A stretch of 64,000 nucleotides of DNA from a virus. The first letter of the stretch is position 1. Every line of letters begins with the position of its first letter. The notes beneath the pieces are model-generated. The model worked only from the letters and a program-made list of their open reading frames with translations, did no database searches and was not told the DNA's origin. The stretch covers positions 1-64,000 of IMG/VR virus record IMGVR_UViG_3300036800_000073; one strand, given 5' to 3'. The position numbers were made by a program, and so were the translations under genes. Positions 1-64,000 of the stretch are shown here, piece after piece.

Positions 1-237
1 CGACTGGCGACGTTCACACATTTGCCGGTGTTGCGCGTCCGAAACAACCCGGCCTTCGAGAGCTGCGCCGATCTTCCTGCTGCGATGGTGGCCACGAATG
101 AAAGTGTTGGCTCTACCATTACGCGTATACTCGACCGGGCAGTCGCATCCGCAGGCGCAAAGAACAAAGTGGAAAGGGCAGTCGCCCTCTCCACAGATGC
201 AATGCTCCGGCGATTTGGCGGCTCTTGAGACAGTCAT
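1..237 (-). CDS. Partial Cys-rich protein (LCACGC...FIRGH motif, typical of N-termini of phage HNH/NUMOD-type proteins); runs off window
   Basis: Manual translation from ATG at 237: MTVSRAAKSPEHCICGEGDCPFHFVLCACGCDCPVEYTRNGRANTFIRGH; starts 3 nt after the radical SAM stop. Confidence 0.6.
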   Translation of the reverse strand, partial: MTVSRAAKSPEHCICGEGDCPFHFVLCACGCDCPVEYTRNGRANTFIRGHHRSRKIGAALEGRVVSDAQHRQMCERRQS

Positions 238-240
238 TGG

Positions 241-1086
241 CTAGTGATGCTGTTGGACCCGAAGAGGGTTGTGGTATCCCTTCGGCAAGTATGGCTGGAG
301 ATCACGCTTGATGTAGTGGGCGACATTCAGTTTGGCGCATAGGTCAATCATGCGCAACGTGTAATCACGCCAATCAGTCGTGCGCGTGATCTCTTTCAGA
401 TAATTAGCCCTCCCCACCTTGAAAAGATCGACAAAACCATGCGTGGCTTCAACCAGAGCAAGGCTGGAGTCGATATCGAGAGTCGGCTCCAACGATACCC
501 AGGTAAAGATGCCGCGGTCGTGAAAATGTTTGAGCGTGGCGATTCTGTCGCCAGGGAGAGCCGCGTTGGTTTCCCATTTTCTGGAGAATGAATCGTCCAG
601 AGTAGTGAGTGTCGAGGCGAAGCAATCTCGGTCCGCGCGGTATAGGTCTATATCTTCAAGCGCTCTCGAACCGCCTTTCGTCAGTATGCAAATTCCCATG
701 CCATGGTCTTGAACGATCTTGAGCGATGGACGTGTCAGGGAGCGATTTGAGTTCTGATAGAGGTCGGTCGTAAAGGAGAAAAATACCTGTTCCGTAATTC
801 CTGCGGCCTGGTACTTCCTCGCGTCCTTGCGAAGTTTCTCCAAGTAATTCGGTCGCGGAATCGCGGCTGCATCGAATTCGATGCGGTCCATTTTGAGCAC
901 GTTTGGTACGTAGCAATATTTGCAACCATGGGAGCAACCCCTATAGGGGTTTGCTGCCAATGGAGCATATTCTCCGGCCTGTCCCTTGGGAGCGTAGATG
1001 TATTCGCAACCAGGCAACGCCGAGCTGACCTGGGGAGTGTCCGGGGCGGTGTCGATTTGGAACAATTCGGTTTGCATGGTTCTCAT
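241..1086 (-). CDS. Radical SAM protein (SPL-like/phage family)
   Basis: NPYRGCSHGCKYCY = CxxxCxxC; ILTK and VSLEP motifs. Confidence 0.88.
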   Translation of the reverse strand: MRTMQTELFQIDTAPDTPQVSSALPGCEYIYAPKGQAGEYAPLAANPYRGCSHGCKYCYVPNVLKMDRIEFDAAAIPRPNYLEKLRKDARKYQAAGITEQVFFSFTTDLYQNSNRSLTRPSLKIVQDHGMGICILTKGGSRALEDIDLYRADRDCFASTLTTLDDSFSRKWETNAALPGDRIATLKHFHDRGIFTWVSLEPTLDIDSSLALVEATHGFVDLFKVGRANYLKEITRTTDWRDYTLRMIDLCAKLNVAHYIKRDLQPYLPKGYHNPLRVQQHH

Positions 1087-1105
1087 CCTTCCAGTCGAAT
1101 AATAA

Positions 1106-1441
1106 TTATGCCGTCTTCTTCTTCCGGACCCGTGGCTTCTTCGAGGCCCACGGGTTGTTGGGACAGCGGGGAATGTGAAGGTGCATGGCCGTCTCGGAGA
1201 ATTCCCTCGTGCAGAACCGGCACGGTGTCAGCTTGATATCGCTGCGGGTAGCCCGGCGATTCGGATTCTTCGTGCAGCGGTTGCGATGCACGCGCATGGC
1301 CACGGTCCCAAACTCCCTGCCGCAAAACTCGCAAGGCGTGAGTACCGGCTTGCGGCCCGCACCTTGGATCGCCACGCGGCGAGCGTAATCCTTCGTGCTC
1401 ACCGGGATCACGGTGTCGCAGTTCGGGCAAGTGACGTTCAT
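1106..1441 (-). CDS. Small zinc-finger protein with two C2HC repeats
   Basis: CPNC; CEFCGREF..HRNRC and CRFCTREF..HIPRC; RBS and promoter upstream. Confidence 0.75.
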   Translation of the reverse strand: MNVTCPNCDTVIPVSTKDYARRVAIQGAGRKPVLTPCEFCGREFGTVAMRVHRNRCTKNPNRRATRSDIKLTPCRFCTREFSETAMHLHIPRCPNNPWASKKPRVRKKKTA

Positions 1442-1803
1442 AACGGTTCTCCTATCTCTATTATATTCGCAAATCCGATTGATGTATACATCTTGAGGGA
1501 ACGCTGGCGACGGCGGGTGCGGTTGAGATAGAGATTGGAGGCGTTGACGCTATGCACCGCGCCCGCCGCATAGAATAGGTTCGCGCGTTCCGCCTCGCCG
1601 CCGAGCGGTGCGATAACCTGGACCGTGACCGAAGACGGCCAGCCAGCGCTGTTCGTTGCCGTAGACTTCGCCAGCACCTTGACCATGGCTCCATCCTTGT
1701 CATAGAAGCTCGACAAGAAGTATGTGCCGCCGATCACAATGGCATTGGTCTTTGCAATGGAATTCCGTTTTGCCGTCTTTAGATCGAATCTGAATCGTGG
1801 CAT
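1438..1803 (-). CDS. Hypothetical phage protein
   Basis: MPRFRF start with AGGAG RBS downstream of an operator-bearing promoter. Confidence 0.6.
   Translation of the reverse strand: MPRFRFDLKTAKRNSIAKTNAIVIGGTYFLSSFYDKDGAMVKVLAKSTATNSAGWPSSVTVQVIAPLGGEAERANLFYAAGAVHSVNASNLYLNRTRRRQRSLKMYTSIGFANIIEIGEPL
1460..1488 (-). promoter_or_regulatory. Early promoter with 17-bp operator (1468-1484)
   Basis: TATAAT -10; CATCAATCGGATTTGCG. Confidence 0.65.
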
Positions 1804-1825
1804 CGTATCTCCTGATTCCATCTTT

Positions 1826-1854
1826 AGGATAGCATTATTCGGAATGATGTGCAA
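1826..1854 (-). promoter_or_regulatory. Early promoter with operator (1833-1849)
   Basis: TTGCAC-17-TATCCT; CATCATTCCGAATAATG. Confidence 0.75.
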
Positions 1855-1876
1855 GGGATAAATGGCGCACACCCTG

Positions 1877-2260
1877 TTAGGTGTGGGAGCCGGGTCGCCG
1901 GTAGCCGTACAACTCTGGTGGAGCATGGGGAAGGTCCAGCCGATCCGGGAGCTGGGAGAAGTCGCTGAGGTCCTGCTCATAGAGCCATGCGAGAAACGGC
2001 TCGAACATGGGGCACACCCAGATGCGATGTTTGTCCAGATCGGCGCTGGCGACGCCGCCTGGCTTGAAATAGGCTCCCTCGCCAGTCTGCAAATCCAGCA
2101 CCCACAGGTGCTCTGGCGTCCAGCCGCACACGCCGAGCAGGGCTGTGCGCCTGTAGGGGTCCATCACCGCGCGCCTCTGCCATTCGGTGTCTGGACGGAG
2201 GAGCAGGAATTTTCCCCAATTAAACTGCCGGTTCGTCACTTCGATAATCTTCGAAATCAT
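1877..2260 (-). CDS. Hypothetical phage protein
   Basis: 127-aa ORF in tightly packed minus-strand gene run. Confidence 0.6.
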   Translation of the reverse strand: MISKIIEVTNRQFNWGKFLLLRPDTEWQRRAVMDPYRRTALLGVCGWTPEHLWVLDLQTGEGAYFKPGGVASADLDKHRIWVCPMFEPFLAWLYEQDLSDFSQLPDRLDLPHAPPELYGYRRPGSHT

Positions 2261-2498
2261 CAGTCCATCTCGATTGCCGGAGGATATATATATGCCGTAG
2301 TATCAGCGATCACTTGTACCATTTGCATCCTTGCGGATTCAGGGGTGTCGAATACAGGTTCGGTCGAGATGAGGATCTTGAATCGGTGCATCTCGCCACG
2401 GGTAATAAATCCCCGATATTTGCCATTGCGGTTGGGGCCTGCACTGGTTGCGATCACGTCATTAGGGTTCCCTGCTATCTCGTATGCTGTCAGCCTCG

Positions 2499-2738
2499 TC
2501 ATCTGCGCCTCGCCTTCTTGGCTTTCTTGTCCGCGACCGCCTGATTCACGGACAGTCTGACGGCACAATGATAGATCGCAGCCGGGGAGATTAGAAAACT
2601 AGACCTTAATCCCTTGAGGCGTACCGACACTGCATAGGGACTGAAGTCCATGGTGATTTCGCGATGCTTGCCTTGTTCGCGGACGGTATCGCTAAACTCG
2701 ACCGAGAGCCTGGTCTTCCGTTTCGCTAGACTTGTCAT
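2499..2738 (-). CDS. Small basic hypothetical protein
   Basis: RBS; overlapping stop/start with the next gene. Confidence 0.55.
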   Translation of the reverse strand: MTSLAKRKTRLSVEFSDTVREQGKHREITMDFSPYAVSVRLKGLRSSFLISPAAIYHCAVRLSVNQAVADKKAKKARRR

Positions 2739-4031
2739 CGTTCCCTCCTAGTTGATGTAAGCTGGCGCTTCGACCGAGTAGATGCCGACCAGCATGGCCA
2801 CTAACTCCGGCATGTCGTCGACCGCCGTGGCGATGTGCACCGTCAGGTCCGATGCTCCTCGGATGGCCATGGTCTGTGCATCGATCACGGCTTTAAGTTG
2901 CTCAGCGTCCGCGATCATGTGCTGCGAGTTAAACTCGGCGAGCACGGGTCCGCCCATGGTGCGAATTCTCAGTGTGATTTCCAAGTTGGCTCCGTTCCGC
3001 TTGTGGTGATCCGCATGGAGAACATGCCTTTCGCCGTCGCCATGTTTTGCAGATAATCGGCCGCAAGTTCCGCCTGTTCGCCGATGAATCGGATCACCAT
3101 GTAGCGTGCGCCACTCCGCTGTTCAAAATCGCTGTTCATATCGACCTGGAATCGCTGCATAGCGATGCCCGCGTAGACTGAGGCGTTGTGCAGCCTGGTT
3201 TCATCCTGGCCGATCTCGATGCTCACCGATGGGTCCATGATCTTCCTCCAAGATAATCATTATGCTGCGTTGCCAAGCGTGGCATAATGCCGCTCCCCTG
3301 CCCATGGCCCACCCGCCGATGACCAGCAGTTGCCGCACCCGTACTGGAAGTCATGGCCGCTGTAGAAGACGCCGGGATCGCCCTCTACCACGCGAATGCG
3401 AATGTAGCTGCGATCCTTCTCCCACTCAAAGACGGTGCACATCGCTTCGGCATAATAGCCATGGTCGTTCGGCTTCGGCTTGGCCTTGGGCATCATTGTC
3501 AGTACCACTTCCTGGGGTCGTATCCGGCGCGGACCAGGTATGCCTTGATCGCCTTCGCGGTCGGTTTGATTTCGCACGCCTTGGCAGCGGCGGCGAAGCA
3601 GGGGCCGATGTTGGCGCGACCGTGAAATGCCGCGCGCAGCATGGTGCGAACGGTGGTGGGTATGCCGCTGCGCTGATAGGCCATCGCAGCGCATTTCTTT
3701 TCCAGCTCGTACTCGTAAGCCGCGATCAGCCGCATGAGACTTCCGGGCGATCCGACTGCCGGAGCCCCGTTCGATAGATGGTTCATAGCTCGATCACCTG
3801 TCTCTCCGGCACCACGAAGATGCCCTTGTACGGATTCCAGTAGCCCCATGTCGTCCAATGTCGGCATGTCTCGCATGTGATGGGTCGCCTTCCGCTTCCG
3901 ATCCAGCTTTTCCGGCAGCACCGGGTTGGAGGAAACCACGATGTTCACGTTGCCCACGGCCAAAATGTCGGCCAAAAAGCAGCCGTCGTGCCCGCAGTAT
4001 TTGACCCATGCTCCCATCGCCGCCTTCGCCA

Positions 4032-4745
4032 TCAATGCACCGCCTTGCTGAAAAGTCCGGACTCGTCTTCCTCTTCTTCCTCGTCGTAGACGCTGCCCTT
4101 GTGGTCAGGGTCGGAGTCAGGTACGAAGACCGCCGTGATTCCCTTCTCCTCCAGTTCCATGTGCTCGTCCGAGTCGCGCATCGACTCCGGGAGAATCTTC
4201 TCGATCCGCTCCGGCTTCCACACCTTGAAGATGGCGGGAATAATTACGTTGCGAGCGCCGCGGCAGTCCGGGCAAAGGCTGGGAACATCCTTCTCGCTCA
4301 CAATGCCGGTGTGCTCGCACGTCGCGCAGGGAATGGTCATGCCGATGGGATGGGCCAGCAGAATCCACGTCTCGCCCAGCTTGAAGTTGCGCGGGATGGC
4401 GTGAATGCGGCGGCTGTATCCCAGGCCGTTTCCTTCGCGGTTGAAATCCTCCGGCGTCGGATAGAACTTTTCCCCGATCCAGAGCATTCCGGCCTTGCCC
4501 ATTTCGCTGGTCGCCATGCACAGCGGGCAGGGAAATTGATCGAGGCATCCGCGATGTACGCCGCCCACCAGTCCGGCCACATCGACCCAGGTGAACCCGC
4601 GCGTCTGTTTGAAACCGTGCGAACAGACCGGGCATACGGTGAGCGATATCGGGAGCCGGTCGCATGGCATCCCGCCTGATCCACTCACAAGATAAAGCCC
4701 GCCAAGTTTTCGATAGCCACATCCGCGTTTTGCTTCGACAGCCAT
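4032..4745 (-). CDS. Cys-rich hypothetical phage protein
   Basis: RGCGYRKxGGLYLV N-terminus, several CxxC pairs, acidic tail; GGAGG RBS. Confidence 0.7.
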   Translation of the reverse strand: MAVEAKRGCGYRKLGGLYLVSGSGGMPCDRLPISLTVCPVCSHGFKQTRGFTWVDVAGLVGGVHRGCLDQFPCPLCMATSEMGKAGMLWIGEKFYPTPEDFNREGNGLGYSRRIHAIPRNFKLGETWILLAHPIGMTIPCATCEHTGIVSEKDVPSLCPDCRGARNVIIPAIFKVWKPERIEKILPESMRDSDEHMELEEKGITAVFVPDSDPDHKGSVYDEEEEEDESGLFSKAVH

Positions 4746-4756
4746 CTTGCCTCCCG

Positions 4757-5359
4757 CTAGAGCGTGGAAAGGAATGCGGCCAGCTTGATTGCGTGTGCCG
4801 CCGTCAGGTATTTGAGGGAGAATTCAATCGAGTCGGCGGAGTTGATGCGAACGGTCCAGCCAAGCTCGCTTGCGTCGATGTAGACTTCGCGCGGATCGCT
4901 GGTGCTCAGGCTTTCCTTGTTGTGCGTCCGCTTGTGCTTAGGTGCCAGCGCGTTTTCGATGGACTCAACCACGGTAAACATCGAAAGGCTCCGCTGATCG
5001 CGCTCGGCGGTCAGATTGTTGGCCAGCATGACCGCCTTGTAGTAATCGGGCAGAATGCGCCGTTGGATTTCGCGGGCGATGGCTTCCGCTCCGCGTGCGT
5101 ATGCCACGCCGATGTTTGGCATGGGTGCAGCCTCCGTCTCGTAGCGGGACAGTGTGCTATAGGCGTCCGACGATCCACTCACATAAAGCTTGCCATCCTG
5201 ATTTTGGCTTGGGCCGATGTGCAACTCCTCGCCGCTCGGTCCCCGCAGCATGTGATTCTTCCAGGAGCTCTCCGGGTCCGGCGTATATGTCCAGCCCGCA
5301 CCGAGGCGCTTTGCCACTTCGGGGAGAAGCTGGACAAGTTCTGTTTCGGAAATCTTCAT
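4757..5359 (-). CDS. Hypothetical phage protein
   Basis: MKISETEL start overlapping the upstream stop. Confidence 0.6.
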   Translation of the reverse strand: MKISETELVQLLPEVAKRLGAGWTYTPDPESSWKNHMLRGPSGEELHIGPSQNQDGKLYVSGSSDAYSTLSRYETEAAPMPNIGVAYARGAEAIAREIQRRILPDYYKAVMLANNLTAERDQRSLSMFTVVESIENALAPKHKRTHNKESLSTSDPREVYIDASELGWTVRINSADSIEFSLKYLTAAHAIKLAAFLSTL

Positions 5360-6005
5360 GGCTTGCTCCAAGCGAACAGTGTTCGCATGTTCTTGTACTG
5401 GCCGGTGTGCGTGACGATGGAGAGTGAAAGCATTGCGGGTATCGCCTGATAGAAGCGGACGCACGCCTGTAGCTCTTCGAGAGTGTCGAACTGGAAGCAC
5501 TCCATCTTCACTTTGTCGGTAGAAGTGATCCACTGGATTCCGGCGCGAATCTTGCCGGTATCCGAGTGGCTGAACATCTCCGGGGTGAGTGCTTCAAGCG
5601 TGGCGGTAGTCGTGTTCTTCATGTCGCCTCTCAATCCATCTGGAGATACTGCCCGCTGGGAAGGCCGGAAGCCCTCAAGGAGTAGTAGGATGCATCGGCC
5701 ATACGGCAGCGCCGGTTGGCCTGGCCGCGACTATGCAAGAGCATCAGTACGCGTCCGTGGAAAGAAAAGTCGCAGAGCGACACCACGATGCGGGTGGCGG
5801 AACAGGCGGCTATGATCGTGTTGGCTTGGGCCTTGTGCATACCCGGCACCCGAAGATAGGCGGAATCCATGTTGCAGGTTCCGCCGTCTTCGTGATCAGG
5901 ATGGGCGGCATCCGCCGCGTCCGCTGCCGCCGCCGCATCGAGCAGCGCGGCGATAATCTTTATGGAGTCGTATTTCACTTGCCTCGCCTTCCCAACCACA
6001 AGATA

Positions 6006-6034
6006 AGTGTAACACATATTTCCGATTGATGCAA
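6006..6034 (-). promoter_or_regulatory. Early promoter with operator (6015-6031)
   Basis: TTGCAT-17-TACACT; CATCAATCGGAAATATG. Confidence 0.75.
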
Positions 6035-6148
6035 GACGCGTTAGGATTTGGAGCGCCTTACGGCCAGCCGATAGAAGCTGGCCGGCCTCCTGCAACTCGC
6101 GTAGGGCGCGGCCAAATACCCAGGCCGCTTTTGTATCCGGCCAAGGTG

Positions 6149-6601
6149 CTAAGAATCTTGCGTTTGAGCGGTGTCATGCTTGCACATTTCCTCGATCCCG
6201 ATGTTGCTGATGATTCCGTAGACTCCAGTGCGCAGCGCGGTTCGCTGCACATAGGTCCATTGGAAGGGTATGCCAAAGTAGCCGCTGGCCTCGGGCAGCG
6301 TCGGATCGACGACCCTGCCGCGACGGTCGATGCACCAAGCGTGCTCGATGGGAATAAGTCCCATGTGGCACCAGCCTTCCACGTAAATCAGGCCGCGGTC
6401 GGCGTTCGCCGCCTTGAATGCGTTCATATAGCATTGGCCGCGAGTCCGACGCGGGCCCGCAAAGGTCTGCCTGCCCATGTAGTAGCGCCGCCCATGCTCC
6501 AGCATCAACGCATAGACCGGAGGATGAAAATGATTATCCACGAGCCTCAGGTAGTCGATGATCTGGGTAATGGCGGCGTCTTGTGCTTTGCGCGTGAGCA
6601 T
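6149..6601 (-). CDS. Hypothetical protein with papain/transglutaminase-like Cys-His motifs
   Basis: GQCYMNA...YVEG...HAWC...VVDPT. Confidence 0.55.
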   Translation of the reverse strand: MLTRKAQDAAITQIIDYLRLVDNHFHPPVYALMLEHGRRYYMGRQTFAGPRRTRGQCYMNAFKAANADRGLIYVEGWCHMGLIPIEHAWCIDRRGRVVDPTLPEASGYFGIPFQWTYVQRTALRTGVYGIISNIGIEEMCKHDTAQTQDS

Positions 6602-6910
6602 CCGATCAATCCTTGTACCACAGCAGCAGCCATGAGGCATAGGGCTCCGCGTGGAGTCCCGGCACTCGCGTCATGCCCTCCAGGGTAAAGAGTGTCTCGG
6701 TATCACGCCCTTCCACCATCAGTTCGTCGATGGCTCCAAACGGCGTTTCTTCGAGCACCACGCCAGCGTCGGCGCTGCCATAGCCGCGATCCTTGCAGCG
6801 GGCCTTGTCCCACACCGGAACGTTCATGCCCGGTATCAGCTTGTTCACGGCCGCTGCGAACTTCGTTGCTTGTGTAACTGCTGGCGTCATTCGGGTTCTC
6901 TCCAATTCGA

Positions 6911-7537
6911 TCAGATCACCATCACATTCGCCGCCGATGTCCAGTGAGCGGTGCCGTTCGCATCACGGATGCCGAGACGATCCGGCACAATCAGGTGTTT
7001 GCTGTAGCCGAAGTTGGGACTATACTTGGTTCCCGCGCCCTTCCAAAACACCAGCCCGGTCGTTCCCTTTGGAACCTTGCGGCCCTTGATCACTTCTACC
7101 CTCTTCCCCACTTCCGGGGTGACGTCGGCGATGCGCTCATGGGCTTCCTGCGCGGCCTTGGCCAGTGTAGCCAGGTGAGCTGCGTACTTCGCCATCACTT
7201 CTGGGGTGGCATCCGGCTTGCTCCCGTAGGCGGGATAAGTCCAGCCGCGTGTCGAGGCAAAGCAGATCTCGTGGAAACTTTCGGTCTCTGGATCGAACAC
7301 CAGCATGTACCAGTCGGAATCGTTGTAGCCGTTCATCTCGCGGTCGCTCACGCAGAGGCCGACATGCGTGTGCCATGTGAAGATCGTGAGCCCTTCCTGT
7401 CCATCCTGGTGCCCGCCGATCCACTCGCCGTGCTCGGCGTCGCACTTCGCCCGCGCTGCCAGCTCCGCCTTTTCCAAGGTATTGTCCACCGGCCAGAGGC
7501 TTTTCGCGTTGAAGGTTTCAAATCGGATGATCGCCAT
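6911..7537 (-). CDS. Hypothetical protein with C-terminal KOW/SH3-like motif
   Basis: VGKRVEVIKGRKVPKGTTGLVFW; GGAGG RBS. Confidence 0.6.
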   Translation of the reverse strand: MAIIRFETFNAKSLWPVDNTLEKAELAARAKCDAEHGEWIGGHQDGQEGLTIFTWHTHVGLCVSDREMNGYNDSDWYMLVFDPETESFHEICFASTRGWTYPAYGSKPDATPEVMAKYAAHLATLAKAAQEAHERIADVTPEVGKRVEVIKGRKVPKGTTGLVFWKGAGTKYSPNFGYSKHLIVPDRLGIRDANGTAHWTSAANVMVI

Positions 7538-7783
7538 TCGTCCTCCGCTTACTGAATGTGAATCGTGTCGCCGGTGGCATCGACCGCCGTGTATCCGAAC
7601 AGCGCGGTGTCGCGCCGAACATGCCGGGTTCCGAAAGTATTCGCGGCCAGCGCCTTGAGCAGCTTCTGATAATCGGTGTGCAGGGTGACGTTCGTGTGTC
7701 CGATCACCGTCTCCACCAGTTGCCCGTTCTCCAGAGTCGTCAGAATGATGTCGGCTCTCATTGGACCTCCTCACTACAGATAT

Positions 7784-7812
7784 ATAATAGCGCATTATTC
7801 CGATTGATGCAA
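7784..7812 (-). promoter_or_regulatory. Early promoter with operator (7793-7809)
   Basis: TTGCAT-17-TATTAT; CATCAATCGGAATAATG. Confidence 0.8.
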
Positions 7813-8372
7813 GGCAAATCGACGATTATGCGCTCCGTAAAGCAGTTGGATAATAAGCAGTTTAGTTGCTTCCGATAGACCACTTCTGGCAGATGGCGAG
7901 CACCCGGTCTACCAAGGTGTCCCAGGTTGGCGCGGGCAAGGCGCTGGTGTTAGGGCCGGGGTTCAGCAGCCGCTCGAACGGATATGGCAAGTCTGCCGCG
8001 ACGATGGGTTTGACTTGCGCTTGCGGTTTAGCCACGATGCGCCGCCTTCTTCGCCGCGTAGAAGGCGATGGCTTCGGCCCGGACTGCGGCGACCGCTTCC
8101 GGGGTGAAGTCGCGGGCATGGAGCGCGTCGAGATTCTTTTGCGTCGCCGCCACGTTCAGGGCTGGAAAGTGCTTGCGAAAGTCGCCAAACATCTCGAAGG
8201 TTGTCGAATTGCGATCCATGACGTACTCGACATGGGCGCAGGAGTTGAGGCCGCGATTGCCTTTGGTGGTCGAGAGCACAAGCTGAGCAGCTCCCATGTC
8301 CCCATCCAGTTCCGGCATCAGTATTACGTGCTTTGGGTCACGAGCCATATTCTGCCTTTCCTTGACAATTTA

Positions 8373-8401
8373 AGTATACACATAAATCGGATTGATGTAT
8401 A
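8373..8401 (-). promoter_or_regulatory. Early promoter with operator (8381-8397)
   Basis: TATACT -10; CATCAATCCGATTTATG. Confidence 0.7.
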
Positions 8402-8438
8402 CATAATTCGTAAGGCGATCTATGTCTTGGCCCGATTG

Positions 8439-9092
8439 TTAGAGGGTATTTGCGTTCCAGATGAAAATGCGATCCAACTCCGGCTGGGAGGCGCGAGAGC
8501 GCAGGAAACCTGGATCAAATTCCTGATGAGGCAGATTCATAATCTTTTTGTCGCCATGCACGGCCAGGTTGCCAATCAGAATGTACTCGACGCCGGAGGA
8601 GAGCAGAACGTCCTCCTGCACCCCATATATCGAGCCTTTCGTTTGCGCTGGCGCGTTTGAAACGCACCATTGCGTGATCCAGGAGCCTATCACCACTCGC
8701 GGCAAGTAGTGAGCCACGGCCTGCACCGCATCGAAGGTCTGCACCCAGGCCGGATAGCGGATCAACGGCTGGCCCATGAGCGCATAGTAGGCCGCTACGT
8801 CCGGCCATTCTTGATTGCGGCTGTCGGTTGCCGGGATGCCGAGATGAAAAGCCAGGTCGCCGCTGCCGGCTCCGATCTCGATGGCCTTGCGGTCGCCGAT
8901 CTTCGCGGAAAGCCATTCGACCAGTTCCACGGTCGGCAATCCGTAGCGCCCGTGCCGGTGGCACCATACGCGCAGGCTCGACCTGGGCATTTCATCGTAT
9001 TCCGCAGCGTGCAATAGACGAAGCACGCCGGTTTCGTCGAGCAGAGACAAATCGAGAAACGGCCCATAGAGAGTTTCGCCCGTCACTATCAT
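8439..9092 (-). CDS. Class I SAM-dependent methyltransferase-like protein
   Basis: AIEIGAGSG SAM-binding motif. Confidence 0.65.
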   Translation of the reverse strand: MIVTGETLYGPFLDLSLLDETGVLRLLHAAEYDEMPRSSLRVWCHRHGRYGLPTVELVEWLSAKIGDRKAIEIGAGSGDLAFHLGIPATDSRNQEWPDVAAYYALMGQPLIRYPAWVQTFDAVQAVAHYLPRVVIGSWITQWCVSNAPAQTKGSIYGVQEDVLLSSGVEYILIGNLAVHGDKKIMNLPHQEFDPGFLRSRASQPELDRIFIWNANTL

Positions 9093-9547
9093 GCCAGCAC
9101 CGTGCGGTTGGCGAGGCGCAGGAATTCAGCTTCGTCGGTATGCAGCATGAGGAGCTGGACCAGCATCACATCTGGGTCCGGAGTCCAACTCTCGGGATGG
9201 ACGCAATAGCGATATTTGGCTTTCCCGTCTTCGAGCAACTCGACGTTGTTGGTGCGCCCGCGCCTGATCCGGTAGATCTTATCGTTGATCGGCGTCTCAA
9301 AACAGCCATGCGCCCGGTATTGCACGATCTGCTCCGCCGTGAGCATGGTCAGCAGCAACTCCTCGGCCCGCAGCCGCGCCGCTTCCCTCTCTGCGCTGAT
9401 CTGGACTGGAATGATCTGGACTGGATAGTAATGGTTGCAACCCGTGGTCGACCAGGTGACCGGCACAGTCACGTAATTGATGCTGGTGATTGACGAGATG
9501 CTCGATGAGACACAATTGACCGTGTACCAATTCTGGACACAGGGCAT
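9089..9547 (-). CDS. Hypothetical protein (YCVHP motif), two genes downstream of the GG-terminal protein
   Basis: MPCVQNW start with GGAG RBS; YCVHP...DVMLVQLLML..DE..FL..AN. Confidence 0.6.
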   Translation of the reverse strand: MPCVQNWYTVNCVSSSISSITSINYVTVPVTWSTTGCNHYYPVQIIPVQISAEREAARLRAEELLLTMLTAEQIVQYRAHGCFETPINDKIYRIRRGRTNNVELLEDGKAKYRYCVHPESWTPDPDVMLVQLLMLHTDEAEFLRLANRTVLA

Positions 9548-9549
9548 GG

Positions 9550-9936
9550 CTATGCCTCTCCTGGCTTCGGAGGCCAGCGGTTGGGAGCGGATGGCACAAA
9601 CATCTCCTGGGCAACGATAGTCGCCATGCCGCTCTGTTCGCCGCGACAGGTGACCTTGCGCAGAAACACGGCTCGATAAGATTGGCTCGACAACTCGTGC
9701 TCTTCGGCGTAGGCGTGGAAGCCGGGCTGGTAAAGCTTCCCGTCGCCCGCGTTCAGCATAAGACGATGTTCCGCGGTCGCCTGAATCCATTTGTCGAGAG
9801 GCAGGTAGTTTGACCCGTTGATTGCGAAGCCGAGTCTCACGGTGTTGCCGTTGCCGGAGCCAGAGAAAGTCTTCCAACCGGTCACGATCAGCGTCGAGGG
9901 CCGCTCGTAGATTTCCGTGATCCTGGTCAGGCACAT
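9550..9936 (-). CDS. Hypothetical phage protein
   Basis: 128-aa ORF with GFHAY motif, packed between neighbours. Confidence 0.55.
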   Translation of the reverse strand: MCLTRITEIYERPSTLIVTGWKTFSGSGNGNTVRLGFAINGSNYLPLDKWIQATAEHRLMLNAGDGKLYQPGFHAYAEEHELSSQSYRAVFLRKVTCRGEQSGMATIVAQEMFVPSAPNRWPPKPGEA

Positions 9937-9938
9937 GG

Positions 9939-10202
9939 CTAGCCTCCTACCATCGGCGGAGACATGATGATGCGCTCGGCGCTGGCGTCGAAGGCGTGAA
10001 GCACTTCGCCGCGGTCGCCCCTGCGGTTGACCTTATAAGCAAGGTAGCGGCGAGCCTTCAATTCGTTGAAGCGAGCTTCGGCTTCGCCTACTTCGGCGGG
10101 ATTGCTCCGGTCCCACTGAATGCGCGTGTCGCCGTCTTTGTCCAGGATCGAAAGCGTGCCCACAAGGTCTGAGGGCCGGGTGGTGAGTAGCGCGGTTGCC
10201 AT
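9939..10202 (-). CDS. Small protein ending in di-glycine (PPMVGG), possible ubiquitin-like/sulfur-carrier-like
   Basis: 87 aa, GGAGG RBS, C-terminal VGG-stop. Confidence 0.6.
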   Translation of the reverse strand: MATALLTTRPSDLVGTLSILDKDGDTRIQWDRSNPAEVGEAEARFNELKARRYLAYKVNRRGDRGEVLHAFDASAERIIMSPPMVGG

Positions 10203-10369
10203 GTGACCTCCAATCGCGACGCCAGCACGTCATGATACTGATGGCAGTTGCCGCAGTAGAGATGGCGCACATCTTCGAGGTAGTACGACCTCATACCGCA
10301 TATCAGGCAGAGGATCGACTGACCGTCCGCCGCGATCTCATAAGTATTACGCAAATGCTGCCTCTTTGG

Positions 10370-12193
10370 TCAAGCATATGCCCAAAGGTCTTCGCATCCA
10401 TCCGGGGGCATTCCAGCAGCAGCCTGTGGCTGCACGCTCAGCGCCACAGCCACCGGCTGCACCCAGATCGGTATGGCGCTCAGCGCAAACGTTTCCCCCG
10501 TCCACGCCATCAGCAAGGTGCGCCCCATCGTGTCGGCAATGGCCTGTGCAGCCTGCGGAGGCACCGCGTTCCCGATGCGCTCCCGATGCGCCGAGTCAGA
10601 ATTGCCATCCAAGTCAAAGATGGCGTCCGGATCGACCAGCGATTGCAGCGCCGCCAGCTCCAGCGTGGTGAATGGTCGATGCCAGTGGCCGTCAAGCGCC
10701 CGGATTATACCCACCAGCTTTTCGCTCGCCTCCGGCAGCCGTGGATTTGCAACGCTCCATCGCCCGTTGTCCGCGCATGCGGCGGCTGAGACAGCGCCGC
10801 TCGCATGGTCCCACGGCACCACGCCGTAATTGCCGTTGGTCAGGTAGGCGTCTCCCTTTCCGCGCTGAGCCGCAGGCCGTGGGTCCGCAACCGACAGCCA
10901 GCCGCCCTGCACACCTTTGCCGCCTCCTATCACCGTCCGCGAAGGCTCGCTCCACGCCTCGACCACGAGGTTGTTACCGCGCCTGTCCCAGCCGGGGCGC
11001 GGGTCGGCGACGCAAATACCGCCCGAGTTCGGATGCCCTCCGCCCGTCACGGATGGGGAATGTTGCTCCCACTTCACAATGCGGAAAACATTGTTGTGCC
11101 TCACGCCGTTGATGCGGGGATCTTGCACAAACAGGTTATTGCCAGCCCGCTGCCCCACGATCGTCCGAGAAGCTTCATTCCACCGCTCGACCGCGAGCGC
11201 CCCGTATTTGTTTTCCGGATGGCGGGGGTCCGCAACTGCGAATGCGCCGTTAGTGACCGTCGAACGCCCCTGAACGGTCCCGCTGGCTTCATCCCATCGG
11301 TTCACGCCCAGGTAGCCCCGACGATATTCCGGCACCAGGAGGTAATCCGCCAGCTTGCCATCCACCACGCGCAGCTTGTTCAGGCTGCGCCAGTCAGACC
11401 CGGCTTCCACAAATGCCAGCCGCACCCAGGTCTTCCATTGCAGATTAGGGACAGCATGCATCGGGCCACCGCGCATATCGCCCGGCAACGGCATACGCTC
11501 CAGAATTTCTCCTACCGCCCGCAGCGGCCGCTTCGGCGGCTCGTATAGGAACGGTGGCACCTTGGCCGCGTGCCGCGCCACCATCAGGAAGCGCTTGCGA
11601 GACTGTGCCAGGCCTCCAATCTCGCCGCAGTCATGGAAGGTCTCGGCCACCGCATAGCCGTAATGGCGTAATAGCGCAGTGATCTGGTCCAGCAGCGGCC
11701 GCCCCCGCGTGGCGATCCGCGGCACATTCTCAAAGATCACAAGTTCCGGCGGGTCGCTGGACCATGCCTCAAGCATCAAGAAGATGCCGCGTAGCGTCAG
11801 CCGGTTCAGCGCCTGGTACCGGCTTGACTTGCTCCGCGTCTCCGAAAGCAGCCCGGAGAATCCCTTACATGGCGCGCTCAGAAAAACAATATGCGGCCGT
11901 TCGCCGCCGGCGGAGCGATGGATCTCGGCGGGACCGGCCTCGCGCCATCCAGCCGGAGGCTCCGCCTCATGGAACGCCCGGTACTGCTCGCGGTCGAACA
12001 AATCCAGCACCGTGCCGCGCGCGCCGGAGATTCGCTCAAAGTCGCGCACTGCCGACGGCGACACGTCGACGCCCCCGATGCACCGGAACCGGCCACGTAT
12101 CCCGTTCAATTCTGCGCGCCCGCGGTTGAATCCCAACGCACCGCCGCCCAGCCCGCAGAACAGGTGGTAATGCAGTATCTCTCGTTCTTCCAT
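10370..12193 (-). CDS. DNA cytosine-5 methyltransferase with repetitive variable region
   Basis: Motifs I FCGLGG, IV SAPCKGFS, VI ENV, VIII QSRKR, X IGNAVPP. Confidence 0.92.
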   Translation of the reverse strand: MEEREILHYHLFCGLGGGALGFNRGRAELNGIRGRFRCIGGVDVSPSAVRDFERISGARGTVLDLFDREQYRAFHEAEPPAGWREAGPAEIHRSAGGERPHIVFLSAPCKGFSGLLSETRSKSSRYQALNRLTLRGIFLMLEAWSSDPPELVIFENVPRIATRGRPLLDQITALLRHYGYAVAETFHDCGEIGGLAQSRKRFLMVARHAAKVPPFLYEPPKRPLRAVGEILERMPLPGDMRGGPMHAVPNLQWKTWVRLAFVEAGSDWRSLNKLRVVDGKLADYLLVPEYRRGYLGVNRWDEASGTVQGRSTVTNGAFAVADPRHPENKYGALAVERWNEASRTIVGQRAGNNLFVQDPRINGVRHNNVFRIVKWEQHSPSVTGGGHPNSGGICVADPRPGWDRRGNNLVVEAWSEPSRTVIGGGKGVQGGWLSVADPRPAAQRGKGDAYLTNGNYGVVPWDHASGAVSAAACADNGRWSVANPRLPEASEKLVGIIRALDGHWHRPFTTLELAALQSLVDPDAIFDLDGNSDSAHRERIGNAVPPQAAQAIADTMGRTLLMAWTGETFALSAIPIWVQPVAVALSVQPQAAAGMPPDGCEDLWAYA

Positions 12194-12294
12194 GCTCACC
12201 AGTTTCGAGTCCGTTGTCAAAAGAGTCAACAATGATTATTATTCACCAGTTACCACGAGCGCGGCAAGAATCGTGAGCCGCGATGCGGAAGGTT

Positions 12295-12765
12295 TCACGT
12301 AATCTTCTGTCCGCGCAGATAGGCCAAGACCTGAATCTCGATGGCCAGCCGTCCCACGCTGTTGGTCTTGCGGTAAGCCTCACGGATCGGAGCCAGGGAT
12401 TCGCTCATCGCATTGCGGTCGGCGTCGCTGGCGTGGCGCTTCTTCGCTGCTCGCTCCAGCGTGAAGGCCCGCTCCAGCGTCTTCCACTCCGCGCGATCGG
12501 CGTCATTCGCCCAAATGCCCTGATACTTTGCGCCCGCGATGATCGCCGTCGAGAAGTCTTCTGTCGCCTCGACCTGATAGGTAGAGCCGATGAACATCGA
12601 GACTTTCTTGCAAGCCTTCTCCGCGAACACCTTGCGCGTCGTGTCCAGGGTTCCATCCGGCTTCACGATCTGGAGTACGACACCTACCTTGCCGTCGCTC
12701 AACTCGGTGAGCCCGGTGCACGCGACCAGGAATCTGCGCATGTCCGCTTTCTGATCTGCATTCAT
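12295..12765 (-). CDS. Hypothetical phage protein
   Basis: 156-aa ORF overlapping the upstream stop (ATGA). Confidence 0.55.
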   Translation of the reverse strand: MNADQKADMRRFLVACTGLTELSDGKVGVVLQIVKPDGTLDTTRKVFAEKACKKVSMFIGSTYQVEATEDFSTAIIAGAKYQGIWANDADRAEWKTLERAFTLERAAKKRHASDADRNAMSESLAPIREAYRKTNSVGRLAIEIQVLAYLRGQKIT

Positions 12766-13940
12766 GCTGCCTCAACTTTCTTGCCTATAAATGGAAGCTC
12801 GCCGTTCAGTATGCTCTCACGCTGCGTCCTTCCAGTGAAGTCGATCCGGTAGTCTCCGGCAAATAGCTTGTGATCGTCGATGCGCACATCCTCGCTGCCG
12901 GCCGCTTGTCTCACCGCATCCAGGCGTTCGCGGATCGCGTCCACCAGTTGCCGAAAGGATCGCGCCGCCATGTAGACCACCAGCTTGCGCTCGCCGGTCG
13001 CCAGATGGATCATTGCCACTTCATAGCGGCTGCGGTAACGTTTCAACCTCGCCAGTCTTTCGTCGATGGTCCTCATGCTATCGTCTCCCAGGCCCTTTGT
13101 TGCCTTCGCCGCCGCCTTCTTCGGAGCCTTCTTCGCGGGTGCCGCTTCCGGAGCCGGGGCCGGAGCAGATTCCCCTACGCTCTGGCGCAGGGCGTCCATC
13201 AGATGAATGAAGTTGTTAGGCTTGGGAGCGGCGGTGTCTGTCATAGGCTTGCCGGTCACCTTGGCGTCGATCATCTCGCGGACGGCCACTTCGTATCCGT
13301 CCACAAACTTGGAAGGATCGAACGGAGCCGTGCGCTTGCCGATGAGAAGCTCCGCCATCTCCAGCACGTCGGCGTTGATGGCTGCTTCCTTGATATCGCG
13401 GAAGTAATCGCGGCGGCTGCGGATTTCGCTTTCGTAGCGGACGATGTAAGCCATCATGCCGCGATCTTCGGCGGGGGCAATGGCGATGATGCTCTCGCGG
13501 CCTAGAAGTGTGATCTTGCCGATGGCCACCTTGCCGGTATTGAGAAGCGCCTGGCGAACCACGGCGAACGCTTCGGCTTGTCCATCGTTCTGAGGCAGCA
13601 CGAAATAGGGTTTCTCGATCAGCTCCGGATTCAACTCCGCCATCGAAACGAACTGACTCACTTCAATCGTGTGCTTGCTGGCCACCTTCAAGCTGTCCAG
13701 CTCGCTCGGCTCAACGATCACGTACTTGCCTTTGGCGTATTCGAAGCCCTTCACGATGTCATCCTTGGCAAGAGTCGTGCCATCCTCTCCAGCCGTTTTT
13801 TGGAGCCGGATGCGCTCGCCGGTCGCACGGCTGATCTGATTGAAACTGATTCCGCTTTTGCTCTCGGTCGCCGTAAACAGGCTGATGCCGAATTGCACCA
13901 GCGAGACTTGAACCATTCCAGACCAGTAAGCTCGCGCCAT
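12762..13940 (-). CDS. ku: Ku (NHEJ DNA-end-binding) protein, apparently read through in frame into a second ~105-aa gene (internal RBS+ATG near 13077)
   Basis: MARAYWSG..VSLV, ISFNQI, DIVKGFEY..GKYV, KPYFVLP, FDPSKF.D.Y, LMDALRQS, basic tail. Confidence 0.92.
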   Translation of the reverse strand: MARAYWSGMVQVSLVQFGISLFTATESKSGISFNQISRATGERIRLQKTAGEDGTTLAKDDIVKGFEYAKGKYVIVEPSELDSLKVASKHTIEVSQFVSMAELNPELIEKPYFVLPQNDGQAEAFAVVRQALLNTGKVAIGKITLLGRESIIAIAPAEDRGMMAYIVRYESEIRSRRDYFRDIKEAAINADVLEMAELLIGKRTAPFDPSKFVDGYEVAVREMIDAKVTGKPMTDTAAPKPNNFIHLMDALRQSVGESAPAPAPEAAPAKKAPKKAAAKATKGLGDDSMRTIDERLARLKRYRSRYEVAMIHLATGERKLVVYMAARSFRQLVDAIRERLDAVRQAAGSEDVRIDDHKLFAGDYRIDFTGRTQRESILNGELPFIGKKVEAA

Positions 13941-13960
13941 ATTCCTCCTTCACAATTTGG

Positions 13961-14066
13961 GGTTCCGAGACTTGCCCGTTTTAGAGTACCGGGATCGTAG
14001 ATCCACTCGGCTAGTACGGGCGCACCTCTGTGGGCTTGCTACCTTGTTGCGCCAGTCTCGGAAACC
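13961..14066 (-). ncRNA. Structured 5' leader upstream of ku (multi-stem, unknown class)
   Basis: Outer stem 13961-13972/14054-14066 enclosing cccgt/acggg, ggatc/gatcc and ggcgca/tgcgcc helices. Confidence 0.45.
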
Positions 14067-14102
14067 ATTGGGCCGGGAGCCTTGATTCCCAACCACAAGT
14101 AT

Positions 14103-14131
14103 AGATTAGCACAGTAATCAGATTGATGCAA
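14103..14131 (-). promoter_or_regulatory. ku promoter with operator (14112-14128)
   Basis: TTGCAT-17-TAATCT; CATCAATCTGATTACTG. Confidence 0.75.
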
Positions 14132-14162
14132 GGAAAATAGCAGGAAGAGGTAAAATTGTCGG

Positions 14163-15149
14163 TCATTTTCCGAACTCCCGGCAGAGGCGGCGCTGAGCCC
14201 CTTGAATGCTTCCGTCGCCGCGTCCAGGGCCATTCCCGTCACGGCGATCCGGTCTGGACCTTGACCGCTTCCTCGAAGCGCCGCCGCTACAATCCCGAAG
14301 CTGGTCCCCAGGTGATGGGCGGAGGCGGCTATTGGCGGCGTTCATCCAGCGAGTCATTTCCCTGGATCGGTGAGCGAGCGTGTTCGACATCGCCGCCTTG
14401 CGCGCATTCATGCGTGCGGCGAAGTCGTAAGCCATCGAATCGACCGAGGCGATGCAGTCGAACATCTTGAGCGCCGAGAGCGCGGTTCCCTTCACGCCGA
14501 ACAGGTGCAGCCGCGAACCTTTGGGAAGATGGACTTCAATGGCGCTCGCGACAGCGAGCAAGCCATGGGACGCATGATGCAGCTCGCGGCGGCACACGGA
14601 GCCGACGCCGATCAGCGCGGGCGGCGAGGCGTGCCAGCGAGTCCATACCTTTAGCATTAGTTCCAGGCTGCGGCTATAGTCTCGGATCGACCAGCCTTGA
14701 ATGACCGGAATCGGCGCGAGCAGCGGCTGGCCGTATTCCCCGCTCCATTGATCGACGATGCGGAGGGTGCCTTCGAGAAACGTGGCGGTCGCAGCGACGC
14801 GATAGTCAACTTGGGACTGATCGCGGGCGATCTCAGGCTCGCAGCAGAGATCGGGTTGCGCCCACCAGGTCGGTGCGAAGGTCAGCGCAAATTCGATGTA
14901 TTGCTCATAGGTCCAGGGAAAGATGCCGCCGATCCCGGCCTGTCGCCCTTTGGCTTTCCAGAGCTGCATGGCGGTATATCCGGCGCTGTCCAGGGCGCAG
15001 TCCAGTTCCTGAATGTCGCTGGCGTCGGGCGGGCAGAATTGGATGCCATTCCAAAACGCGTTGGCGCTGACCATAGCGGCATAGCTGCGATGAAAGGCAT
15101 GGAACGCCAGCTTTCCGCCGCGATGTGGAAGCCCAACACGGATAATCAT
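14163..15149 (-). CDS. TGT-fold, DpdA-like (deazaguanine transglycosylase-like) protein; C-terminus probably fused to an unrelated fragment
   Basis: LDSAGY, PDLCCEP, PVIQGW, IGVGSVCRR, LHLFGVKG, SVDS motifs. Confidence 0.7.
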   Translation of the reverse strand: MIIRVGLPHRGGKLAFHAFHRSYAAMVSANAFWNGIQFCPPDASDIQELDCALDSAGYTAMQLWKAKGRQAGIGGIFPWTYEQYIEFALTFAPTWWAQPDLCCEPEIARDQSQVDYRVAATATFLEGTLRIVDQWSGEYGQPLLAPIPVIQGWSIRDYSRSLELMLKVWTRWHASPPALIGVGSVCRRELHHASHGLLAVASAIEVHLPKGSRLHLFGVKGTALSALKMFDCIASVDSMAYDFAARMNARKAAMSNTLAHRSREMTRWMNAANSRLRPSPGDQLRDCSGGASRKRSRSRPDRRDGNGPGRGDGSIQGAQRRLCREFGK

Positions 15150-16336
15150 TAGAGGCCAGCCTTGGACGGCCGCAATGTGACTGGATATGAGTCGGAATGA
15201 TGGGCAATCGGCGGCGGCAGCATCCGCGCGTAACACGCCCAACCCAGCCAGGCTAAGCTCGTCCAGATATATGCCCCAGATAGAAGATCGACATTGAACA
15301 CAATCAGAGCCAGCGCAGCGCCGTTCAGCACAGAGAAACCACTCAGCGACTTGACAGACTCGGAGCAGCGGTAAATCCCGTTCAGCATAGCCGGGATCAC
15401 CACGATCTCATCGAAGAACCATGAGTAGGGAGCGACCACGACGGACACCGCGATCAGAAGCAAGCCATCGTCATTCCAATCCCAATGGTGTCGCCGGCGA
15501 ATGTACCACCAGATCGCCCAGCAGGTTGCGCCTAGTTCGGGAACATATTGGAGAATGTTCGCTGCTGGCCAAGGCCGGTGAAGCAATGTACTGACGTTCG
15601 GCATCCCATGACTGGCGACGAATGATGCTGCATGAAGCGCGGGAAGATAGTGCGTCAACACCTGGTGATCAAAGAAAATGGCAATCCCAAACAAGGCCGT
15701 GAAGCCCAAGAGCGTCCCGGCCAGAAAGGAATATCTCTTTCCCCTAAGCGCCCAAAGCAGCACCACCAGGCCGAATGGGAACAGCAGGTGCGGTTTGATG
15801 GCAAGCAACGGAACGCATAGGCCAGCCAGCAAGGGCCGGTCGCGATATAGCCACAAAAAGGATGCCAGGCCAAAAAGCATAAGCGGCACGATCTGCCCCT
15901 GGGAGATACAGGCTGTTACGGGAGCAAATATATAAATCAGTAAATGTAAGCGATCGGCCCGCTTGCCATGCACAATCCATAAGATCCGAATTGAGATCAT
16001 GAGCAATGCGATCATCGCGAGCAGCCACACCATGATGGCGCTGCGCGCACTGAACAGGCCGAGAGGCAGCACAAAGGGCAAAGCGCAGGGCGGATTGAAC
16101 ATCACTTCGTCGTGGCTCGACGGAGCGCCAGCCGATTGTTCAAGCTGAAATACGCTCGCCGCATCATAAGGATTCTGATGTTGCAGAAGAAGTCTGCCGG
16201 AGGCCCAATATTCGAGAACATCTCTAACGTCGTTGTCCAAATAAGACTCGGACACGCTGGAGACGATCAGATAGAGCAGGCACGCGCCAAAGGCCGAGAG
16301 TCCAATAGCGCAAAGCATTCGTATCCATTTCGTCAT
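15149..16336 (-). CDS. GT87/DUF2029-type (GT-C) membrane glycosyltransferase
   Basis: D..EYW.SG..L....NPY, FNPP, GQ, KPHL, PYSWFFD; about 10 hydrophobic segments. Confidence 0.82.
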   Translation of the reverse strand: MTKWIRMLCAIGLSAFGACLLYLIVSSVSESYLDNDVRDVLEYWASGRLLLQHQNPYDAASVFQLEQSAGAPSSHDEVMFNPPCALPFVLPLGLFSARSAIMVWLLAMIALLMISIRILWIVHGKRADRLHLLIYIFAPVTACISQGQIVPLMLFGLASFLWLYRDRPLLAGLCVPLLAIKPHLLFPFGLVVLLWALRGKRYSFLAGTLLGFTALFGIAIFFDHQVLTHYLPALHAASFVASHGMPNVSTLLHRPWPAANILQYVPELGATCWAIWWYIRRRHHWDWNDDGLLLIAVSVVVAPYSWFFDEIVVIPAMLNGIYRCSESVKSLSGFSVLNGAALALIVFNVDLLSGAYIWTSLAWLGWACYARMLPPPIAHHSDSYPVTLRPSKAGL

Positions 16337-17920
16337 GGCCGGCCTCTCACTGCGCGTTCGGCTTCGGCCTTAGCTTCATGCAATGTTGGATAACTTCCGA
16401 GGCCAGGACGAGGACGATATTCCGCGATGGATGGTTGTAAGCCTCGCACATTACGCTTTGGCGAACGAAAGAATCTATCCACTCGCGCGATCACGCAGCC
16501 GTCGTCGATACAGATCCAACTGCGGCCAGCGAGAAGAATCTTTTGTTCTCGCATCCATTTCGTCATGGTCTGCCTCCCTCGGCGTCGGCGATGTACTCTG
16601 CGATGGCGTCGATCTCCGCCTTCGCTTCCTTGACCTTGGCGATCCGGGCGTCGTGCTCGCGCACGGCGGTCGAGAGCCCGATGGGTCCGGCTATATAGTA
16701 GTCTCGCCCGTTCGGCCCTTCCTGATACATGGCCGTGAGCGCAGCACCGAGGGTGCGGCTCATCTTTAGCCATCCTTCCAGCAGGTCGCCCTTGCTGGTG
16801 CCGTTCAGGTGGATGGTAGGAAAGATCATCTGATGTCCTCATTCTCTATTGACCGCACGGCGCTGGCCAGCGCATTGATGCCGCATTTGGACTGCGGCAA
16901 TTTCTCGCCAGTCAGCATTCGCATGATTGTCTGCCGGGTCTGCTTTTGCGAGTCGCCGGAGAGCCCGAAGATGTTCTTGCATCCGGCCTTGTACATTTCG
17001 ATTGCGATGCGCTGTGTTTCCGTCATATTCATCTCAGGCCGCGGGTAGGAACTTCGCCAGGTTCGACGGGTTGACGTGGATGGTGATTCCACCATCGTGC
17101 CCGCAGAAGTAAGAATGCTCCACACACAGGATGCCATCGGGCAGCGTGACGCGTTCCGCTGCGGGCAGCGCCTTGTCGTAGGCCGACTGCGCTGGCATGG
17201 GAACCGTCGCTTCCGTGCTCAGGCAGTAGAACACGAAGTAGTCGCGGCTCCCGCCATCCCAATAGCTGGCCACATTCAGCGGATGAAGCTGCGCGGCCAT
17301 GTGGAACTTGCGGCCTCTGTAATCGGGATAACATGCTTGGACGATGGCTTTGATGCTGGCGTCCGGTTTCACTTTGAAAGATGTCACAGTTCGCCTCCCG
17401 CACAGGCCGTACAAAACCCATTGACTGTGGCTGGATTTTCGTGACAGAGGGCACAGGTGGCCTTCCCTGCCTCGATGATCCAGCCATTGGCATCAAACTG
17501 CGTTCCGCACTTGGAACAACTCGCGCCGAGTGTGGCCGGAACATGCTGGCCGCAGCATACGAAGTGGCCTGGAGCGAGCTGGCCGACAGGATAACCTTCA
17601 TCTCGAATCCACGCTGCCTTTGTTCTAATCATGATTTCCTAGCTCACGTATGCCGTGATCTCGTAGCTGCCGCCTTCGGTTCTATACCAGCTCATGGCGA
17701 GCCAGGTGTGAGGTCCAACCTGTTCGTGGACCCGGCCCTCGCGCCCGCAATAAACGGCGTCTTCCATCGGAGAGAAACCGGCCTCGACCAGCGCCGCGTC
17801 AATCAGGTCGATGGGGAGAGCGCAGTGGTAAGGACTAAGCCAAGTGGACAGGAGACGATTCGCCTTGTTTCGCATTGCCATTTCCCTGGACATTTCGCTC
17901 TCGATTCCTTCTACTCTTTA

Positions 17921-17949
17921 AGAATAGCGCAGAAATCGGAATAATGCAA
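17921..17949 (-). promoter_or_regulatory. Early promoter with operator (17930-17946)
   Basis: TTGCAT-17-TATTCT; CATTATTCCGATTTCTG. Confidence 0.78.
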
Positions 17950-18020
17950 GAGAATTATCCAAGGATTTCAAAGATTTATGGGACGCGCTAAACCGTTGAT
18001 TATGAAAGTGGTGGCTCTGC

Positions 18021-18593
18021 TCAACAGATCGAAAGACAGTCGTGGATACCGTAAAACTGATGAAGGCGATGCCTGGTGATCCAGGGAAAGCGGCTGGACA
18101 GCATTTCGTGAAAGCGATCGGTCGCAGTGCAGCCGCCTTCGCCCTCGCCGACATAAAGGACGGTTGAGCCCATGTAGGCATCGAGAACCTGCTCACTCCA
18201 GTCGGCGTCGTAATCCGGCCAGACCAGCAGCAGGGTCCGGCCCGGATACTTGTGCACGGCCTCGACTCCGCCGAGTTGCTCGACGCCGTAACCGTGCGTG
18301 AAGCGATACTTGTTCCCTTCTCCCGGCACCAGGTCGGTCGCTACTACATCCGCGCCCGCCTTGCGCAGCTCGTGGCTCCAATAACCGGTGCCGGCTCCGA
18401 CTTCGAGGATAGGAGAATGACCATGGAGCAGGTCCACCGTGCGCCGGTCAAGAATGGAGAAGCCGAAGGTCTCGATAAAGTCTCTGCGCTTCTCGTAACC
18501 ACGCCAGAAAGTCAGCCCGTCGAAGATGTCCGGACACTCGCGTAGCAGCCATTGCATGGCCTCGGTTTCGTTCTCTGGCTTCGGCATAATCAT
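18021..18593 (-). CDS. Class I SAM-dependent methyltransferase-like protein
   Basis: ILEVGAGTGYW, VVATD, LLLVWP, YVGEGEGGCTA. Confidence 0.75.
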   Translation of the reverse strand: MIMPKPENETEAMQWLLRECPDIFDGLTFWRGYEKRRDFIETFGFSILDRRTVDLLHGHSPILEVGAGTGYWSHELRKAGADVVATDLVPGEGNKYRFTHGYGVEQLGGVEAVHKYPGRTLLLVWPDYDADWSEQVLDAYMGSTVLYVGEGEGGCTATDRFHEMLSSRFPWITRHRLHQFYGIHDCLSIC

Positions 18594-19270
18594 TTTATAG
18601 AACCCGACAGCCGCTGGCCGCTAACGCGTTCGAATTCGGTCAAGGCCGCACCAAGTGTGTCGATGAATCGCTCGCCAGAGGCCAGTTCGTGCCGCCAGCT
18701 TGAGCCATCGAAGCCATAGTCGAGAATGAAACGAAACGGGAAGTCGCCGCTCGTCTCGACGGTGATCAGCAACCGGATAATCTCGATAGCGGCCGCGTAT
18801 GCGGGATTCAACTGCACGATCAAGTTGCCTTGTGCGGCGAAGTAGGCGGAGAGGACCGTGCTGATCTGCGCTTCGGAAAGATCCATGCCGAGTAGGGGAG
18901 TGCCTACGAACGGAACGTAGTGAGGGAAGTACAGGATGCGGCGCTGGCCGATGGCGATCTTTTCCTTATCCCTCCAGCTTATAGATAGCCCGCAGTTGGG
19001 CCGGCCTAGAATGGCATAGCGAAAGACTTGCCGCAGCGCTGGGATCGACGCGATGGGATTGTAATAGAGGTCGGTCGTGCCTCGTGCTCCGCTGCCCGCT
19101 AAGAGATCGTAGACGCCATAATGGCTGTATTCGGTGAATGGCTTGCCCGTGCGGATCAGCCAGCGGTAAATCTGGAATGCCTGCTCCAGCGAATAAGGCT
19201 GCGGCCAGTAGCTGTCCGGTCTGACCAACTCCAGAAAGTCGATAGTGGCTTTTGATGATAGTGTCGTCAT
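18590..19270 (-). CDS. Hypothetical protein
   Basis: ~226-aa ORF, co-oriented and abutting neighbours. Confidence 0.55.
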   Translation of the reverse strand: MTTLSSKATIDFLELVRPDSYWPQPYSLEQAFQIYRWLIRTGKPFTEYSHYGVYDLLAGSGARGTTDLYYNPIASIPALRQVFRYAILGRPNCGLSISWRDKEKIAIGQRRILYFPHYVPFVGTPLLGMDLSEAQISTVLSAYFAAQGNLIVQLNPAYAAAIEIIRLLITVETSGDFPFRFILDYGFDGSSWRHELASGERFIDTLGAALTEFERVSGQRLSGSIK

Positions 19271-19271
19271 G

Positions 19272-19490
19272 TTAGTTGAATCCTTCAATCCACTTTCGCA
19301 TCTCGCGATCTGTGCTCAGGAATCCACCAAACATCAAGAGAACTCCCAATTCGATGCCACAATGGTTCTCCAACTCCGGGTGCTTGCGAAGATCGGCGGT
19401 CATGGATGCGAAAGCATTATTCAGATCGCCCGCATCGAGATATTCAAGCGCCCGGTGTTTTGCCCACTCCAGATGTTCCGTGCGATTCAT
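19272..19490 (-). CDS. Small hypothetical phage protein
   Basis: MNRTEHLEWAKHRALEYLD; RBS; overlapping stop/start. Confidence 0.6.
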   Translation of the reverse strand: MNRTEHLEWAKHRALEYLDAGDLNNAFASMTADLRKHPELENHCGIELGVLLMFGGFLSTDREMRKWIEGFN

Positions 19491-19881
19491 TGCTGCTCCT
19501 TCGCGATGTCGCTCCGATCAGAGACGGCCCGCGCTGCTGGGTCCACGTCTATTACCAAGCGATCCTGATGCTCGCCGTCTTCCGTGTATGCGCTGGCGCA
19601 ATCCATGACCAATTCCCACGCGCTGCGTTCTGCCGCAGAGTGGGCGTCCGCGACTCTCCACATACGCCATGCCTCGAACAATGTCGGCGATTCCTCTGAG
19701 GTCACCGCAATGCGCGGTGCTGCCTCTCCTTCGTCGGCGTCCATCACGATGTAAAGCAAGGACGGATCGCCGAGCGTAAACTTCGGATCTTTCATGGCTA
19801 ATCCTTTCCGAACTTTGACAGCGCCACCAGCAGGGCGGCGACGATTACGGCGGTGATGGGGACGGCGATCATTTGCTCCGA

Positions 19882-21189
19882 TCAGGCTGCTGCCGCTGCT
19901 GCCTTGGCTCTGCGGGTAGCCCATGCCTTGTGTGCTGCGTTCATGGTTCCTGGCTCCGCTGCCGCCATTGCCTTGGCCGCTGCTGGATGATTGGCTTGGC
20001 GGGTGGCTACCGCCTTGGCCGCTGCTGAGCTACGGGCCTCGGCCACGGTGGGACGGGGAGCTGGAGCCGGAGCCGGAATCGGGGTCGCCGTTCCCTCGCC
20101 CTTGAAGTGGAGGCTTGCGTAAGTATCGGCTTCGGTCTTGTCGTCGCGCTCGCCCTTGTAGACCGCCTGATAGAGTGAGCCGCCCCTCAAAATGTTCATG
20201 TATTCCACTTCCACCAGCGTTCCCGGAGTCGGCAGCTTGTGATTCGGCGGGATGGTGACGTTGCCGATCTCTATCCACTCCTTGCCGTCCAGGACCGCCA
20301 GCCCGACGCTTGCCTTCTCGCCATTCTGCCCGGTCACGATGCAGGTTGCCGAACCGAGAAACTTGAACTTGAGAGCGTTTCCGCCGCTGCCTGGACGGCC
20401 CGCCGTATATTTGCTCCCAAGCTTCTTGAATACCATGCCCTCGCCGCCCTCGGCCACGATGCGATCATAGAGCGCCACTTTTTCAGCCGTGGTGAATGCG
20501 GTCGGAATGCGACCGAGAGCAGGAGAAGCTATCGTGTCCAGCAAGCCGTTGAGGATGGACCACCGTCTCTCCACCGCTTGGCCGCGCATGTCGATGGCGG
20601 TATAGCGGAGCAGATCGAAGGGCCAGTAGACATCGCCCATCAACTCGCCATCCAGAATCAGATCGGCGGGAAGCCGGGTCTTGAGCGCCAGCACCGCCTC
20701 GGCCACTGGAGCGGGGAGTGGAACGTCCTCGCCCTTGCGGTTGCCGCTGCCTATCTCGCTTCCGAGGCGGCGAATCGAACGGCGATGCCCATCCTTTTTT
20801 TCCTGGGCCATCCAGCCGTCATCCCGCATCAGCTCCAGAAATCGCTCGGCGCTTACCACATTGAGAAGCATGGGAAGGTCGCTTTTCGCGGCCCGCGCCG
20901 GAGGAGCTATGGCGGGATTGGGAATGGGAGCTGCCTTGGGAGCCGCCGCAGCCGTTGTCAGGACCGTGTAGCCCTTGGCCACTTTCTCGGCGATCACGCC
21001 CTCGTAAATCGCGATGGCCTCGTCCTGCGGAACTTCCTTACGGGTTTTCGTCCCGCTCTGAAAGGTTCCGCCGCGCCGACCGAACTGAAAGTTCACAATA
21101 AACCCGGCCCGGTAGGATTCGACCTGAACGTGGTACACCTTGTCCGAGGACCCTTCCTGAAAACCGAGGCTGGTGGAGCGGATTGCCAT
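19882..21189 (-). CDS. WGR domain + ATP-dependent DNA ligase (LigD-ligase-like)
   Basis: N-terminal GSSDKVY..FGRRG (WGR); EKKDGHR (motif I), LDGEL, FDLL, EGMVFK, LKFK; OB-fold region. Confidence 0.9.
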   Translation of the reverse strand: MAIRSTSLGFQEGSSDKVYHVQVESYRAGFIVNFQFGRRGGTFQSGTKTRKEVPQDEAIAIYEGVIAEKVAKGYTVLTTAAAAPKAAPIPNPAIAPPARAAKSDLPMLLNVVSAERFLELMRDDGWMAQEKKDGHRRSIRRLGSEIGSGNRKGEDVPLPAPVAEAVLALKTRLPADLILDGELMGDVYWPFDLLRYTAIDMRGQAVERRWSILNGLLDTIASPALGRIPTAFTTAEKVALYDRIVAEGGEGMVFKKLGSKYTAGRPGSGGNALKFKFLGSATCIVTGQNGEKASVGLAVLDGKEWIEIGNVTIPPNHKLPTPGTLVEVEYMNILRGGSLYQAVYKGERDDKTEADTYASLHFKGEGTATPIPAPAPAPRPTVAEARSSAAAKAVATRQANHPAAAKAMAAAEPGTMNAAHKAWATRRAKAAAAAA

Positions 21190-21215
21190 TGTCTTGCCTT
21201 CCCAACTACAGATAT

Positions 21216-21244
21216 AGAATAGCAGTAATCGGATTAATGTGCAA
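21216..21244 (-). promoter_or_regulatory. Ligase promoter with operator (21223-21239)
   Basis: TTGCAC-17-TATTCT; CATTAATCCGATTACTG. Confidence 0.78.
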
Positions 21245-22235
21245 GAGAATAATGATTATTTTTAGCTGAAAATAGCCCTTGACAAACCGGCTGTCGGTCA
21301 TTGTTCGTCTTCCCGCAAAAGGGTTTGCATGTACTGGCATTCAGCCGGAGAGAGCGGAGCTGTGGAAATGTGGCATCCCTTGGCGCTGGTGACCGGCACC
21401 CGGCGAGGATGCTTGAGATGCGTGAAACTCATGCGAAGCCAGATTTGGCCGTTGTATGTCTTTGCCTCTTTGCCCACGATCATGCAGGGATCGTTGAATG
21501 GATACGCCCAATAGTTGTAGTACACTTTGCTCCCGCGCGGGAAGGCGGCGGAATTGAACGGCTTCGGCTGGGGAGTGTTCGCCGCCATGCGATCCAGCAG
21601 ACGCTGTGCCGTCTTCCCTTCTTCGATGGTGCCGGGACGATTGGCAAGGCGTCGCAACGAGGCGATGGTCTGGCGGCGATTTCTCATGACTCTATGACTC
21701 TCCCAAGTGAAACAGTTCGAGCGGCATGGGGCCGACAGTCTTGTCGTGAGAGAGCGCCCCGCCATAGACGGTGATGGTGGGACGCAGGGTGACCTTGCCG
21801 GTCTGTTTATTGAACCATGGTGCCTCCGGTTCGACACTGTCCAGGTCGGCCATGTAGACAAAGCCGAGAGGCACCTCGTCCTTGAGGAAAGATGCCCCAT
21901 CGGCGGTATTCCGCTTGACGACCGTGGCTTTAACCAAGTTCATTGCCTGTGATCCTCAATCACGCCCAACTCGATACTCTTGCGCCGGAACGCCTCTTCG
22001 GTTGGCTCATCGAGCCAACCCAACCGAGCAAGAAGCTCTAACTGATACATCCTCGCCCCCTTGCATAGCTCGTGCTCCTTTTCGCCATGCATACGGGGAT
22101 GGTGGCATATCTGCGAGCTTTGGAGTAGGGTGCGTTCCAGCACCTTCGCCGCCAAGGTCTTGTCGCCGCCCTCGCGAAAGGGGCAGGAGAGGCACATGGC
22201 TAAACGCACCGGCCAGCGTTTTATTTTGTATGATC

Positions 22236-22858
22236 TCATCCAGCCTCCACGCGAGCGATGATCTTGCGCACCGTCTCCGGGTAAGGGGTCGAGCGCCGCT
22301 TCCAGTCCGGAGCGTCGCGATAGGATTCATCGGCGATCCGGTCATAGATCACCTTGCAGTCGCCCACTTCAAGGATCAGCCGGCCCGCGCTCATCAGCTC
22401 CGCGGCAAACTGTGTGGACAGCATCGGCGGGAGAAGGATGCCTTTGTCCGGGCGCTGAGTCTGCTGGATGGTCGTATCCACCGTAAACTCTCCGACGCAT
22501 AGAATAAGATGTCCACCGTAACCGCCGTAGGGCACATCGCCGAGGGCGCTCAAGGCGGCGCTGGCCGGAACGATGCCCACTCCCCACGCGCCGGTCAGAT
22601 CGAAGAGCAACCGGCGCTGGGCGCGATCATCGGGAATCTCTTTGCCGTTAGCCATCAGATGTTGCATGGCCGCGTTGTACACGTACACCGCCACCGGCAC
22701 CACCACCGCCTGGTATCCGTATCGCTCGAAGACGCGGCTGAGGATCGACGCCGCCGCGATGCAGCAGTCCCCGGCGTGTAGGCTTCGCGGAGCGTGGGAT
22801 AAGCGACCCGCTGCAAGCGATGGATCAGATCCGGCAAATCCCGGTTGACTGGATTCAT
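22236..22858 (-). pseudogene. Hypothetical gene split by a 1-nt frameshift near 22770 (possible sequencing error)
   Basis: MNPVNRDL..YTPG continues as DCCIAAASIL..VVVPVAV in another frame at a homopolymer run. Confidence 0.5.
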
Positions 22859-23209
22859 GCGCTCAACCTCCGGCGCTCGATCTCCCGCGATAGCCGTCCT
22901 CGACAATAGTCGCTGCACGTTCGCCGAAGCCCGGTGATGGAGTAGAGCCGTAGAGGGTCCAGTTGAATAGCTCCTTGCACCACAGGCAGCATCATGCCAA
23001 CTCGCTCTCTTCGCAAGCGTCGTAAGCGCCGGGAAGGGCGACAATCTCCTCTAGTCCGTTCGCCTTGCGCAACGGGTTGGCTCGCTCGATGCAGTTCTGA
23101 CAGATCGGCTCGCGGTTGCCGTTGATGCGAATCGAGGGCACCAGGTTGGGATTGAAGGAGAACAGCGCCTTGCAGCTATAGCACGGTCCCATGCACGCAA
23201 CGTAACCCA

Positions 23210-24211
23210 TCACTCTCCTGCTTTCTCGATGACGACCATGCGGGTGGAAACTCCGGTGCCGCTGGACTTGAACGAACCTTCCGGTAGAGTTTCCCATTCC
23301 GCGCCCTGCTCGTCCAGCCACGCGCGAAACTCGATGCTCTTGCGGTCCTGGCGGAACTCGAAGCTCGGAGCCAGAATCGAAACCAGGACGCCTCCCGGCC
23401 TGAGCATGGTGAAAGCCTTGCGGATGTGATCCAGGTCGGCCTGTTTCTCGAACGGCGGATTCATCACCACGCGGTCGTAGACCGGAGCCAACTCGGTTTC
23501 CATAATGTTGTTCGCTACCAAGACGTGGCCTTTGAGAGTCAGCAGTTCACGCAGCGTGAAGTACGGCTCGATGGCGTGGAGCGTGACGCGGTGGCGAACC
23601 TTGATCGCGTCGGCGATGTTCCCGCTGCCGGCCGAGGGTTCCAGCACCATCATGCCATCGGCCAGCCGTGCGCGATCCAGCATCTGGTTCACCACTGGCG
23701 CGGGCGTGGGGAAGTAGCCTGGAATTCTCTGGAGGGCAATCGCAGCTTCCAACTCACCGATCTTGCGCAGCCGGTCGCGATCCAAGCGCTGTGCGGCGCT
23801 GCCGTTGATCATGCCTTGGAGGAGCCGGGCCTGCGGCGTCTTCTCGGCGTAGTCGTCGGACTCGATACAGGAGTAGTAGCCGCCCTTCGAGCCGTCGATG
23901 TACTTGCGGACCAGCCGCGCGATCTCATCCTTGCTGCGCAAGCCTTCGACAACCGGGTCAATGCTTCCCTGCTGGTGTCCATTGGCCAGCGCCCGCAAAG
24001 CCTTCTGCAGCCGCTCCAGGTTGCGGCAATCGTGTAAGCGGCTCTGATATTCGCGATTGCGCTTAGGCGTCGGGTTCTGTGTCATCTCCCGGCCCGCATA
24101 TTCGATCTTCGGCTCCAGGGCGTCGGCCCAAGTGTGGAACCGCGCCGCCAGAATGGGATTGCCGAGCAGCGCCGGAGCCGGAGCCAGCTCGAACAGAGAA
24201 AGCTGCGTCAC
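23210..24211 (-). CDS. Amino (N6-adenine-type) DNA methyltransferase
   Basis: YFPTP, LEPSAGSG, VMNPPF; N-terminal QLSLF. Confidence 0.85.
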   Translation of the reverse strand: MTQLSLFELAPAPALLGNPILAARFHTWADALEPKIEYAGREMTQNPTPKRNREYQSRLHDCRNLERLQKALRALANGHQQGSIDPVVEGLRSKDEIARLVRKYIDGSKGGYYSCIESDDYAEKTPQARLLQGMINGSAAQRLDRDRLRKIGELEAAIALQRIPGYFPTPAPVVNQMLDRARLADGMMVLEPSAGSGNIADAIKVRHRVTLHAIEPYFTLRELLTLKGHVLVANNIMETELAPVYDRVVMNPPFEKQADLDHIRKAFTMLRPGGVLVSILAPSFEFRQDRKSIEFRAWLDEQGAEWETLPEGSFKSSGTGVSTRMVVIEKAGE

Positions 24212-25052
24212 GCCGCCACCGCCTTTGCCGTCGCCCGTAGAATCTTGGCGAGAAATGCTTCGAGGCGGGCGGCGATCAGCTTCGGCTCATCCCGCTTGCG
24301 ATATGCGGCGATCTGCTCGGAGGCGAAGGCTTCCGGCGTGGTCATCAGAACGTAACGGCTTCCCGCTCCTTGGTCAAAGCTGTAAATTGGCTCTTTCATG
24401 GCTGCGCCTCGAACAACGGTTCAGACCAGCACGATGTATCGGTTGTTATATCGACTCCGCGTTTAAACAACTCTGTTGCCGCTGTTTCGCGTATCTCTTC
24501 GATGGTGTCCCCAAAGATATCTATGGAGTCCTCAAAGCCTTTGATTTCAAAATGGATTCTGAATTTCATGGCTGCACCTTGGCGATAACGGCGCGGGCCA
24601 TCTCAAGAGCTTCGATTGCGTATTCGCTCTTGTTGTTTGATTGAAGCAGTTGCAGTCGAACAGCTCTAAGTGCCGTGACGGCGAAAACGTATTTGATGCC
24701 AGCCGAGCAGCGGTCGCAGCATTCCACGGGCGATGCCGTATATGCGGAGACGGAGCGGATTGCCGTAGCGTCGAGATTCAGTGCCATGTCGTCTCCCTAC
24801 ATCATCCTGTAATAGGCAAAGTACCCGCAGTCGCGGTCGTACTCTTCGTCGGTCATCCTCTGATTGGCCAGCGCCAATATCTGCTGTGCAGCCCGGAATG
24901 ACCGTTCGTCTTCACTGGCGATGCTGAACCTGTGGATGGAGATAAACGTGATTTCCACCGGGGCTCCCATTGCCGCCAAGTTGTCCTCCATCGCCGTCTT
25001 CACCTGGTCGATAGTGCCGATCTTGTTTACCATGCCATTCCTCTACATGATT

Positions 25053-25081
25053 AGTATAGCATGAATCGGGTTGATGTACCA
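25053..25081 (-). promoter_or_regulatory. Early promoter with operator (25060-25076)
   Basis: TATACT -10; CATCAACCCGATTCATG. Confidence 0.68.
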
Positions 25082-25264
25082 GACGCCAGTGGTGCTCAGA
25101 CGCTTTCGATGGTCAGATTCAGCGTGGCGGGTGGCTTGGCCGGGTCCGCCAAAAGCAGCTTGGGCAGGTAAAACGAGACGTTGTAATCCGTATTCTCGTA
25201 GACGTGCGTGGTTTTCGTCGTTTTCTTGAAGGTCAGTGCGAGCGTCTTTTTCATGGTTGTCCTT

Positions 25265-25614
25265 TCAGAAGCTGAAATCGTAATAGCTGTCGCGGCGTCC
25301 AAGCATGACGTGTTGCTTGCCGGTGGTGAGCCAGCCTTTGACTGTGAACTTGACCAGTTCTACCGCGCCGGTTGGATTGGGAGTATATTCGTATTTCTGA
25401 CAATCGCTCATGCCGTTCTGATCGGTGCGCACGGCGTTGTCTTCCTGAATCTCAATGGCATTGGGGCCGAGCACGCGGATGACGGTGGCCGCGTGGCGAT
25501 CCGTCCAACTCAGCATCGTGCAACCCATTCCGACCTCGGGAACCGCGCTGTTCATGCGGCTGTATAAGTGATTCATCAGGCTTCCGGTATCCGTCCCGGC
25601 TTTCATTGCCATGT
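25265..25614 (-). CDS. Hypothetical phage protein
   Basis: PEVGMGCT..WTDR...LGRRDSYYDFSF; GGAGG RBS below an operator-bearing promoter. Confidence 0.65.
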
Positions 25615-25632
25615 CCATCCTCCAACAAGATA

Positions 25633-25660
25633 AGTATACCATAAATCCGATAGATGCGAA
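25633..25660 (-). promoter_or_regulatory. Early promoter with operator (25640-25656), divergent from the Y RNA island
   Basis: TTCGCA..TATACT; CATCTATCGGATTTATG. Confidence 0.7.
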
Positions 25661-25702
25661 CGAAATAATAATTATTTTAGCGCCATCGGCGCGGGAAATT
25701 GC

Positions 25703-25728
25703 TTGACAGATCGAAAGTGGCGTATATT
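25703..25728 (+). promoter_or_regulatory. Probable promoter for the Y RNA-Ro60 island
   Basis: TTGACA (25703) and TATATT (25723) just upstream of RNA 1; spacer is short (14 nt). Confidence 0.4.
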
Positions 25729-25737
25729 GGTCGCTCT

Positions 25738-25801
25738 GCCAATGGTGAAGACAAGGGCTACTTCCTTGACAAAAGCCATCCCTTGCCGCATGTTCCTTGG
25801 C
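25738..25801 (+). ncRNA. Y RNA-like gene 1 (minimal, no tRNA-like domain)
   Basis: gccaa/ttggc terminal stem, GGUGAAG..AUGUUCC internal loop, caaggg/cccttg stem, UACUUC motif; upstream of Ro60. Confidence 0.7.
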
Positions 25802-25812
25802 GCTTAGTTTCT

Positions 25813-25917
25813 CCGGTAGTGAAGCGGTTGGTTTCATCAGAGAACGCGGGTTCGAATCCCGCCATCGCCGCAAAGCGATGTGGCCGAGGAGGCCAGCCAA
25901 TCGCAAGCGTTCGCCAG
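25813..25917 (+). ncRNA. YrlA-like Y RNA 2 with permuted tRNA-like domain
   Basis: AGUGAAG; 10-bp stem 25824-33/25895-904; T-arm gcggg-TTCGAAT-cccgc, acceptor-like hairpin catcgc/gcgatg, D-arm-like tggcc..ggcca; GUUC. Confidence 0.82.
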
Positions 25918-25990
25918 TAGTGAAAGAGCCGGGTTTCATCGTCTGCAAACGAGGCCGCAAGGCCGACCTGGTTCGCAGGTTCTCTGGCGA
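25911..25990 (+). ncRNA. Y RNA-like gene 3
   Basis: tcgccag/ctggcga stem, AGUGAAA..GGUUC loop, gagccgggt/acctggttc stem, UUUCAUC motif, ggcc-GCAA-ggcc hairpin. Confidence 0.7.
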
Positions 25991-25996
25991 TTATTA

Positions 25997-26118
25997 GGTG
26001 ATGGTGAAGATTCGGTTACTTCTCCAATCGGCAGGTTGCGGGTAAAGTCCCGCCGCTCCACGGGGCGTAGCTCAATCAGAGCAGCCGACTCATGAATCCG
26101 GATCGGATGTTCCTCACC
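25997..26118 (+). ncRNA. YrlA-like Y RNA 4 with permuted tRNA-like domain
   Basis: ggtga/tcacc stem, GGUGAAG..AUGUUCC, gattcgg/ccggatc, UACUUC, tcggc/gccga, T-arm gcggg-taaagt-cccgc, cgctc/gggcg hairpin, D-arm TAGCTCAATCAGAGCA. Confidence 0.82.
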
Positions 26119-26122
26119 GAAC

Positions 26123-26150
26123 GCCCGCTGCTGAGCAGCGGGCTTTGTGT
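26123..26150 (+). terminator. Intrinsic terminator between the Y RNA cluster and Ro60
   Basis: gcccgctgc-tga-gcagcgggc followed by tttgtgt. Confidence 0.7.
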
Positions 26151-26168
26151 CGTCCACTGGAGGTCTCC

Positions 26169-27587
26169 ATGCGCACCAACGTTGCCCCTGCCGCGCCCGC
26201 CATCACCACGCACGAAGGGGCGCGGGCCGCTCGCATCAATCCGATAGCCCAGCTTCGCCGCTCCGTGCTTGCCTGTATGCTCTGGGAAGATAACTTCTAC
26301 GAGGACGGAGTCTCCATTGCCGACCGCATCCAGGCCGAGGTCATAGAGGTACTCAAGATCGGGAGCAATGGTGCGCAGCTCGTCGCCGATCTCGCCTTTG
26401 AAGCCCGCACCCGGTTCAAGCTGCGGCATGTTCCGTTGTGGCTGCTGGTGCAGTTAATCCACGCGCAGTCGGATCATGCGCGCAAGGTGGTCGCCCGCGC
26501 CATCGCGCGTGTGATCCAGCGGCCCGATGAGCTGGGCGAGCTGGTGTCGCTCTACTGGAAAGTGAACGGCAAGCGGGTCATGCTGACTCACCAGATGAAG
26601 GATGGGATCGCCGCCGCCTACGCGCGTTTCGATGAATATGCGCTGGCCAAGTGGGATCAAAGTTCCGCCGCCGTCAAGCTGCGCGATGCAATGTTTCTCA
26701 GTCATCCCAATCCCAACTGTCCCAAGCGCGTCGAGTTGCGCGATAAACATTATCGCCGTCATCTCCGCGAGGCTAAGGAAACGGCCGAATTGACCGACCG
26801 GGAGAAACTGTATCAGGCCGTCGCCGCTAATGAATTGAAGACGCCCGATACCTGGGAGTCGGAATTGTCCGCAGGCAAGGACAAGAGGGCCACATTTGAA
26901 CGCCTGATCGCGGAGCATAAGTTGGGAGCCATGGCGCTGCTGCGCAACCTGCGCGGCATGAAGGATGCGGGCGTGCCCGATGAAACCATGCGCGGCGCTC
27001 TGGCCACGATGAAAACCGAACGGGTGCTTCCCTTCCGCTTCATCACAGCGGCAAAGTATGCGCCGCAACTGGAGCCCGAGTTGGAGCAAGCCATGTTTCG
27101 CTGCCTGGCCGATATACCGAAGCTGGCCGGCAAGACTGTCTTGGTGGTAGACAATTCCGGCTCCATGTATGGAGCCAGCGTCTCGCAGAAATCGGAGCTG
27201 CTGCGCTCCGATGCCGCCTGCGCTTTAGCCATGCTGCTGCGCGAGATTTGCGCGCACGTCGAGATCGTGGTCTTCTCCGACCGTCCTGCTCCGGTGCCGC
27301 CACGCCGGGGCTTCGCTCTGCGCGATGCGGTTCAGGGGGCCACCGAACATCGCAGCACCAACACCCGCCTCGCACTGGATGAGGCGGCACGGATCGGCTA
27401 TGACCGCTGCATCGTGATCACCGATGAGCAGTCGCACCAGGCCATCACCGAGCCGCTTCGCGGCAAAGCCGGCTATGTCCTCAATGTATCCAACAATCAG
27501 CATGGCATCGGCTATGGCGCTTGGGTCCATGTCGATGGATGGTCGGAGGCGGTTGTCGATTACATTCTTGCTGAGGAGCTGATGTGA
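26169..27587 (+). CDS. rsr: Ro60/Rsr RNA-binding protein (TROVE + vWA domains)
   Basis: THEG, LRRSVLACMLWEDNFYEDG, RPDEL, Y.LAKW, TWE..LS, ALLRNLR, LPFRF; vWA MIDAS DNSGSM and ITDEQ; GGAGG RBS. Confidence 0.95.
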   Translation: MRTNVAPAAPAITTHEGARAARINPIAQLRRSVLACMLWEDNFYEDGVSIADRIQAEVIEVLKIGSNGAQLVADLAFEARTRFKLRHVPLWLLVQLIHAQSDHARKVVARAIARVIQRPDELGELVSLYWKVNGKRVMLTHQMKDGIAAAYARFDEYALAKWDQSSAAVKLRDAMFLSHPNPNCPKRVELRDKHYRRHLREAKETAELTDREKLYQAVAANELKTPDTWESELSAGKDKRATFERLIAEHKLGAMALLRNLRGMKDAGVPDETMRGALATMKTERVLPFRFITAAKYAPQLEPELEQAMFRCLADIPKLAGKTVLVVDNSGSMYGASVSQKSELLRSDAACALAMLLREICAHVEIVVFSDRPAPVPPRRGFALRDAVQGATEHRSTNTRLALDEAARIGYDRCIVITDEQSHQAITEPLRGKAGYVLNVSNNQHGIGYGAWVHVDGWSEAVVDYILAEELM

Positions 27588-28164
27588 ACCCATTCGATGA
27601 TCCTGAAGTCAAGACATATTTGGAAAGCTTTAGACGGGAAGTCATGCCGAAGATCACCGACTCCAACATGATCTTCGCGCTGATCACCGAGAAACCCGAT
27701 CCAAAACTATGTCTCGAAGTGGGTGCGGCTATCCTCCTCGACAAGCCGCTGATTATCTGCGTCCGGCCCGGCCAGAAGATTTCCGACAATCTGCGCATGG
27801 CCGCTGTAAAAAATCGTCGAGGTTGCTTTAGATGGGGATGGAGGCAAGTTGAGCGAGACCGATCAGAGGCGGCTTGAAGCCGCACTCACCGACGTCTTGA
27901 AGAATGATCCGCGCGTGTCCCGCGCCGATAAGCGCGCAGAAGTGACCGCAATCAACGCTGGAAAGGAAGGAACCGAGGCGCTCGGACCTGGTAAATACGA
28001 TGCCGCGCGAGTATACGAAAGCTAGCGGCGTGATTGTGGTGGTCTTCAACGGAACATTTGGAAACGGATTCAGCGTGCAGGCTGTGCCAGAGATTGTGGC
28101 ATCTGTACCTGCGATCCTCCGTGAGTTGGCCAATGAAATCGACCGGTCTTTTGGACAAACATAA
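27584..28164 (+). pseudogene. Gene(s) downstream of Ro60 interrupted by frameshifts (A6 run at 27808-27813 and near 28005)
   Basis: Plausible coding text continues across frames (..AVK|IVEVALD..; GPGKYD|..GVIVVVFNG..GFSVQ..ILRELANEI). Confidence 0.45.
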
Positions 28165-28165
28165 A

Positions 28166-28699
28166 ATGATTATCATGCGCTGTCTCGCCGCCTACGATCG
28201 CTGGTGCTCGGATCGTGTCGAGGGCGTACTGGTCTGGCTGGAGGAATGGATATCCCTCAGCCAGAAATGGGCGGAGCGGGGTCTGCTGGCCGTCTATGTC
28301 GGCGCATATCTATCCACCGTGGATTGGACAAGCGTTCTCGTCGGGAGTACGCGAGTGCTAGGCCAAGTGCTAGGCTTAGCGGTCGTCGCATTCATGATGT
28401 GGAGGATGCATCGCCGTCCAGCCATGCGGCGCGGGCTTTATAAGAATGACTCGTTCGGCTGTATGCGCGTCTGTGTGCAAGCCATGATAGTGCTGGTCAT
28501 CGCGGCCGCGCTCGTCGGCGGGCGGGGTCCGCAGAAGTGGTGCGTGTCCACCGCCCAACTTAGCTTTCTGATCTTCTATTACCTGGTCGATATCGGATCC
28601 ACCGGCCAGCGCGGACGTAAATGTAAGATCGCCTGGGCTGAGCTAAAGAAACTCTTTGGCACGGAATGGATGCCGAAGCCCTTAATGGCTCCGCACTGA
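28166..28699 (+). CDS. Predicted membrane protein
   Basis: Four hydrophobic segments. Confidence 0.55.
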   Translation: MIIMRCLAAYDRWCSDRVEGVLVWLEEWISLSQKWAERGLLAVYVGAYLSTVDWTSVLVGSTRVLGQVLGLAVVAFMMWRMHRRPAMRRGLYKNDSFGCMRVCVQAMIVLVIAAALVGGRGPQKWCVSTAQLSFLIFYYLVDIGSTGQRGRKCKIAWAELKKLFGTEWMPKPLMAPH

Positions 28700-29163
28700 A
28701 TCTACGGGGATGTCCGGTATAGCGCTCTGCGGCGGCTTCTTAGGCGAGGAGCCCCGGCGCGGGCCGCGCTTGCGTGCGCACATGATTTTAATGCGCTCGA
28801 TCATATCCGCCGTCGGTTGCCGTACAAGGTAGCGTAGGCGCCCGCCAGTCCATATCTTTGACGTAGCCATTGGCATAAACCAGATTCGAGCGGCTCACGA
28901 CCTGAGAGCGTCTCTGCCAGCACCACCTTGGGGATATAACTCGCGATGGCATCCAGTTCTTTCAGCAACTTCGAAACGTTGATATCTTTGAGCGGCCAGG
29001 CGCAGAGCACGATATCGAAATGGCCTACGCAGAACTGTCTAAGCGCCTCCGATTTAGAGTCCGCGCTCGCGATATAAAAAGAGTGCGTATGCAGCACATA
29101 GCGGCGTACGGCTTGTCGGCCTGGATCGGTATCGATAAGCAGGATGCGTTTGGCTGGCCTCAT
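28682..29163 (-). CDS. Response-regulator receiver-like protein, frameshifted near 28825
   Basis: RILLID, FDIVL, receiver-like layout; C-terminal ERIKIMCARKRGPRR lies in an adjacent frame. Confidence 0.6.
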
Positions 29164-30682
29164 GGCAGCACGCTGAATCCCGCGCTCTTGGCATACTCAG
29201 TGGCGCTCTCTCGGTCATCGAGGTTCGAGATTTGGGTATTGCCGATGGACATACCGTCCTGATGCTTGACCCATTGTGAACCGCTCCAAGCGAAGGACGG
29301 ATGTTCAGCATTCACGATCACCCACCGGTTGAAGACAGTCTTGACTAGATGCACATTCGTCGTTCCTACGGTCGCGCGCACGATCTCGATCAGTTGGAAT
29401 CGAGCCAGGAAAATGCGCTGGCCATAAATATGTGCCTGGGTTTCGGCCTGCCGCCAGTAGGGTTCAAGTTTGTCGCGCGAGATCGACACCATGGGAATCA
29501 AGCCTGCCGGCACCATGCCTTGTTTCAAGCCGATCTCTCCGGAGCCGAATTCGTCGCGGCCCACCCATGCATAGAGTTCCAAGTTGCCCAGGTTCAATGT
29601 GAGCGGATTGCGGTCTGCATCGGTCAGATGGTCGGCGGGATCGTTCGTGAATCCCATCACGCCATAGCCCTCAATGGTGACTATATAGGTATGCTCCCAA
29701 CCGATCCGCCTGTCCGGTTCGCGCTGATATAAGTCGATGCGCAGGTCCGAGTCGGCAAACTGAAAGCTGTGCTGGTCCAGCAGCCAGCGGATGTGCTTGA
29801 GGAGTTGTTGGCGATTATCAAACTCGAACAGCGTCGCCATGGCTTCGTCCAGTCCGCCGCGGTGCTCGCGAAACAGTTTCTTCATTGAATGCCTCCGGTA
29901 CTCCACTGAACTTCAAGCGCCGCGCCCGTCACCAGGTCTTCGTATTGGCCCGCCTCGTTCATCACGAGCGCCAGAATCCCGAGGCACACCGCATCCCCTA
30001 TAGTGAATGGCTCGTCAGGCTGAATGGCGAGACTTTTGAGATTGTCGGAACCTAGAATAATTACGCCGTCAGTCGTCTGGCCGTTGACATGGATGGTGAC
30101 ACGCTGGCCGGTGATCATGATGTGCTCTCTAAGCGGTGTTGGAAAAAGAGTTGATGTGTATAGCGAATATGTTGGGCCAGTTCCAGCGCCACGATGTAGC
30201 CAGCGGCGCGATATTGTTTCAGCGCGTGCGTCACCAGCCCGTCGAGATCCTTGGCATCGATCAGGACGGCGCATTCCGGACACGCGGCCCATTCGTCTAT
30301 GCTGTGCAGCGTGCAGCCCTCTCCATGATAGGTGATGCCGATCTGCGCAGAGTCCGAATCGAAGCTGCGGCAGGGGTAGAAGCGCAACACGTCTGTCGAG
30401 GTACAGAAGTCGCATTGGCTCATGGTGCGTCACCGAGCCGATGCGCATCCGGCCAGATACGATAGACCTCGTCTTTGCTAAGAAGACGCTCGCGATCTTC
30501 CGAAGGCGGCAACTTATCCTCATGCTCAACTGCCATTGCATATACACTGCCGCCTGGATTGATCTTGAGTGCCCACGCTTCCCTCACCGCATCCGCGATG
30601 TCTGTCGCCCGGACCAAGGCGGCACCGAGAAACACTTCGTCGGCGAAGGACAGATACCACCAGCGGGTTGTGCCAATCGGTG

Positions 30683-32500
30683 TCACTGAGTGATTGCCTC
30701 CGCAAAATCTTTCGTGAGTTGAAGGATTCCCGAGCCTTGGATCAAGCAAAGTGTGCGTAGTCCGCTCAATGCATTGCGGAATGTGCTGACCGTCGCATCG
30801 ATCTCGGTTTCGAGCGCCAATTCTTCTTTGGTCATCGAGGTAAATGGATGACGGGCCAAGGCGATCAGCATCGTTCGCTCCGCTTTGGTGAGCCTGGCTT
30901 CCCAATAAGAGAGAAGGGCGTTGCCTGTGGGCAGAGATTCGTAAGGGCCGAGGACTTCCCGGCCTATAGGCGTTATCTCGAAAGGGCCGTTGCCGTCTCC
31001 GGTCATCCAATTCATGTTGCGGCATACGCTCAACGCATTGCGCATGGTGCTGACCGTGGGCGAGTATCCCGCATAGGCTGCGACCGTGCTCTTGAAGCTG
31101 GGACCGCGTTGAGCAAGCACAGTGAGGATCGAGCGTTGCGCCTTGTTCATTGTCTCGTTGCGCTCAACCGCCTCCAGTTTGTCCCGATGCGCGGAAGGGA
31201 GCGGCGCTGCCGTCTCTACCGCGGCCTTGATAGATTTTTGCGCCGTGCGGCTTAAAGGGGGAGGCGTCCAAGTGCTGTCATCGTTGATCGCGCCGCGGAA
31301 GTGTTGCAGCGTCTCTCTGGCTACTCTCATGTTCTCGTCGATGGCCACACGGAAGCCTTCGATTGTCTCACTGATAGAGCGCAGGCGCTGTAGGACGTGG
31401 TCGATCATGCGCGTGAATTGTTCCTGATAATGCTGGCGGTTAGCGATCATGATTCTATCGACTTCGGCTTGCTGCGCCGCCAACAGCGCCTCCCGATCAA
31501 TCGTCTCGCCACGATTCTTTATCCCGATTTCCAAGCTGACGCGGGCCAGCGCCAAATGTCGCTCTAACTCTGTTATCTTGTCACGCAGGACTTTTGGATT
31601 GTCGGCGTCGGCTTTCTCGATGACCTGTTGGAGATCCGCGCGAAGCTCCTCGACATCCATCGGCGTGAGCATCGCCGCTTTCCTCGTTTGCCCAACCTTG
31701 GGAGTTGCTGAGGCATCGAAAGTTGTCTTCTTATAAAAGTGGAAGCGGTCATAGATGCGAAGCCAGGATGGGGACCAGACGTAGCCTTCGCCCTGCGCTA
31801 GACCGGGGAGCTGGCCCACAAGGGCGCGATCCGCGCCCGCCTCCTGTACCCACGCCTCAAGAGCCTTGCGCTCATGTGTTCCGTTGACCTGGAGCACGAA
31901 GAGGCACTCCACTTGGGATAGAACCTCTTTGTTTATGCTCTGAGGACGCTGGGAAATCATAGTTGCGCCGATACCGTAATTACGGCCTAGGCGAATGATG
32001 TTCTCGAAAGCGCCCAGCATTCGCGCTTCGTCGGTCGCCACGCGCTGCGGCGCGAAGAGCTGCGCCTCTTCGACAAAGAGATGAACGGCCGATTTTTGCG
32101 ACTTCTTACGATGGAAGAATTCTTCGGCAAAGTCGGCGGCGAATCGCTTGCGCTCGCCTTGCCGGAAGCTGGAGATGTCGAGGATCACCGACACGGTCCT
32201 ATCGACCAGGAGCCGCGCGATCTTCGCACCGGCGTCGGGAAGGATGGGAACGTCGCCATGATCGCCGCCAATGATGAACACGTCCTTGCCTCGGCCCTTG
32301 CCGTCCTCGGCTACGCGGAGCCCATACCAGTTCCCTACCGGGTCGATCACGATGATTTGGGCGTGGTGATCGAGCATCTGCTCGGCGAGCAGCCCGGCCA
32401 GATAGGTCTTTCCGCTACCCTTCCGCCCGATGCAGCCAAATGTTTGCGTCACCGCATCCACGGGCGGCGTGAGGTTTTTTGCGAGCATCAGCTTGTCCAT
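30683..32500 (-). CDS. HerA/FtsK-like (DUF87) ATPase with two C-terminal winged-helix-like repeats
   Basis: Walker A GRKGSGKT, IDPVG, Walker B FVEEAQ, GRNYG, ISQRP; STMRNALS/STFRNALS repeats. Confidence 0.85.
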   Translation of the reverse strand: MDKLMLAKNLTPPVDAVTQTFGCIGRKGSGKTYLAGLLAEQMLDHHAQIIVIDPVGNWYGLRVAEDGKGRGKDVFIIGGDHGDVPILPDAGAKIARLLVDRTVSVILDISSFRQGERKRFAADFAEEFFHRKKSQKSAVHLFVEEAQLFAPQRVATDEARMLGAFENIIRLGRNYGIGATMISQRPQSINKEVLSQVECLFVLQVNGTHERKALEAWVQEAGADRALVGQLPGLAQGEGYVWSPSWLRIYDRFHFYKKTTFDASATPKVGQTRKAAMLTPMDVEELRADLQQVIEKADADNPKVLRDKITELERHLALARVSLEIGIKNRGETIDREALLAAQQAEVDRIMIANRQHYQEQFTRMIDHVLQRLRSISETIEGFRVAIDENMRVARETLQHFRGAINDDSTWTPPPLSRTAQKSIKAAVETAAPLPSAHRDKLEAVERNETMNKAQRSILTVLAQRGPSFKSTVAAYAGYSPTVSTMRNALSVCRNMNWMTGDGNGPFEITPIGREVLGPYESLPTGNALLSYWEARLTKAERTMLIALARHPFTSMTKEELALETEIDATVSTFRNALSGLRTLCLIQGSGILQLTKDFAEAITQ

Positions 32501-32505
32501 AATCT

Positions 32506-33066
32506 TTATTGACCATCCCATCCGCGCACGGCGATCTCCATCGGTCCGCGATGCTCATGAAGCATCTCGCCGGTCGCCAGGATTGGTTCGAGGCCGCAGA
32601 GTTGACGCTTGGCCTTGCGATCATGCAGCACAACGTTGATCGCCGCCGCTAGATTGAGGCAATGATGCGCTTGGATATGCACGAAGCGATGGCACAAGCG
32701 GCGGTAGACCTGGGGCACGCCTCCATCCTCCGGCCCAAATATATACAGGGCACGGTCTGGATGCGCGAACGTGGTCAGCGGCTCGGAGTTCTCCAGCAGC
32801 TCCACGCATACCGGGATCATGTCGCTGCGGAAGTGATCGAAGGGTCGCTCATGGTGCGACCAGCTTACGTCGCGGTAGCCTTTCATGCGTTCTTCGCGGG
32901 GCAAACGATCGAGAGGGCCCGGATCGACGCGGGCTCCGGTCCAGATCAGCCGGGATATGCCGAAGCAAGAGGCCGCGCGGATCGCCGCCGCGAGGTTGTG
33001 ACTGTATTTCGGATTGATAAGGACCAGGCCAGGGCCGGCACTGATCTCAGCCTTGAGATTTTTCAT
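32506..33066 (-). CDS. SpoU/TrmH-family (SPOUT) RNA methyltransferase
   Basis: NPKYSHNL...RAA..FG, IFGPEDGG, CLNLAAA..VVLHDR. Confidence 0.88.
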   Translation of the reverse strand: MKNLKAEISAGPGLVLINPKYSHNLAAAIRAASCFGISRLIWTGARVDPGPLDRLPREERMKGYRDVSWSHHERPFDHFRSDMIPVCVELLENSEPLTTFAHPDRALYIFGPEDGGVPQVYRRLCHRFVHIQAHHCLNLAAAINVVLHDRKAKRQLCGLEPILATGEMLHEHRGPMEIAVRGWDGQ

Positions 33067-34504
33067 GTTTTTACCTGCCATTTCGGATCGGTGAACCACT
33101 CCGATAACAGGAACGCCACCGCCGCCTCTTTGTGTTCGTGCTTCGGCTCAAAACTGCCCATGATGCAGCGGATGTGACGCAGTGCCTTAACCTTGTCTAC
33201 ACCGTCCTTAGGCGTCAATTCGAGAGAGGTTAGACCGTTAAAGAACCAGTCATTGAACAATTGATTCCAAGGTGACCCCGGAGTTCCCTTCGGTATCTGC
33301 TCCATCGGCGGCATCAGGTGCATAACCTTGGTTGGGAATACGAGGTCGACATCCGATATTTCATGAATTGGAAACACGATCATCCTTTCCCGCCAGCGGT
33401 CGTTTCAGAAATTCAACATAGCGCAGCAAGGCGAATTGAACGATCCCATCGAGAGTGTCTATCTCATCGTTGCCGGCCAAATGCTCGGCAATACAAGTGA
33501 GAATCTGAGGGCCGTTGATATGCAGCCGCTCTCGATACGGTTTGAGTGGACGAGACTTCGGTGCTTTAGCGATCATGGGCAACCTCGAACCTATCCGCGT
33601 CGTCACACCCTTTGCCGAACGCTTCTTCTCGCCGCAGTTTAATCTGCAACCGCCCCTCTTCTGCGCTGATGCCGCGCACAGAAATGGTGTGAGGAAAGCA
33701 CAAGCTCGACTGCAATAGACCGCATGACTTGTTGGGGCAACCCGGCCAGCGACAATCAGGCCACGCATCAAACGCCTCTCGCGTTGGCAATCCATCTGGA
33801 CCACATTCAACCCACTCATGCTCCGGCTTAATCGTCACATTTCTCATTGCTTCCATCGCTCCACAACGGCAGCGTGTTTCTGGCCGACCAGCGCGCATGG
33901 TCATCACAGCCTCTCATTCGGATGCCGCATAATGCGAACCATGACCGGTTTGTTGCACACCGGGCAGACGCGCTGCTCTTTAGCCTCGCGGCGCTCAGGC
34001 AAATGGTCGAGGAAGCGTGCGAACACATGGCCGCACAGCGGGCATTCCCTAGTCGTAACCACGGAGTCCATCAGCTTCCTCGCACTTTGCGCGGCAATAC
34101 ATCGGCGATGGCCTGTATCTGCTGTGCGGTCAGCCCAAACAGGCTGAGATTGTAAGTATTGTCGAGCCGGGAGAAATCAAACCCACGCCCGCCGAAGAAT
34201 CCTCGCGGGCCGAACCGTTTGCGGAGCGCAGCCTCTTCCTTATCAAGCCGCGCTTCGCGAACTGCAGCCTTGGCTTGTTGGCGAGCAAACGTGGCAATCT
34301 CCTTGTCGGTTGCTATGCCGACGATGTGGCTGTATGAATTTCCGATCTCGTAGCCATTCTGCCGGTAGTAACGAGATGTTGGTTCGCGGGCGAGAAAGAT
34401 TTGGGTCTTAGTGATCCGCCCGATTTCGGCGTGACGCTTGAGTTGCACGCCTAATCTCTTAAACTCAATCCACACCTTATCGCCGGGTTTGATCGCCTCG
34501 AAGT

Positions 34505-34720
34505 TCATTTCTTAGCTGCTTTCGTTTTTGCCCAGCGCCGTCTCGCCGCGTCCCCGATGGCTTTGCGGCCTGCCGCGCTGAGACGATGGTGTTTCTTTGG
34601 TATATCTTGGCTGGAAGCCTGGCCGAGATATGCGCGGAGGCCGGTGGCCACGGTTTGAAGTTGGACGATCTTTCCTTCGACCGCCGCCAATGCTCCCGCT
34701 ATCGAGCCGTGCTGTTTCAT
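34505..34720 (-). CDS. Small basic, putative DNA-binding protein
   Basis: LSAAGRKAIGDAARRRWAK tail. Confidence 0.6.
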   Translation of the reverse strand: MKQHGSIAGALAAVEGKIVQLQTVATGLRAYLGQASSQDIPKKHHRLSAAGRKAIGDAARRRWAKTKAAKK

Positions 34721-34732
34721 TCAGTGCTCCTT

Positions 34733-35173
34733 TTAGGATTTGGCTTTGAGGATTGATAATGCCGTGGTATAACGGACGATTCGCTCGGCGTTCTCCATTG
34801 GCAAGGTCTGTGGTCGCATGGGGTCGAGGTTGTCTTGGAGATCGGCGATCTTCACCAGTCTGGCAGCAGCGTTGGTCGCAAGGCGAGGCAAATAGCTTTG
34901 CAGATAACTCTCGTTCTCGCGCCGGGTGAGCGCGTCCACTGCGGCGGCGATGGTGTCGCCGAATTCGGACGCTATATCCTCGACGGTGATTGTGCTGTCT
35001 TCCACTACATCGTGCAGCAGGGCGATGGCGAATAACTCATCGTTGGCAACGCTCGGCTCACGGGCTATAACGCGCATGGCCACGCGCAGGACATGGAGGA
35101 TGTAGGGACGGCCGGCTTTATCAGTTTGGTCGGCATGAGCGTGGACGGCCATCTCCAATGCTTGTTCGATCAT
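34733..35173 (-). CDS. HD-domain protein, Mesh1/small alarmone hydrolase-like
   Basis: AHADQTDKAGRPYILH, LLHDVVED, VKIADLQDN. Confidence 0.88.
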   Translation of the reverse strand: MIEQALEMAVHAHADQTDKAGRPYILHVLRVAMRVIAREPSVANDELFAIALLHDVVEDSTITVEDIASEFGDTIAAAVDALTRRENESYLQSYLPRLATNAAARLVKIADLQDNLDPMRPQTLPMENAERIVRYTTALSILKAKS

Positions 35174-35649
35174 GTTGTCTCTCTTGTGGCTTCGTGCTCC
35201 TGCTCCCAGCGTTGGGCGGTGTCGAGGTTTGTTTGTAGAGCATTGAGCAGGCTGGTAGCTTCCGCCTTGGTCATAATGATTGGGAGTCGCTGCCCGTGAA
35301 TCGTCTCCCGGAATGTGAGGCAGATGATTGGAGCAGCTTCGCCGCGCTGCTCCGCGCTTACCGTGGCTCTGGCCTGGATGTACTGTTCGGTTCGGTTGCT
35401 GCGAAACTTAGACCACATTCTCATGCGGTTTCGGCCTCCCCGGTCCGGATAGATGACCTTATAGCGCATGTGGCCGTTGCGCACGATCTCGAATTTGCGC
35501 CCGTCGCTGAATCCTTTGCGCAGCGAACGATAGATCACCCCGGTCTTGATTCCGAGCTGGCGCGATGCCGCCAGCTTCGAGCCGGTATTGTCGATAGCGT
35601 CGAGGATCGCGGCGAGCATGATGTCACTCAGCAGTGCGGCGGGTTTCAT
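35170..35649 (-). CDS. Protein with N-terminal Fis-like HTH
   Basis: AILDAIDNTGSKLAASRQLGIKTGVIYRSL. Confidence 0.55.
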   Translation of the reverse strand: MKPAALLSDIMLAAILDAIDNTGSKLAASRQLGIKTGVIYRSLRKGFSDGRKFEIVRNGHMRYKVIYPDRGGRNRMRMWSKFRSNRTEQYIQARATVSAEQRGEAAPIICLTFRETIHGQRLPIIMTKAEATSLLNALQTNLDTAQRWEQEHEATRETT

Positions 35650-35857
35650 ATCTCACCTTCTTTGCCAGTTTGCGGACCTCGGCCTCCGTCAATGTAAACA
35701 CCGCTTCTACTTTTTGGCCATAGATTCTGATGGAAGAAGGCCGGAACGAAACCGGGGGAGACGGTCGCGATGTGATGGAACCCCGGCAGTCGCGTGGGCT
35801 CAGATCCAAGCACCACGCGATCTCCGGCTTTGAGTTTCAGTCTCTCCATGGGTTTCC

Positions 35858-36793
35858 TCAGCGGCCTTTCTTAGGAGCCTTGGGAGCCGGAACGAGCTTA
35901 CGGTAGGCCCGGAGTGAGGAGAGGAGCGACTTTTCTGCCTTGTCGGTTGCATCCTCGGTCCAGACTTCAATCGCCAGTGCCATCGTCTCGGCAGCAGCCA
36001 GCGCCACGTCGGTTGCCTGTTTCTTGGCGGCGGCAGGACCAGGTTCTTTGGGGCGCTTGACTTCCTTCTTCCCAGCCGCCTTCGCCTTGGCTGCGGCCTC
36101 GCGCAACTTCGTTGGAGCTTCACTGCGGCTTTTGCGGACTTCCTGAATCGCGGTCGCCGGGGAAACCTTGATGCCCTCGATGCCGTGCTTCACGATTTCC
36201 TTGACTTCGAGTGGAGCCTGGTGGAGTTCGACCGCATCCTTCGTGTAGCGTACCGCGGTCTTGAGATTGCGCTGTTCCTCGGGGCTGCGTGGCGCTGCCG
36301 GTTCATCGTCCTCGGCCTCGGTAGGACCAGGACCAGAGGTTGGCGGAGCGAAGCCCAGGTGTGGCGCGATGTGCGCGGCTACCTTTTCAATCGGCCAGCC
36401 AAAAGCCATGAGGCGCTGAGCCACGCCGCCGAGTTCCAGTTGGCTGAGCGGGAGCCCATTGTTCGCGATCAGGCTTTTGGCCAGTATCGCCTTCTCGTCG
36501 CCGGTGTAGCTGATCGCGGGAACGTATACCTTGACGCCTTCGTCCCATAACTGACGGCAAGCGAGGAGGCGGCACTCGCCGTCGATCAGAAAGAGTTTGT
36601 CGCCGTCGTTCTCGACGAAGATAGGCTCGTCGACGCCACGGGATGCGATGGATGTCTTGAGCCAAGCGATGTGTGCTTTGGCCTCAGGTGTGGTCGTGTC
36701 GCGCGGATTGAAGCTGGGTTTGATGGTGATCTTGCGGGGGTCGATTCCATACGCCTCCCACATCTTGCTGCCCTGTTCCCTCAGTCTCGCCAT
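35858..36793 (-). CDS. ParB/Srx-domain protein
   Basis: FNPR, SIASRGVDEPI, LIDGECRL; HTH-like middle region. Confidence 0.82.
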   Translation of the reverse strand: MARLREQGSKMWEAYGIDPRKITIKPSFNPRDTTTPEAKAHIAWLKTSIASRGVDEPIFVENDGDKLFLIDGECRLLACRQLWDEGVKVYVPAISYTGDEKAILAKSLIANNGLPLSQLELGGVAQRLMAFGWPIEKVAAHIAPHLGFAPPTSGPGPTEAEDDEPAAPRSPEEQRNLKTAVRYTKDAVELHQAPLEVKEIVKHGIEGIKVSPATAIQEVRKSRSEAPTKLREAAAKAKAAGKKEVKRPKEPGPAAAKKQATDVALAAAETMALAIEVWTEDATDKAEKSLLSSLRAYRKLVPAPKAPKKGR

Positions 36794-36817
36794 AATGATT
36801 ATCTTCCTCTGTATTAA

Positions 36818-36847
36818 ATAATACTACCTCACAATGATGTATGTCAA
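36818..36847 (-). promoter_or_regulatory. Leftward sigma70-type promoter for the parB operon
   Basis: TTGACA-18 nt-TATTAT on the minus strand. Confidence 0.6.
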
Positions 36848-36959
36848 TATCGGTTATTGCATTTTGGTTTAGATCGTGATCGAATACATCGAATATGGGA
36901 ATCAAACTAGACAACAGCCGCTTGTCAATCTGGTCCGTGTAGATGTTAGATTTGACGAC

Positions 36960-37193
36960 ATGACCCGCGTGTCTATTTGGAGGATCGTGGAAGAGGGCGA
37001 CCCCACCCCGGCGTGGACCGGGCATGTCCCGTATGAATGCCCCAACTGCGGCACGGAATCCCAACTGCCGATCAGTGGCCGGTTGCTGGCGCAGTTAGGC
37101 AGTGGCAGTTTTGTTTTCGGGAGAGGGCAGATGGGGATTCCAAAAACGATTGAATGTCGCTATTGCCGGAAACGGTATGGGAGAGGCGACTGA
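36960..37193 (+). CDS. Small zinc-ribbon protein
   Basis: CPNC...CRYC; stop overlaps the initiator start. Confidence 0.6.
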   Translation: MTRVSIWRIVEEGDPTPAWTGHVPYECPNCGTESQLPISGRLLAQLGSGSFVFGRGQMGIPKTIECRYCRKRYGRGD

Positions 37194-38464
37194 TGGGATA
37201 CGGGAAATTCTTTTCCTCGACCTTCACCGGCTCCATGTATGGGGCGAGCACGGATGTGTTCGCGGTGTGGGGATACATCATCGCCAACACGGTAGACTCC
37301 ACTGTGGAGCTGAATCCGAAGTCCCTGGCCAACATTTTTTCGGCAACCGAGCAGCGGATGCAGATCGCTATCGATTACCTCTGCGAACCCGATCCGCGTA
37401 GCCGCATCTCCGACAATGAAGGTAGGCGGCTGATCCGTGAAGGCGAATATCAGTATCATGTCGTCACTCATCAGCACTACCGCGCTATCCGAAACGAGGA
37501 TGACCGGCGCGAGTACAACCGCCTGAAAATGCAGGAGTCGAGGGCGCGCAGGAGTAAGAAAATAGATGAGATAACGAAAGATAAAGAGAAATCAGACAAG
37601 CCAAAAAAAAAAGCTGATCCTGTCCCGTCAAAGCCTGTTACCGATGATTGTCAATCACAGTCAATGACGGTGATTGACAATCAATCACAGTTACCAATGT
37701 CAATAGTGTGTGCCCAACCAGAAGCAGAGACAGAAGCATACACAGAAACACACGCACCGACCGGCCGGCCGGAACCGGTGAAACCTTATCAGTCAATCAC
37801 TGTCATTGACGGTCAATCACTGTCAATCACTGTCATTGACGGTCAATCACTGTCAATCACTGTCATTGACATGGTGTTAGAAGCACTGGCTTCCCTCGAT
37901 GGAACCCGGCAGGATGCACAACAAATCATGAAAGACTGTCGCGAAGCCAAACGGAAAGGCGGCGGGCAGGAGTTGGAGATAGAAGAAGTTCTGTACCTGG
38001 TGGAGAAATATGTCGCCCATGCCCGTGATCCGAAGCAAGGCATCCAGAAGCCGATGGGGTATGTGATCACCATGGTTCCCCGCGCCATCGGAGGACGAGG
38101 ATATCTGTTCGCCAAGGAAGCGAATCGCCGCGCTCAAGAGCAGCGAGACATGCAGGGCGATCAGGAGCGGATCGAAGCCGATTGGCGGGATCGCAGCCCT
38201 ATTGCCCAGGTGCTCGCCGATACGATCTGGCATGGCGTGTTGAATGAGTTGCGCAAAATTATAATTCGGCAATCGTTCGAAACTTGGATCAAGCCAACCC
38301 AAGCCTGCGATGTCCTTGATCAGATCCTCTACATCCGCGTTCCCTCCCCTGAATTCCGGCAAATCGGGGAAATGTTCAGCGAACAGATACAGGCCGTGGT
38401 CTCCGCTCTGCGTCCGCGCATCGAAAGCGTGCGCTTCGTTGTCACCGCTACGGAGGTCCCATGA
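37193..38464 (+). CDS. Phage replication initiator with C-terminal DnaA N-terminal-like domain
   Basis: N-terminal wHTH-like region, internal iterons, C-terminal W..VL.EL....SFETWIKP..L.I.VPS.EF. Confidence 0.8.
   Translation: MGYGKFFSSTFTGSMYGASTDVFAVWGYIIANTVDSTVELNPKSLANIFSATEQRMQIAIDYLCEPDPRSRISDNEGRRLIREGEYQYHVVTHQHYRAIRNEDDRREYNRLKMQESRARRSKKIDEITKDKEKSDKPKKKADPVPSKPVTDDCQSQSMTVIDNQSQLPMSIVCAQPEAETEAYTETHAPTGRPEPVKPYQSITVIDGQSLSITVIDGQSLSITVIDMVLEALASLDGTRQDAQQIMKDCREAKRKGGGQELEIEEVLYLVEKYVAHARDPKQGIQKPMGYVITMVPRAIGGRGYLFAKEANRRAQEQRDMQGDQERIEADWRDRSPIAQVLADTIWHGVLNELRKIIIRQSFETWIKPTQACDVLDQILYIRVPSPEFRQIGEMFSEQIQAVVSALRPRIESVRFVVTATEVP
37649..37870 (+). repeat. Iteron arrays (10-bp units, consensus nGTCAWTSAC), probable replication origin
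   Basis: Four units at 37649-37688 and eight at 37791-37870 (30-bp higher-order repeat); A-rich tract at ~37553-37612. Confidence 0.85.
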
Positions 38465-39084
38465 AAATCCGGCCAATAATCTTTACCAATCATGTGCCGG
38501 AGATTCCGGCTGGCAGCAAGACGCAAACGCGGCGCGTGATCGTGCCGCAACCGCTCCATTGGAGCGATGTGAAGCGCGAGCCATATTCTCGCGATGACCA
38601 GCTGGGAATCTGGAGCCCACTGTCGGACAATTCAGAGAATCGTAAGTGCCGATATGGAGTCGTCGGTGACCGCCTGTGGGTCAAAGAAGCGTATCGCGGG
38701 CGGGCCTTCCAAGGCCAACCAATGAGGTATACCTATCGCGCCGACTTCCCTGCCGATAATCCCGCGCAACGCTGGGAGTGGTGGAATGCCATGTTCATGC
38801 CTCGCGAGGCCAGCCGGCTCGTGCTGGAAATTACCGAGCTTCGCGCCCAGCGCCTACAGGAGATCAGCGAAGAGGACGCCCGAGCAGAAGGTATTGTGGA
38901 ACCGCAGCCAGCGCACGGTGCCTGGTGCGATCCGGCCAAGGGCCGCGAGGGTCACTGGAGTTATCGCAAGCCGTTCTGTGGATTGTGGGACTCGATCAAC
39001 GCTAAGCGCGCCCCGAAAGGTGCATTCGCTTGGGACAACAATCCGTGGGTTTGGGCTATTACGTTCCGGCTGGTGCTGCAATGA
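38461..39084 (+). CDS. ASCH/PUA-like phage protein
   Basis: GSKTQTRR, GDRLWVKE, MFMPR.ASR, RLQEISEEDARAEG, NPWVW. Confidence 0.75.
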   Translation: MKIRPIIFTNHVPEIPAGSKTQTRRVIVPQPLHWSDVKREPYSRDDQLGIWSPLSDNSENRKCRYGVVGDRLWVKEAYRGRAFQGQPMRYTYRADFPADNPAQRWEWWNAMFMPREASRLVLEITELRAQRLQEISEEDARAEGIVEPQPAHGAWCDPAKGREGHWSYRKPFCGLWDSINAKRAPKGAFAWDNNPWVWAITFRLVLQ

Positions 39085-39718
39085 TGACCGCCGCAATGAC
39101 GACCATCCCCGAGTTATTCCTGTCGCTGTGGGCCATCTATGATCATCCCTCAGACTACCCGGACAAGTACGTGATGCGGCGCTGGAATTTGTACCGAGGC
39201 GATGACACGTCCTATGCCACCGAGGAGATGGCGCTGGCGGATACACTGCATGGAATCCGCTGCAAGGTTCCACCTGGGCTCGCTTGCCTGCCGCGTTTCG
39301 TCGGTGACGATCCATCTATCGTGGAGGTCTGGATATGACGCCCGGCGAGGTTTGTCTCATCTTCGATACGACGGAGCTTAGTTCGGATATTGCGCGCATC
39401 CTGATTGGGGAGTTGTCACTCCCTATCGTTTCAGCCATTCGATTGAAATGCGGCGATTTTGAGTATGATGAAATCATTTATCTTGAGGATGAACATGAAT
39501 GATCTTCCTCTTCCCACCAATTGTGAGTTATGTAAAACCGGCGAGCAGATTGGCGAGACACCGGCGACACACTCTCATGAGGCGTTGTTTCTCCTTGCCC
39601 GTTGCCATGCCAGCGCCGCGACCAAGGCCGTACTTGCTGGCGATGTTCTGACCATCCAATGCGCCCGATGTGGAAAGATCGTCGTGCGGCTCCGAGTGAC
39701 CGGTATAGTGCCGAACAA

Positions 39719-40165
39719 ATGAAAATCACCAAAGGCCAACGCGAGGCACTGCGAGGAATGTTCGGAGGCAAGTGCGCCTACTGCGGCTGCGAGCTGCCAG
39801 CAAATGGCTGGCACGCGGATCATGTCAAGCCGGTGCTCTATGGCTCGAAGTGGCGTAAAGCTAGCTATGACGGAACCCGCTATATTCCTTCGGGATTCGT
39901 GAACGATGGAACGGTACTGCGGCCGGAGAACGACACCATTGAGAATATGTTTCCCGCCTGCCGAGCGTGCAACATCAACAAGTCGGGGATGCCCCTGGAG
40001 ATGTGGCGCGAGTTCTTGACCGAGGGACCCGTATCGTTGGCATCGTACAACGGGCGCTTCAGGCACATGCTGCGATTCGGAATCGTGACCGTGAACCCAC
40101 AGCCGTTCACATTCTGGTTTGAGCGATATAACTGTGAAGCGCAGGATGGTCCGCGCAGTGTCTAG
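39719..40165 (+). CDS. HNH endonuclease
   Basis: CAYCG, ADH, N.FPACRACN..K. Confidence 0.85.
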   Translation: MKITKGQREALRGMFGGKCAYCGCELPANGWHADHVKPVLYGSKWRKASYDGTRYIPSGFVNDGTVLRPENDTIENMFPACRACNINKSGMPLEMWREFLTEGPVSLASYNGRFRHMLRFGIVTVNPQPFTFWFERYNCEAQDGPRSV

Positions 40166-40259
40166 CCTGCGGAGTTTGCAAATACCTCATTCTCTTAGAG
40201 ATCGCAAGTTACCTGCAGAACAGCCGTTGTTCAGATGGAAAAATGTGGAAATGAGTTGC

Positions 40260-40288
40260 TTGCATCCGGACGATTCTATGTATAGAGT
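40260..40288 (+). promoter_or_regulatory. Sigma70-type promoter
   Basis: TTGCAT-17 nt-TAGAGT. Confidence 0.55.
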
Positions 40289-40294
40289 AAACAC

Positions 40295-40508
40295 GTCGAA
40301 CCAATAGACTGAAATCGGCTAACACCATTTCCCGCAAGGGACGAAGTAGGCCGACCAGACCGCGATAGGGTCTCGCCAGAACAACAAGCATACTCAGGCT
40401 GCGCGTGTCGAGTGGAAATGCTGTGGGAAAGTCTGGCTATAAACTTACCAAAGTCAACTATTTAGATGGTCACGTTGCGCTGTGGAAATTTAGCGCGACC
40501 CAACCGAC
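40295..40508 (+). ncRNA. Candidate multi-branched structured RNA (unknown class)
   Basis: At least 8 nested helices; starts about 6 nt after the promoter -10. Confidence 0.5.
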
Positions 40509-40534
40509 TTGCAGGAACATCACCGCCTGCGGCG

Positions 40535-40897
40535 ATGATGCTTCCCGCTCCACAAAAGGCCCAGATTCACCAAAGTGGAGCTGCCGTGCCATTTCAGGTG
40601 CAAGTACAACTGCACGACAAAACTGTGTCGCGCTGGATTTCGCAGCAGGATGCAGACGCGCGGGTGGCCAGGGGCGAGGCCGTGCGCGTGTCGCGCAAAG
40701 CCCACCAGCCATTCAAGATCATCCGGCTTTGCAAGCCCGTGGAACCTTCCGATTCTCCCAACAGTCCAGCGTCGATCACCGAGGGTGAAATGCACATCAA
40801 TGCGCGAGCGATTGAATGCTCCGAGGTTCATCTCGCGGAAGTCCAGGAAAAAGTGCTTGCGTTCGAGCCTCTGATGCTTGAGGTCGTGCTGGCGTGA
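40535..40897 (+). CDS. Hypothetical protein
   Basis: ORF after the structured leader; stop overlaps the next start. Confidence 0.5.
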   Translation: MMLPAPQKAQIHQSGAAVPFQVQVQLHDKTVSRWISQQDADARVARGEAVRVSRKAHQPFKIIRLCKPVEPSDSPNSPASITEGEMHINARAIECSEVHLAEVQEKVLAFEPLMLEVVLA

Positions 40898-41128
40898 AGA
40901 CGCGCGATCGGTCCAGCGGACAGTTCGTGACCTGTAAAGGATGCGAGACGACGCTGGCGATTCCCACGGCTATCCTGGGCCGACCGATGCAAACCATTCT
41001 CTGGCTGGAGCGGCGCAGACGGGAGCACGCGGACTGCGCATCGTTCGCCACAGTGAAAGAGGCTCAAGCGGAGCGACGGTGGAAAATAGCAGTTCACTTT
41101 GCGCAGCGCCGGGCCGCTCGGCCCGGTG

Positions 41129-41590
41129 TCACACTGCCAGCGAAATCTCCAGTTGCTTGCCGAGTGCATTGAGGGCTGCAGCAAGCGATCCAATCTTCGT
41201 GTTGTGGCGAAGATCCAGGAGCCGCGTCACTTCCTGGGGAGTGACGCGCATCCGGCGCGAGAGTTCGGCTTGGCTCATGCGTTGAGCGGCCATCTCGCCG
41301 ATCAGCAGCAGCTTAACCGCGAAGTCTGGCGAAACGGCGATCAGGCGGTGTGCCTTACATACGCGCTGGTGATGTTTGCGAGATGAACCATGGCCATGGC
41401 GAATTTTAGAGGGAACCGGCAGGGCTTTACCGTCGCGCACTAGAAAGTAGAGCGCCGATTCCAGAGCGTCTCGACCGTGGCGCATGGCGTCTTCGAAATC
41501 GTCTCCCTGAGAGTAGACGCCGGGAAAGTCGGGAAAGCTGACCATAAAGGTGTCGCCGTCCGGTTGTATTGTCGCTACGTAGCTCAACAT
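41129..41590 (-). CDS. hicB: HicB antitoxin
   Basis: VSFPDFPG..SQGD..EDA, C-terminal HTH (SQAELSRRM..TPQEV.RL). Confidence 0.9.
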   Translation of the reverse strand: MLSYVATIQPDGDTFMVSFPDFPGVYSQGDDFEDAMRHGRDALESALYFLVRDGKALPVPSKIRHGHGSSRKHHQRVCKAHRLIAVSPDFAVKLLLIGEMAAQRMSQAELSRRMRVTPQEVTRLLDLRHNTKIGSLAAALNALGKQLEISLAV

Positions 41591-41597
41591 GGTGTTC

Positions 41598-41783
41598 CTA
41601 TCTGAGCCTGATCGCCAGGTCGCGTTCGATGGCCTTGAGAAGCCCGATGCCGATGTCCTTGCCGGAGTGCATAGGAAGGATGGATTGCCTGCCGTTCAGA
41701 AGCACATGGAGATGAGAGCCTTTGCCCCATTCGAATGTGGCTCCCTTCGCCGCCAGCATCCGTCTTAATTCTTTCGCTCTCAT
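41598..41783 (-). CDS. hicA: HicA mRNA interferase toxin
   Basis: 61 aa; GKGSH, LPMH, LLKAI; directly upstream of hicB. Confidence 0.9.
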   Translation of the reverse strand: MRAKELRRMLAAKGATFEWGKGSHLHVLLNGRQSILPMHSGKDIGIGLLKAIERDLAIRLR

Positions 41784-41953
41784 GATTAAAGTATAAGCAA
41801 TTTTGCTGATGATTGCAACATAATTTAACATCTTTGGTTTCAAGTGTTTAATGGCGTTATGCATTGATTATAAAGGCGTTACATGGTAGCCGCGATAATC
41901 ATTATGCCGAATCGCCGCGAAAAGGCTGGGAGGCGAGCCTGTGAGCGTTCACC

Positions 41954-42520
41954 ATGCCAGAACCGGCCAAGCGTCCCGTGGGGCGACCGAGCAAGAAATT
42001 CAATCAGCGACATGCTGAGCACATTCTGGATTGCTGGTCCTGTAGCGCATTCTCGCTGGAGCGTGTGTTGGAGGAATTAAGACAAAAAGATGCCCGCTAT
42101 CCAAGTCTTACCACCGTTTGGAGTTGGAAGCGTCGCTATCCAGAATTTGCGAAGGCTTACGCGCACGCGCGAATAGATCGCGCCGACTATATGGCGGATG
42201 GGGCGCTGGATGAGGCGCTGACCACGCGCAAAGGGATCTTCCGCAAGAGCAGCTTAAAGAGCGGCGTTAAGACCGATGAACTCCGCGAGGACGACAATGT
42301 TGCTCGCTCGCGATTGATTGCCGAAATGAAAATGCGCCGGGCCAGCCAGTTGAACCCGAAGGAATATCGGGAGCGGATGCCGGATGCTCACGATGAAGGT
42401 CCCAACGAACAACTCGAAGCCCTGCAACGGGCGCTGCTCGACGGGCCGGTTGACACGCCGGAAGATGATCCGGGCAAAGCGATCGAACCTGCGCCAGATG
42501 AGAAAGAGCCTGGGTCATGA
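41954..42520 (+). CDS. Terminase small subunit
   Basis: GRPSK, PSLTTVWSW, EF..AY..AR; overlaps the large subunit start. Confidence 0.85.
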   Translation: MPEPAKRPVGRPSKKFNQRHAEHILDCWSCSAFSLERVLEELRQKDARYPSLTTVWSWKRRYPEFAKAYAHARIDRADYMADGALDEALTTRKGIFRKSSLKSGVKTDELREDDNVARSRLIAEMKMRRASQLNPKEYRERMPDAHDEGPNEQLEALQRALLDGPVDTPEDDPGKAIEPAPDEKEPGS

Positions 42521-43788
42521 GCGCGATCTTCAAACGCTTTGGCCGCAAGGCACAGCAGTTCATCACCAGGCATCCATCGAAAGACAAGAAATACACTCTG
42601 CTCGAAGGCAGCGTTCGCAGCTCGAAGACGTTCGCGGTCGATGCCAAGCTCATCGCCCATCTATGTCTTTACAAGGTGGAAGGAAAGCGGGTAATCTGCG
42701 GCGCTACCAAGCAAACCGTTTATAAAAACATTCTGCTCGATCTGTTCGGCGTGGTGGGCCGAAAGAACTACACCTACAATGCCGCCAACGGCGAGCTGTG
42801 GCTGTTCGGAACGCAATGGTTCGTGATCGGCGCAAAAGACGAAGCGAGCTACAAGCAAATCCTGGGCATGACCATCGGCATCGCGATCTGCGATGAATGG
42901 ACCGAGTTCCCGCGCAGCTTCACCATGCAGCTTTTCCTTCGCATGTCGCCGGAAGGATCGAGGCTGTATGCCACCACCAATCCCGGGACGCCGCAGCACT
43001 ATCTTTTTACTGAAGTCATTCACGGCGAGGGATTCAAAAACGACATTGAGGTCATTCACTTCACGCTGGCCGACAATCCCAATATTGTGCCCGATGAAAA
43101 ACAGCGCATCATCGCTTCGCAGACCGGGGTCTATTATCAGCGGTACATCCTTGGGCTATGGGTCGTTGCCGAGGGCGCTATCTACAAGGATGCGTGGAAC
43201 GACCGGCTGCTGTATAGCGAGCGGTCGAGGCCGGCCGGCTTGTATGGTGCGGGCGGGTTTGTCGATCATGTGATTGGCATCGACTATGGGACAACCAATC
43301 CATGCGTGTTCCTCGAAGCCATTGATGATGGGGAACGCGCCTGGCTGGACCGCGAATACTTTTGGGATTCGGTCAAGGAAATGAAGCAAAAGACCGATTC
43401 AGAGTATGCCGACGATCTCGAAACATTCATTGCCGGCTCGCGCATCACGGGCCGCACTAATCCGCGGCTCGTGATTGATCCGAGCGCGGCCAGCTTCAAG
43501 TTGGAGTTGATCAAGCGCGGGCTTTGGGTCGTCGATGCCGATAACGATGTGGAGAATGGGATCCGCCGCGTGGCCAGTCTCATGGCAATGAGGCGCTTGA
43601 GAGTGCACGAGGAATGCACCGAGTTCCGCCGCGAAGTCGGCATCTATGAGTGGGACAAAAAGAAAACGATGCTGGGCAAAGAGGAGCCGATCAAGGCTAA
43701 CGATCACACCATGGACGACGTGCGCTATCTGCTCGCCGATCTGTTCCCGGACTGGCGCATGACTTCGGCGGTGGCGCTGGCCGCATAA
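42517..43788 (+). CDS. Terminase large subunit (PBSX-like)
   Basis: Walker A EGSVRSSKT, AICDE, TTNP, GIDYG, IDPSA, NDHTMD..RY. Confidence 0.95.
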   Translation: MSAIFKRFGRKAQQFITRHPSKDKKYTLLEGSVRSSKTFAVDAKLIAHLCLYKVEGKRVICGATKQTVYKNILLDLFGVVGRKNYTYNAANGELWLFGTQWFVIGAKDEASYKQILGMTIGIAICDEWTEFPRSFTMQLFLRMSPEGSRLYATTNPGTPQHYLFTEVIHGEGFKNDIEVIHFTLADNPNIVPDEKQRIIASQTGVYYQRYILGLWVVAEGAIYKDAWNDRLLYSERSRPAGLYGAGGFVDHVIGIDYGTTNPCVFLEAIDDGERAWLDREYFWDSVKEMKQKTDSEYADDLETFIAGSRITGRTNPRLVIDPSAASFKLELIKRGLWVVDADNDVENGIRRVASLMAMRRLRVHEECTEFRREVGIYEWDKKKTMLGKEEPIKANDHTMDDVRYLLADLFPDWRMTSAVALAA

Positions 43789-43806
43789 AGAAGAGGCTTT
43801 TCTCAA

Positions 43807-44409
43807 ATGGCGCGTTATCGCAACCAGCGGTTCTCAGATTTAGCTGACTTCGATCGCTGGCTAAGAGAGCGCGCGTCGATACGGATCGCCGCCGTATTCC
43901 CTTATCGAAACGAGATCGATGTTGTCTACGAGGTCGAATTCGTCGATCCCGTTGTAAAGTCGTTGGCACTTTTAACCGAGGGAGTTTCTATTCTCCGGTC
44001 GGTGCTGAGTTTCTTAAACAAAACCGACAACCGCATAGTGGGCGGTTCATTCCGCCAGATAGGAAATCCCATGCTCCCGATTCAGCCAGGCAATTCTCCG
44101 CAGTTTCAAGTCACCCCGACCTGGGCGACCCCTCCCGCCGATGGCGTGACCACCAAGCTGGCGCAAGCGTCTGTCACCAGCTCCGATCCCGTCAACTTTC
44201 CTGTCGCCTTGAATGGCGATGATCCGACCGGGCTCACGTTCACCGCTGCGATTCCGGCGACTGCTGTGCCCACGGGCGGAAATGAAGCGATCACCGTGAC
44301 CTGGTCCTATGAGAATGCGGACGGCACCACGGCCACGGTCACCGGCACCGTAACCGAGATTGGCATTGTGGACGATGTGACAGGCGGCACGTTCGCGCAG
44401 ACGGTCTAG
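43807..44409 (+). CDS. Hypothetical protein with C-terminal Ig-like beta domain (alternative start 44071)
   Basis: Thr/Val/Pro-rich beta-strand pattern. Confidence 0.5.
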   Translation: MARYRNQRFSDLADFDRWLRERASIRIAAVFPYRNEIDVVYEVEFVDPVVKSLALLTEGVSILRSVLSFLNKTDNRIVGGSFRQIGNPMLPIQPGNSPQFQVTPTWATPPADGVTTKLAQASVTSSDPVNFPVALNGDDPTGLTFTAAIPATAVPTGGNEAITVTWSYENADGTTATVTGTVTEIGIVDDVTGGTFAQTV

Positions 44410-44533
44410 CGGCTTCCCACCACCAGAGGGTAGCAACCCTGAGTCTGCCGTGCGGGTGAAAGGCCCGCGCAATAATCATTATTCTTCTGAGGCTTATCTC
44501 GACCGGAGCCTGATCACAAAAGAGAGTGAGCCG

Positions 44534-46180
44534 ATGCCGAGACGCCGCGCAGCCAAGACGACGAAAAAACCCGGCGCGGTCACAGAGTTTCCCAATGCGA
44601 ACGAAGGGACGCTTCCGGAGATGGGACCGGTCGTAGGCGATTCCTACTCGAATCCCGCAGCGCGATTGGGTGTGGGCACGCCAAATCTTGCCGAGGCCGG
44701 TTACTATCCGCTCATTCGCCTCACTGAAGATTATCCGCTGATCCTGAGCCTCTATCGCAGCTCCTGGATTATCCGGCGCATCGTCGAGGCTGTGCCCGAT
44801 GACATGCTGAAGTCGTTCCCGGCGCTGAATACCGAGATCAAGCCCGATCTCATCAAGCGGTTTGAAAAGATCGTGCGCAAGACGGGAACACTCAAGAAAA
44901 TCCGGCAAGCCGCCAAGTGGGGCCGCTTGTTTGGCGGCGCGGGAGCCGTGATCGTGATCGCCGGGCACCACGATCTAGCGGAGCCGCTCGACCTGGAGCA
45001 GGTGGAGCCCGGCTCATACAAGGGCTTGATCACGCTCGACCGCTGGAGCGGCATCATTCCGGGCCCGACGTTGAACGACGATATCGAGGACACGGTAAAC
45101 TTCGGCCTGCCTGCCAACTACAACTGCATCATGGATGCCGGTAGCACCGAAATCCACCATAGCCGCATTTTGCGCTTCATTGGACGCGATCTGCCGCAAT
45201 GGGAAAAACAAGTGGAATTGTATTGGGGAGAGTCCGAAGTCGAGGTCGTCTTCGACGAACTAAAAAAGCGCGACTACTCTTCTTGGAACATCGTGTCCCT
45301 GCTCACCCGAGCGCAGGTGATGTCGATTGAGGAGCCGCAACTTGCCGCGCTGATGTCGGGCATTACCGGAGGCCCGCAGGCGCATCAGAACTTCGTTACC
45401 CGCATGGAGGCGATGAGCCAACTGCTCAACAGCCAAGGGCTCATGGTGCTGGGCAAGGATGGCAAGCTAAACCAGAACACCTATAGCTTTGGCGGTATCT
45501 CCGATGTCTACCACGAATTCATGAAGGACTTGGCCGCGGCGTGCGGGATTCCCTATGAGATTCTATTCGGGCGGGAGTCGGGATTGGGATCCAATGGCGA
45601 GGGTGGGCTGCAAATCTATTACGACATGCTGGAGCAAAAACGCACCAGCGACATAGACCCGGTGATCGATCAGCTCCTGCCAATCATTGCCATGAGCGCG
45701 TTCGGCGAAGTGCCCGACGATCTCGATCATCATTGGCAACCCGTTCGCACCATGACAGAAAAGGAACGCGCCGAGTTGGCCAAGTCTACGGCCGATTCCA
45801 TTGCCGTGTACTTCAATGCCGACCTGATGACCAAGCGCGAAGCCCGCATGGAAATTCAGCAGTCTTCGGTCGCAACAGGGATCGGCAGCAACTTGACGGA
45901 TGAGGCCGTCGCAGCTACACCAGACAAATATGCGAGCGAACTTGGCATGGGCGAAATGCAAGGCGAACAAGGGGAGCAAGGGGAGCAGCCGGGGGAGAAT
46001 GACGGCGAGGGAACCCCGGACCAAGATCAGCATCTCGAAGCCGGCCCGCAGCGCCCAAATCTCGGAGCGGGCAAAGTTGAAAACCCATTCAGCCGCGAAG
46101 AGAGCAAAGACGACAATCCATTCAGCCGCGCGAACATGAAGGAACCGAAGGCGAGGCAACATGAAATGCCTGTTCGCTAA
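44534..46180 (+). CDS. Portal protein (DUF1073/HI1409-like)
   Basis: LYRSSWIIRRIV..P.DM, WGRLFGG, IHHSRI, FGGI, GIP..ILFG, YYD; position after terminase. Confidence 0.9.
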   Translation: MPRRRAAKTTKKPGAVTEFPNANEGTLPEMGPVVGDSYSNPAARLGVGTPNLAEAGYYPLIRLTEDYPLILSLYRSSWIIRRIVEAVPDDMLKSFPALNTEIKPDLIKRFEKIVRKTGTLKKIRQAAKWGRLFGGAGAVIVIAGHHDLAEPLDLEQVEPGSYKGLITLDRWSGIIPGPTLNDDIEDTVNFGLPANYNCIMDAGSTEIHHSRILRFIGRDLPQWEKQVELYWGESEVEVVFDELKKRDYSSWNIVSLLTRAQVMSIEEPQLAALMSGITGGPQAHQNFVTRMEAMSQLLNSQGLMVLGKDGKLNQNTYSFGGISDVYHEFMKDLAAACGIPYEILFGRESGLGSNGEGGLQIYYDMLEQKRTSDIDPVIDQLLPIIAMSAFGEVPDDLDHHWQPVRTMTEKERAELAKSTADSIAVYFNADLMTKREARMEIQQSSVATGIGSNLTDEAVAATPDKYASELGMGEMQGEQGEQGEQPGENDGEGTPDQDQHLEAGPQRPNLGAGKVENPFSREESKDDNPFSRANMKEPKARQHEMPVR

Positions 46181-46991
46181 CTCGCTCGATGTGATGCTGG
46201 ATGGCTGGAGCGAGAGCGCGCATCCGCGCGTATCTAAAGGCAAAGGTGGCGGTCAGTTTACGTCCAAAGGTGGGAGCGGCTCTGCTCAAGCTGGTGCGGG
46301 ATCGACCTCCCCCGCCGCTGCAAAGGCAGTTGCTGCTCCCGCAATTCCGCCAGAGATTCACGCGCATGTTGCCGACTATCAGCGATTGTTTCCTAAGACG
46401 TGGAAGCGGTTCAATGACTCCATGAGTTCGCTGGGGTCTGTCACGGGTCGCGTGAAGGCTGCAGATTCGCTGCAAGACAAGCTGGAGGGCCGCTACAAAG
46501 ACAATGGCTGGGGTCTGGAGCACATCACCGACACTATCGGGATGCGCTGCACATCGGAAACGCTCGCAGGCGTATATGAGGGAGTCGCCGCCGTTCAGAA
46601 GCAATTCAAGGTGACTACCAATGAAAAAGGCGAGCCCGATGTAGACGACAAAATGATCAAGCCGCAAGGTTTCTACCGAGCGGTGCATATCATCGTCGAT
46701 AGTCTGGACAAAACCGGCGTCAAGCGAGCCGAGATCCAGGTACGGACGATCCGCCAGTCCAACGTCGCCGATTGGGGACACGACATCGCGTACAAAGGCA
46801 AGTTCGCCAAGCACGCCGAAGTGCGGGCCTATGCCAACGCTGTCGGCGACGCGAATTGGGAGTTGGACAACGGACGCGAAGCAAAAATGCCGGAGCCGCC
46901 CGAGATTCTGAAAAAGCATGGGCTGGAGTTCGATCCGGCGAAGACCTACTATTCGCATTGGCTGGCGAAAGAGAAGCCGGAGTTTCTGTGA
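46161..46991 (+). CDS. Small alarmone synthetase (RelA/SpoT domain) with FANSLD leader
   Basis: GRVK..SL..K, DTIGMR, YRAVH, EIQVRT, HDIAYK. Confidence 0.88.
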   Translation: MKCLFANSLDVMLDGWSESAHPRVSKGKGGGQFTSKGGSGSAQAGAGSTSPAAAKAVAAPAIPPEIHAHVADYQRLFPKTWKRFNDSMSSLGSVTGRVKAADSLQDKLEGRYKDNGWGLEHITDTIGMRCTSETLAGVYEGVAAVQKQFKVTTNEKGEPDVDDKMIKPQGFYRAVHIIVDSLDKTGVKRAEIQVRTIRQSNVADWGHDIAYKGKFAKHAEVRAYANAVGDANWELDNGREAKMPEPPEILKKHGLEFDPAKTYYSHWLAKEKPEFL

Positions 46992-47203
46992 TGGCCGACA
47001 AGTGGGATCGAAGCAACAAAGCGCCAAAATCGCTATTCCGCGTGATCGGCGAAGACTCGTTCGAGATGCCGCCAGCAAACTATTGGGTAGGCGATTATAA
47101 GACCTACGAAGAGGCGCGCGCTACTGCTCGGAGCTGCGCCAAGCCCTTGAATCCGATGTGCGTTTACGACGACCTTGGGAAGCTGAAGTTCTTGATCGCA
47201 TGA
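46991..47203 (+). CDS. Small hypothetical protein, translationally coupled to the SAS
   Basis: TGATG overlap; 70 aa. Confidence 0.65.
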   Translation: MADKWDRSNKAPKSLFRVIGEDSFEMPPANYWVGDYKTYEEARATARSCAKPLNPMCVYDDLGKLKFLIA

Positions 47204-47368
47204 CGCCGCATGGTAATTTCATCGATGCTCATCTGGTCGCGAATCTGAAATCCGTGCTGATTTGCCGCCGCTGCCTGGCGCTGATCTTTCCTGCCCACGC
47301 TCAAGCGCATAACGCATGGCACGAGCGGCTGCGCCGCGCTGTGGATGAGACGGAGATGTTGGAATCCA

Positions 47369-47836
47369 ATGAAGCCGACAGTCTTTGCCAATAGTCTTGA
47401 TTACTGGTCGGCTTCGCAATGGGCGCTCGATGCGGGAGTGAATGAGACGCGGACGCTGCACGGGCTCACAATCATTATTGAGAATCCGCAGTATTCCATG
47501 CGCGAAGGCTGGGGTTGGATGTCCGCGGCTCCGGCAGATTACGGCTATATAGCCGGCACGGTGGGAGCTGATGGCGATGAGGTTGATTGTTACGTCGGGC
47601 CAAACCCGCGCAGCCAAAACGTTTTCATTGTGGATCAAAACCGTCGAGGCGGCGCGGAGTTCGATGAACACAAAGTCATGCTCAATTATGATTCTGCGGC
47701 GGACGCCAAGCGGGATTATCTCGATGGCCATACCGAGGGAGCTGATATCTTTCGTTCCCTCACGCCAGTCTCGCTCCGGATGCTCAAGCTCTGGTTGCGA
47801 CGCGGCGATATGACTAAGCCCTATAGCGAGGCGTGA
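47369..47836 (+). CDS. Inorganic pyrophosphatase-like protein (phage polyvalent-protein type) with FANSLD leader
   Basis: IEN..S.R.G, DYGYI.GT.GADGDEVD.YVGP, VDQ, FDEHKVML. Confidence 0.85.
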   Translation: MKPTVFANSLDYWSASQWALDAGVNETRTLHGLTIIIENPQYSMREGWGWMSAAPADYGYIAGTVGADGDEVDCYVGPNPRSQNVFIVDQNRRGGAEFDEHKVMLNYDSAADAKRDYLDGHTEGADIFRSLTPVSLRMLKLWLRRGDMTKPYSEA

Positions 47837-47838
47837 CC

Positions 47839-49164
47839 ATGCGAGCGATCTTCGCCAACTCCTTGGACGTGATGCTCGATGGTTTTGAAGAATCGGAACA
47901 TCCGCGAGCGGGCGAAGGTCCGGAGGGCGGACAGTTTGTCGCCAAGGGCGGCTCGGCTCCGGCTGCAAAACATCGCGTGCATAACAAGTATGGCGAAGTG
48001 GGAGAGAAGTTCACCGCCACGATGGGCGCGAAACACCTGAAACCGGGCGATGTCTTAGCGGAGAATGAGCAAGGGCGGGCGCTGAAGGTTCTCAGCCTTG
48101 GACCAAAGACCTCCACGGGCGGGCAGTGGTACAACTTCGAAGTCGTTAATGCGGAAGCCGAACAGACCGGAGGCAAAGGATCGAAGTCGGCCCACCTGGT
48201 CGCTGCGCCAGCGGATCGCGAACAGTGGCCGGAGCACATCAAGAAGCTGGTGGTTCCGCCTGCATGGACCGGCGTTAAGATTGCGCAGAATCCCGATGCC
48301 GATTTGCTGGTGATCGGAAAAGACAAAGCCGGTCGCGATCAATATGTCTACTCGGAAAAGTTCTCGAAGTCGCAAGCGGCTTTGAAGTTCGCCCGCATGG
48401 AGGGACTGCGCAAGGATCGGCCACTCATCGAGGGCCAGCTCGCAGAGCTTCGCAAGAGCACTGAGCCAGGCAAACGCGATCATGCCGACTGCGCCATCCT
48501 GGTTATGAAAATGGGCGTTCGCCCCGGCAGCGATACCGATACGAAGGCGAAAGTCAAAGCCTATGGAGCCACGACGCTTGAAGGCAAGCATGTCGTAGAC
48601 GAAGGCGGAGCGGTGTTCTTGCGTTTCGTAGCCAAGAAAGGCATCTCGCTGAATTTGCCGGTCGAGGATAAGGCGCTGGCGGCGACGCTCACCAAGCGAG
48701 CGAAGAAAGCGGGCCCCGATGGGCGCATCTTCGGCGACGTTCGCGATGGCTCATTGCTCGACTTCGTGCATGGCCTGGATCACGGCGGCTATAAGACGAA
48801 AGACTTTCGCACGGCGCTGGCGAATGACTTGGCGGCTCAAGCGATCAAAGGAGTCGCGAGGCCGGTAGACGCGAAGACATACAAGAAAGCGGTTCGTGAA
48901 GTGGCGCTCAAAGTATCGAGCAGGCTTGGCAATACGCCAACGGTTGCGCTCCAGTCCTACATCCATCCCGCTCTCTTCGCGCCGTGGCAGGGCGCAATGG
49001 CCGTAGTTCAGAAAAAGGGTGAGGCTCCGAAAGCCTCATCAGGTAAACCGGTAGAGAAGCTGTCCAGCAAGTCGCCGACTCCGGCCGCAGCCGGCCTGAA
49101 TGCCGCGCAAAAAGCCTGGGCGACACGGCGAGCCGCGCGGGAGGCACAGAATGCCGCAGCCTGA
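47839..49164 (+). CDS. DNA topoisomerase IB with FANSLD leader
   Basis: PPAW..V.I, G.D..GR.QY.Y, RPGS, YGATTL, F.AKKG, KDFRT, LGNTP.V...SYIHP (catalytic Tyr). Confidence 0.93.
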   Translation: MRAIFANSLDVMLDGFEESEHPRAGEGPEGGQFVAKGGSAPAAKHRVHNKYGEVGEKFTATMGAKHLKPGDVLAENEQGRALKVLSLGPKTSTGGQWYNFEVVNAEAEQTGGKGSKSAHLVAAPADREQWPEHIKKLVVPPAWTGVKIAQNPDADLLVIGKDKAGRDQYVYSEKFSKSQAALKFARMEGLRKDRPLIEGQLAELRKSTEPGKRDHADCAILVMKMGVRPGSDTDTKAKVKAYGATTLEGKHVVDEGGAVFLRFVAKKGISLNLPVEDKALAATLTKRAKKAGPDGRIFGDVRDGSLLDFVHGLDHGGYKTKDFRTALANDLAAQAIKGVARPVDAKTYKKAVREVALKVSSRLGNTPTVALQSYIHPALFAPWQGAMAVVQKKGEAPKASSGKPVEKLSSKSPTPAAAGLNAAQKAWATRRAAREAQNAAA

Positions 49165-49534
49165 TTCCCTTCCCGATATTCACTTTGGCAGCGCCGAGGC
49201 AGCATCGCTTGATTGGCGCAAATACAAGGATGATTCTCCCGATGACGATGAAGAGTTGGAGCACACGCCGCCGAGTATCGTCGCCATGCTCGGATTCGAT
49301 CCCCGTGAGGCCGAAGACGGATGATCGCGAGGTCCACATGTCTGTCGAGATTGATGCCAACACCATCACCATCAATGGGAAGCATCTGGCGGTGAATGTG
49401 TTTTATGCCATCATGGACACCAGCTCAAGGCAACGCACCTTGTGGCAGTTCATCGAAAAGGATGGCGAGATTCAAGCTGTCGCTTATAGCGAGCGGCAAG
49501 TGATCTGGATCGATCATGGAGTCAATGAAGACTG

Positions 49535-50398
49535 ATGGCCGAGCCGTTTCATCCGCTGCGGCGCATCGAGATCGCATATCGCAAAGCTATCTTCGATGCA
49601 CTGCGCCAAATGGTCGAGATCAGGATCGAGGACGGGAGCGAAGGCCAGTGGCTCGCGGATCTGATCGGGCTCGCGCACAGTAAAGAGCTGGCGCAGATCG
49701 GCGCAGCTATCGCGGCGCGGATGGTGCGCTGGGTCAATGTCGAGAATGCCAAGAGCTGGCGATATGCATCGCGACAGTCGCAACGGTCGCAGATGCTTTA
49801 CCGGCTACTCCAAGAGGAAATGTCGGGCACGGTCGGAACCCGCGTACAGCAAATCGTCCGCGAGAATGCCACACTGATCTCTTCGATTCCCTATACGGTC
49901 GCCGGAGAGCTGACCAACGAGATCATGGCGGCACAGCAGACCGGCGCAAGGCACGAAGTGATCGCGCGCATGATGCGCAACCGCTTTCCAATTCTGGCCC
50001 GTCATCGCGTGGCGCTGATCGCCCGCACGGAGACAAGTAAGGCAAGCACGGCACTGACGCGGGCCAGGTCGGAGGACCTGGGACTAAGTTGGTTCGTGTG
50101 GAAGACCTCGCATGATGTCCGCGTGCGGCCCGCGCACGAGCACATGGAAGATGTAGTGTGTTCGTGGAACGATTTGCCGTCGCCCGAGGCATTGGTTCAC
50201 ATTCGCAGCAAGCTGGGGAAATACGCACCAGGAGACGCTCCAAATTGCCGCTGTTATCCGGCTCCGGTGTTGTCGCTAGAAGACTTGTATCGCAATGGAA
50301 GTGAACGGCGGAAAGTCTACGCCAACGGAAACATTCAACGCATGACCCGCGCGCAGTTTGCGCGGCTGTCAGGAATCGAAGCGCGGGTCGCCGCATAG
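49535..50398 (+). CDS. Head morphogenesis protein (MuF/SPP1 gp7-like)
   Basis: LIARTE, W.TS.D.RVR..H, PG...NCRC. Confidence 0.9.
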   Translation: MAEPFHPLRRIEIAYRKAIFDALRQMVEIRIEDGSEGQWLADLIGLAHSKELAQIGAAIAARMVRWVNVENAKSWRYASRQSQRSQMLYRLLQEEMSGTVGTRVQQIVRENATLISSIPYTVAGELTNEIMAAQQTGARHEVIARMMRNRFPILARHRVALIARTETSKASTALTRARSEDLGLSWFVWKTSHDVRVRPAHEHMEDVVCSWNDLPSPEALVHIRSKLGKYAPGDAPNCRCYPAPVLSLEDLYRNGSERRKVYANGNIQRMTRAQFARLSGIEARVAA

Positions 50399-50408
50399 GA
50401 GATGTCGT

Positions 50409-51254
50409 ATGAAACGTTCGACGATAATCGTTAGTTTCGCAGCTCTGGTCTGCGTTCTTGGAATGTCCGGGTTCGCGTATTTTGGGGGACAGGCCGGGAG
50501 CGTTGCCTCCAATCCAGCACCGACCGCAAACGTGATCGCCAAGTACACCACCGCGCAGCAAGGTGTTCCGATCCTCACTCCGTCGCTATTGTCCGACAAT
50601 GGAACCACGCTGTCCTACAACGGCACCCCGGTCGCGGGCGGCACCGCATATGCCAACATCTATAGCGCGGGCGGAGGCACTGCTCAGGCACAGACCATGA
50701 CTCCCTCTCCTGCGCTGCCGGCTTTGCTGTCTGGCATCGGCGTGATTTGGGCACCGACCGCGGCCAACACCGCTGCTGCTCCAACCTTGGCGATCAGCGG
50801 CCTGACGGCGAAGCCCATTACCAAATGCGGGACGGCGGCGCTGGTCGCAAACGACATTGTGACAACTGCGCTGGCTGTCGGTTATTACGATGGAACGGAA
50901 TTCCAACTGTTGAATCCGCAGGCTTCCGGCTGTCCTCGCTCTGCCTATGCCACCACTACGAATTGCACCAGTTCGGCGTCTCCGGCAGTCTGCGCCGCTG
51001 CCGCCGCTGGGTCAGTCGTCGTCGCCGCTGCCGATACTACAATTGTCGTGGATACCACAGCGGTTACGGCTAACAGCCAAATTATCGTGCAAGAGGATGC
51101 CAGCCTAGGTGCCAGGCTGAGTGTGACCTGTAACGCGACAGCAGCCACCGCGCCGCCCGTTGTAACCGCGCGAACCGCCGCAACGAGCTTCACCATCACG
51201 ACCACCGTGCCCATCGCGAATCCGCGCTGCCTCAGTTATTTCATCGTCAACTAA
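50409..51254 (+). CDS. Thr/Ala-rich putative virion/fibre-like protein with N-terminal hydrophobic signal
   Basis: MKR + hydrophobic stretch; ANT.AAPTLAI.GL.AK.I and YDGTEFQL motifs seen in tail-fibre-like modules. Confidence 0.55.
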   Translation: MKRSTIIVSFAALVCVLGMSGFAYFGGQAGSVASNPAPTANVIAKYTTAQQGVPILTPSLLSDNGTTLSYNGTPVAGGTAYANIYSAGGGTAQAQTMTPSPALPALLSGIGVIWAPTAANTAAAPTLAISGLTAKPITKCGTAALVANDIVTTALAVGYYDGTEFQLLNPQASGCPRSAYATTTNCTSSASPAVCAAAAAGSVVVAAADTTIVVDTTAVTANSQIIVQEDASLGARLSVTCNATAATAPPVVTARTAATSFTITTTVPIANPRCLSYFIVN

Positions 51255-51255
51255 A

Positions 51256-51390
51256 ATGCGATTCCGCTTTGTGTTCGCCTGGTACGACTTTTGGATGGGA
51301 GCTTACTTCGATATCGCCAGGCGAAAGCTCTATATTTTGCCGATTCCATGCGTCGGAATCGTAATCGAATGGACAAAGCCATGCCGCTAA
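51256..51390 (+). CDS. Small hypothetical phage protein (44 aa, absent from ORF track)
   Basis: MRFRFVFAWYDFWMGAYFD..KLYILPIPC fills the gap between genes. Confidence 0.55.
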   Translation: MRFRFVFAWYDFWMGAYFDIARRKLYILPIPCVGIVIEWTKPCR

Positions 51391-51755
51391 CGAATAAGGG
51401 CGAATCGATCTTGCATTCGATGGAAGCCAGCTATCCATCCGAAGAGAAAGCCGAACAGGTGTTCTATGCCAGCCGCAATGCTGGCACGATAACCGGCGTG
51501 GATACCGCGCCAGAAGGAGTTACCGCCATGGAAGGTCATCGCATCGACGATCTTGGCAAGTCCACATTACACGCCGCCGACAGCGAGGGTCTTCGTGTCA
51601 AAAACCTGGGCGAGTCGGTTCTTCATGCTGACCAGCATGGTGCGGTCGATGCAGCCTTTCAGAGTCCGGGCGGCAACTCCGGGGCGCTGATCTCGCCCGC
51701 GCCGGGTTTGGGCATGTCAGCTTATCAAAGCCCCAAGGTTCCGGACGGCAACTAG
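51381..51755 (+). CDS. Small head-region protein
   Basis: MPLTNKG..EQVFYASRNAGTITGVD. Confidence 0.65.
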   Translation: MPLTNKGESILHSMEASYPSEEKAEQVFYASRNAGTITGVDTAPEGVTAMEGHRIDDLGKSTLHAADSEGLRVKNLGESVLHADQHGAVDAAFQSPGGNSGALISPAPGLGMSAYQSPKVPDGN

Positions 51756-51840
51756 AGACGACTGACTCGCTATGCCGTAGACGCCGATCGGGGCGGCGGA
51801 TGACCGCGCTGGTACGCGGCTGCGCGGCGTAACCCAGGAG

Positions 51841-52278
51841 ATGGCGGGGCGAGAGATGACTGCAATTAGACATGAGGATGGAGACGAGTGCCCACTTGAT
51901 CTCGGCAGAAGGTTTGATGAATTACTCAGCGATCTAGCTGAGAAGCATAGGCAAAACCGTAACGACATCCACCAGCTCCGGAATGAGCAGCAGAAACTGG
52001 CGCTAAAGCACTCAGATTTGGAGGGCATTCTGGCTCCAATCACTGGTAAGGATGGAAAGAAGGGTGTTTTGGACACTCTCATAGCAGCCGTGGATAGCTT
52101 GAGAAACACGGTGGAGTCACTGAACCTGTCGCGAGCCGAACAGGCTGGCATTGACAAGCAGGAGCAGAAGACCACGAAACGTGACCGCTTCTTGATTGGT
52201 AGCGGGCTGGCGCTGATCGTGGCGCTGATTCCCTTCCTTGTGGTTCTTATCCAGCGACTATTTCCGGCCGGCAAGTAA
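51841..52278 (+). CDS. Coiled-coil protein with C-terminal transmembrane helix
   Basis: Heptad pattern; FLIGSGLALIVALIPFLVVLI. Confidence 0.55.
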   Translation: MAGREMTAIRHEDGDECPLDLGRRFDELLSDLAEKHRQNRNDIHQLRNEQQKLALKHSDLEGILAPITGKDGKKGVLDTLIAAVDSLRNTVESLNLSRAEQAGIDKQEQKTTKRDRFLIGSGLALIVALIPFLVVLIQRLFPAGK

Positions 52279-52303
52279 ACCATTCCCGAAGGAGACTTGA
52301 TTT

Positions 52304-52882
52304 ATGGAGCACATCAATCCAGGCACTTCCGCATTCACGTCTCCCGAGATCGCGCCGTATCGCGCGACCGCTGCGGAGCCCTTTCGCCAAGAACAGGCGC
52401 AGGATGCTTTTCATTCCGCCTACGATGGAGCGCCGATCCCGGTCAGCTCTCACATGCCCATCTTTCGTACCGCGGCCATGGTGGACGACTTCAACGAGTC
52501 GATGACGGATGGAACCAGTGAGGGCGCAAAGAAGGCGTGGGAGTCGCGCGAGCGCGGCGCAACCGAACCGGTGACTGTCGCAAAGGGAACCGCGCCAGCA
52601 CCGGGAACGAAGATTCGACCTCCGAGCGATACGGAAAGAGCGGAGGCGCGGGCGGAGTTCCCAGAGGCCGCAGCCAAAGCCGATACGAAGCTCTCCGCGC
52701 ACAAGTGGCCTACCGAAGAAGAAGAGACGGCCAAGCACGCGGAGTATCTCGATCCCAAGCCTGATCCAGACGATCCCGATCAGGAACACGCGGCGGCACA
52801 CGCTGCATTCCTCAAGAAACAACGCGGCGAGGGACATAAGGAATACGCGGCGCAGGATGCGCTGCATCGCGGCAAAGAATAA
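52304..52882 (+). CDS. Acidic head-region protein
   Basis: GGAG RBS; DGTSEGAKKAWE motif. Confidence 0.65.
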   Translation: MEHINPGTSAFTSPEIAPYRATAAEPFRQEQAQDAFHSAYDGAPIPVSSHMPIFRTAAMVDDFNESMTDGTSEGAKKAWESRERGATEPVTVAKGTAPAPGTKIRPPSDTERAEARAEFPEAAAKADTKLSAHKWPTEEEETAKHAEYLDPKPDPDDPDQEHAAAHAAFLKKQRGEGHKEYAAQDALHRGKE

Positions 52883-53146
52883 TCATTATTACCTCAACCT
52901 TTGGAGCGGAGCACCCCGATGGTCCCCATCAACGGCGGCGGCTCTGCGTTCGAAGATGGCAGGCCGCATAGCGAACCTCTGGCAACCGATTCTGTGAGCG
53001 AGCGCCTGGGCCTGCGTCGCTCCGTATTGTCCATGCAGGCGGAACTAGCCGCACTATCGCCCGACGATCCCGAATTGGAAAGCAAGCGCCGAGCGCTGCA
53101 ACAGGCATACACCGTGCTGGGGTTTGCCGAGATGGGAGAGTAAACC

Positions 53147-53416
53147 ATGCCGATCCATGGAGGCAGTTCCGCATATGACTCATCCACGATTCCAGGTGGC
53201 GAATCGCCGTATTCGATGTCCATTCCGGAGATGCAGCAAGATGGCACCAGTGAAGGTGCGATGAAAGCGTGGGAGCACCGGCAACGAGAGGAACGGCCAA
53301 CCCTCATGGGCGGTAGACCGATATCGCGAGAGCTGGCCGCGCAGCGCGAGATCGAAGAGGCGAACAGCAAGAGTCACCAGGCCAACGTGGCCCAGAAATG
53401 TGCTCGTAGGGTTTAG
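53147..53416 (+). CDS. Small head-region protein
   Basis: GGAG RBS; DGTSEGAMKAWE motif. Confidence 0.55.
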   Translation: MPIHGGSSAYDSSTIPGGESPYSMSIPEMQQDGTSEGAMKAWEHRQREERPTLMGGRPISRELAAQREIEEANSKSHQANVAQKCARRV

Positions 53417-53449
53417 CGTTAGCGGTTATTAAAAAAAGGTTGGTGAGAT

Positions 53450-55060
53450 ATGCCGAAATACTATTCGCTACTCCTCACCACGCATATCTCGAAGACGCCG
53501 GAAGGTTATCTCATTTGCCGCGACGTTCCGATTTGCAGGAGCGGTTTTCAGTTATATCGCGGCAAAGAGCTGGTCAGGTTCCCCGGCTATCAGGCAAGTT
53601 GGGGCCTCGATCCGGAAACCATGTACAAGGTCCTCCGGCCGAAAGAAGAGGTCCTGCACCCGGACACGATTGCAAGTTTCAACGGCAAAACGGTCGTCAA
53701 CGAACATCCCGAAAAGGATGTTGTCTATATCGACAACGAAGGTGAACTGAATTGCGGTCACGCCCAGGATATCAAGCGTGGCGAAGACCTACCGCCTACC
53801 GAAGAGTTGCCCGAAGGCGCAGTGACGCTCGCTGCTGACTTGCATATCAAAGATCCGGAGTTGGTCGAAAAGATTTATCCCAAGGATGATCCGGCCAGCG
53901 GCGTACGCGACATCAGTTGCGGGTATTCCCTCAAGCTCAAGCGTTTGGCAGACGGAACGCTTGTCATGTATTGCATTCGCGGCAATCACATTGCCGTTGT
54001 AGAGAAAGGCAGAGCCGGAGAAATGATTGCGATTCAGGATTCGGTTCCCATCGAAACGATGGAAATCCTGGTTGCGATCGGAGATGCGGCACCGCCCGAA
54101 ATCAAGGAAAAGAGGACACCGATCATGAGTATTAGAGAGTTGATTTTCGGGCGCGGAGTCAAAGCAATCATGCCAGATGCCAGCCCGGATGAAGTGGCTT
54201 CCATGATGAAGGAAATGGAAGAGCCGGACAAGCGCGATGGAAAGCCAAAGCCTGCGAAGGACTCCATGGAAAAGCAGGACGAACTCGCCGCCGAACACCC
54301 TCATCGTGTCGCCGCGCACGCTGCGCTTGACCGCTGTCTGGACGCGCGCGGAGCCGACGATCATATGGGCAAGGATGCATTTGGGAAGCCTGCCCATCTT
54401 GACTCCCTGCAACGGGAATTGGCGAAGTTCATTGAGAAAGAAGAGGGTGCCTCTGCCGCTGCGGAGACCGCGAAGGCGGAGCCTGCCAAGGCCGAGCCCG
54501 AGCCGGAGCCCAAGGCCGAGCCGGAAGTGGATGCCGGACCTGCGCCGGAGATCGAGGAGTTGAAAGAGGAAGAACCTCCCAAGGAAGAAGAAGTCGAGCC
54601 GGAACGCGAGCCCGAAGGCGATGCGGACGCGGACGCGGAGCCAAGCGATCCGGAAGATGAAGAAGAGAAGCCCGCCACCGACGCCGAAGAGGTCAAGGAG
54701 CAAGGCGAGAGCGTGCTCAAGCAGGCCAACGATTCGGTACGTAACTATCTCCGAGCAACCAAGCCTCTGGTCGCCAGTATCGTTGCCAAGCCCAGGTCGA
54801 AGTGGACAGTGCCGGAAGCGACCATGGTGGACAGCTACAACAAAGCCGTCCGCAATGTCAACGAGGCTGGCCCTGCATACCGCGTGTTGGCCAAGCCGAA
54901 GGTCCCTTCCAGGATTCCACCACTGGCTAAGGATGCCGAGGCAGCGGCGGCTGCAAACAAGCTCGAAGAGGACAAGATCGCAGCATTCTACGAAGGCGTG
55001 CCGTGGGCGAAGGGCAAAGCAGTTCACGACGCCTATCTCAAAACGAAGGGAAGTAAATAA
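53450..55060 (+). CDS. Prohead protease/scaffold (DUF2213-type)
   Basis: TPEGYL...VPI.RSG, R..EEV, SF.GK.V..EHP, ISCGY, NHIAVV..GRAG; acidic scaffold tail. Confidence 0.9.
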   Translation: MPKYYSLLLTTHISKTPEGYLICRDVPICRSGFQLYRGKELVRFPGYQASWGLDPETMYKVLRPKEEVLHPDTIASFNGKTVVNEHPEKDVVYIDNEGELNCGHAQDIKRGEDLPPTEELPEGAVTLAADLHIKDPELVEKIYPKDDPASGVRDISCGYSLKLKRLADGTLVMYCIRGNHIAVVEKGRAGEMIAIQDSVPIETMEILVAIGDAAPPEIKEKRTPIMSIRELIFGRGVKAIMPDASPDEVASMMKEMEEPDKRDGKPKPAKDSMEKQDELAAEHPHRVAAHAALDRCLDARGADDHMGKDAFGKPAHLDSLQRELAKFIEKEEGASAAAETAKAEPAKAEPEPEPKAEPEVDAGPAPEIEELKEEEPPKEEEVEPEREPEGDADADAEPSDPEDEEEKPATDAEEVKEQGESVLKQANDSVRNYLRATKPLVASIVAKPRSKWTVPEATMVDSYNKAVRNVNEAGPAYRVLAKPKVPSRIPPLAKDAEAAAAANKLEEDKIAAFYEGVPWAKGKAVHDAYLKTKGSK

Positions 55061-55062
55061 CC

Positions 55063-55623
55063 ATGCCCGCAACAGTTATCCCCGTAAAGGGGCTCTACCT
55101 TGGCTTCGTAGGGAACGTCAGTAACGAGGGCTATTCCCTTCGTAAGCCGCGCCTGGTCCAAGCCGCCGATCCGAATCCTATCGCATTCGGCGAAACTTTG
55201 GTCCTGAACACCAACAACACCTACTCCAGCGTCAAGAGCTTCGTGGCCGGCGCTGGCATCGTCACAGCGGCTCTGGCCATGGGCATCGCAACCTCGAATG
55301 TGAATATCAATCCGACCTATGCCTCTGGCGGTTCCGGAAATGTGGCGACGGTCGGCGGCCAATTCGTTCAGGGTGCGATCTGTGACGCGCTGGTGCAAGG
55401 GACGCTCAACGTCTATTGCGCCAATGGCACGCCGACTGCTGGCGGCGCGGTATATTGCCGCGTGGCACTGAATGGTGCCATCCCCAATGGCGTCGTCGGC
55501 GGTCTGGAAGCCGTAGCCGATGGCGGCAATACGGTCCTGCTCACCAACTTCAAGTGGAGCACGGGCTATCTCGAAACCGATGGAAGCAGCCAGCTCACCA
55601 TCCTCACCAGGACCATCGCCTAA
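55063..55623 (+). CDS. Capsid decoration/cement protein
   Basis: Between scaffold and capsid; IAFG, G...V.C..GTP..GG.VY.R. Confidence 0.8.
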   Translation: MPATVIPVKGLYLGFVGNVSNEGYSLRKPRLVQAADPNPIAFGETLVLNTNNTYSSVKSFVAGAGIVTAALAMGIATSNVNINPTYASGGSGNVATVGGQFVQGAICDALVQGTLNVYCANGTPTAGGAVYCRVALNGAIPNGVVGGLEAVADGGNTVLLTNFKWSTGYLETDGSSQLTILTRTIA

Positions 55624-55653
55624 TCGCAGGCAATCAGTGGCCGCACTTCCCTG

Positions 55654-55680
55654 AAAGGGCTCCTTCGGGAGCCTTTTCTA
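55654..55680 (+). terminator. Intrinsic terminator/stem-loop
   Basis: gaaagggctcc-TTCG-ggagccttttc. Confidence 0.7.
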
Positions 55681-55717
55681 TTTGGAACCCGCAGCTACAC
55701 AAAGGAGAAACAAAGCA

Positions 55718-56743
55718 ATGACTCCCAAAGAGTATCAGCAGTCTCTTGCTGCCCTGCGAAGTGGTCAAGTGCTGTCGGATGCCGCGCAAGCGGCCACCGG
55801 CCAGACATTCTTGATGGCAGAGTTGAGCAAGCTCGATCCGGTGGTGCGTTTGCCATTGGAGAACTTCACCTATCTGCGGGATATTCCGCTCGACAAGGGC
55901 GGCGGCTGGGTGATGAATCACATCGCACACAACGTTGACTTCCGCGGCCCACGCGATGCCGGGGCCGGATCGCAGACCAACGATTCGCGCGTGATCGAAT
56001 ACAACGTCAACCAGGATACCTGGCCGGTGTACCCCTACCAGGTGCGTGTCCGCATTCCCATCGTGGAATCGCTGCGGATGGCACAGGTAGGGCGTTCGCC
56101 GCAGGATCTGCTCGACAAGGGCGTGCGTGTCGATTATTCAAAGACGCTCGACACTCGTACTTATCAAGGCTTCCAAGGCGGCGTCAATGGTGGAACGAGC
56201 TATTATGGCCTGATCGGAAATCCGGCCGTCACCAATACCGCGCTGCCGGCGACGGGCACGGGCGGAACCCTGACGTGGAGCACCAAGACCGCTGTGGCGA
56301 TCTTGGGCGACTTCAATTTCATGGCTCTCACCATCTGGAATGCATCGGGAAATGCGCCGGGCGCGATGCCCACGCGATTCCTGGTGCCGCCCACGCAATG
56401 GGTCCTGCTCACGCAGCCCATGGCTGTGGTGGGCGGGCCTTCCGGATATGCGTCGATCCTTGACTACATCCAGAAGAATTATCTCGGCGCGGCCTTCGGC
56501 ATCGTGCCGGAGATTTATCCGCTTCCGGAGTGGCTCGAAGGCGCGGGGCCCGGTCCGACACAGCTCATCATGGCCTACAAGTACGACAAGGACTGCCTGT
56601 CGCTGGGCATTCCGCAGGAGATCACGCGTTTTGGCGCTCCGCCATCCATCGTGTCGGGCTGTTTCGAGTTCCTCTATTTGGCCAACATTGGAGTCGTCAA
56701 GGTCAACCGGCCTCAGACGGTCGGCGGCTTCTACGGCTGCTGA
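55718..56743 (+). CDS. Major capsid protein (DUF2184-type)
   Basis: FL..EL..LDP, YGL..NP.V, W..KT...I..D, GVV.V.RP; AAGGAG RBS. Confidence 0.9.
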   Translation: MTPKEYQQSLAALRSGQVLSDAAQAATGQTFLMAELSKLDPVVRLPLENFTYLRDIPLDKGGGWVMNHIAHNVDFRGPRDAGAGSQTNDSRVIEYNVNQDTWPVYPYQVRVRIPIVESLRMAQVGRSPQDLLDKGVRVDYSKTLDTRTYQGFQGGVNGGTSYYGLIGNPAVTNTALPATGTGGTLTWSTKTAVAILGDFNFMALTIWNASGNAPGAMPTRFLVPPTQWVLLTQPMAVVGGPSGYASILDYIQKNYLGAAFGIVPEIYPLPEWLEGAGPGPTQLIMAYKYDKDCLSLGIPQEITRFGAPPSIVSGCFEFLYLANIGVVKVNRPQTVGGFYGC

Positions 56744-56805
56744 ACGCTGAACATAACCCGGCTACGCATACCAGATGGGCCGGACTCCGGCCCATCGAAA
56801 GGAAA

Positions 56806-57045
56806 ATGTCCATGCACATTTTGTCTCACCGCAATATCAATCTGCATTCCGCCTCGACCGATGGCGGCTTGATCCATATCGCCCAAGGAACGTCGAAAAG
56901 CGTGCCCGACGATGTGGCTGATCATCCCGGCTTCGCCATGCTGCTCAAGGCCGGTCATATCGTCAAGATCGCGCCTGCGGAACCCGCAGCAGAATCCGAC
57001 GCGGACAAGACGCCGAAAAGGCCCACAGGGAAAGAGAGCAAATAG
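56806..57045 (+). CDS. Small post-capsid structural protein
   Basis: VPD.VA.HP.F..L...G.I; position after capsid. Confidence 0.6.
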   Translation: MSMHILSHRNINLHSASTDGGLIHIAQGTSKSVPDDVADHPGFAMLLKAGHIVKIAPAEPAAESDADKTPKRPTGKESK

Positions 57046-57048
57046 ATC

Positions 57049-57780
57049 ATGTGGCCAGACATCAACGGCTTCTATGCGATGCTGTATGGAGCCGGAGGGA
57101 TTGACCTCAGCGCATTGACCTGCTGGCAATTCGGTAATGCCACAGGTGTAGTATTTTCTGGCAATCCCCCTTATACCGCAACGGACTTCTTAGGCTTCTA
57201 TCCGAAATTCTTCGGGCCTCCGACTTCGGTATCTGGTCTTACCATCACACAAGGATCGGCGGTGGTCAGCGGCTTCGCCAGCATCACCGGCCTAGCCGTG
57301 GGACAGCTTGTGGTGAATCCGAATTCGATTCCCAAGGACTCCCTCATCCTGTCGATTGACAGCGCGCACAACGCTGTGACGCTGACCAATGAGGCGACCA
57401 ATGATGGCACCATCCTGACTATCTACGAAGCGCCGCCGATGCCGCTCGTGGTGCTTCTCTGGTATGTGTATCTGGCTCAGGCGAACATCAGCTCGCGGTG
57501 GTTCGTGAATGTCTGGCCTATGGCCATTGCCTATTTCATCGCGCATTTCTGCACGCTCTGGATGCGTTCGGAAACAGGGCCGAATACAACACCTTCGCAG
57601 ATCGTTACATCAGGACTAGAGAAAGGAATGCTGGTCGGAAAATCTGCCGGCGACGTAAGCGCCAGCGTTCAATTTCTTGAAGGCTATGACGAGTGGGGAA
57701 GCCTCAGGGAGACGTCATATGGTCAGCAGCTAGCCACTCTAGCGCGGTCGATCAATTGTGGCCCCATTTGGGTCAGATGA
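57049..57780 (+). CDS. Head-tail connector (DUF4054-like) with inserted beta domain
   Basis: F..FYP.F, IAHF.TL, KS.GDVS.S, T.YGQQ. Confidence 0.8.
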   Translation: MWPDINGFYAMLYGAGGIDLSALTCWQFGNATGVVFSGNPPYTATDFLGFYPKFFGPPTSVSGLTITQGSAVVSGFASITGLAVGQLVVNPNSIPKDSLILSIDSAHNAVTLTNEATNDGTILTIYEAPPMPLVVLLWYVYLAQANISSRWFVNVWPMAIAYFIAHFCTLWMRSETGPNTTPSQIVTSGLEKGMLVGKSAGDVSASVQFLEGYDEWGSLRETSYGQQLATLARSINCGPIWVR

Positions 57781-57795
57781 GTGAAAGAATGAACC

Positions 57796-58517
57796 ATGAT
57801 CGGCCTCATTTATCGCATTCTATTGCCAGCCACCGGCAAATCGTATATCGGCCAAACGCAACGAGAAGTGCAAATTAGATTTGAAGAGCATTGCCGCGAT
57901 GGTAGATGCCCGATCAATCGAGCGTTGAAGAAATATGGGCGCGATGCGGCAACAGTGACGATTTTAGACACGGCGGAGTCCGTCGATGAACTGAATGCAA
58001 AAGAGATGTTATGGATCGGCCACTTCGATTCAGTGAAGCCCCACGGCTATAACTTGACCGCTGGTGGGGAAGGAAACAAAAAGGCTTCCGATGAGACTAG
58101 AAGAAAGATGTCGGATGCGGCAAAGATTAGAAACGCCCGCCCGGAAATAAAGGCGCAACAATCTAAAGCGATGAGCGCGCGCATGGAAGGAAATCAGTTG
58201 CGTCGTGGTATGACCCTGACCGAGCAACACAGAATGGCCATATCTAAATGGGCTAGAGCGCGTCCTCCTTGTCTCTTGAGGCTAAGCAGAGAATCTCAAG
58301 AGCAAGACGAGGAAAGGCGCGGCCAGATTTGGCGGCGTTGAACAAGTCGCGCACCGGAATCGCGCTGACTCCTGAACACCGAAGCAAGCTATTACGCAAA
58401 GGTACATTCGAAAGTGAGTCGGATGATGGTGAGCGCAGAGTGGATGATCGGCGTCGAAAGCACGATAAGTGGGAGTCGCCACATGGTCGATTGGGCATTG
58501 TTTTCGAACCAAGCTGA
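57796..58517 (+). CDS. GIY-YIG homing endonuclease with NUMOD3-like repeats, frameshifted near 58268
   Basis: GLIY..YIGQT..RF.EH, GYNL..GG; SDETRRKMS, TEQHRMAIS; SLEAKQRIS and TPEHRSKL in another frame. Confidence 0.8.
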
Positions 58518-58623
58518 GGCCACTGCTCAGGCTCAGGCGGCGAGTGGGCCAAATAATAATTATGTTGTCGAACCGGTAACCGTGATAACTTACACTCCGC
58601 TGGAGAATAGCTGATGGGACGGG

Positions 58624-59067
58624 ATGATGCATTCCGATCTGAGGCAGCAAGCGCCATGGCCATCTGCGTTAGAAGGTCTGGTCAAGCGGCTGCGCTACAA
58701 AGATGGCTGGTGCTTCACGCTGGACACCATCGACCGTGGACAAGGCAGCGTGGGCGTGACCTTGGTGATCAACATCCGCGTGCCCGATAGTTATGAGAGC
58801 GGGCATAAGATCTGCGTGAACCACTATATGATCGTGCCCGCCGCCGCTTACGATCAGCGATCATGGACGCGCTGGCTGATTGACCAGATACTGCTCGTCG
58901 AACAGCATGAAGCCTGCGAGTTCTTTTTGATCGGCGACGAACGGCCCTTTGCGCCAAATCATGGCCCAGGCCGTGATCCTTATACCATCATGGATCAGGG
59001 ATTGCAGGTGGATGCGGAAACTACATTTCGCGGCGAACTATTCGGAAAAAGCGCCGTCAAGGATTGA
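58624..59067 (+). CDS. Hypothetical phage protein
   Basis: YKDGW.F, HEACEFF, PFAPNH. Confidence 0.6.
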   Translation: MMHSDLRQQAPWPSALEGLVKRLRYKDGWCFTLDTIDRGQGSVGVTLVINIRVPDSYESGHKICVNHYMIVPAAAYDQRSWTRWLIDQILLVEQHEACEFFLIGDERPFAPNHGPGRDPYTIMDQGLQVDAETTFRGELFGKSAVKD

Positions 59068-59153
59068 GATGCGTCATCGATTCGATGAGGACGAACCCGA
59101 TCCACGCTGGAATCAGCGCGACATCGCAGCGTGGCTGTTGAAGCATGGGAGCA

Positions 59154-60014
59154 CCGATGGGATTCACGGCCAGCTTCGAACGGATAAGCCAAAGCCAGAT
59201 TCTCAAGCAACGGCTCAACATGCTGGCCGCGAAAGCAGTGTATGTGGGGATTCCAGCATCGTCGGCCAATGATCGCAGCAAGAAGCTGCTGTCGATGGCC
59301 GGAACGTTGACCGGCAAGAGCACGACCAGCCGCAAACGGAAAGGCATTCTCGAACGCGCTGCAGACCGCAAGATCACCAATGCTGAGTTGCTCTTTATTT
59401 TCAGCAAAGGATCGCCGATCCGCAATCAGCCACCGCGCCCGGTTCTGGAGCCTGCCATCGAAGCCGATGGCAACCGCCAGGCTATCGCGGCGGAGCTGGC
59501 GGCGGCGACCAAAGCTACGATGGATGGGGAGACGGGAGAAGCTACCCGGAGGCTCAAGCGGGCCGGTGTTGTGGGTGCGAATGCGGCGCGCGGATGGTTT
59601 ACCGATGTCCGCAACGGTTGGGCGCAGAATGCTCCCTCCACCATTCGCGCAAAGCTGGAGAAGATGCGTAGCGGCAAGAAACAAAATCAGGCGTTCGCCA
59701 TCCTCGACGCGGCGCAGACCGGCGCGAGGATGCCGCAGGTGGGACAGAATCCGCTTCTCGATTCGATCAATACGCCGGGCGTCGATACGGGCGCAATGCG
59801 AGCGGCCATTACCTGGGTCCTAAAAAATGACACCACCACAACAAACAGTGAACCCGCTCCTAAAAAAACCACCGGCCCGAGCAATACCGGGGGAATGGAC
59901 ACCGGGGCCGCGCCTACTGCCCAAGCGGGGGCTAACGAGATTCTTGGAGAGGCTGTCGAGGGCATTGAAGCGGCTGGCGAGGGTTTAGCCGAAGGCGGCG
60001 CAATGTTGCTCTAA
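59154..60014 (+). CDS. Neck/tail-completion protein (HK97 gp10-like)
   Basis: VYVGIP, PPRPVL.P, NAPSTI..K, DTG.MR.AIT. Confidence 0.75.
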   Translation, partial: PMGFTASFERISQSQILKQRLNMLAAKAVYVGIPASSANDRSKKLLSMAGTLTGKSTTSRKRKGILERAADRKITNAELLFIFSKGSPIRNQPPRPVLEPAIEADGNRQAIAAELAAATKATMDGETGEATRRLKRAGVVGANAARGWFTDVRNGWAQNAPSTIRAKLEKMRSGKKQNQAFAILDAAQTGARMPQVGQNPLLDSINTPGVDTGAMRAAITWVLKNDTTTTNSEPAPKKTTGPSNTGGMDTGAAPTAQAGANEILGEAVEGIEAAGEGLAEGGAMLL

Positions 60015-60029
60015 CCGGGGAGTCTGCGG

Positions 60030-60605
60030 ATGAAGCGAACTGCGCCGATCCGCCGCACTCCTCTCCGTCGCTACACGCCGATTCGCAAGCGCAGACCGGG
60101 CACGCGTCGCGGCCAGCCAACGGCCGCAGACAAAAAGATACTGCGCGATGTTATCTATCAACTCTCCGGTGGATGCTGCGAACTTCGACTGCACAAGAAT
60201 TGCAGCGGGGCTCGCCTATTGCCTTCCGAGGGCAGCATCTTCGAACGCTGGCACCTGGTTCACATGAGGGGCAAGCGGCGCTTTGGATGGCCCATCGAAG
60301 GCGAGCAGAGGATGAGGGGCGGCTGCTATTGGTGCCATATTGTAGCCATGCATCAGCAGGCATTGAAGCCGGAGGCATTGGGAATGACCGTCGAAACACT
60401 ACATGCACCGCATGGCACGTCGTTAGTTCCTGGAGCGCCGCGCAAGCCCCATCGGTGGCGCTTCTATCCTTCGCGTAGCGACGGAGGCATGGAACCGACT
60501 GATCCAATCTCCGTCTGCGAAGTGTGCGGCCATGAGTATCAAGGTGAGCATGAGTATCAAGGTGAGGATGACGATACGACATGCCCACCATCCGCGAGGT
60601 CGTGA
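60030..60605 (+). CDS. HNH-like basic protein, possibly fused to a second small ORF
   Basis: MKRT.PI.RTPLRR, CE...C, H...KR, CYWCH. Confidence 0.5.
   Translation: MKRTAPIRRTPLRRYTPIRKRRPGTRRGQPTAADKKILRDVIYQLSGGCCELRLHKNCSGARLLPSEGSIFERWHLVHMRGKRRFGWPIEGEQRMRGGCYWCHIVAMHQQALKPEALGMTVETLHAPHGTSLVPGAPRKPHRWRFYPSRSDGGMEPTDPISVCEVCGHEYQGEHEYQGEDDDTTCPPSARS
60531..60566 (+). repeat. 18-bp tandem duplication (HEYQGE x2)
   Basis: catgagtatcaaggtgag twice. Confidence 0.9.
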
Positions 60606-60608
60606 TTC

Positions 60609-60980
60609 ATGTCCGAGATCGATCTGTCCGAAGTAGTCAATGATTCCACGCTCGCCGAAGAGTACACCATTCAACGCTTGACCGGCAGCTTTCAGTTTGG
60701 CGGCTTTGTACCCACGACCACCAGCATTTCCGGCTATGGCGTCGTCTCCGTGGCTACTGAAGAAGACTTGCAGATGGTTCCTGAAGGCGACCGCGTAACG
60801 GGGTCGATGGTCTTCCACTCCGAGCAGCGCATTTATGAAACGCAACTCGACGCCAACGGATCGCAAAAGATCAGCGACCAGATCATCTGGAACTACCAGC
60901 TTTACCGCATTCTTCACGTCGGGCCATATCCGAACCGCAATTACTGGAAAGCTATCGGCGCGCGGATGTCTGGACGTTAA
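60609..60980 (+). CDS. Head-closure/adaptor protein
   Basis: DL..VPEGDR, SD.I.W....Y.I; position in neck module. Confidence 0.75.
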   Translation: MSEIDLSEVVNDSTLAEEYTIQRLTGSFQFGGFVPTTTSISGYGVVSVATEEDLQMVPEGDRVTGSMVFHSEQRIYETQLDANGSQKISDQIIWNYQLYRILHVGPYPNRNYWKAIGARMSGR

Positions 60981-61036
60981 AACTTTGAGCGCGGGCTGAC
61001 CTTGACGGGCCGGCCCGATTTTTTCCGGGGGTAGGC

Positions 61037-61849
61037 ATGACGACTACTACCTATCCGGACGGATCCCAGCTCACTTCGACGGCGCTCACCGATGATCAGA
61101 TACAGACGGCGCTCCAACATGCGACGTGCCAGATGCTGGGCATTCTGGATCAGCCGTGGAACGTAAGCTTCACGCTCACCAATGGGATCGCAGACGCTGG
61201 AGTGTCAAGCCTGCTCAATCTTTATCCCGGCCAGGTCGTCGCCTGTGCGGGAGTTCCGGCAGGAACGATCCTGACTGGATTTGGCGTCGGCAATAGAGTG
61301 ATCCTGAGTGCGGCGGCAACCGAGAGCGGCACATTCGCAGGCAATGTCACCGATCCTGCAGCACCAGCCAAGGTCCGCATCGGCTGGCAGAAGCAAGGCC
61401 AGCCGGGATGGGGAATCGACGACGATACGTGCATCATTCGCTGCACGACAGTCGATTCCGATTTCGGAAGGATGCGCGACATAACGCGCACGGCGGGCGC
61501 GACAACCATCACCGAAACCGATGTCTTCACCAGAGCGTGGCGCACGTTCTGGACGTTCTATGGGCCGAACAGCCTGAACCGAGCGCGAGCGGCGCGATCC
61601 GCGCTGGCCAAGATACCGTTCATCGATGATCTGCTGGCCCAAAACAATCTTTATGTAGACCCCTCGATCAGCGAGCCCCTTCGCGTACCCGAAGAGTTCC
61701 AAGGGGAATGGTGGGAGCGCGTCGATTTGTTCGCGTTGTTCAACGAAGAGATCACCGAAACCTTCGTCGTCAACGCTGTCGCATCGGTCGAAATCATCGG
61801 CTCGACCGAAGCCGGGCCATTTACCGATTTCACCGTATCACTTCCTTGA
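61037..61849 (+). CDS. Tail/neck terminator protein with inserted beta domain
   Basis: VRIGWQ..GQP, YGPNS, WWERVD; position before sheath. Confidence 0.7.
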   Translation: MTTTTYPDGSQLTSTALTDDQIQTALQHATCQMLGILDQPWNVSFTLTNGIADAGVSSLLNLYPGQVVACAGVPAGTILTGFGVGNRVILSAAATESGTFAGNVTDPAAPAKVRIGWQKQGQPGWGIDDDTCIIRCTTVDSDFGRMRDITRTAGATTITETDVFTRAWRTFWTFYGPNSLNRARAARSALAKIPFIDDLLAQNNLYVDPSISEPLRVPEEFQGEWWERVDLFALFNEEITETFVVNAVASVEIIGSTEAGPFTDFTVSLP

Positions 61850-61861
61850 AGGAGTCAGCTT

Positions 61862-63514
61862 ATGGCCACCAATCCGCAGCCGTTGTCGATTATCGCCGAT
61901 GTAACTATCGTTGTGGACTCTCCTGCGGTGAACGGGCCTCCGTTCAACCAGGGACTCTTTATCGGCACCAGCAGCGCCATCCCGAGCTATGGCGTCAATC
62001 CTCGCGTTCGGAAGTATCTGGCGGCAACGTATGTCACCGCCATGCTCGCGGACGGCTATACGCTGACCTCGCCCGAATTCATCTGTATGCAGATCTATTT
62101 CTCGCAGTCTCCGCAGCCGCAGGCGGGCTGGGCGGGACGACAGGATCTGACAGCCATCCAGTCAGCGGTGCCAAGCGGCCGCACCGTGATCGACGGCGCG
62201 ATGTCGTCGGTCACCGATCCCACGTTTCTGGATTCGGTCACTGCCGACTTCCAAGATGGCGATGTGGGAGCCCAGGTCATCGTTGTAGGCGCGGGCGTGG
62301 CGGGCGTGGATCTGGTCACCACCATTGCCTCCGTCACCAGCACTACCGAGGCCATACTAACGGTTGGAGCCTCAACGACGGTAGCGGGCGCGGTAGCGGA
62401 GATCGGAGCCTACGGCAAGAATTACAAAGTGGGCGATCAGGTCGGCGTCACGCAAGGCGGCGCATCGTTCGGTGTGCTGACTGTGGCCACCATCGGGCCG
62501 GATGGCCAAGTGCTCACGCTCAACACGGCCTTTGGCAAGCAGGGGACCGGCTATGCGATAGCCAGCGGCGTGGCTACGACAGGCGGGAGCGGAACCGGCC
62601 TAGACATCAACATCACCGCCATCGGCGAAACTCCGCTTCAAGCGGCGATTGCCTGCCGCGCGGCCTCACCGTCCTGGTATGCCTTCATGTGCACCAGCGA
62701 AACAACCTCGGATGTCGAGGCGATCTCCGCCTGGGTGCTTTCGCAGATCGGCACCTACTATCTTGCGACGACGCAGGATGTGGCATCGCTCAATGGCACC
62801 ACGCCGAGTCTTCTGAGCGTTCTGTTCGGCGCGAGCAGCAAGCGGACCTGGGTCCAGTGGGCGAGCACGCAAAGCGGACTCTATCCCAACCAGATTTACT
62901 TTACTGCCGCGGTGATGGGATGCGCTATGGCGGCGAACACGCAACTTGCCGGCTCCGCTTACAGCATGAAGTTCTCGGCGGGCGTCCCTCTCGCCGGTGT
63001 CTATGTGGAGCCACTGACCGCCGCGCAGATCGCGAACATCGAAGGCCCGGACACGGATACCGGACCCAACGGGAACCTGTTCATCAACTATGCCAATTCC
63101 TTCAATGTGCTCGAACAAGGGACGAGTTGTGCATCCGGCCAATTCTTCGACGAGATCCTGAATCTCGACATTCTGGCTTCGAACATTCAGTACAACATCC
63201 TGAATGTGCTTTCAACGCTGCCCAAGGTTCCGCAGACGGAGCCAGGCCAAGCCCAGCTTGAGCAGGCCGTGAAAGCCGCCCTTGCTCTATCGGCCTCGAC
63301 CGGCTTTGTTGCGCCTGGCATCTGGCAGGGCCGAACCGTGCTGGGACTGACGCCTGGTACGCCACTGCCGCAAGGCTACCTGGTGCAGTCTCCGAAATAC
63401 TCCACGCAAAGCTCCGCTGACCGGCAGCTACGCAAGGCGATGCCGATCTATGTGTGCCTGATCGAGGCCGGGGCCGTGCACTTTGTCGTGATCAGCGTAT
63501 TGGTTCAGCGGTAA
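61862..63514 (+). CDS. Tail sheath protein (DUF3383-type)
   Basis: YFSQ.P.P, WYAF, MKF, G...SG.FFDE, KVPQT..G, GF.APG.W, GAVH. Confidence 0.9.
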   Translation: MATNPQPLSIIADVTIVVDSPAVNGPPFNQGLFIGTSSAIPSYGVNPRVRKYLAATYVTAMLADGYTLTSPEFICMQIYFSQSPQPQAGWAGRQDLTAIQSAVPSGRTVIDGAMSSVTDPTFLDSVTADFQDGDVGAQVIVVGAGVAGVDLVTTIASVTSTTEAILTVGASTTVAGAVAEIGAYGKNYKVGDQVGVTQGGASFGVLTVATIGPDGQVLTLNTAFGKQGTGYAIASGVATTGGSGTGLDINITAIGETPLQAAIACRAASPSWYAFMCTSETTSDVEAISAWVLSQIGTYYLATTQDVASLNGTTPSLLSVLFGASSKRTWVQWASTQSGLYPNQIYFTAAVMGCAMAANTQLAGSAYSMKFSAGVPLAGVYVEPLTAAQIANIEGPDTDTGPNGNLFINYANSFNVLEQGTSCASGQFFDEILNLDILASNIQYNILNVLSTLPKVPQTEPGQAQLEQAVKAALALSASTGFVAPGIWQGRTVLGLTPGTPLPQGYLVQSPKYSTQSSADRQLRKAMPIYVCLIEAGAVHFVVISVLVQR

Positions 63515-63587
63515 ACAACGACGTTTTTCACGGGTCGGCCTTATTTAGGCTTGCGCCACAACAAGCGCGATCAGGAAAGGGCGAATC

Positions 63588-64000
63588 ATGAGTACCTACG
63601 CATTCAAGAATATCGTCGGCAGCTTCACGCACCCGGATGTGGGGCTCTATGCTTTCGCGGGACAGATCGGCGTCAAGCAAATGACGATTACCAATTCAGT
63701 GGAACGCGGCATGATCGATGTCGCTTCCGATGGCGCAATCATGGTCAGCTATGTGGCCGGGGCAAATGGCACCATTGACATCGAAATGCAGCAGCAAAGT
63801 AGCCTGCACGAGTTCTTGACAACGTGGGCGAATACCGTCTTCACGCTGGCCGACAACGGGGATGCCTCGAACTTCGCAGCGGCGGCAATCCTGATTAAAG
63901 ACTTGCTGACCGGACAATCGAAGAGCCTTACCGGCGTCTTCCCGGTCAAGATTCCGGATGTGCCATACGGTCACGCTGGCGCCACCCTGACCTGGAGAAT
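63588..64000 (+). CDS. Tail tube protein (DUF3277-like), truncated by window end
   Basis: MSTYAFKNIVGS..ASDG..MVS..AG.NG.I.IE.QQ.S; follows sheath; open to the end. Confidence 0.8.
   Translation, partial: MSTYAFKNIVGSFTHPDVGLYAFAGQIGVKQMTITNSVERGMIDVASDGAIMVSYVAGANGTIDIEMQQQSSLHEFLTTWANTVFTLADNGDASNFAAAAILIKDLLTGQSKSLTGVFPVKIPDVPYGHAGATLTWR

Follow-up and report, generated by a model that had tools for sequence, protein, structure and literature searches.

Bacteriophage T4 carries a short capsid targeting sequence (CTS) on its internal proteins IPI-III and on Alt, and this sequence is removed by the gp21 prohead protease (PMC3012670, PMC9026906). In other phages, the InPase and RelA/SpoT families are found fused to portal or MuF proteins or within polyvalent proteins, RelA/SpoT occurring with MuF (Iyer 2017, PMC5512222). 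For Pbunavirus heads, the DUF2213 protein has been called a scaffolding protein and assigned no protease role, and the first 93 residues of the Pa193 portal went undetected by LC-MS (PMC10329688, PMC11456595).

The stretch of DNA analysed here, which we refer to as the window, comprises positions 1 to 64,000 of IMG/VR record IMGVR_UViG_3300036800_000073, an uncultured phage with a whole genome of 95,583 bp. Its head module (Table 1) contains three enzyme genes that had been predicted from the sequence to share an N-terminal FANSLD leader. All three open reading frames are present as described and were assigned by Pfam: a small alarmone synthetase-like protein (SAS; 276 aa, MKCLFANSLDVMLDGWSESAHPR..GGGQF), an InPase-type inorganic pyrophosphatase (155 aa, MKPTVFANSLDYWSASQWALDAG) and a type IB DNA topoisomerase (TopIB; 441 aa counted from the ATG, MRAIFANSLDVMLDGFEESEHPR..GGQF). 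They lie, again as predicted, between the portal and MuF genes, both of which were identified by Pfam, as were the DUF2213 and PF09950 capsid genes downstream; the end of the portal gene and the start of the SAS gene share 20 nt. A 69-aa ORF among the cargo genes gave no match in a Pfam search and is 45% identical to the ORF that follows the zeta-kinase cargo of G001, a complete relative of 104 kb whose portal is 65% identical. No close relative of the head module (by megablast) or of TopIB (by tblastn) was found in 50,697 phage records, and a SAS-based scan of viral contigs gave no match.

Table 1. Features of the head module, in window coordinates
Feature	Coordinates	Strand	Evidence or remark
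Large terminase; head module begins here	42517..43788	+	Pfam Terminase_6N 1e-09
Portal protein	44450..46180	+	PF06381 1e-88; ATG at 44531 is the likely true start
Cargo 1, small alarmone synthetase-like (SAS)	46161..46991	+	RelA_SpoT 2.7e-14, residues 96-213
Leader of cargo 1, MKCLFANSLDVMLD	46161..46202	+	Predicted cut after D14
HPR junction tag of cargo 1, GWSESAHPRVSKGKGGGQF	46203..46259	+	
Small conserved ORF, 69 aa, without leader	46994..47203	+	
Cargo 2, InPase-type inorganic pyrophosphatase	47369..47836	+	PF18823 6.8e-33
Leader of cargo 2, MKPTVFANSLDYWSASQWALD	47369..47431	+	Predicted cut after D21
Cargo 3, type IB DNA topoisomerase (TopIB)	47839..49164	+	Topoisom_I 1.2e-12, Top1B_N_bact 5.1e-07
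Leader of cargo 3, MRAIFANSLDVMLD	47839..47880	+	Predicted cut after D14
HPR junction tag of cargo 3, GFEESEHPRAGEGPEGGQF	47881..47937	+	
MuF head-morphogenesis protein, stand-alone, no fused effector	49535..50398	+	PF04233 2.8e-14; phrog_324 7.6e-53
DUF2213 protein: gp21-like prohead protease domain and acidic scaffold half	53450..55060	+	PF09979 1.9e-34
DUF2213 N-terminal protease-like domain	53450-54064	+	Modelled fold
Capsid decoration protein	55063..55623	+	PF23982 XM1_gp53_minor_capsid 7e-11
Major capsid protein	55715..56743	+	PF09950 7.9e-33

Translated in six frames, the complete 95,583-bp genome contains FANSLD exactly three times, where composition predicts 0.0035 copies; the three cargo products have one copy each, at residues 5-11. 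The synonymous codon differences quoted in the original prediction are exact: between each pair of copies, four or five of the six codons differ, and every change is synonymous. Because the codons differ in this way while FANSLD is unchanged, the leader is conserved as a peptide and not as DNA. We tabulated 23 leader-bearing N-termini on six cargo families, namely InPase, TopIB, SAS, ADP-ribosyltransferase (ART), zeta kinase and HipA-like kinase. Two elements make up the leader: a core, [L/I/V]-[F/I]-[A/G]-N-[S/G/A]-L-[D/E], with W or F following within 1-5 residues, and then [A/M]-x-D followed by S, A or G, 13-23 residues from the start. The LD-G and LD-A endings noted earlier hold in the window and generalise, in 22 of the 23 leaders, to [A/M/C]-x-D followed by S, A, G, D or E; the residue after Asp is in some cases G, D, E, N or K instead of S or A. 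In the leader, the invariant residues F, L and W fall at i, i+4 and i+7, as on a single face of a short helix. In the pyrophosphatase leader, F6, N8, L10 and W13 are invariant among 10 orthologs (51-67% identical) and match the catalytic residues in conservation; in the AF2 model of this enzyme, residues 1-22 lie outside the folded domain (pLDDT below 50), and the fold begins at the predicted cut, after D21. We consider that there is about an even chance that the leader is a lineage-specific, T4-CTS-like capsid-targeting propeptide, removed by an Asp-specific DUF2213 head protease.

The leader resembles the T4 CTS in being a short N-terminal peptide common to unrelated proteins of one phage (three in the window, five in G001), with an ADP-ribosyltransferase among the cargos of G001. 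The T4 tag ends at a prohead-protease consensus site that is shared with scaffold and capsid proteins; here, [A/M]-x-D recurs among leaders and head proteins, with cleavage predicted, and the modelled DUF2213 protease domain has the gp21 fold. The two tags nevertheless have no likeness in sequence, making the leader an analogue of the CTS and not a homologue, and the cut would fall after Asp ([A/M]-x-D) rather than after Glu (L/I-x-E) as in T4. The present system further differs in having its protease fused to the scaffold, in its phage lineage, which has PB1-like head genes, and in being known from sequences and models.

The leader is N-terminal in all 23 tabulated proteins, and wherever flanking DNA suffices the genes that bear it lie between the portal and capsid genes. 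Its carriers, which number about 20 in the public data covered, come from one small clade of uncultured phages of soil whose head modules are of the DUF2213/PF09950 type. In sets of 5.8 and 1.8 billion proteins, leader searches found no carrier outside this clade, and the leader profile, which at 25 positions is too short for distant variants, gave a single true match above threshold among 1.84 billion representatives; its matches to P0022 and P0023 were discarded as translated tandem repeats. The profile search proposed with the original prediction has therefore returned what was anticipated, matches confined to a clade with such head modules and spread over six unrelated cargo families. The accompanying view of a modular tag stands as regards diversity of cargo and head-module context, and falls as regards breadth, as the tag is specific to a lineage and is not a broad phage system.

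In G001, variants of the leader (LIANGLEDW, FANSLD) head five different enzymes (ART, HipA-like kinase, zeta kinase, InPase and TopIB), and an intergenic gap of the same genome holds a leader fragment without cargo, which points to cassette turnover. A third phage (L034/L035) has the identical triad of SAS, InPase and TopIB, all with leaders; its SAS (L035) is 53% identical to that of the window, and leader-bearing TopIB orthologs were found in P0002, P0009 and L034. As several cargos come from toxin families (SAS, ART, zeta and HipA-like kinases) and a probable protease site terminates the leader, the leader might instead be a safety or stability pro-peptide that, until its removal, keeps potentially toxic enzymes inactive or stable in the producing cell and plays no part in targeting. 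We regard this as quite unlikely, because the commonest carriers are the pyrophosphatase and the topoisomerase, which are not toxins, because six unrelated folds would hardly all be inhibited by one identical short peptide, and because the leader is not packed on the enzyme in the pyrophosphatase model.

The original prediction also described an E..HPR..GGQF motif as continuing the leader in two of the three enzymes. The motif is present in SAS and TopIB and absent from the pyrophosphatase; it is a junction tag in its own right (E-x-x-H-P-R-x(3-8)-G-x-F) and not part of the shared leader. This tag heads enzyme modules and also occurs within multi-domain proteins: it stands by itself, flanked by a NUDIX and a TopIB domain, in P0003, is found inside the ART protein of L012 and, in relatives that lack the FANSLD core, forms L-A-[L/V]-D↓YTFIPEEHPR junctions in ART proteins (here and below, the arrow marks the predicted cut). 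The evidence on the tag comes from P0003, L011, L012 and G001; a search among longer proteins with the HPR-tag region found nothing. Related junctions inside larger proteins, the cargo-less fragment in G001 and about 100 nt of similar DNA common to the SAS and TopIB leaders would all fit a leader that is a historical by-product, whether a polyprotein-junction relic or a recombination-promoting homology patch, with no function as a peptide. This explanation is very improbable given that synonymous sites are almost fully randomised while the peptide is unchanged, that F, N, L and W are invariant over the pyrophosphatase orthologs despite their divergence (51-67% identity), and that the motif is N-terminal without exception.

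The predicted clipping of a capsid-targeting propeptide by the DUF2213 protease, which formed part of the original prediction, has indirect support from a modelled gp21 fold, a recurring Asp site and the starts of Pbunavirus capsid models. The AF2 model of the DUF2213 N-domain (pLDDT 74.9) aligns with T4 gp21 (5jbl) over 140 residues (Z 8.9, rmsd 4.0); the next structural matches are the VZV (herpesvirus) protease (Z 5.6) and unrelated chains (4.6 or less), and Foldseek alone gave a weak result (E 0.29). Three residues of this domain, H86, H104 and S156, are invariant. The scaffold half of the protein is acidic and studded with conserved [A/M]-x-D↓[S/A] sites, and its invariant Asp residues (D212, D243, D271, D428, D461 and D495) lie, six out of six, within [hydrophobic]-x-D-[A/S]. 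By a hand count on the window sequence alone, Asp is followed by A or S at 6/6 invariant versus 9/19 variable positions, which is only a moderate enrichment (P about 0.03). Two further sites were revealed by N-terminal alignment: the portal has a conserved V-G-D↓S-Y-S-N where its variable N-terminus meets the core ([I/V]-A-x-D↓SYSN in all relatives), and the capsid protein has a conserved V-L-S-D↓A-A 21 residues from its start (V-[L/I]-[S/T]-D↓AA in all relatives). The pattern [A/M]-x-D↓[S/A/G] recurs across the leaders, the DUF2213 scaffold half and the N-termini of the portal and capsid proteins. One leader subgroup contains a WANDS element that matches the AANDS site in the scaffold. Likeness of the leader to QANDSV, a scaffold island, to KAIFDALRQ at the MuF N-terminus and to the N-terminus of the decoration protein was rejected as too weak. 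Complex prediction of the leader alignment with the full DUF2213 alignment, run without controls, scored 0.01.

The head module shares with Pbunavirus (E217, Pa193, 14-1) the gene order portal, MuF, DUF2213, beta-tulip decoration protein and capsid protein, the presence of InPase, and A-x-D↓S sites in the portal, scaffold and capsid protein; in 14-1, A-M-D-S is found in all three. However, the DUF2213 proteins are only about 26% identical, and Pbunavirus has InPase as a portal fusion whereas the enzyme is leader-tagged here. Evidence from this independent lineage is in line with the Asp site: the solved capsid models of E217 and Pa193 begin at residue 66, two residues past D64 (D64↓S65), and the LC-MS gap over the first 93 portal residues of Pa193 fits as well. 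The proposed Asp-site rule draws on conservation and on such cryo-EM model starts, which can also reflect disorder. Among solved structures, a sequence search with the DUF2213 profile had Pa193 gp24 as its sole match, and XM1 was not reached by sequence search from the window capsid protein, so that the absence of 30 N-terminal residues in XM1 could not be placed relative to such a site. A candidate homology between the leader and the portal-InPase linker of 14-1 (MEPSVFSSS vs MKPTVFANS, tblastn) was rejected as too weak.

The position of InPase at the portal C-terminus in Pbunavirus, and also in BcepF1, raises the question of whether the leader could be a permanent, uncleaved docking peptide that tethers the enzymes non-covalently to portal or MuF, as a substitute in trans for portal-InPase or MuF-toxin fusions, with up to about 12 cargo-shared sites per virion. 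Such tethering would agree with the location of the cargo genes directly 3' of the portal gene, with the overlap of the SAS start and the portal stop, and with a MuF that has no effector. We nonetheless consider it unlikely. The C-terminal tails of the portals are wholly different between leader-bearing phages although the leader barely varies, and no co-variation of leader type with portal tail was found; L001 has the tail type of L002-L006, yet its pyrophosphatase has no leader; and the conserved [A/M]-x-D site that ends each leader would be left unexplained. Counting against the capsid-targeting reading itself, the related phages L001, L009-L011, L019 and L020 all have the same pyrophosphatase at the same position with this leader absent, and therefore the leader is either not the sole route or is dispensable for that enzyme.

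For a cleaved capsid-targeting leader, we infer a pathway of docking, cleavage, packaging and delivery. During prohead assembly, the docking core (FANSLD..W) would anchor the enzyme to some component of the inner head, the protease-scaffold protein being our first guess for the receptor. The DUF2213 protease would then cleave the leader after the Asp of [A/M]-x-D, and would likewise cut its own scaffold half and the N-termini of the portal and capsid proteins. The cleaved enzyme would be free inside the capsid and would exit together with the DNA. Stand-alone tagged genes would in this way take the place of the covalent fusions to portal, MuF or polyvalent proteins seen for these enzyme families in other phages.

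A parallel may be drawn with encapsulins, where short portable peptides direct diverse enzymes inside an HK97-fold shell. The encapsulin cargo-loading peptides are usually C-terminal and uncleaved and bind the shell protein directly, with no protease, portal or DNA involved, whereas the leader is N-terminal and has a predicted cut. To our knowledge, a type IB topoisomerase is known as virion cargo only from poxviruses. The enzymes fused to portal, MuF and polyvalent proteins (PMC5512222, PMC5576092) resemble the present cargos in family (InPase, RelA/SpoT, ART, zeta and HipA-like kinases), in head-gene neighbourhood, in presumed packaging and injection, and in the HPR tag shared with multi-domain forms; a HipA-like domain occurs in MuF fusions. 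Here, in contrast, every cargo has a gene to itself that encodes one enzyme behind its own leader, and no MuF or portal domain shares the polypeptide. SAS, the pyrophosphatase and TopIB have no PF04233 match and MuF is a separate gene of 287 aa, which places them outside the MuF polymorphic toxins; each has one catalytic domain, unlike the multi-domain polyvalent proteins, with which they share repertoire and context (InPase, RelA_SpoT, ART and zeta between portal and capsid genes). TopIB was not found among the polyvalent-protein domains of Iyer 2017 (PMC5512222), where 'topoisomerase' appears once, in the reference list.

We tentatively propose, with somewhat less than even confidence, a previously undescribed two-part address-and-release code (FANSLD..W core and [A/M]-x-D cut) that loads freely exchangeable stand-alone enzymes, including TopIB, into the capsids of a clade of soil phages, and a role for the widespread DUF2213 proteins as Asp-specific maturation proteases with cut sites readable from sequence. 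If true, this would add to T4 a second and independent worked example of a phage addressing arbitrary proteins to its capsid, by means of a short portable tag whose predictable release site may be useful for loading proteins into phage particles. It would also help to predict phage genes for injected early effectors, and the type IB topoisomerase would join the list of probable virion-delivered enzymes. Finally, a cutting rule would be predicted for the DUF2213 proteases in 930 phage records, including those of the clinically used Pseudomonas PB1-like phages, in which the DUF2213 protein has so far been described as a scaffold and nothing more.

The three enzyme genes that lie between the portal and the stand-alone MuF genes of the window encode a small alarmone synthetase-like protein (SAS), an inorganic pyrophosphatase (InPase) and a type IB topoisomerase (TopIB), and the N-termini of all three read M-x(3-4)-FANSLD. 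By six-frame translation of the whole genome we found exactly three copies of FANSLD (0.0035 expected), which confirms in full the original prediction that these head-module enzymes share a leader. The six codons differ at four or five positions in each pair of copies and every change is synonymous, exactly as had been claimed. This synonymous-site pattern contradicts the notion that the leader is a historical relic without function, which we regard as highly improbable. The source record is a single contig of 95,583 bp, of which the window is the first 64 kb.

Features of the window and of loci in related phages (cargo, enzyme bearing the leader; G001, closest relative, with loci L007 and L033)
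Feature	Location	Strand	Match or character
HNH-endonuclease-like ORF	window 39602-40165	+	Cys/His pattern
HicB-like and HicA-like ORF pair	window 41129-41864	-	
Portal	window 44450-46180		PF06381, 1e-88
SAS cargo	window 46161-46991		RelA_SpoT, small alarmone synthetase type, 2.7e-14
69-aa ORF	window 46994-47203	+	no leader, no Pfam match
Pyrophosphatase cargo	window 47369-47836		InPase PF18823, 6.8e-33
TopIB cargo	window 47839-49164		Topoisom_I 1.2e-12; Top1B_N_bact 5.1e-07
Small ORF directly 3' of TopIB	window 49185-49535	+	no Pfam match
MuF, stand-alone gene	window 49535-50398		
Fibre-like ORF	window 50358-51254	+	no Pfam match
Three-repeat small protein	window 51291-51755	+	
Small protein with KAWE motif, first	window 52304-52882	+	
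Small protein with KAWE motif, second	window 53147-53416	+	
DUF2213 protein	window 53450-55060		
DUF2213 insertion	window 54035-54110	+	residues about 196-220
Decoration protein	window 55063-55623		XM1_gp53 family
Capsid protein			PF09950; 3' of the three enzyme genes, with DUF2213 and decoration genes
G001 cargo 1			ADP-ribosyltransferase (ART), PF03496; N-terminus MNSLIANGLEDWTLAVDADF
G001 cargo 2			306 aa, HipA/PI3K-type kinase by likeness
G001 cargo 3			zeta-toxin-type kinase, PF06414
G001 cargo 4			pyrophosphatase
G001 cargo 5			TopIB
G001 leader fragment	L007 13159-13200		AIFSNSLDVMLDEE
G001 counterpart of 69-aa ORF	L007 15175-15414		
G001 fibre-like protein	L007 15366-20016		
G001 counterpart of post-TopIB ORF	L033 1813-2148		..QVIWID.. 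C-terminus
G001 fibre-like protein	L033 2176-6906		
G001 three-repeat protein	L033 9461-9829		
Pseudomonas phage 14-1 (Pbunavirus) region	L030 4159-11397		

The leader serves as a module within a small clade of phages. No close cultured phage was found among 50,697 phage records by megablast of the head module or tblastn of TopIB; portal relatives in IMG/VR are 61-65% identical. The closest relative, G001, is a complete genome of 103,954 bp with terminal repeats, and bears five leader-bearing genes in its portal-to-capsid-protein interval; the kinase-like domain of its 306-aa cargo has structural look-alikes within MuF fusion proteins. A third phage, from soil metagenomes (L034/L035), has the SAS, pyrophosphatase and TopIB triad with a leader on each (its SAS is 53% identical to that of the window), and further relatives have a tagged pyrophosphatase alone, immediately 3' of the portal gene. 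A leader profile search, proposed with the original prediction, matched 17 of 5.8 billion proteins, all of cargo kinds already seen, and yielded no genuine addition among 1.84 billion cluster representatives. In the intergenic gap preceding the kinase-like cargo gene of G001 lies a leader fragment followed by two stops, with neither start codon nor cargo; it is what remains of a cassette that was lost or replaced, a trace of cassette turnover. On a separate 79,071-bp IMG/VR contig (L004 and L005), the portal and tagged pyrophosphatase region is near-duplicated at both ends with slightly different leaders (MKTLFANALD and MKNLFANALD), the contig probably being a joint assembly of two strains or else a concatemer.

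Alignments define the leader core as [L/I/V]-[F/I]-[A/G/S]-N-[S/G/A/T]-[L/V]-[D/E], followed by W or F one to five residues on, and it starts at residues 2-8 in all 23 tabulated N-termini. Among ten pyrophosphatase orthologs (51-67% identical), the leader F, N, L and W are invariant, as are the catalytic residues, and in an AlphaFold2 model of the pyrophosphatase residues 1-22 are unstructured (pLDDT below 50) and precede the folded domain. Given this invariance, N-terminal placement and lack of structure, the leader is a selected portable peptide outside every enzyme fold. With F at position i, L at i+4 and W at i+7, the core would present these three residues on one face of a helix. A second element, [A/M/C]-x-D at residues 13-23 with S, A, G or an acidic residue in the next position, is present in 22 of the 23 leaders (e.g. 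VMLD↓G, WALD↓A, LAVD↓A, WAND↓S and YMID↓S, the arrow marking the predicted cut). Some cargos have a third element, [F/W]-x-E-x-x-H-P-R-x(3-8)-G-x-F. This HPR motif is separate from the leader: it is missing from the pyrophosphatases, occurs on its own between the NUDIX and TopIB domains of one protein (P0003), and comes after L-A-[L/V]-D in the ART-bearing proteins of relatives that lack the FANSLD core (LALD↓YTFIPEEHPR, LAVD↓YTFIPEEHPR). A wider search of longer proteins for the HPR-tag region gave no match, and the succession of cut site and HPR tag is confirmed on these few proteins only.

The DUF2213 protein combines a protease-like N-terminal domain with an acidic, variable, scaffold-like C-terminal half. 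Residues 1-205, modelled with AlphaFold2 (pLDDT 74.9), align with gp21, the prohead protease of T4, at Z 8.9 and with an rmsd of 4.0 across 140 residues; the varicella-zoster protease scores lower (Z 5.6), and unrelated chains reach Z 4.6 at most. Foldseek by itself gave a weak gp21 match. Nine relatives all keep His86, His104, Ser156 (within RD[I/V]SCGY) and His180. The scaffold half has six invariant Asp residues (D212, D243, D271, D428, D461 and D495); each lies in [hydrophobic]-x-D, with A or S as the next residue in 78-100% of sequences, a pattern not shown by variable Asp or invariant Glu; near-invariant D294 (AALD↓RC) is an exception. A piece of the Pa193 homologue has been observed bound beneath the capsid vertices (PMC11456595).

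The same site recurs in two structural proteins. In all relatives the portal has [I/V]-A-x-D↓SYSN at the border between its variable N-terminus and conserved core, and the capsid protein has V-[L/I]-[S/T]-D↓AA 21 residues in. An independent lineage allows comparison with solved structures: Pbunavirus 14-1 carries A-M-D-S in its portal (70-73), DUF2213 protein (397-400) and capsid protein (62-65), and the capsid models of E217 and Pa193, locally identical in sequence to 14-1, begin at residue 66, two past D64 (D64↓S65). The first 93 residues of the Pa193 portal were undetected by LC-MS (PMC11456595). Three more DUF2213 lineages (Klebsiella phage Mulock, Vibrio phage D82 and an Acinetobacter Obolenskvirus) have the same layout, with A-I-x-D↓S closing the protease domain, recurring x-D↓[A/S/G] sites along the scaffold half (Mulock has about four T-G-D↓A) and a [hydrophobic]-x-D site near the start of the capsid protein. 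As the site is conserved and the Pbunavirus capsid models start two residues past the Asp, DUF2213 proteases probably cut after Asp, and every leader probably ends at such a site.

Several other proteins of the head module were noted. The DUF2213 proteins of the window and G001 share an insertion of 15 residues with a second copy of the A-I-x-D-S/A-x-P site that ends the protease domain (AIQDSVP...VAIGDAAPPEIK), so that each has the probable self-cleavage site twice. A small protein with three G-[E/K]-S-[I/V/T]-L-H-[S/A] repeats, similar to the conserved GESVLKQAND↓S island in the scaffold half, may be one more component of the scaffold or core, with several points of cleavage. Two further small proteins share D↓GTSEGA[K/M]KAWE.R, again with a preceding Asp, and a related KAWATR motif is found at the TopIB end in the window and G001 and in the G001 kinase-like cargo. 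By eye, the small ORF after TopIB has an apparent same-position counterpart in G001. Unusually, genes for fibre-like proteins are scattered through the head and cargo region of this clade; their products bear signal peptides, are Ala/Thr-rich or reach great size (1065 and 1576 aa). Also by eye, a HicB antitoxin-like and HicA toxin-like pair lies just upstream of the terminase genes, and an HNH-like ORF lies near them; an HNH gene near terminase is common in cos/HNH packaging modules.

On evidence that is comparative throughout, the best-supported reading, to which we give about even chances, makes the leader system a functional counterpart of the T4 capsid targeting sequence. The leader core would dock the enzyme within the assembling prohead, the gp21-like DUF2213 protease would then cut after the leader Asp, and the freed enzyme would remain in the capsid and exit with the DNA. 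The same enzyme families occur elsewhere fused to portal (InPase in Pbunavirus and BcepF1), fused to MuF or inside polyvalent proteins, forms thought to be injected (Iyer et al., PMC5512222), which supports their status as cargo; in this clade, stand-alone genes with a tag take the place of such fusions. Against capsid targeting, several related phages have a same-place pyrophosphatase without this leader, and the residue after the leader Asp is sometimes other than S or A. That the leader is instead a permanent docking peptide for portal or MuF seems unlikely, and that it is a safety pro-peptide more doubtful still.

Conservation of the SAS, InPase and TopIB triad in two phages suggests that the three enzymes act together. 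Among MuF-fused RelA/SpoT-type domains are adenosine 3'-pyrophosphokinases making (p)ppApp (PMC12226406), and by analogy SAS may upset the nucleotide pools of the host at an early stage of infection. The pyrophosphatase could drive such reactions forward or clear by-products of signalling, a point that Iyer et al. discuss (PMC5512222). A packaged TopIB could relax incoming DNA. Poxviruses package their TopIB. The 69-aa ORF after the SAS gene has a 45% identical counterpart after the G001 zeta-kinase cargo, and could encode an immunity or chaperone protein for a toxic cargo.

T4 offers the same principle, a cleavable N-terminal tag on head cargo, and the cargo families are already familiar from portal, MuF and polyvalent fusions. 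What is new here is the tag, with its two-part build and its attachment to stand-alone genes within a PB1-like head module; further new points are TopIB as a cargo and the Asp rule predicted for DUF2213 proteases. Our literature search found no paper on any of these, nor, judged by titles and abstracts, on DUF2213 cleavage. For PB1-like phages used in therapy, A-M-D-S is the predicted maturation site, and tagged stand-alone genes would make cargos easy to swap.
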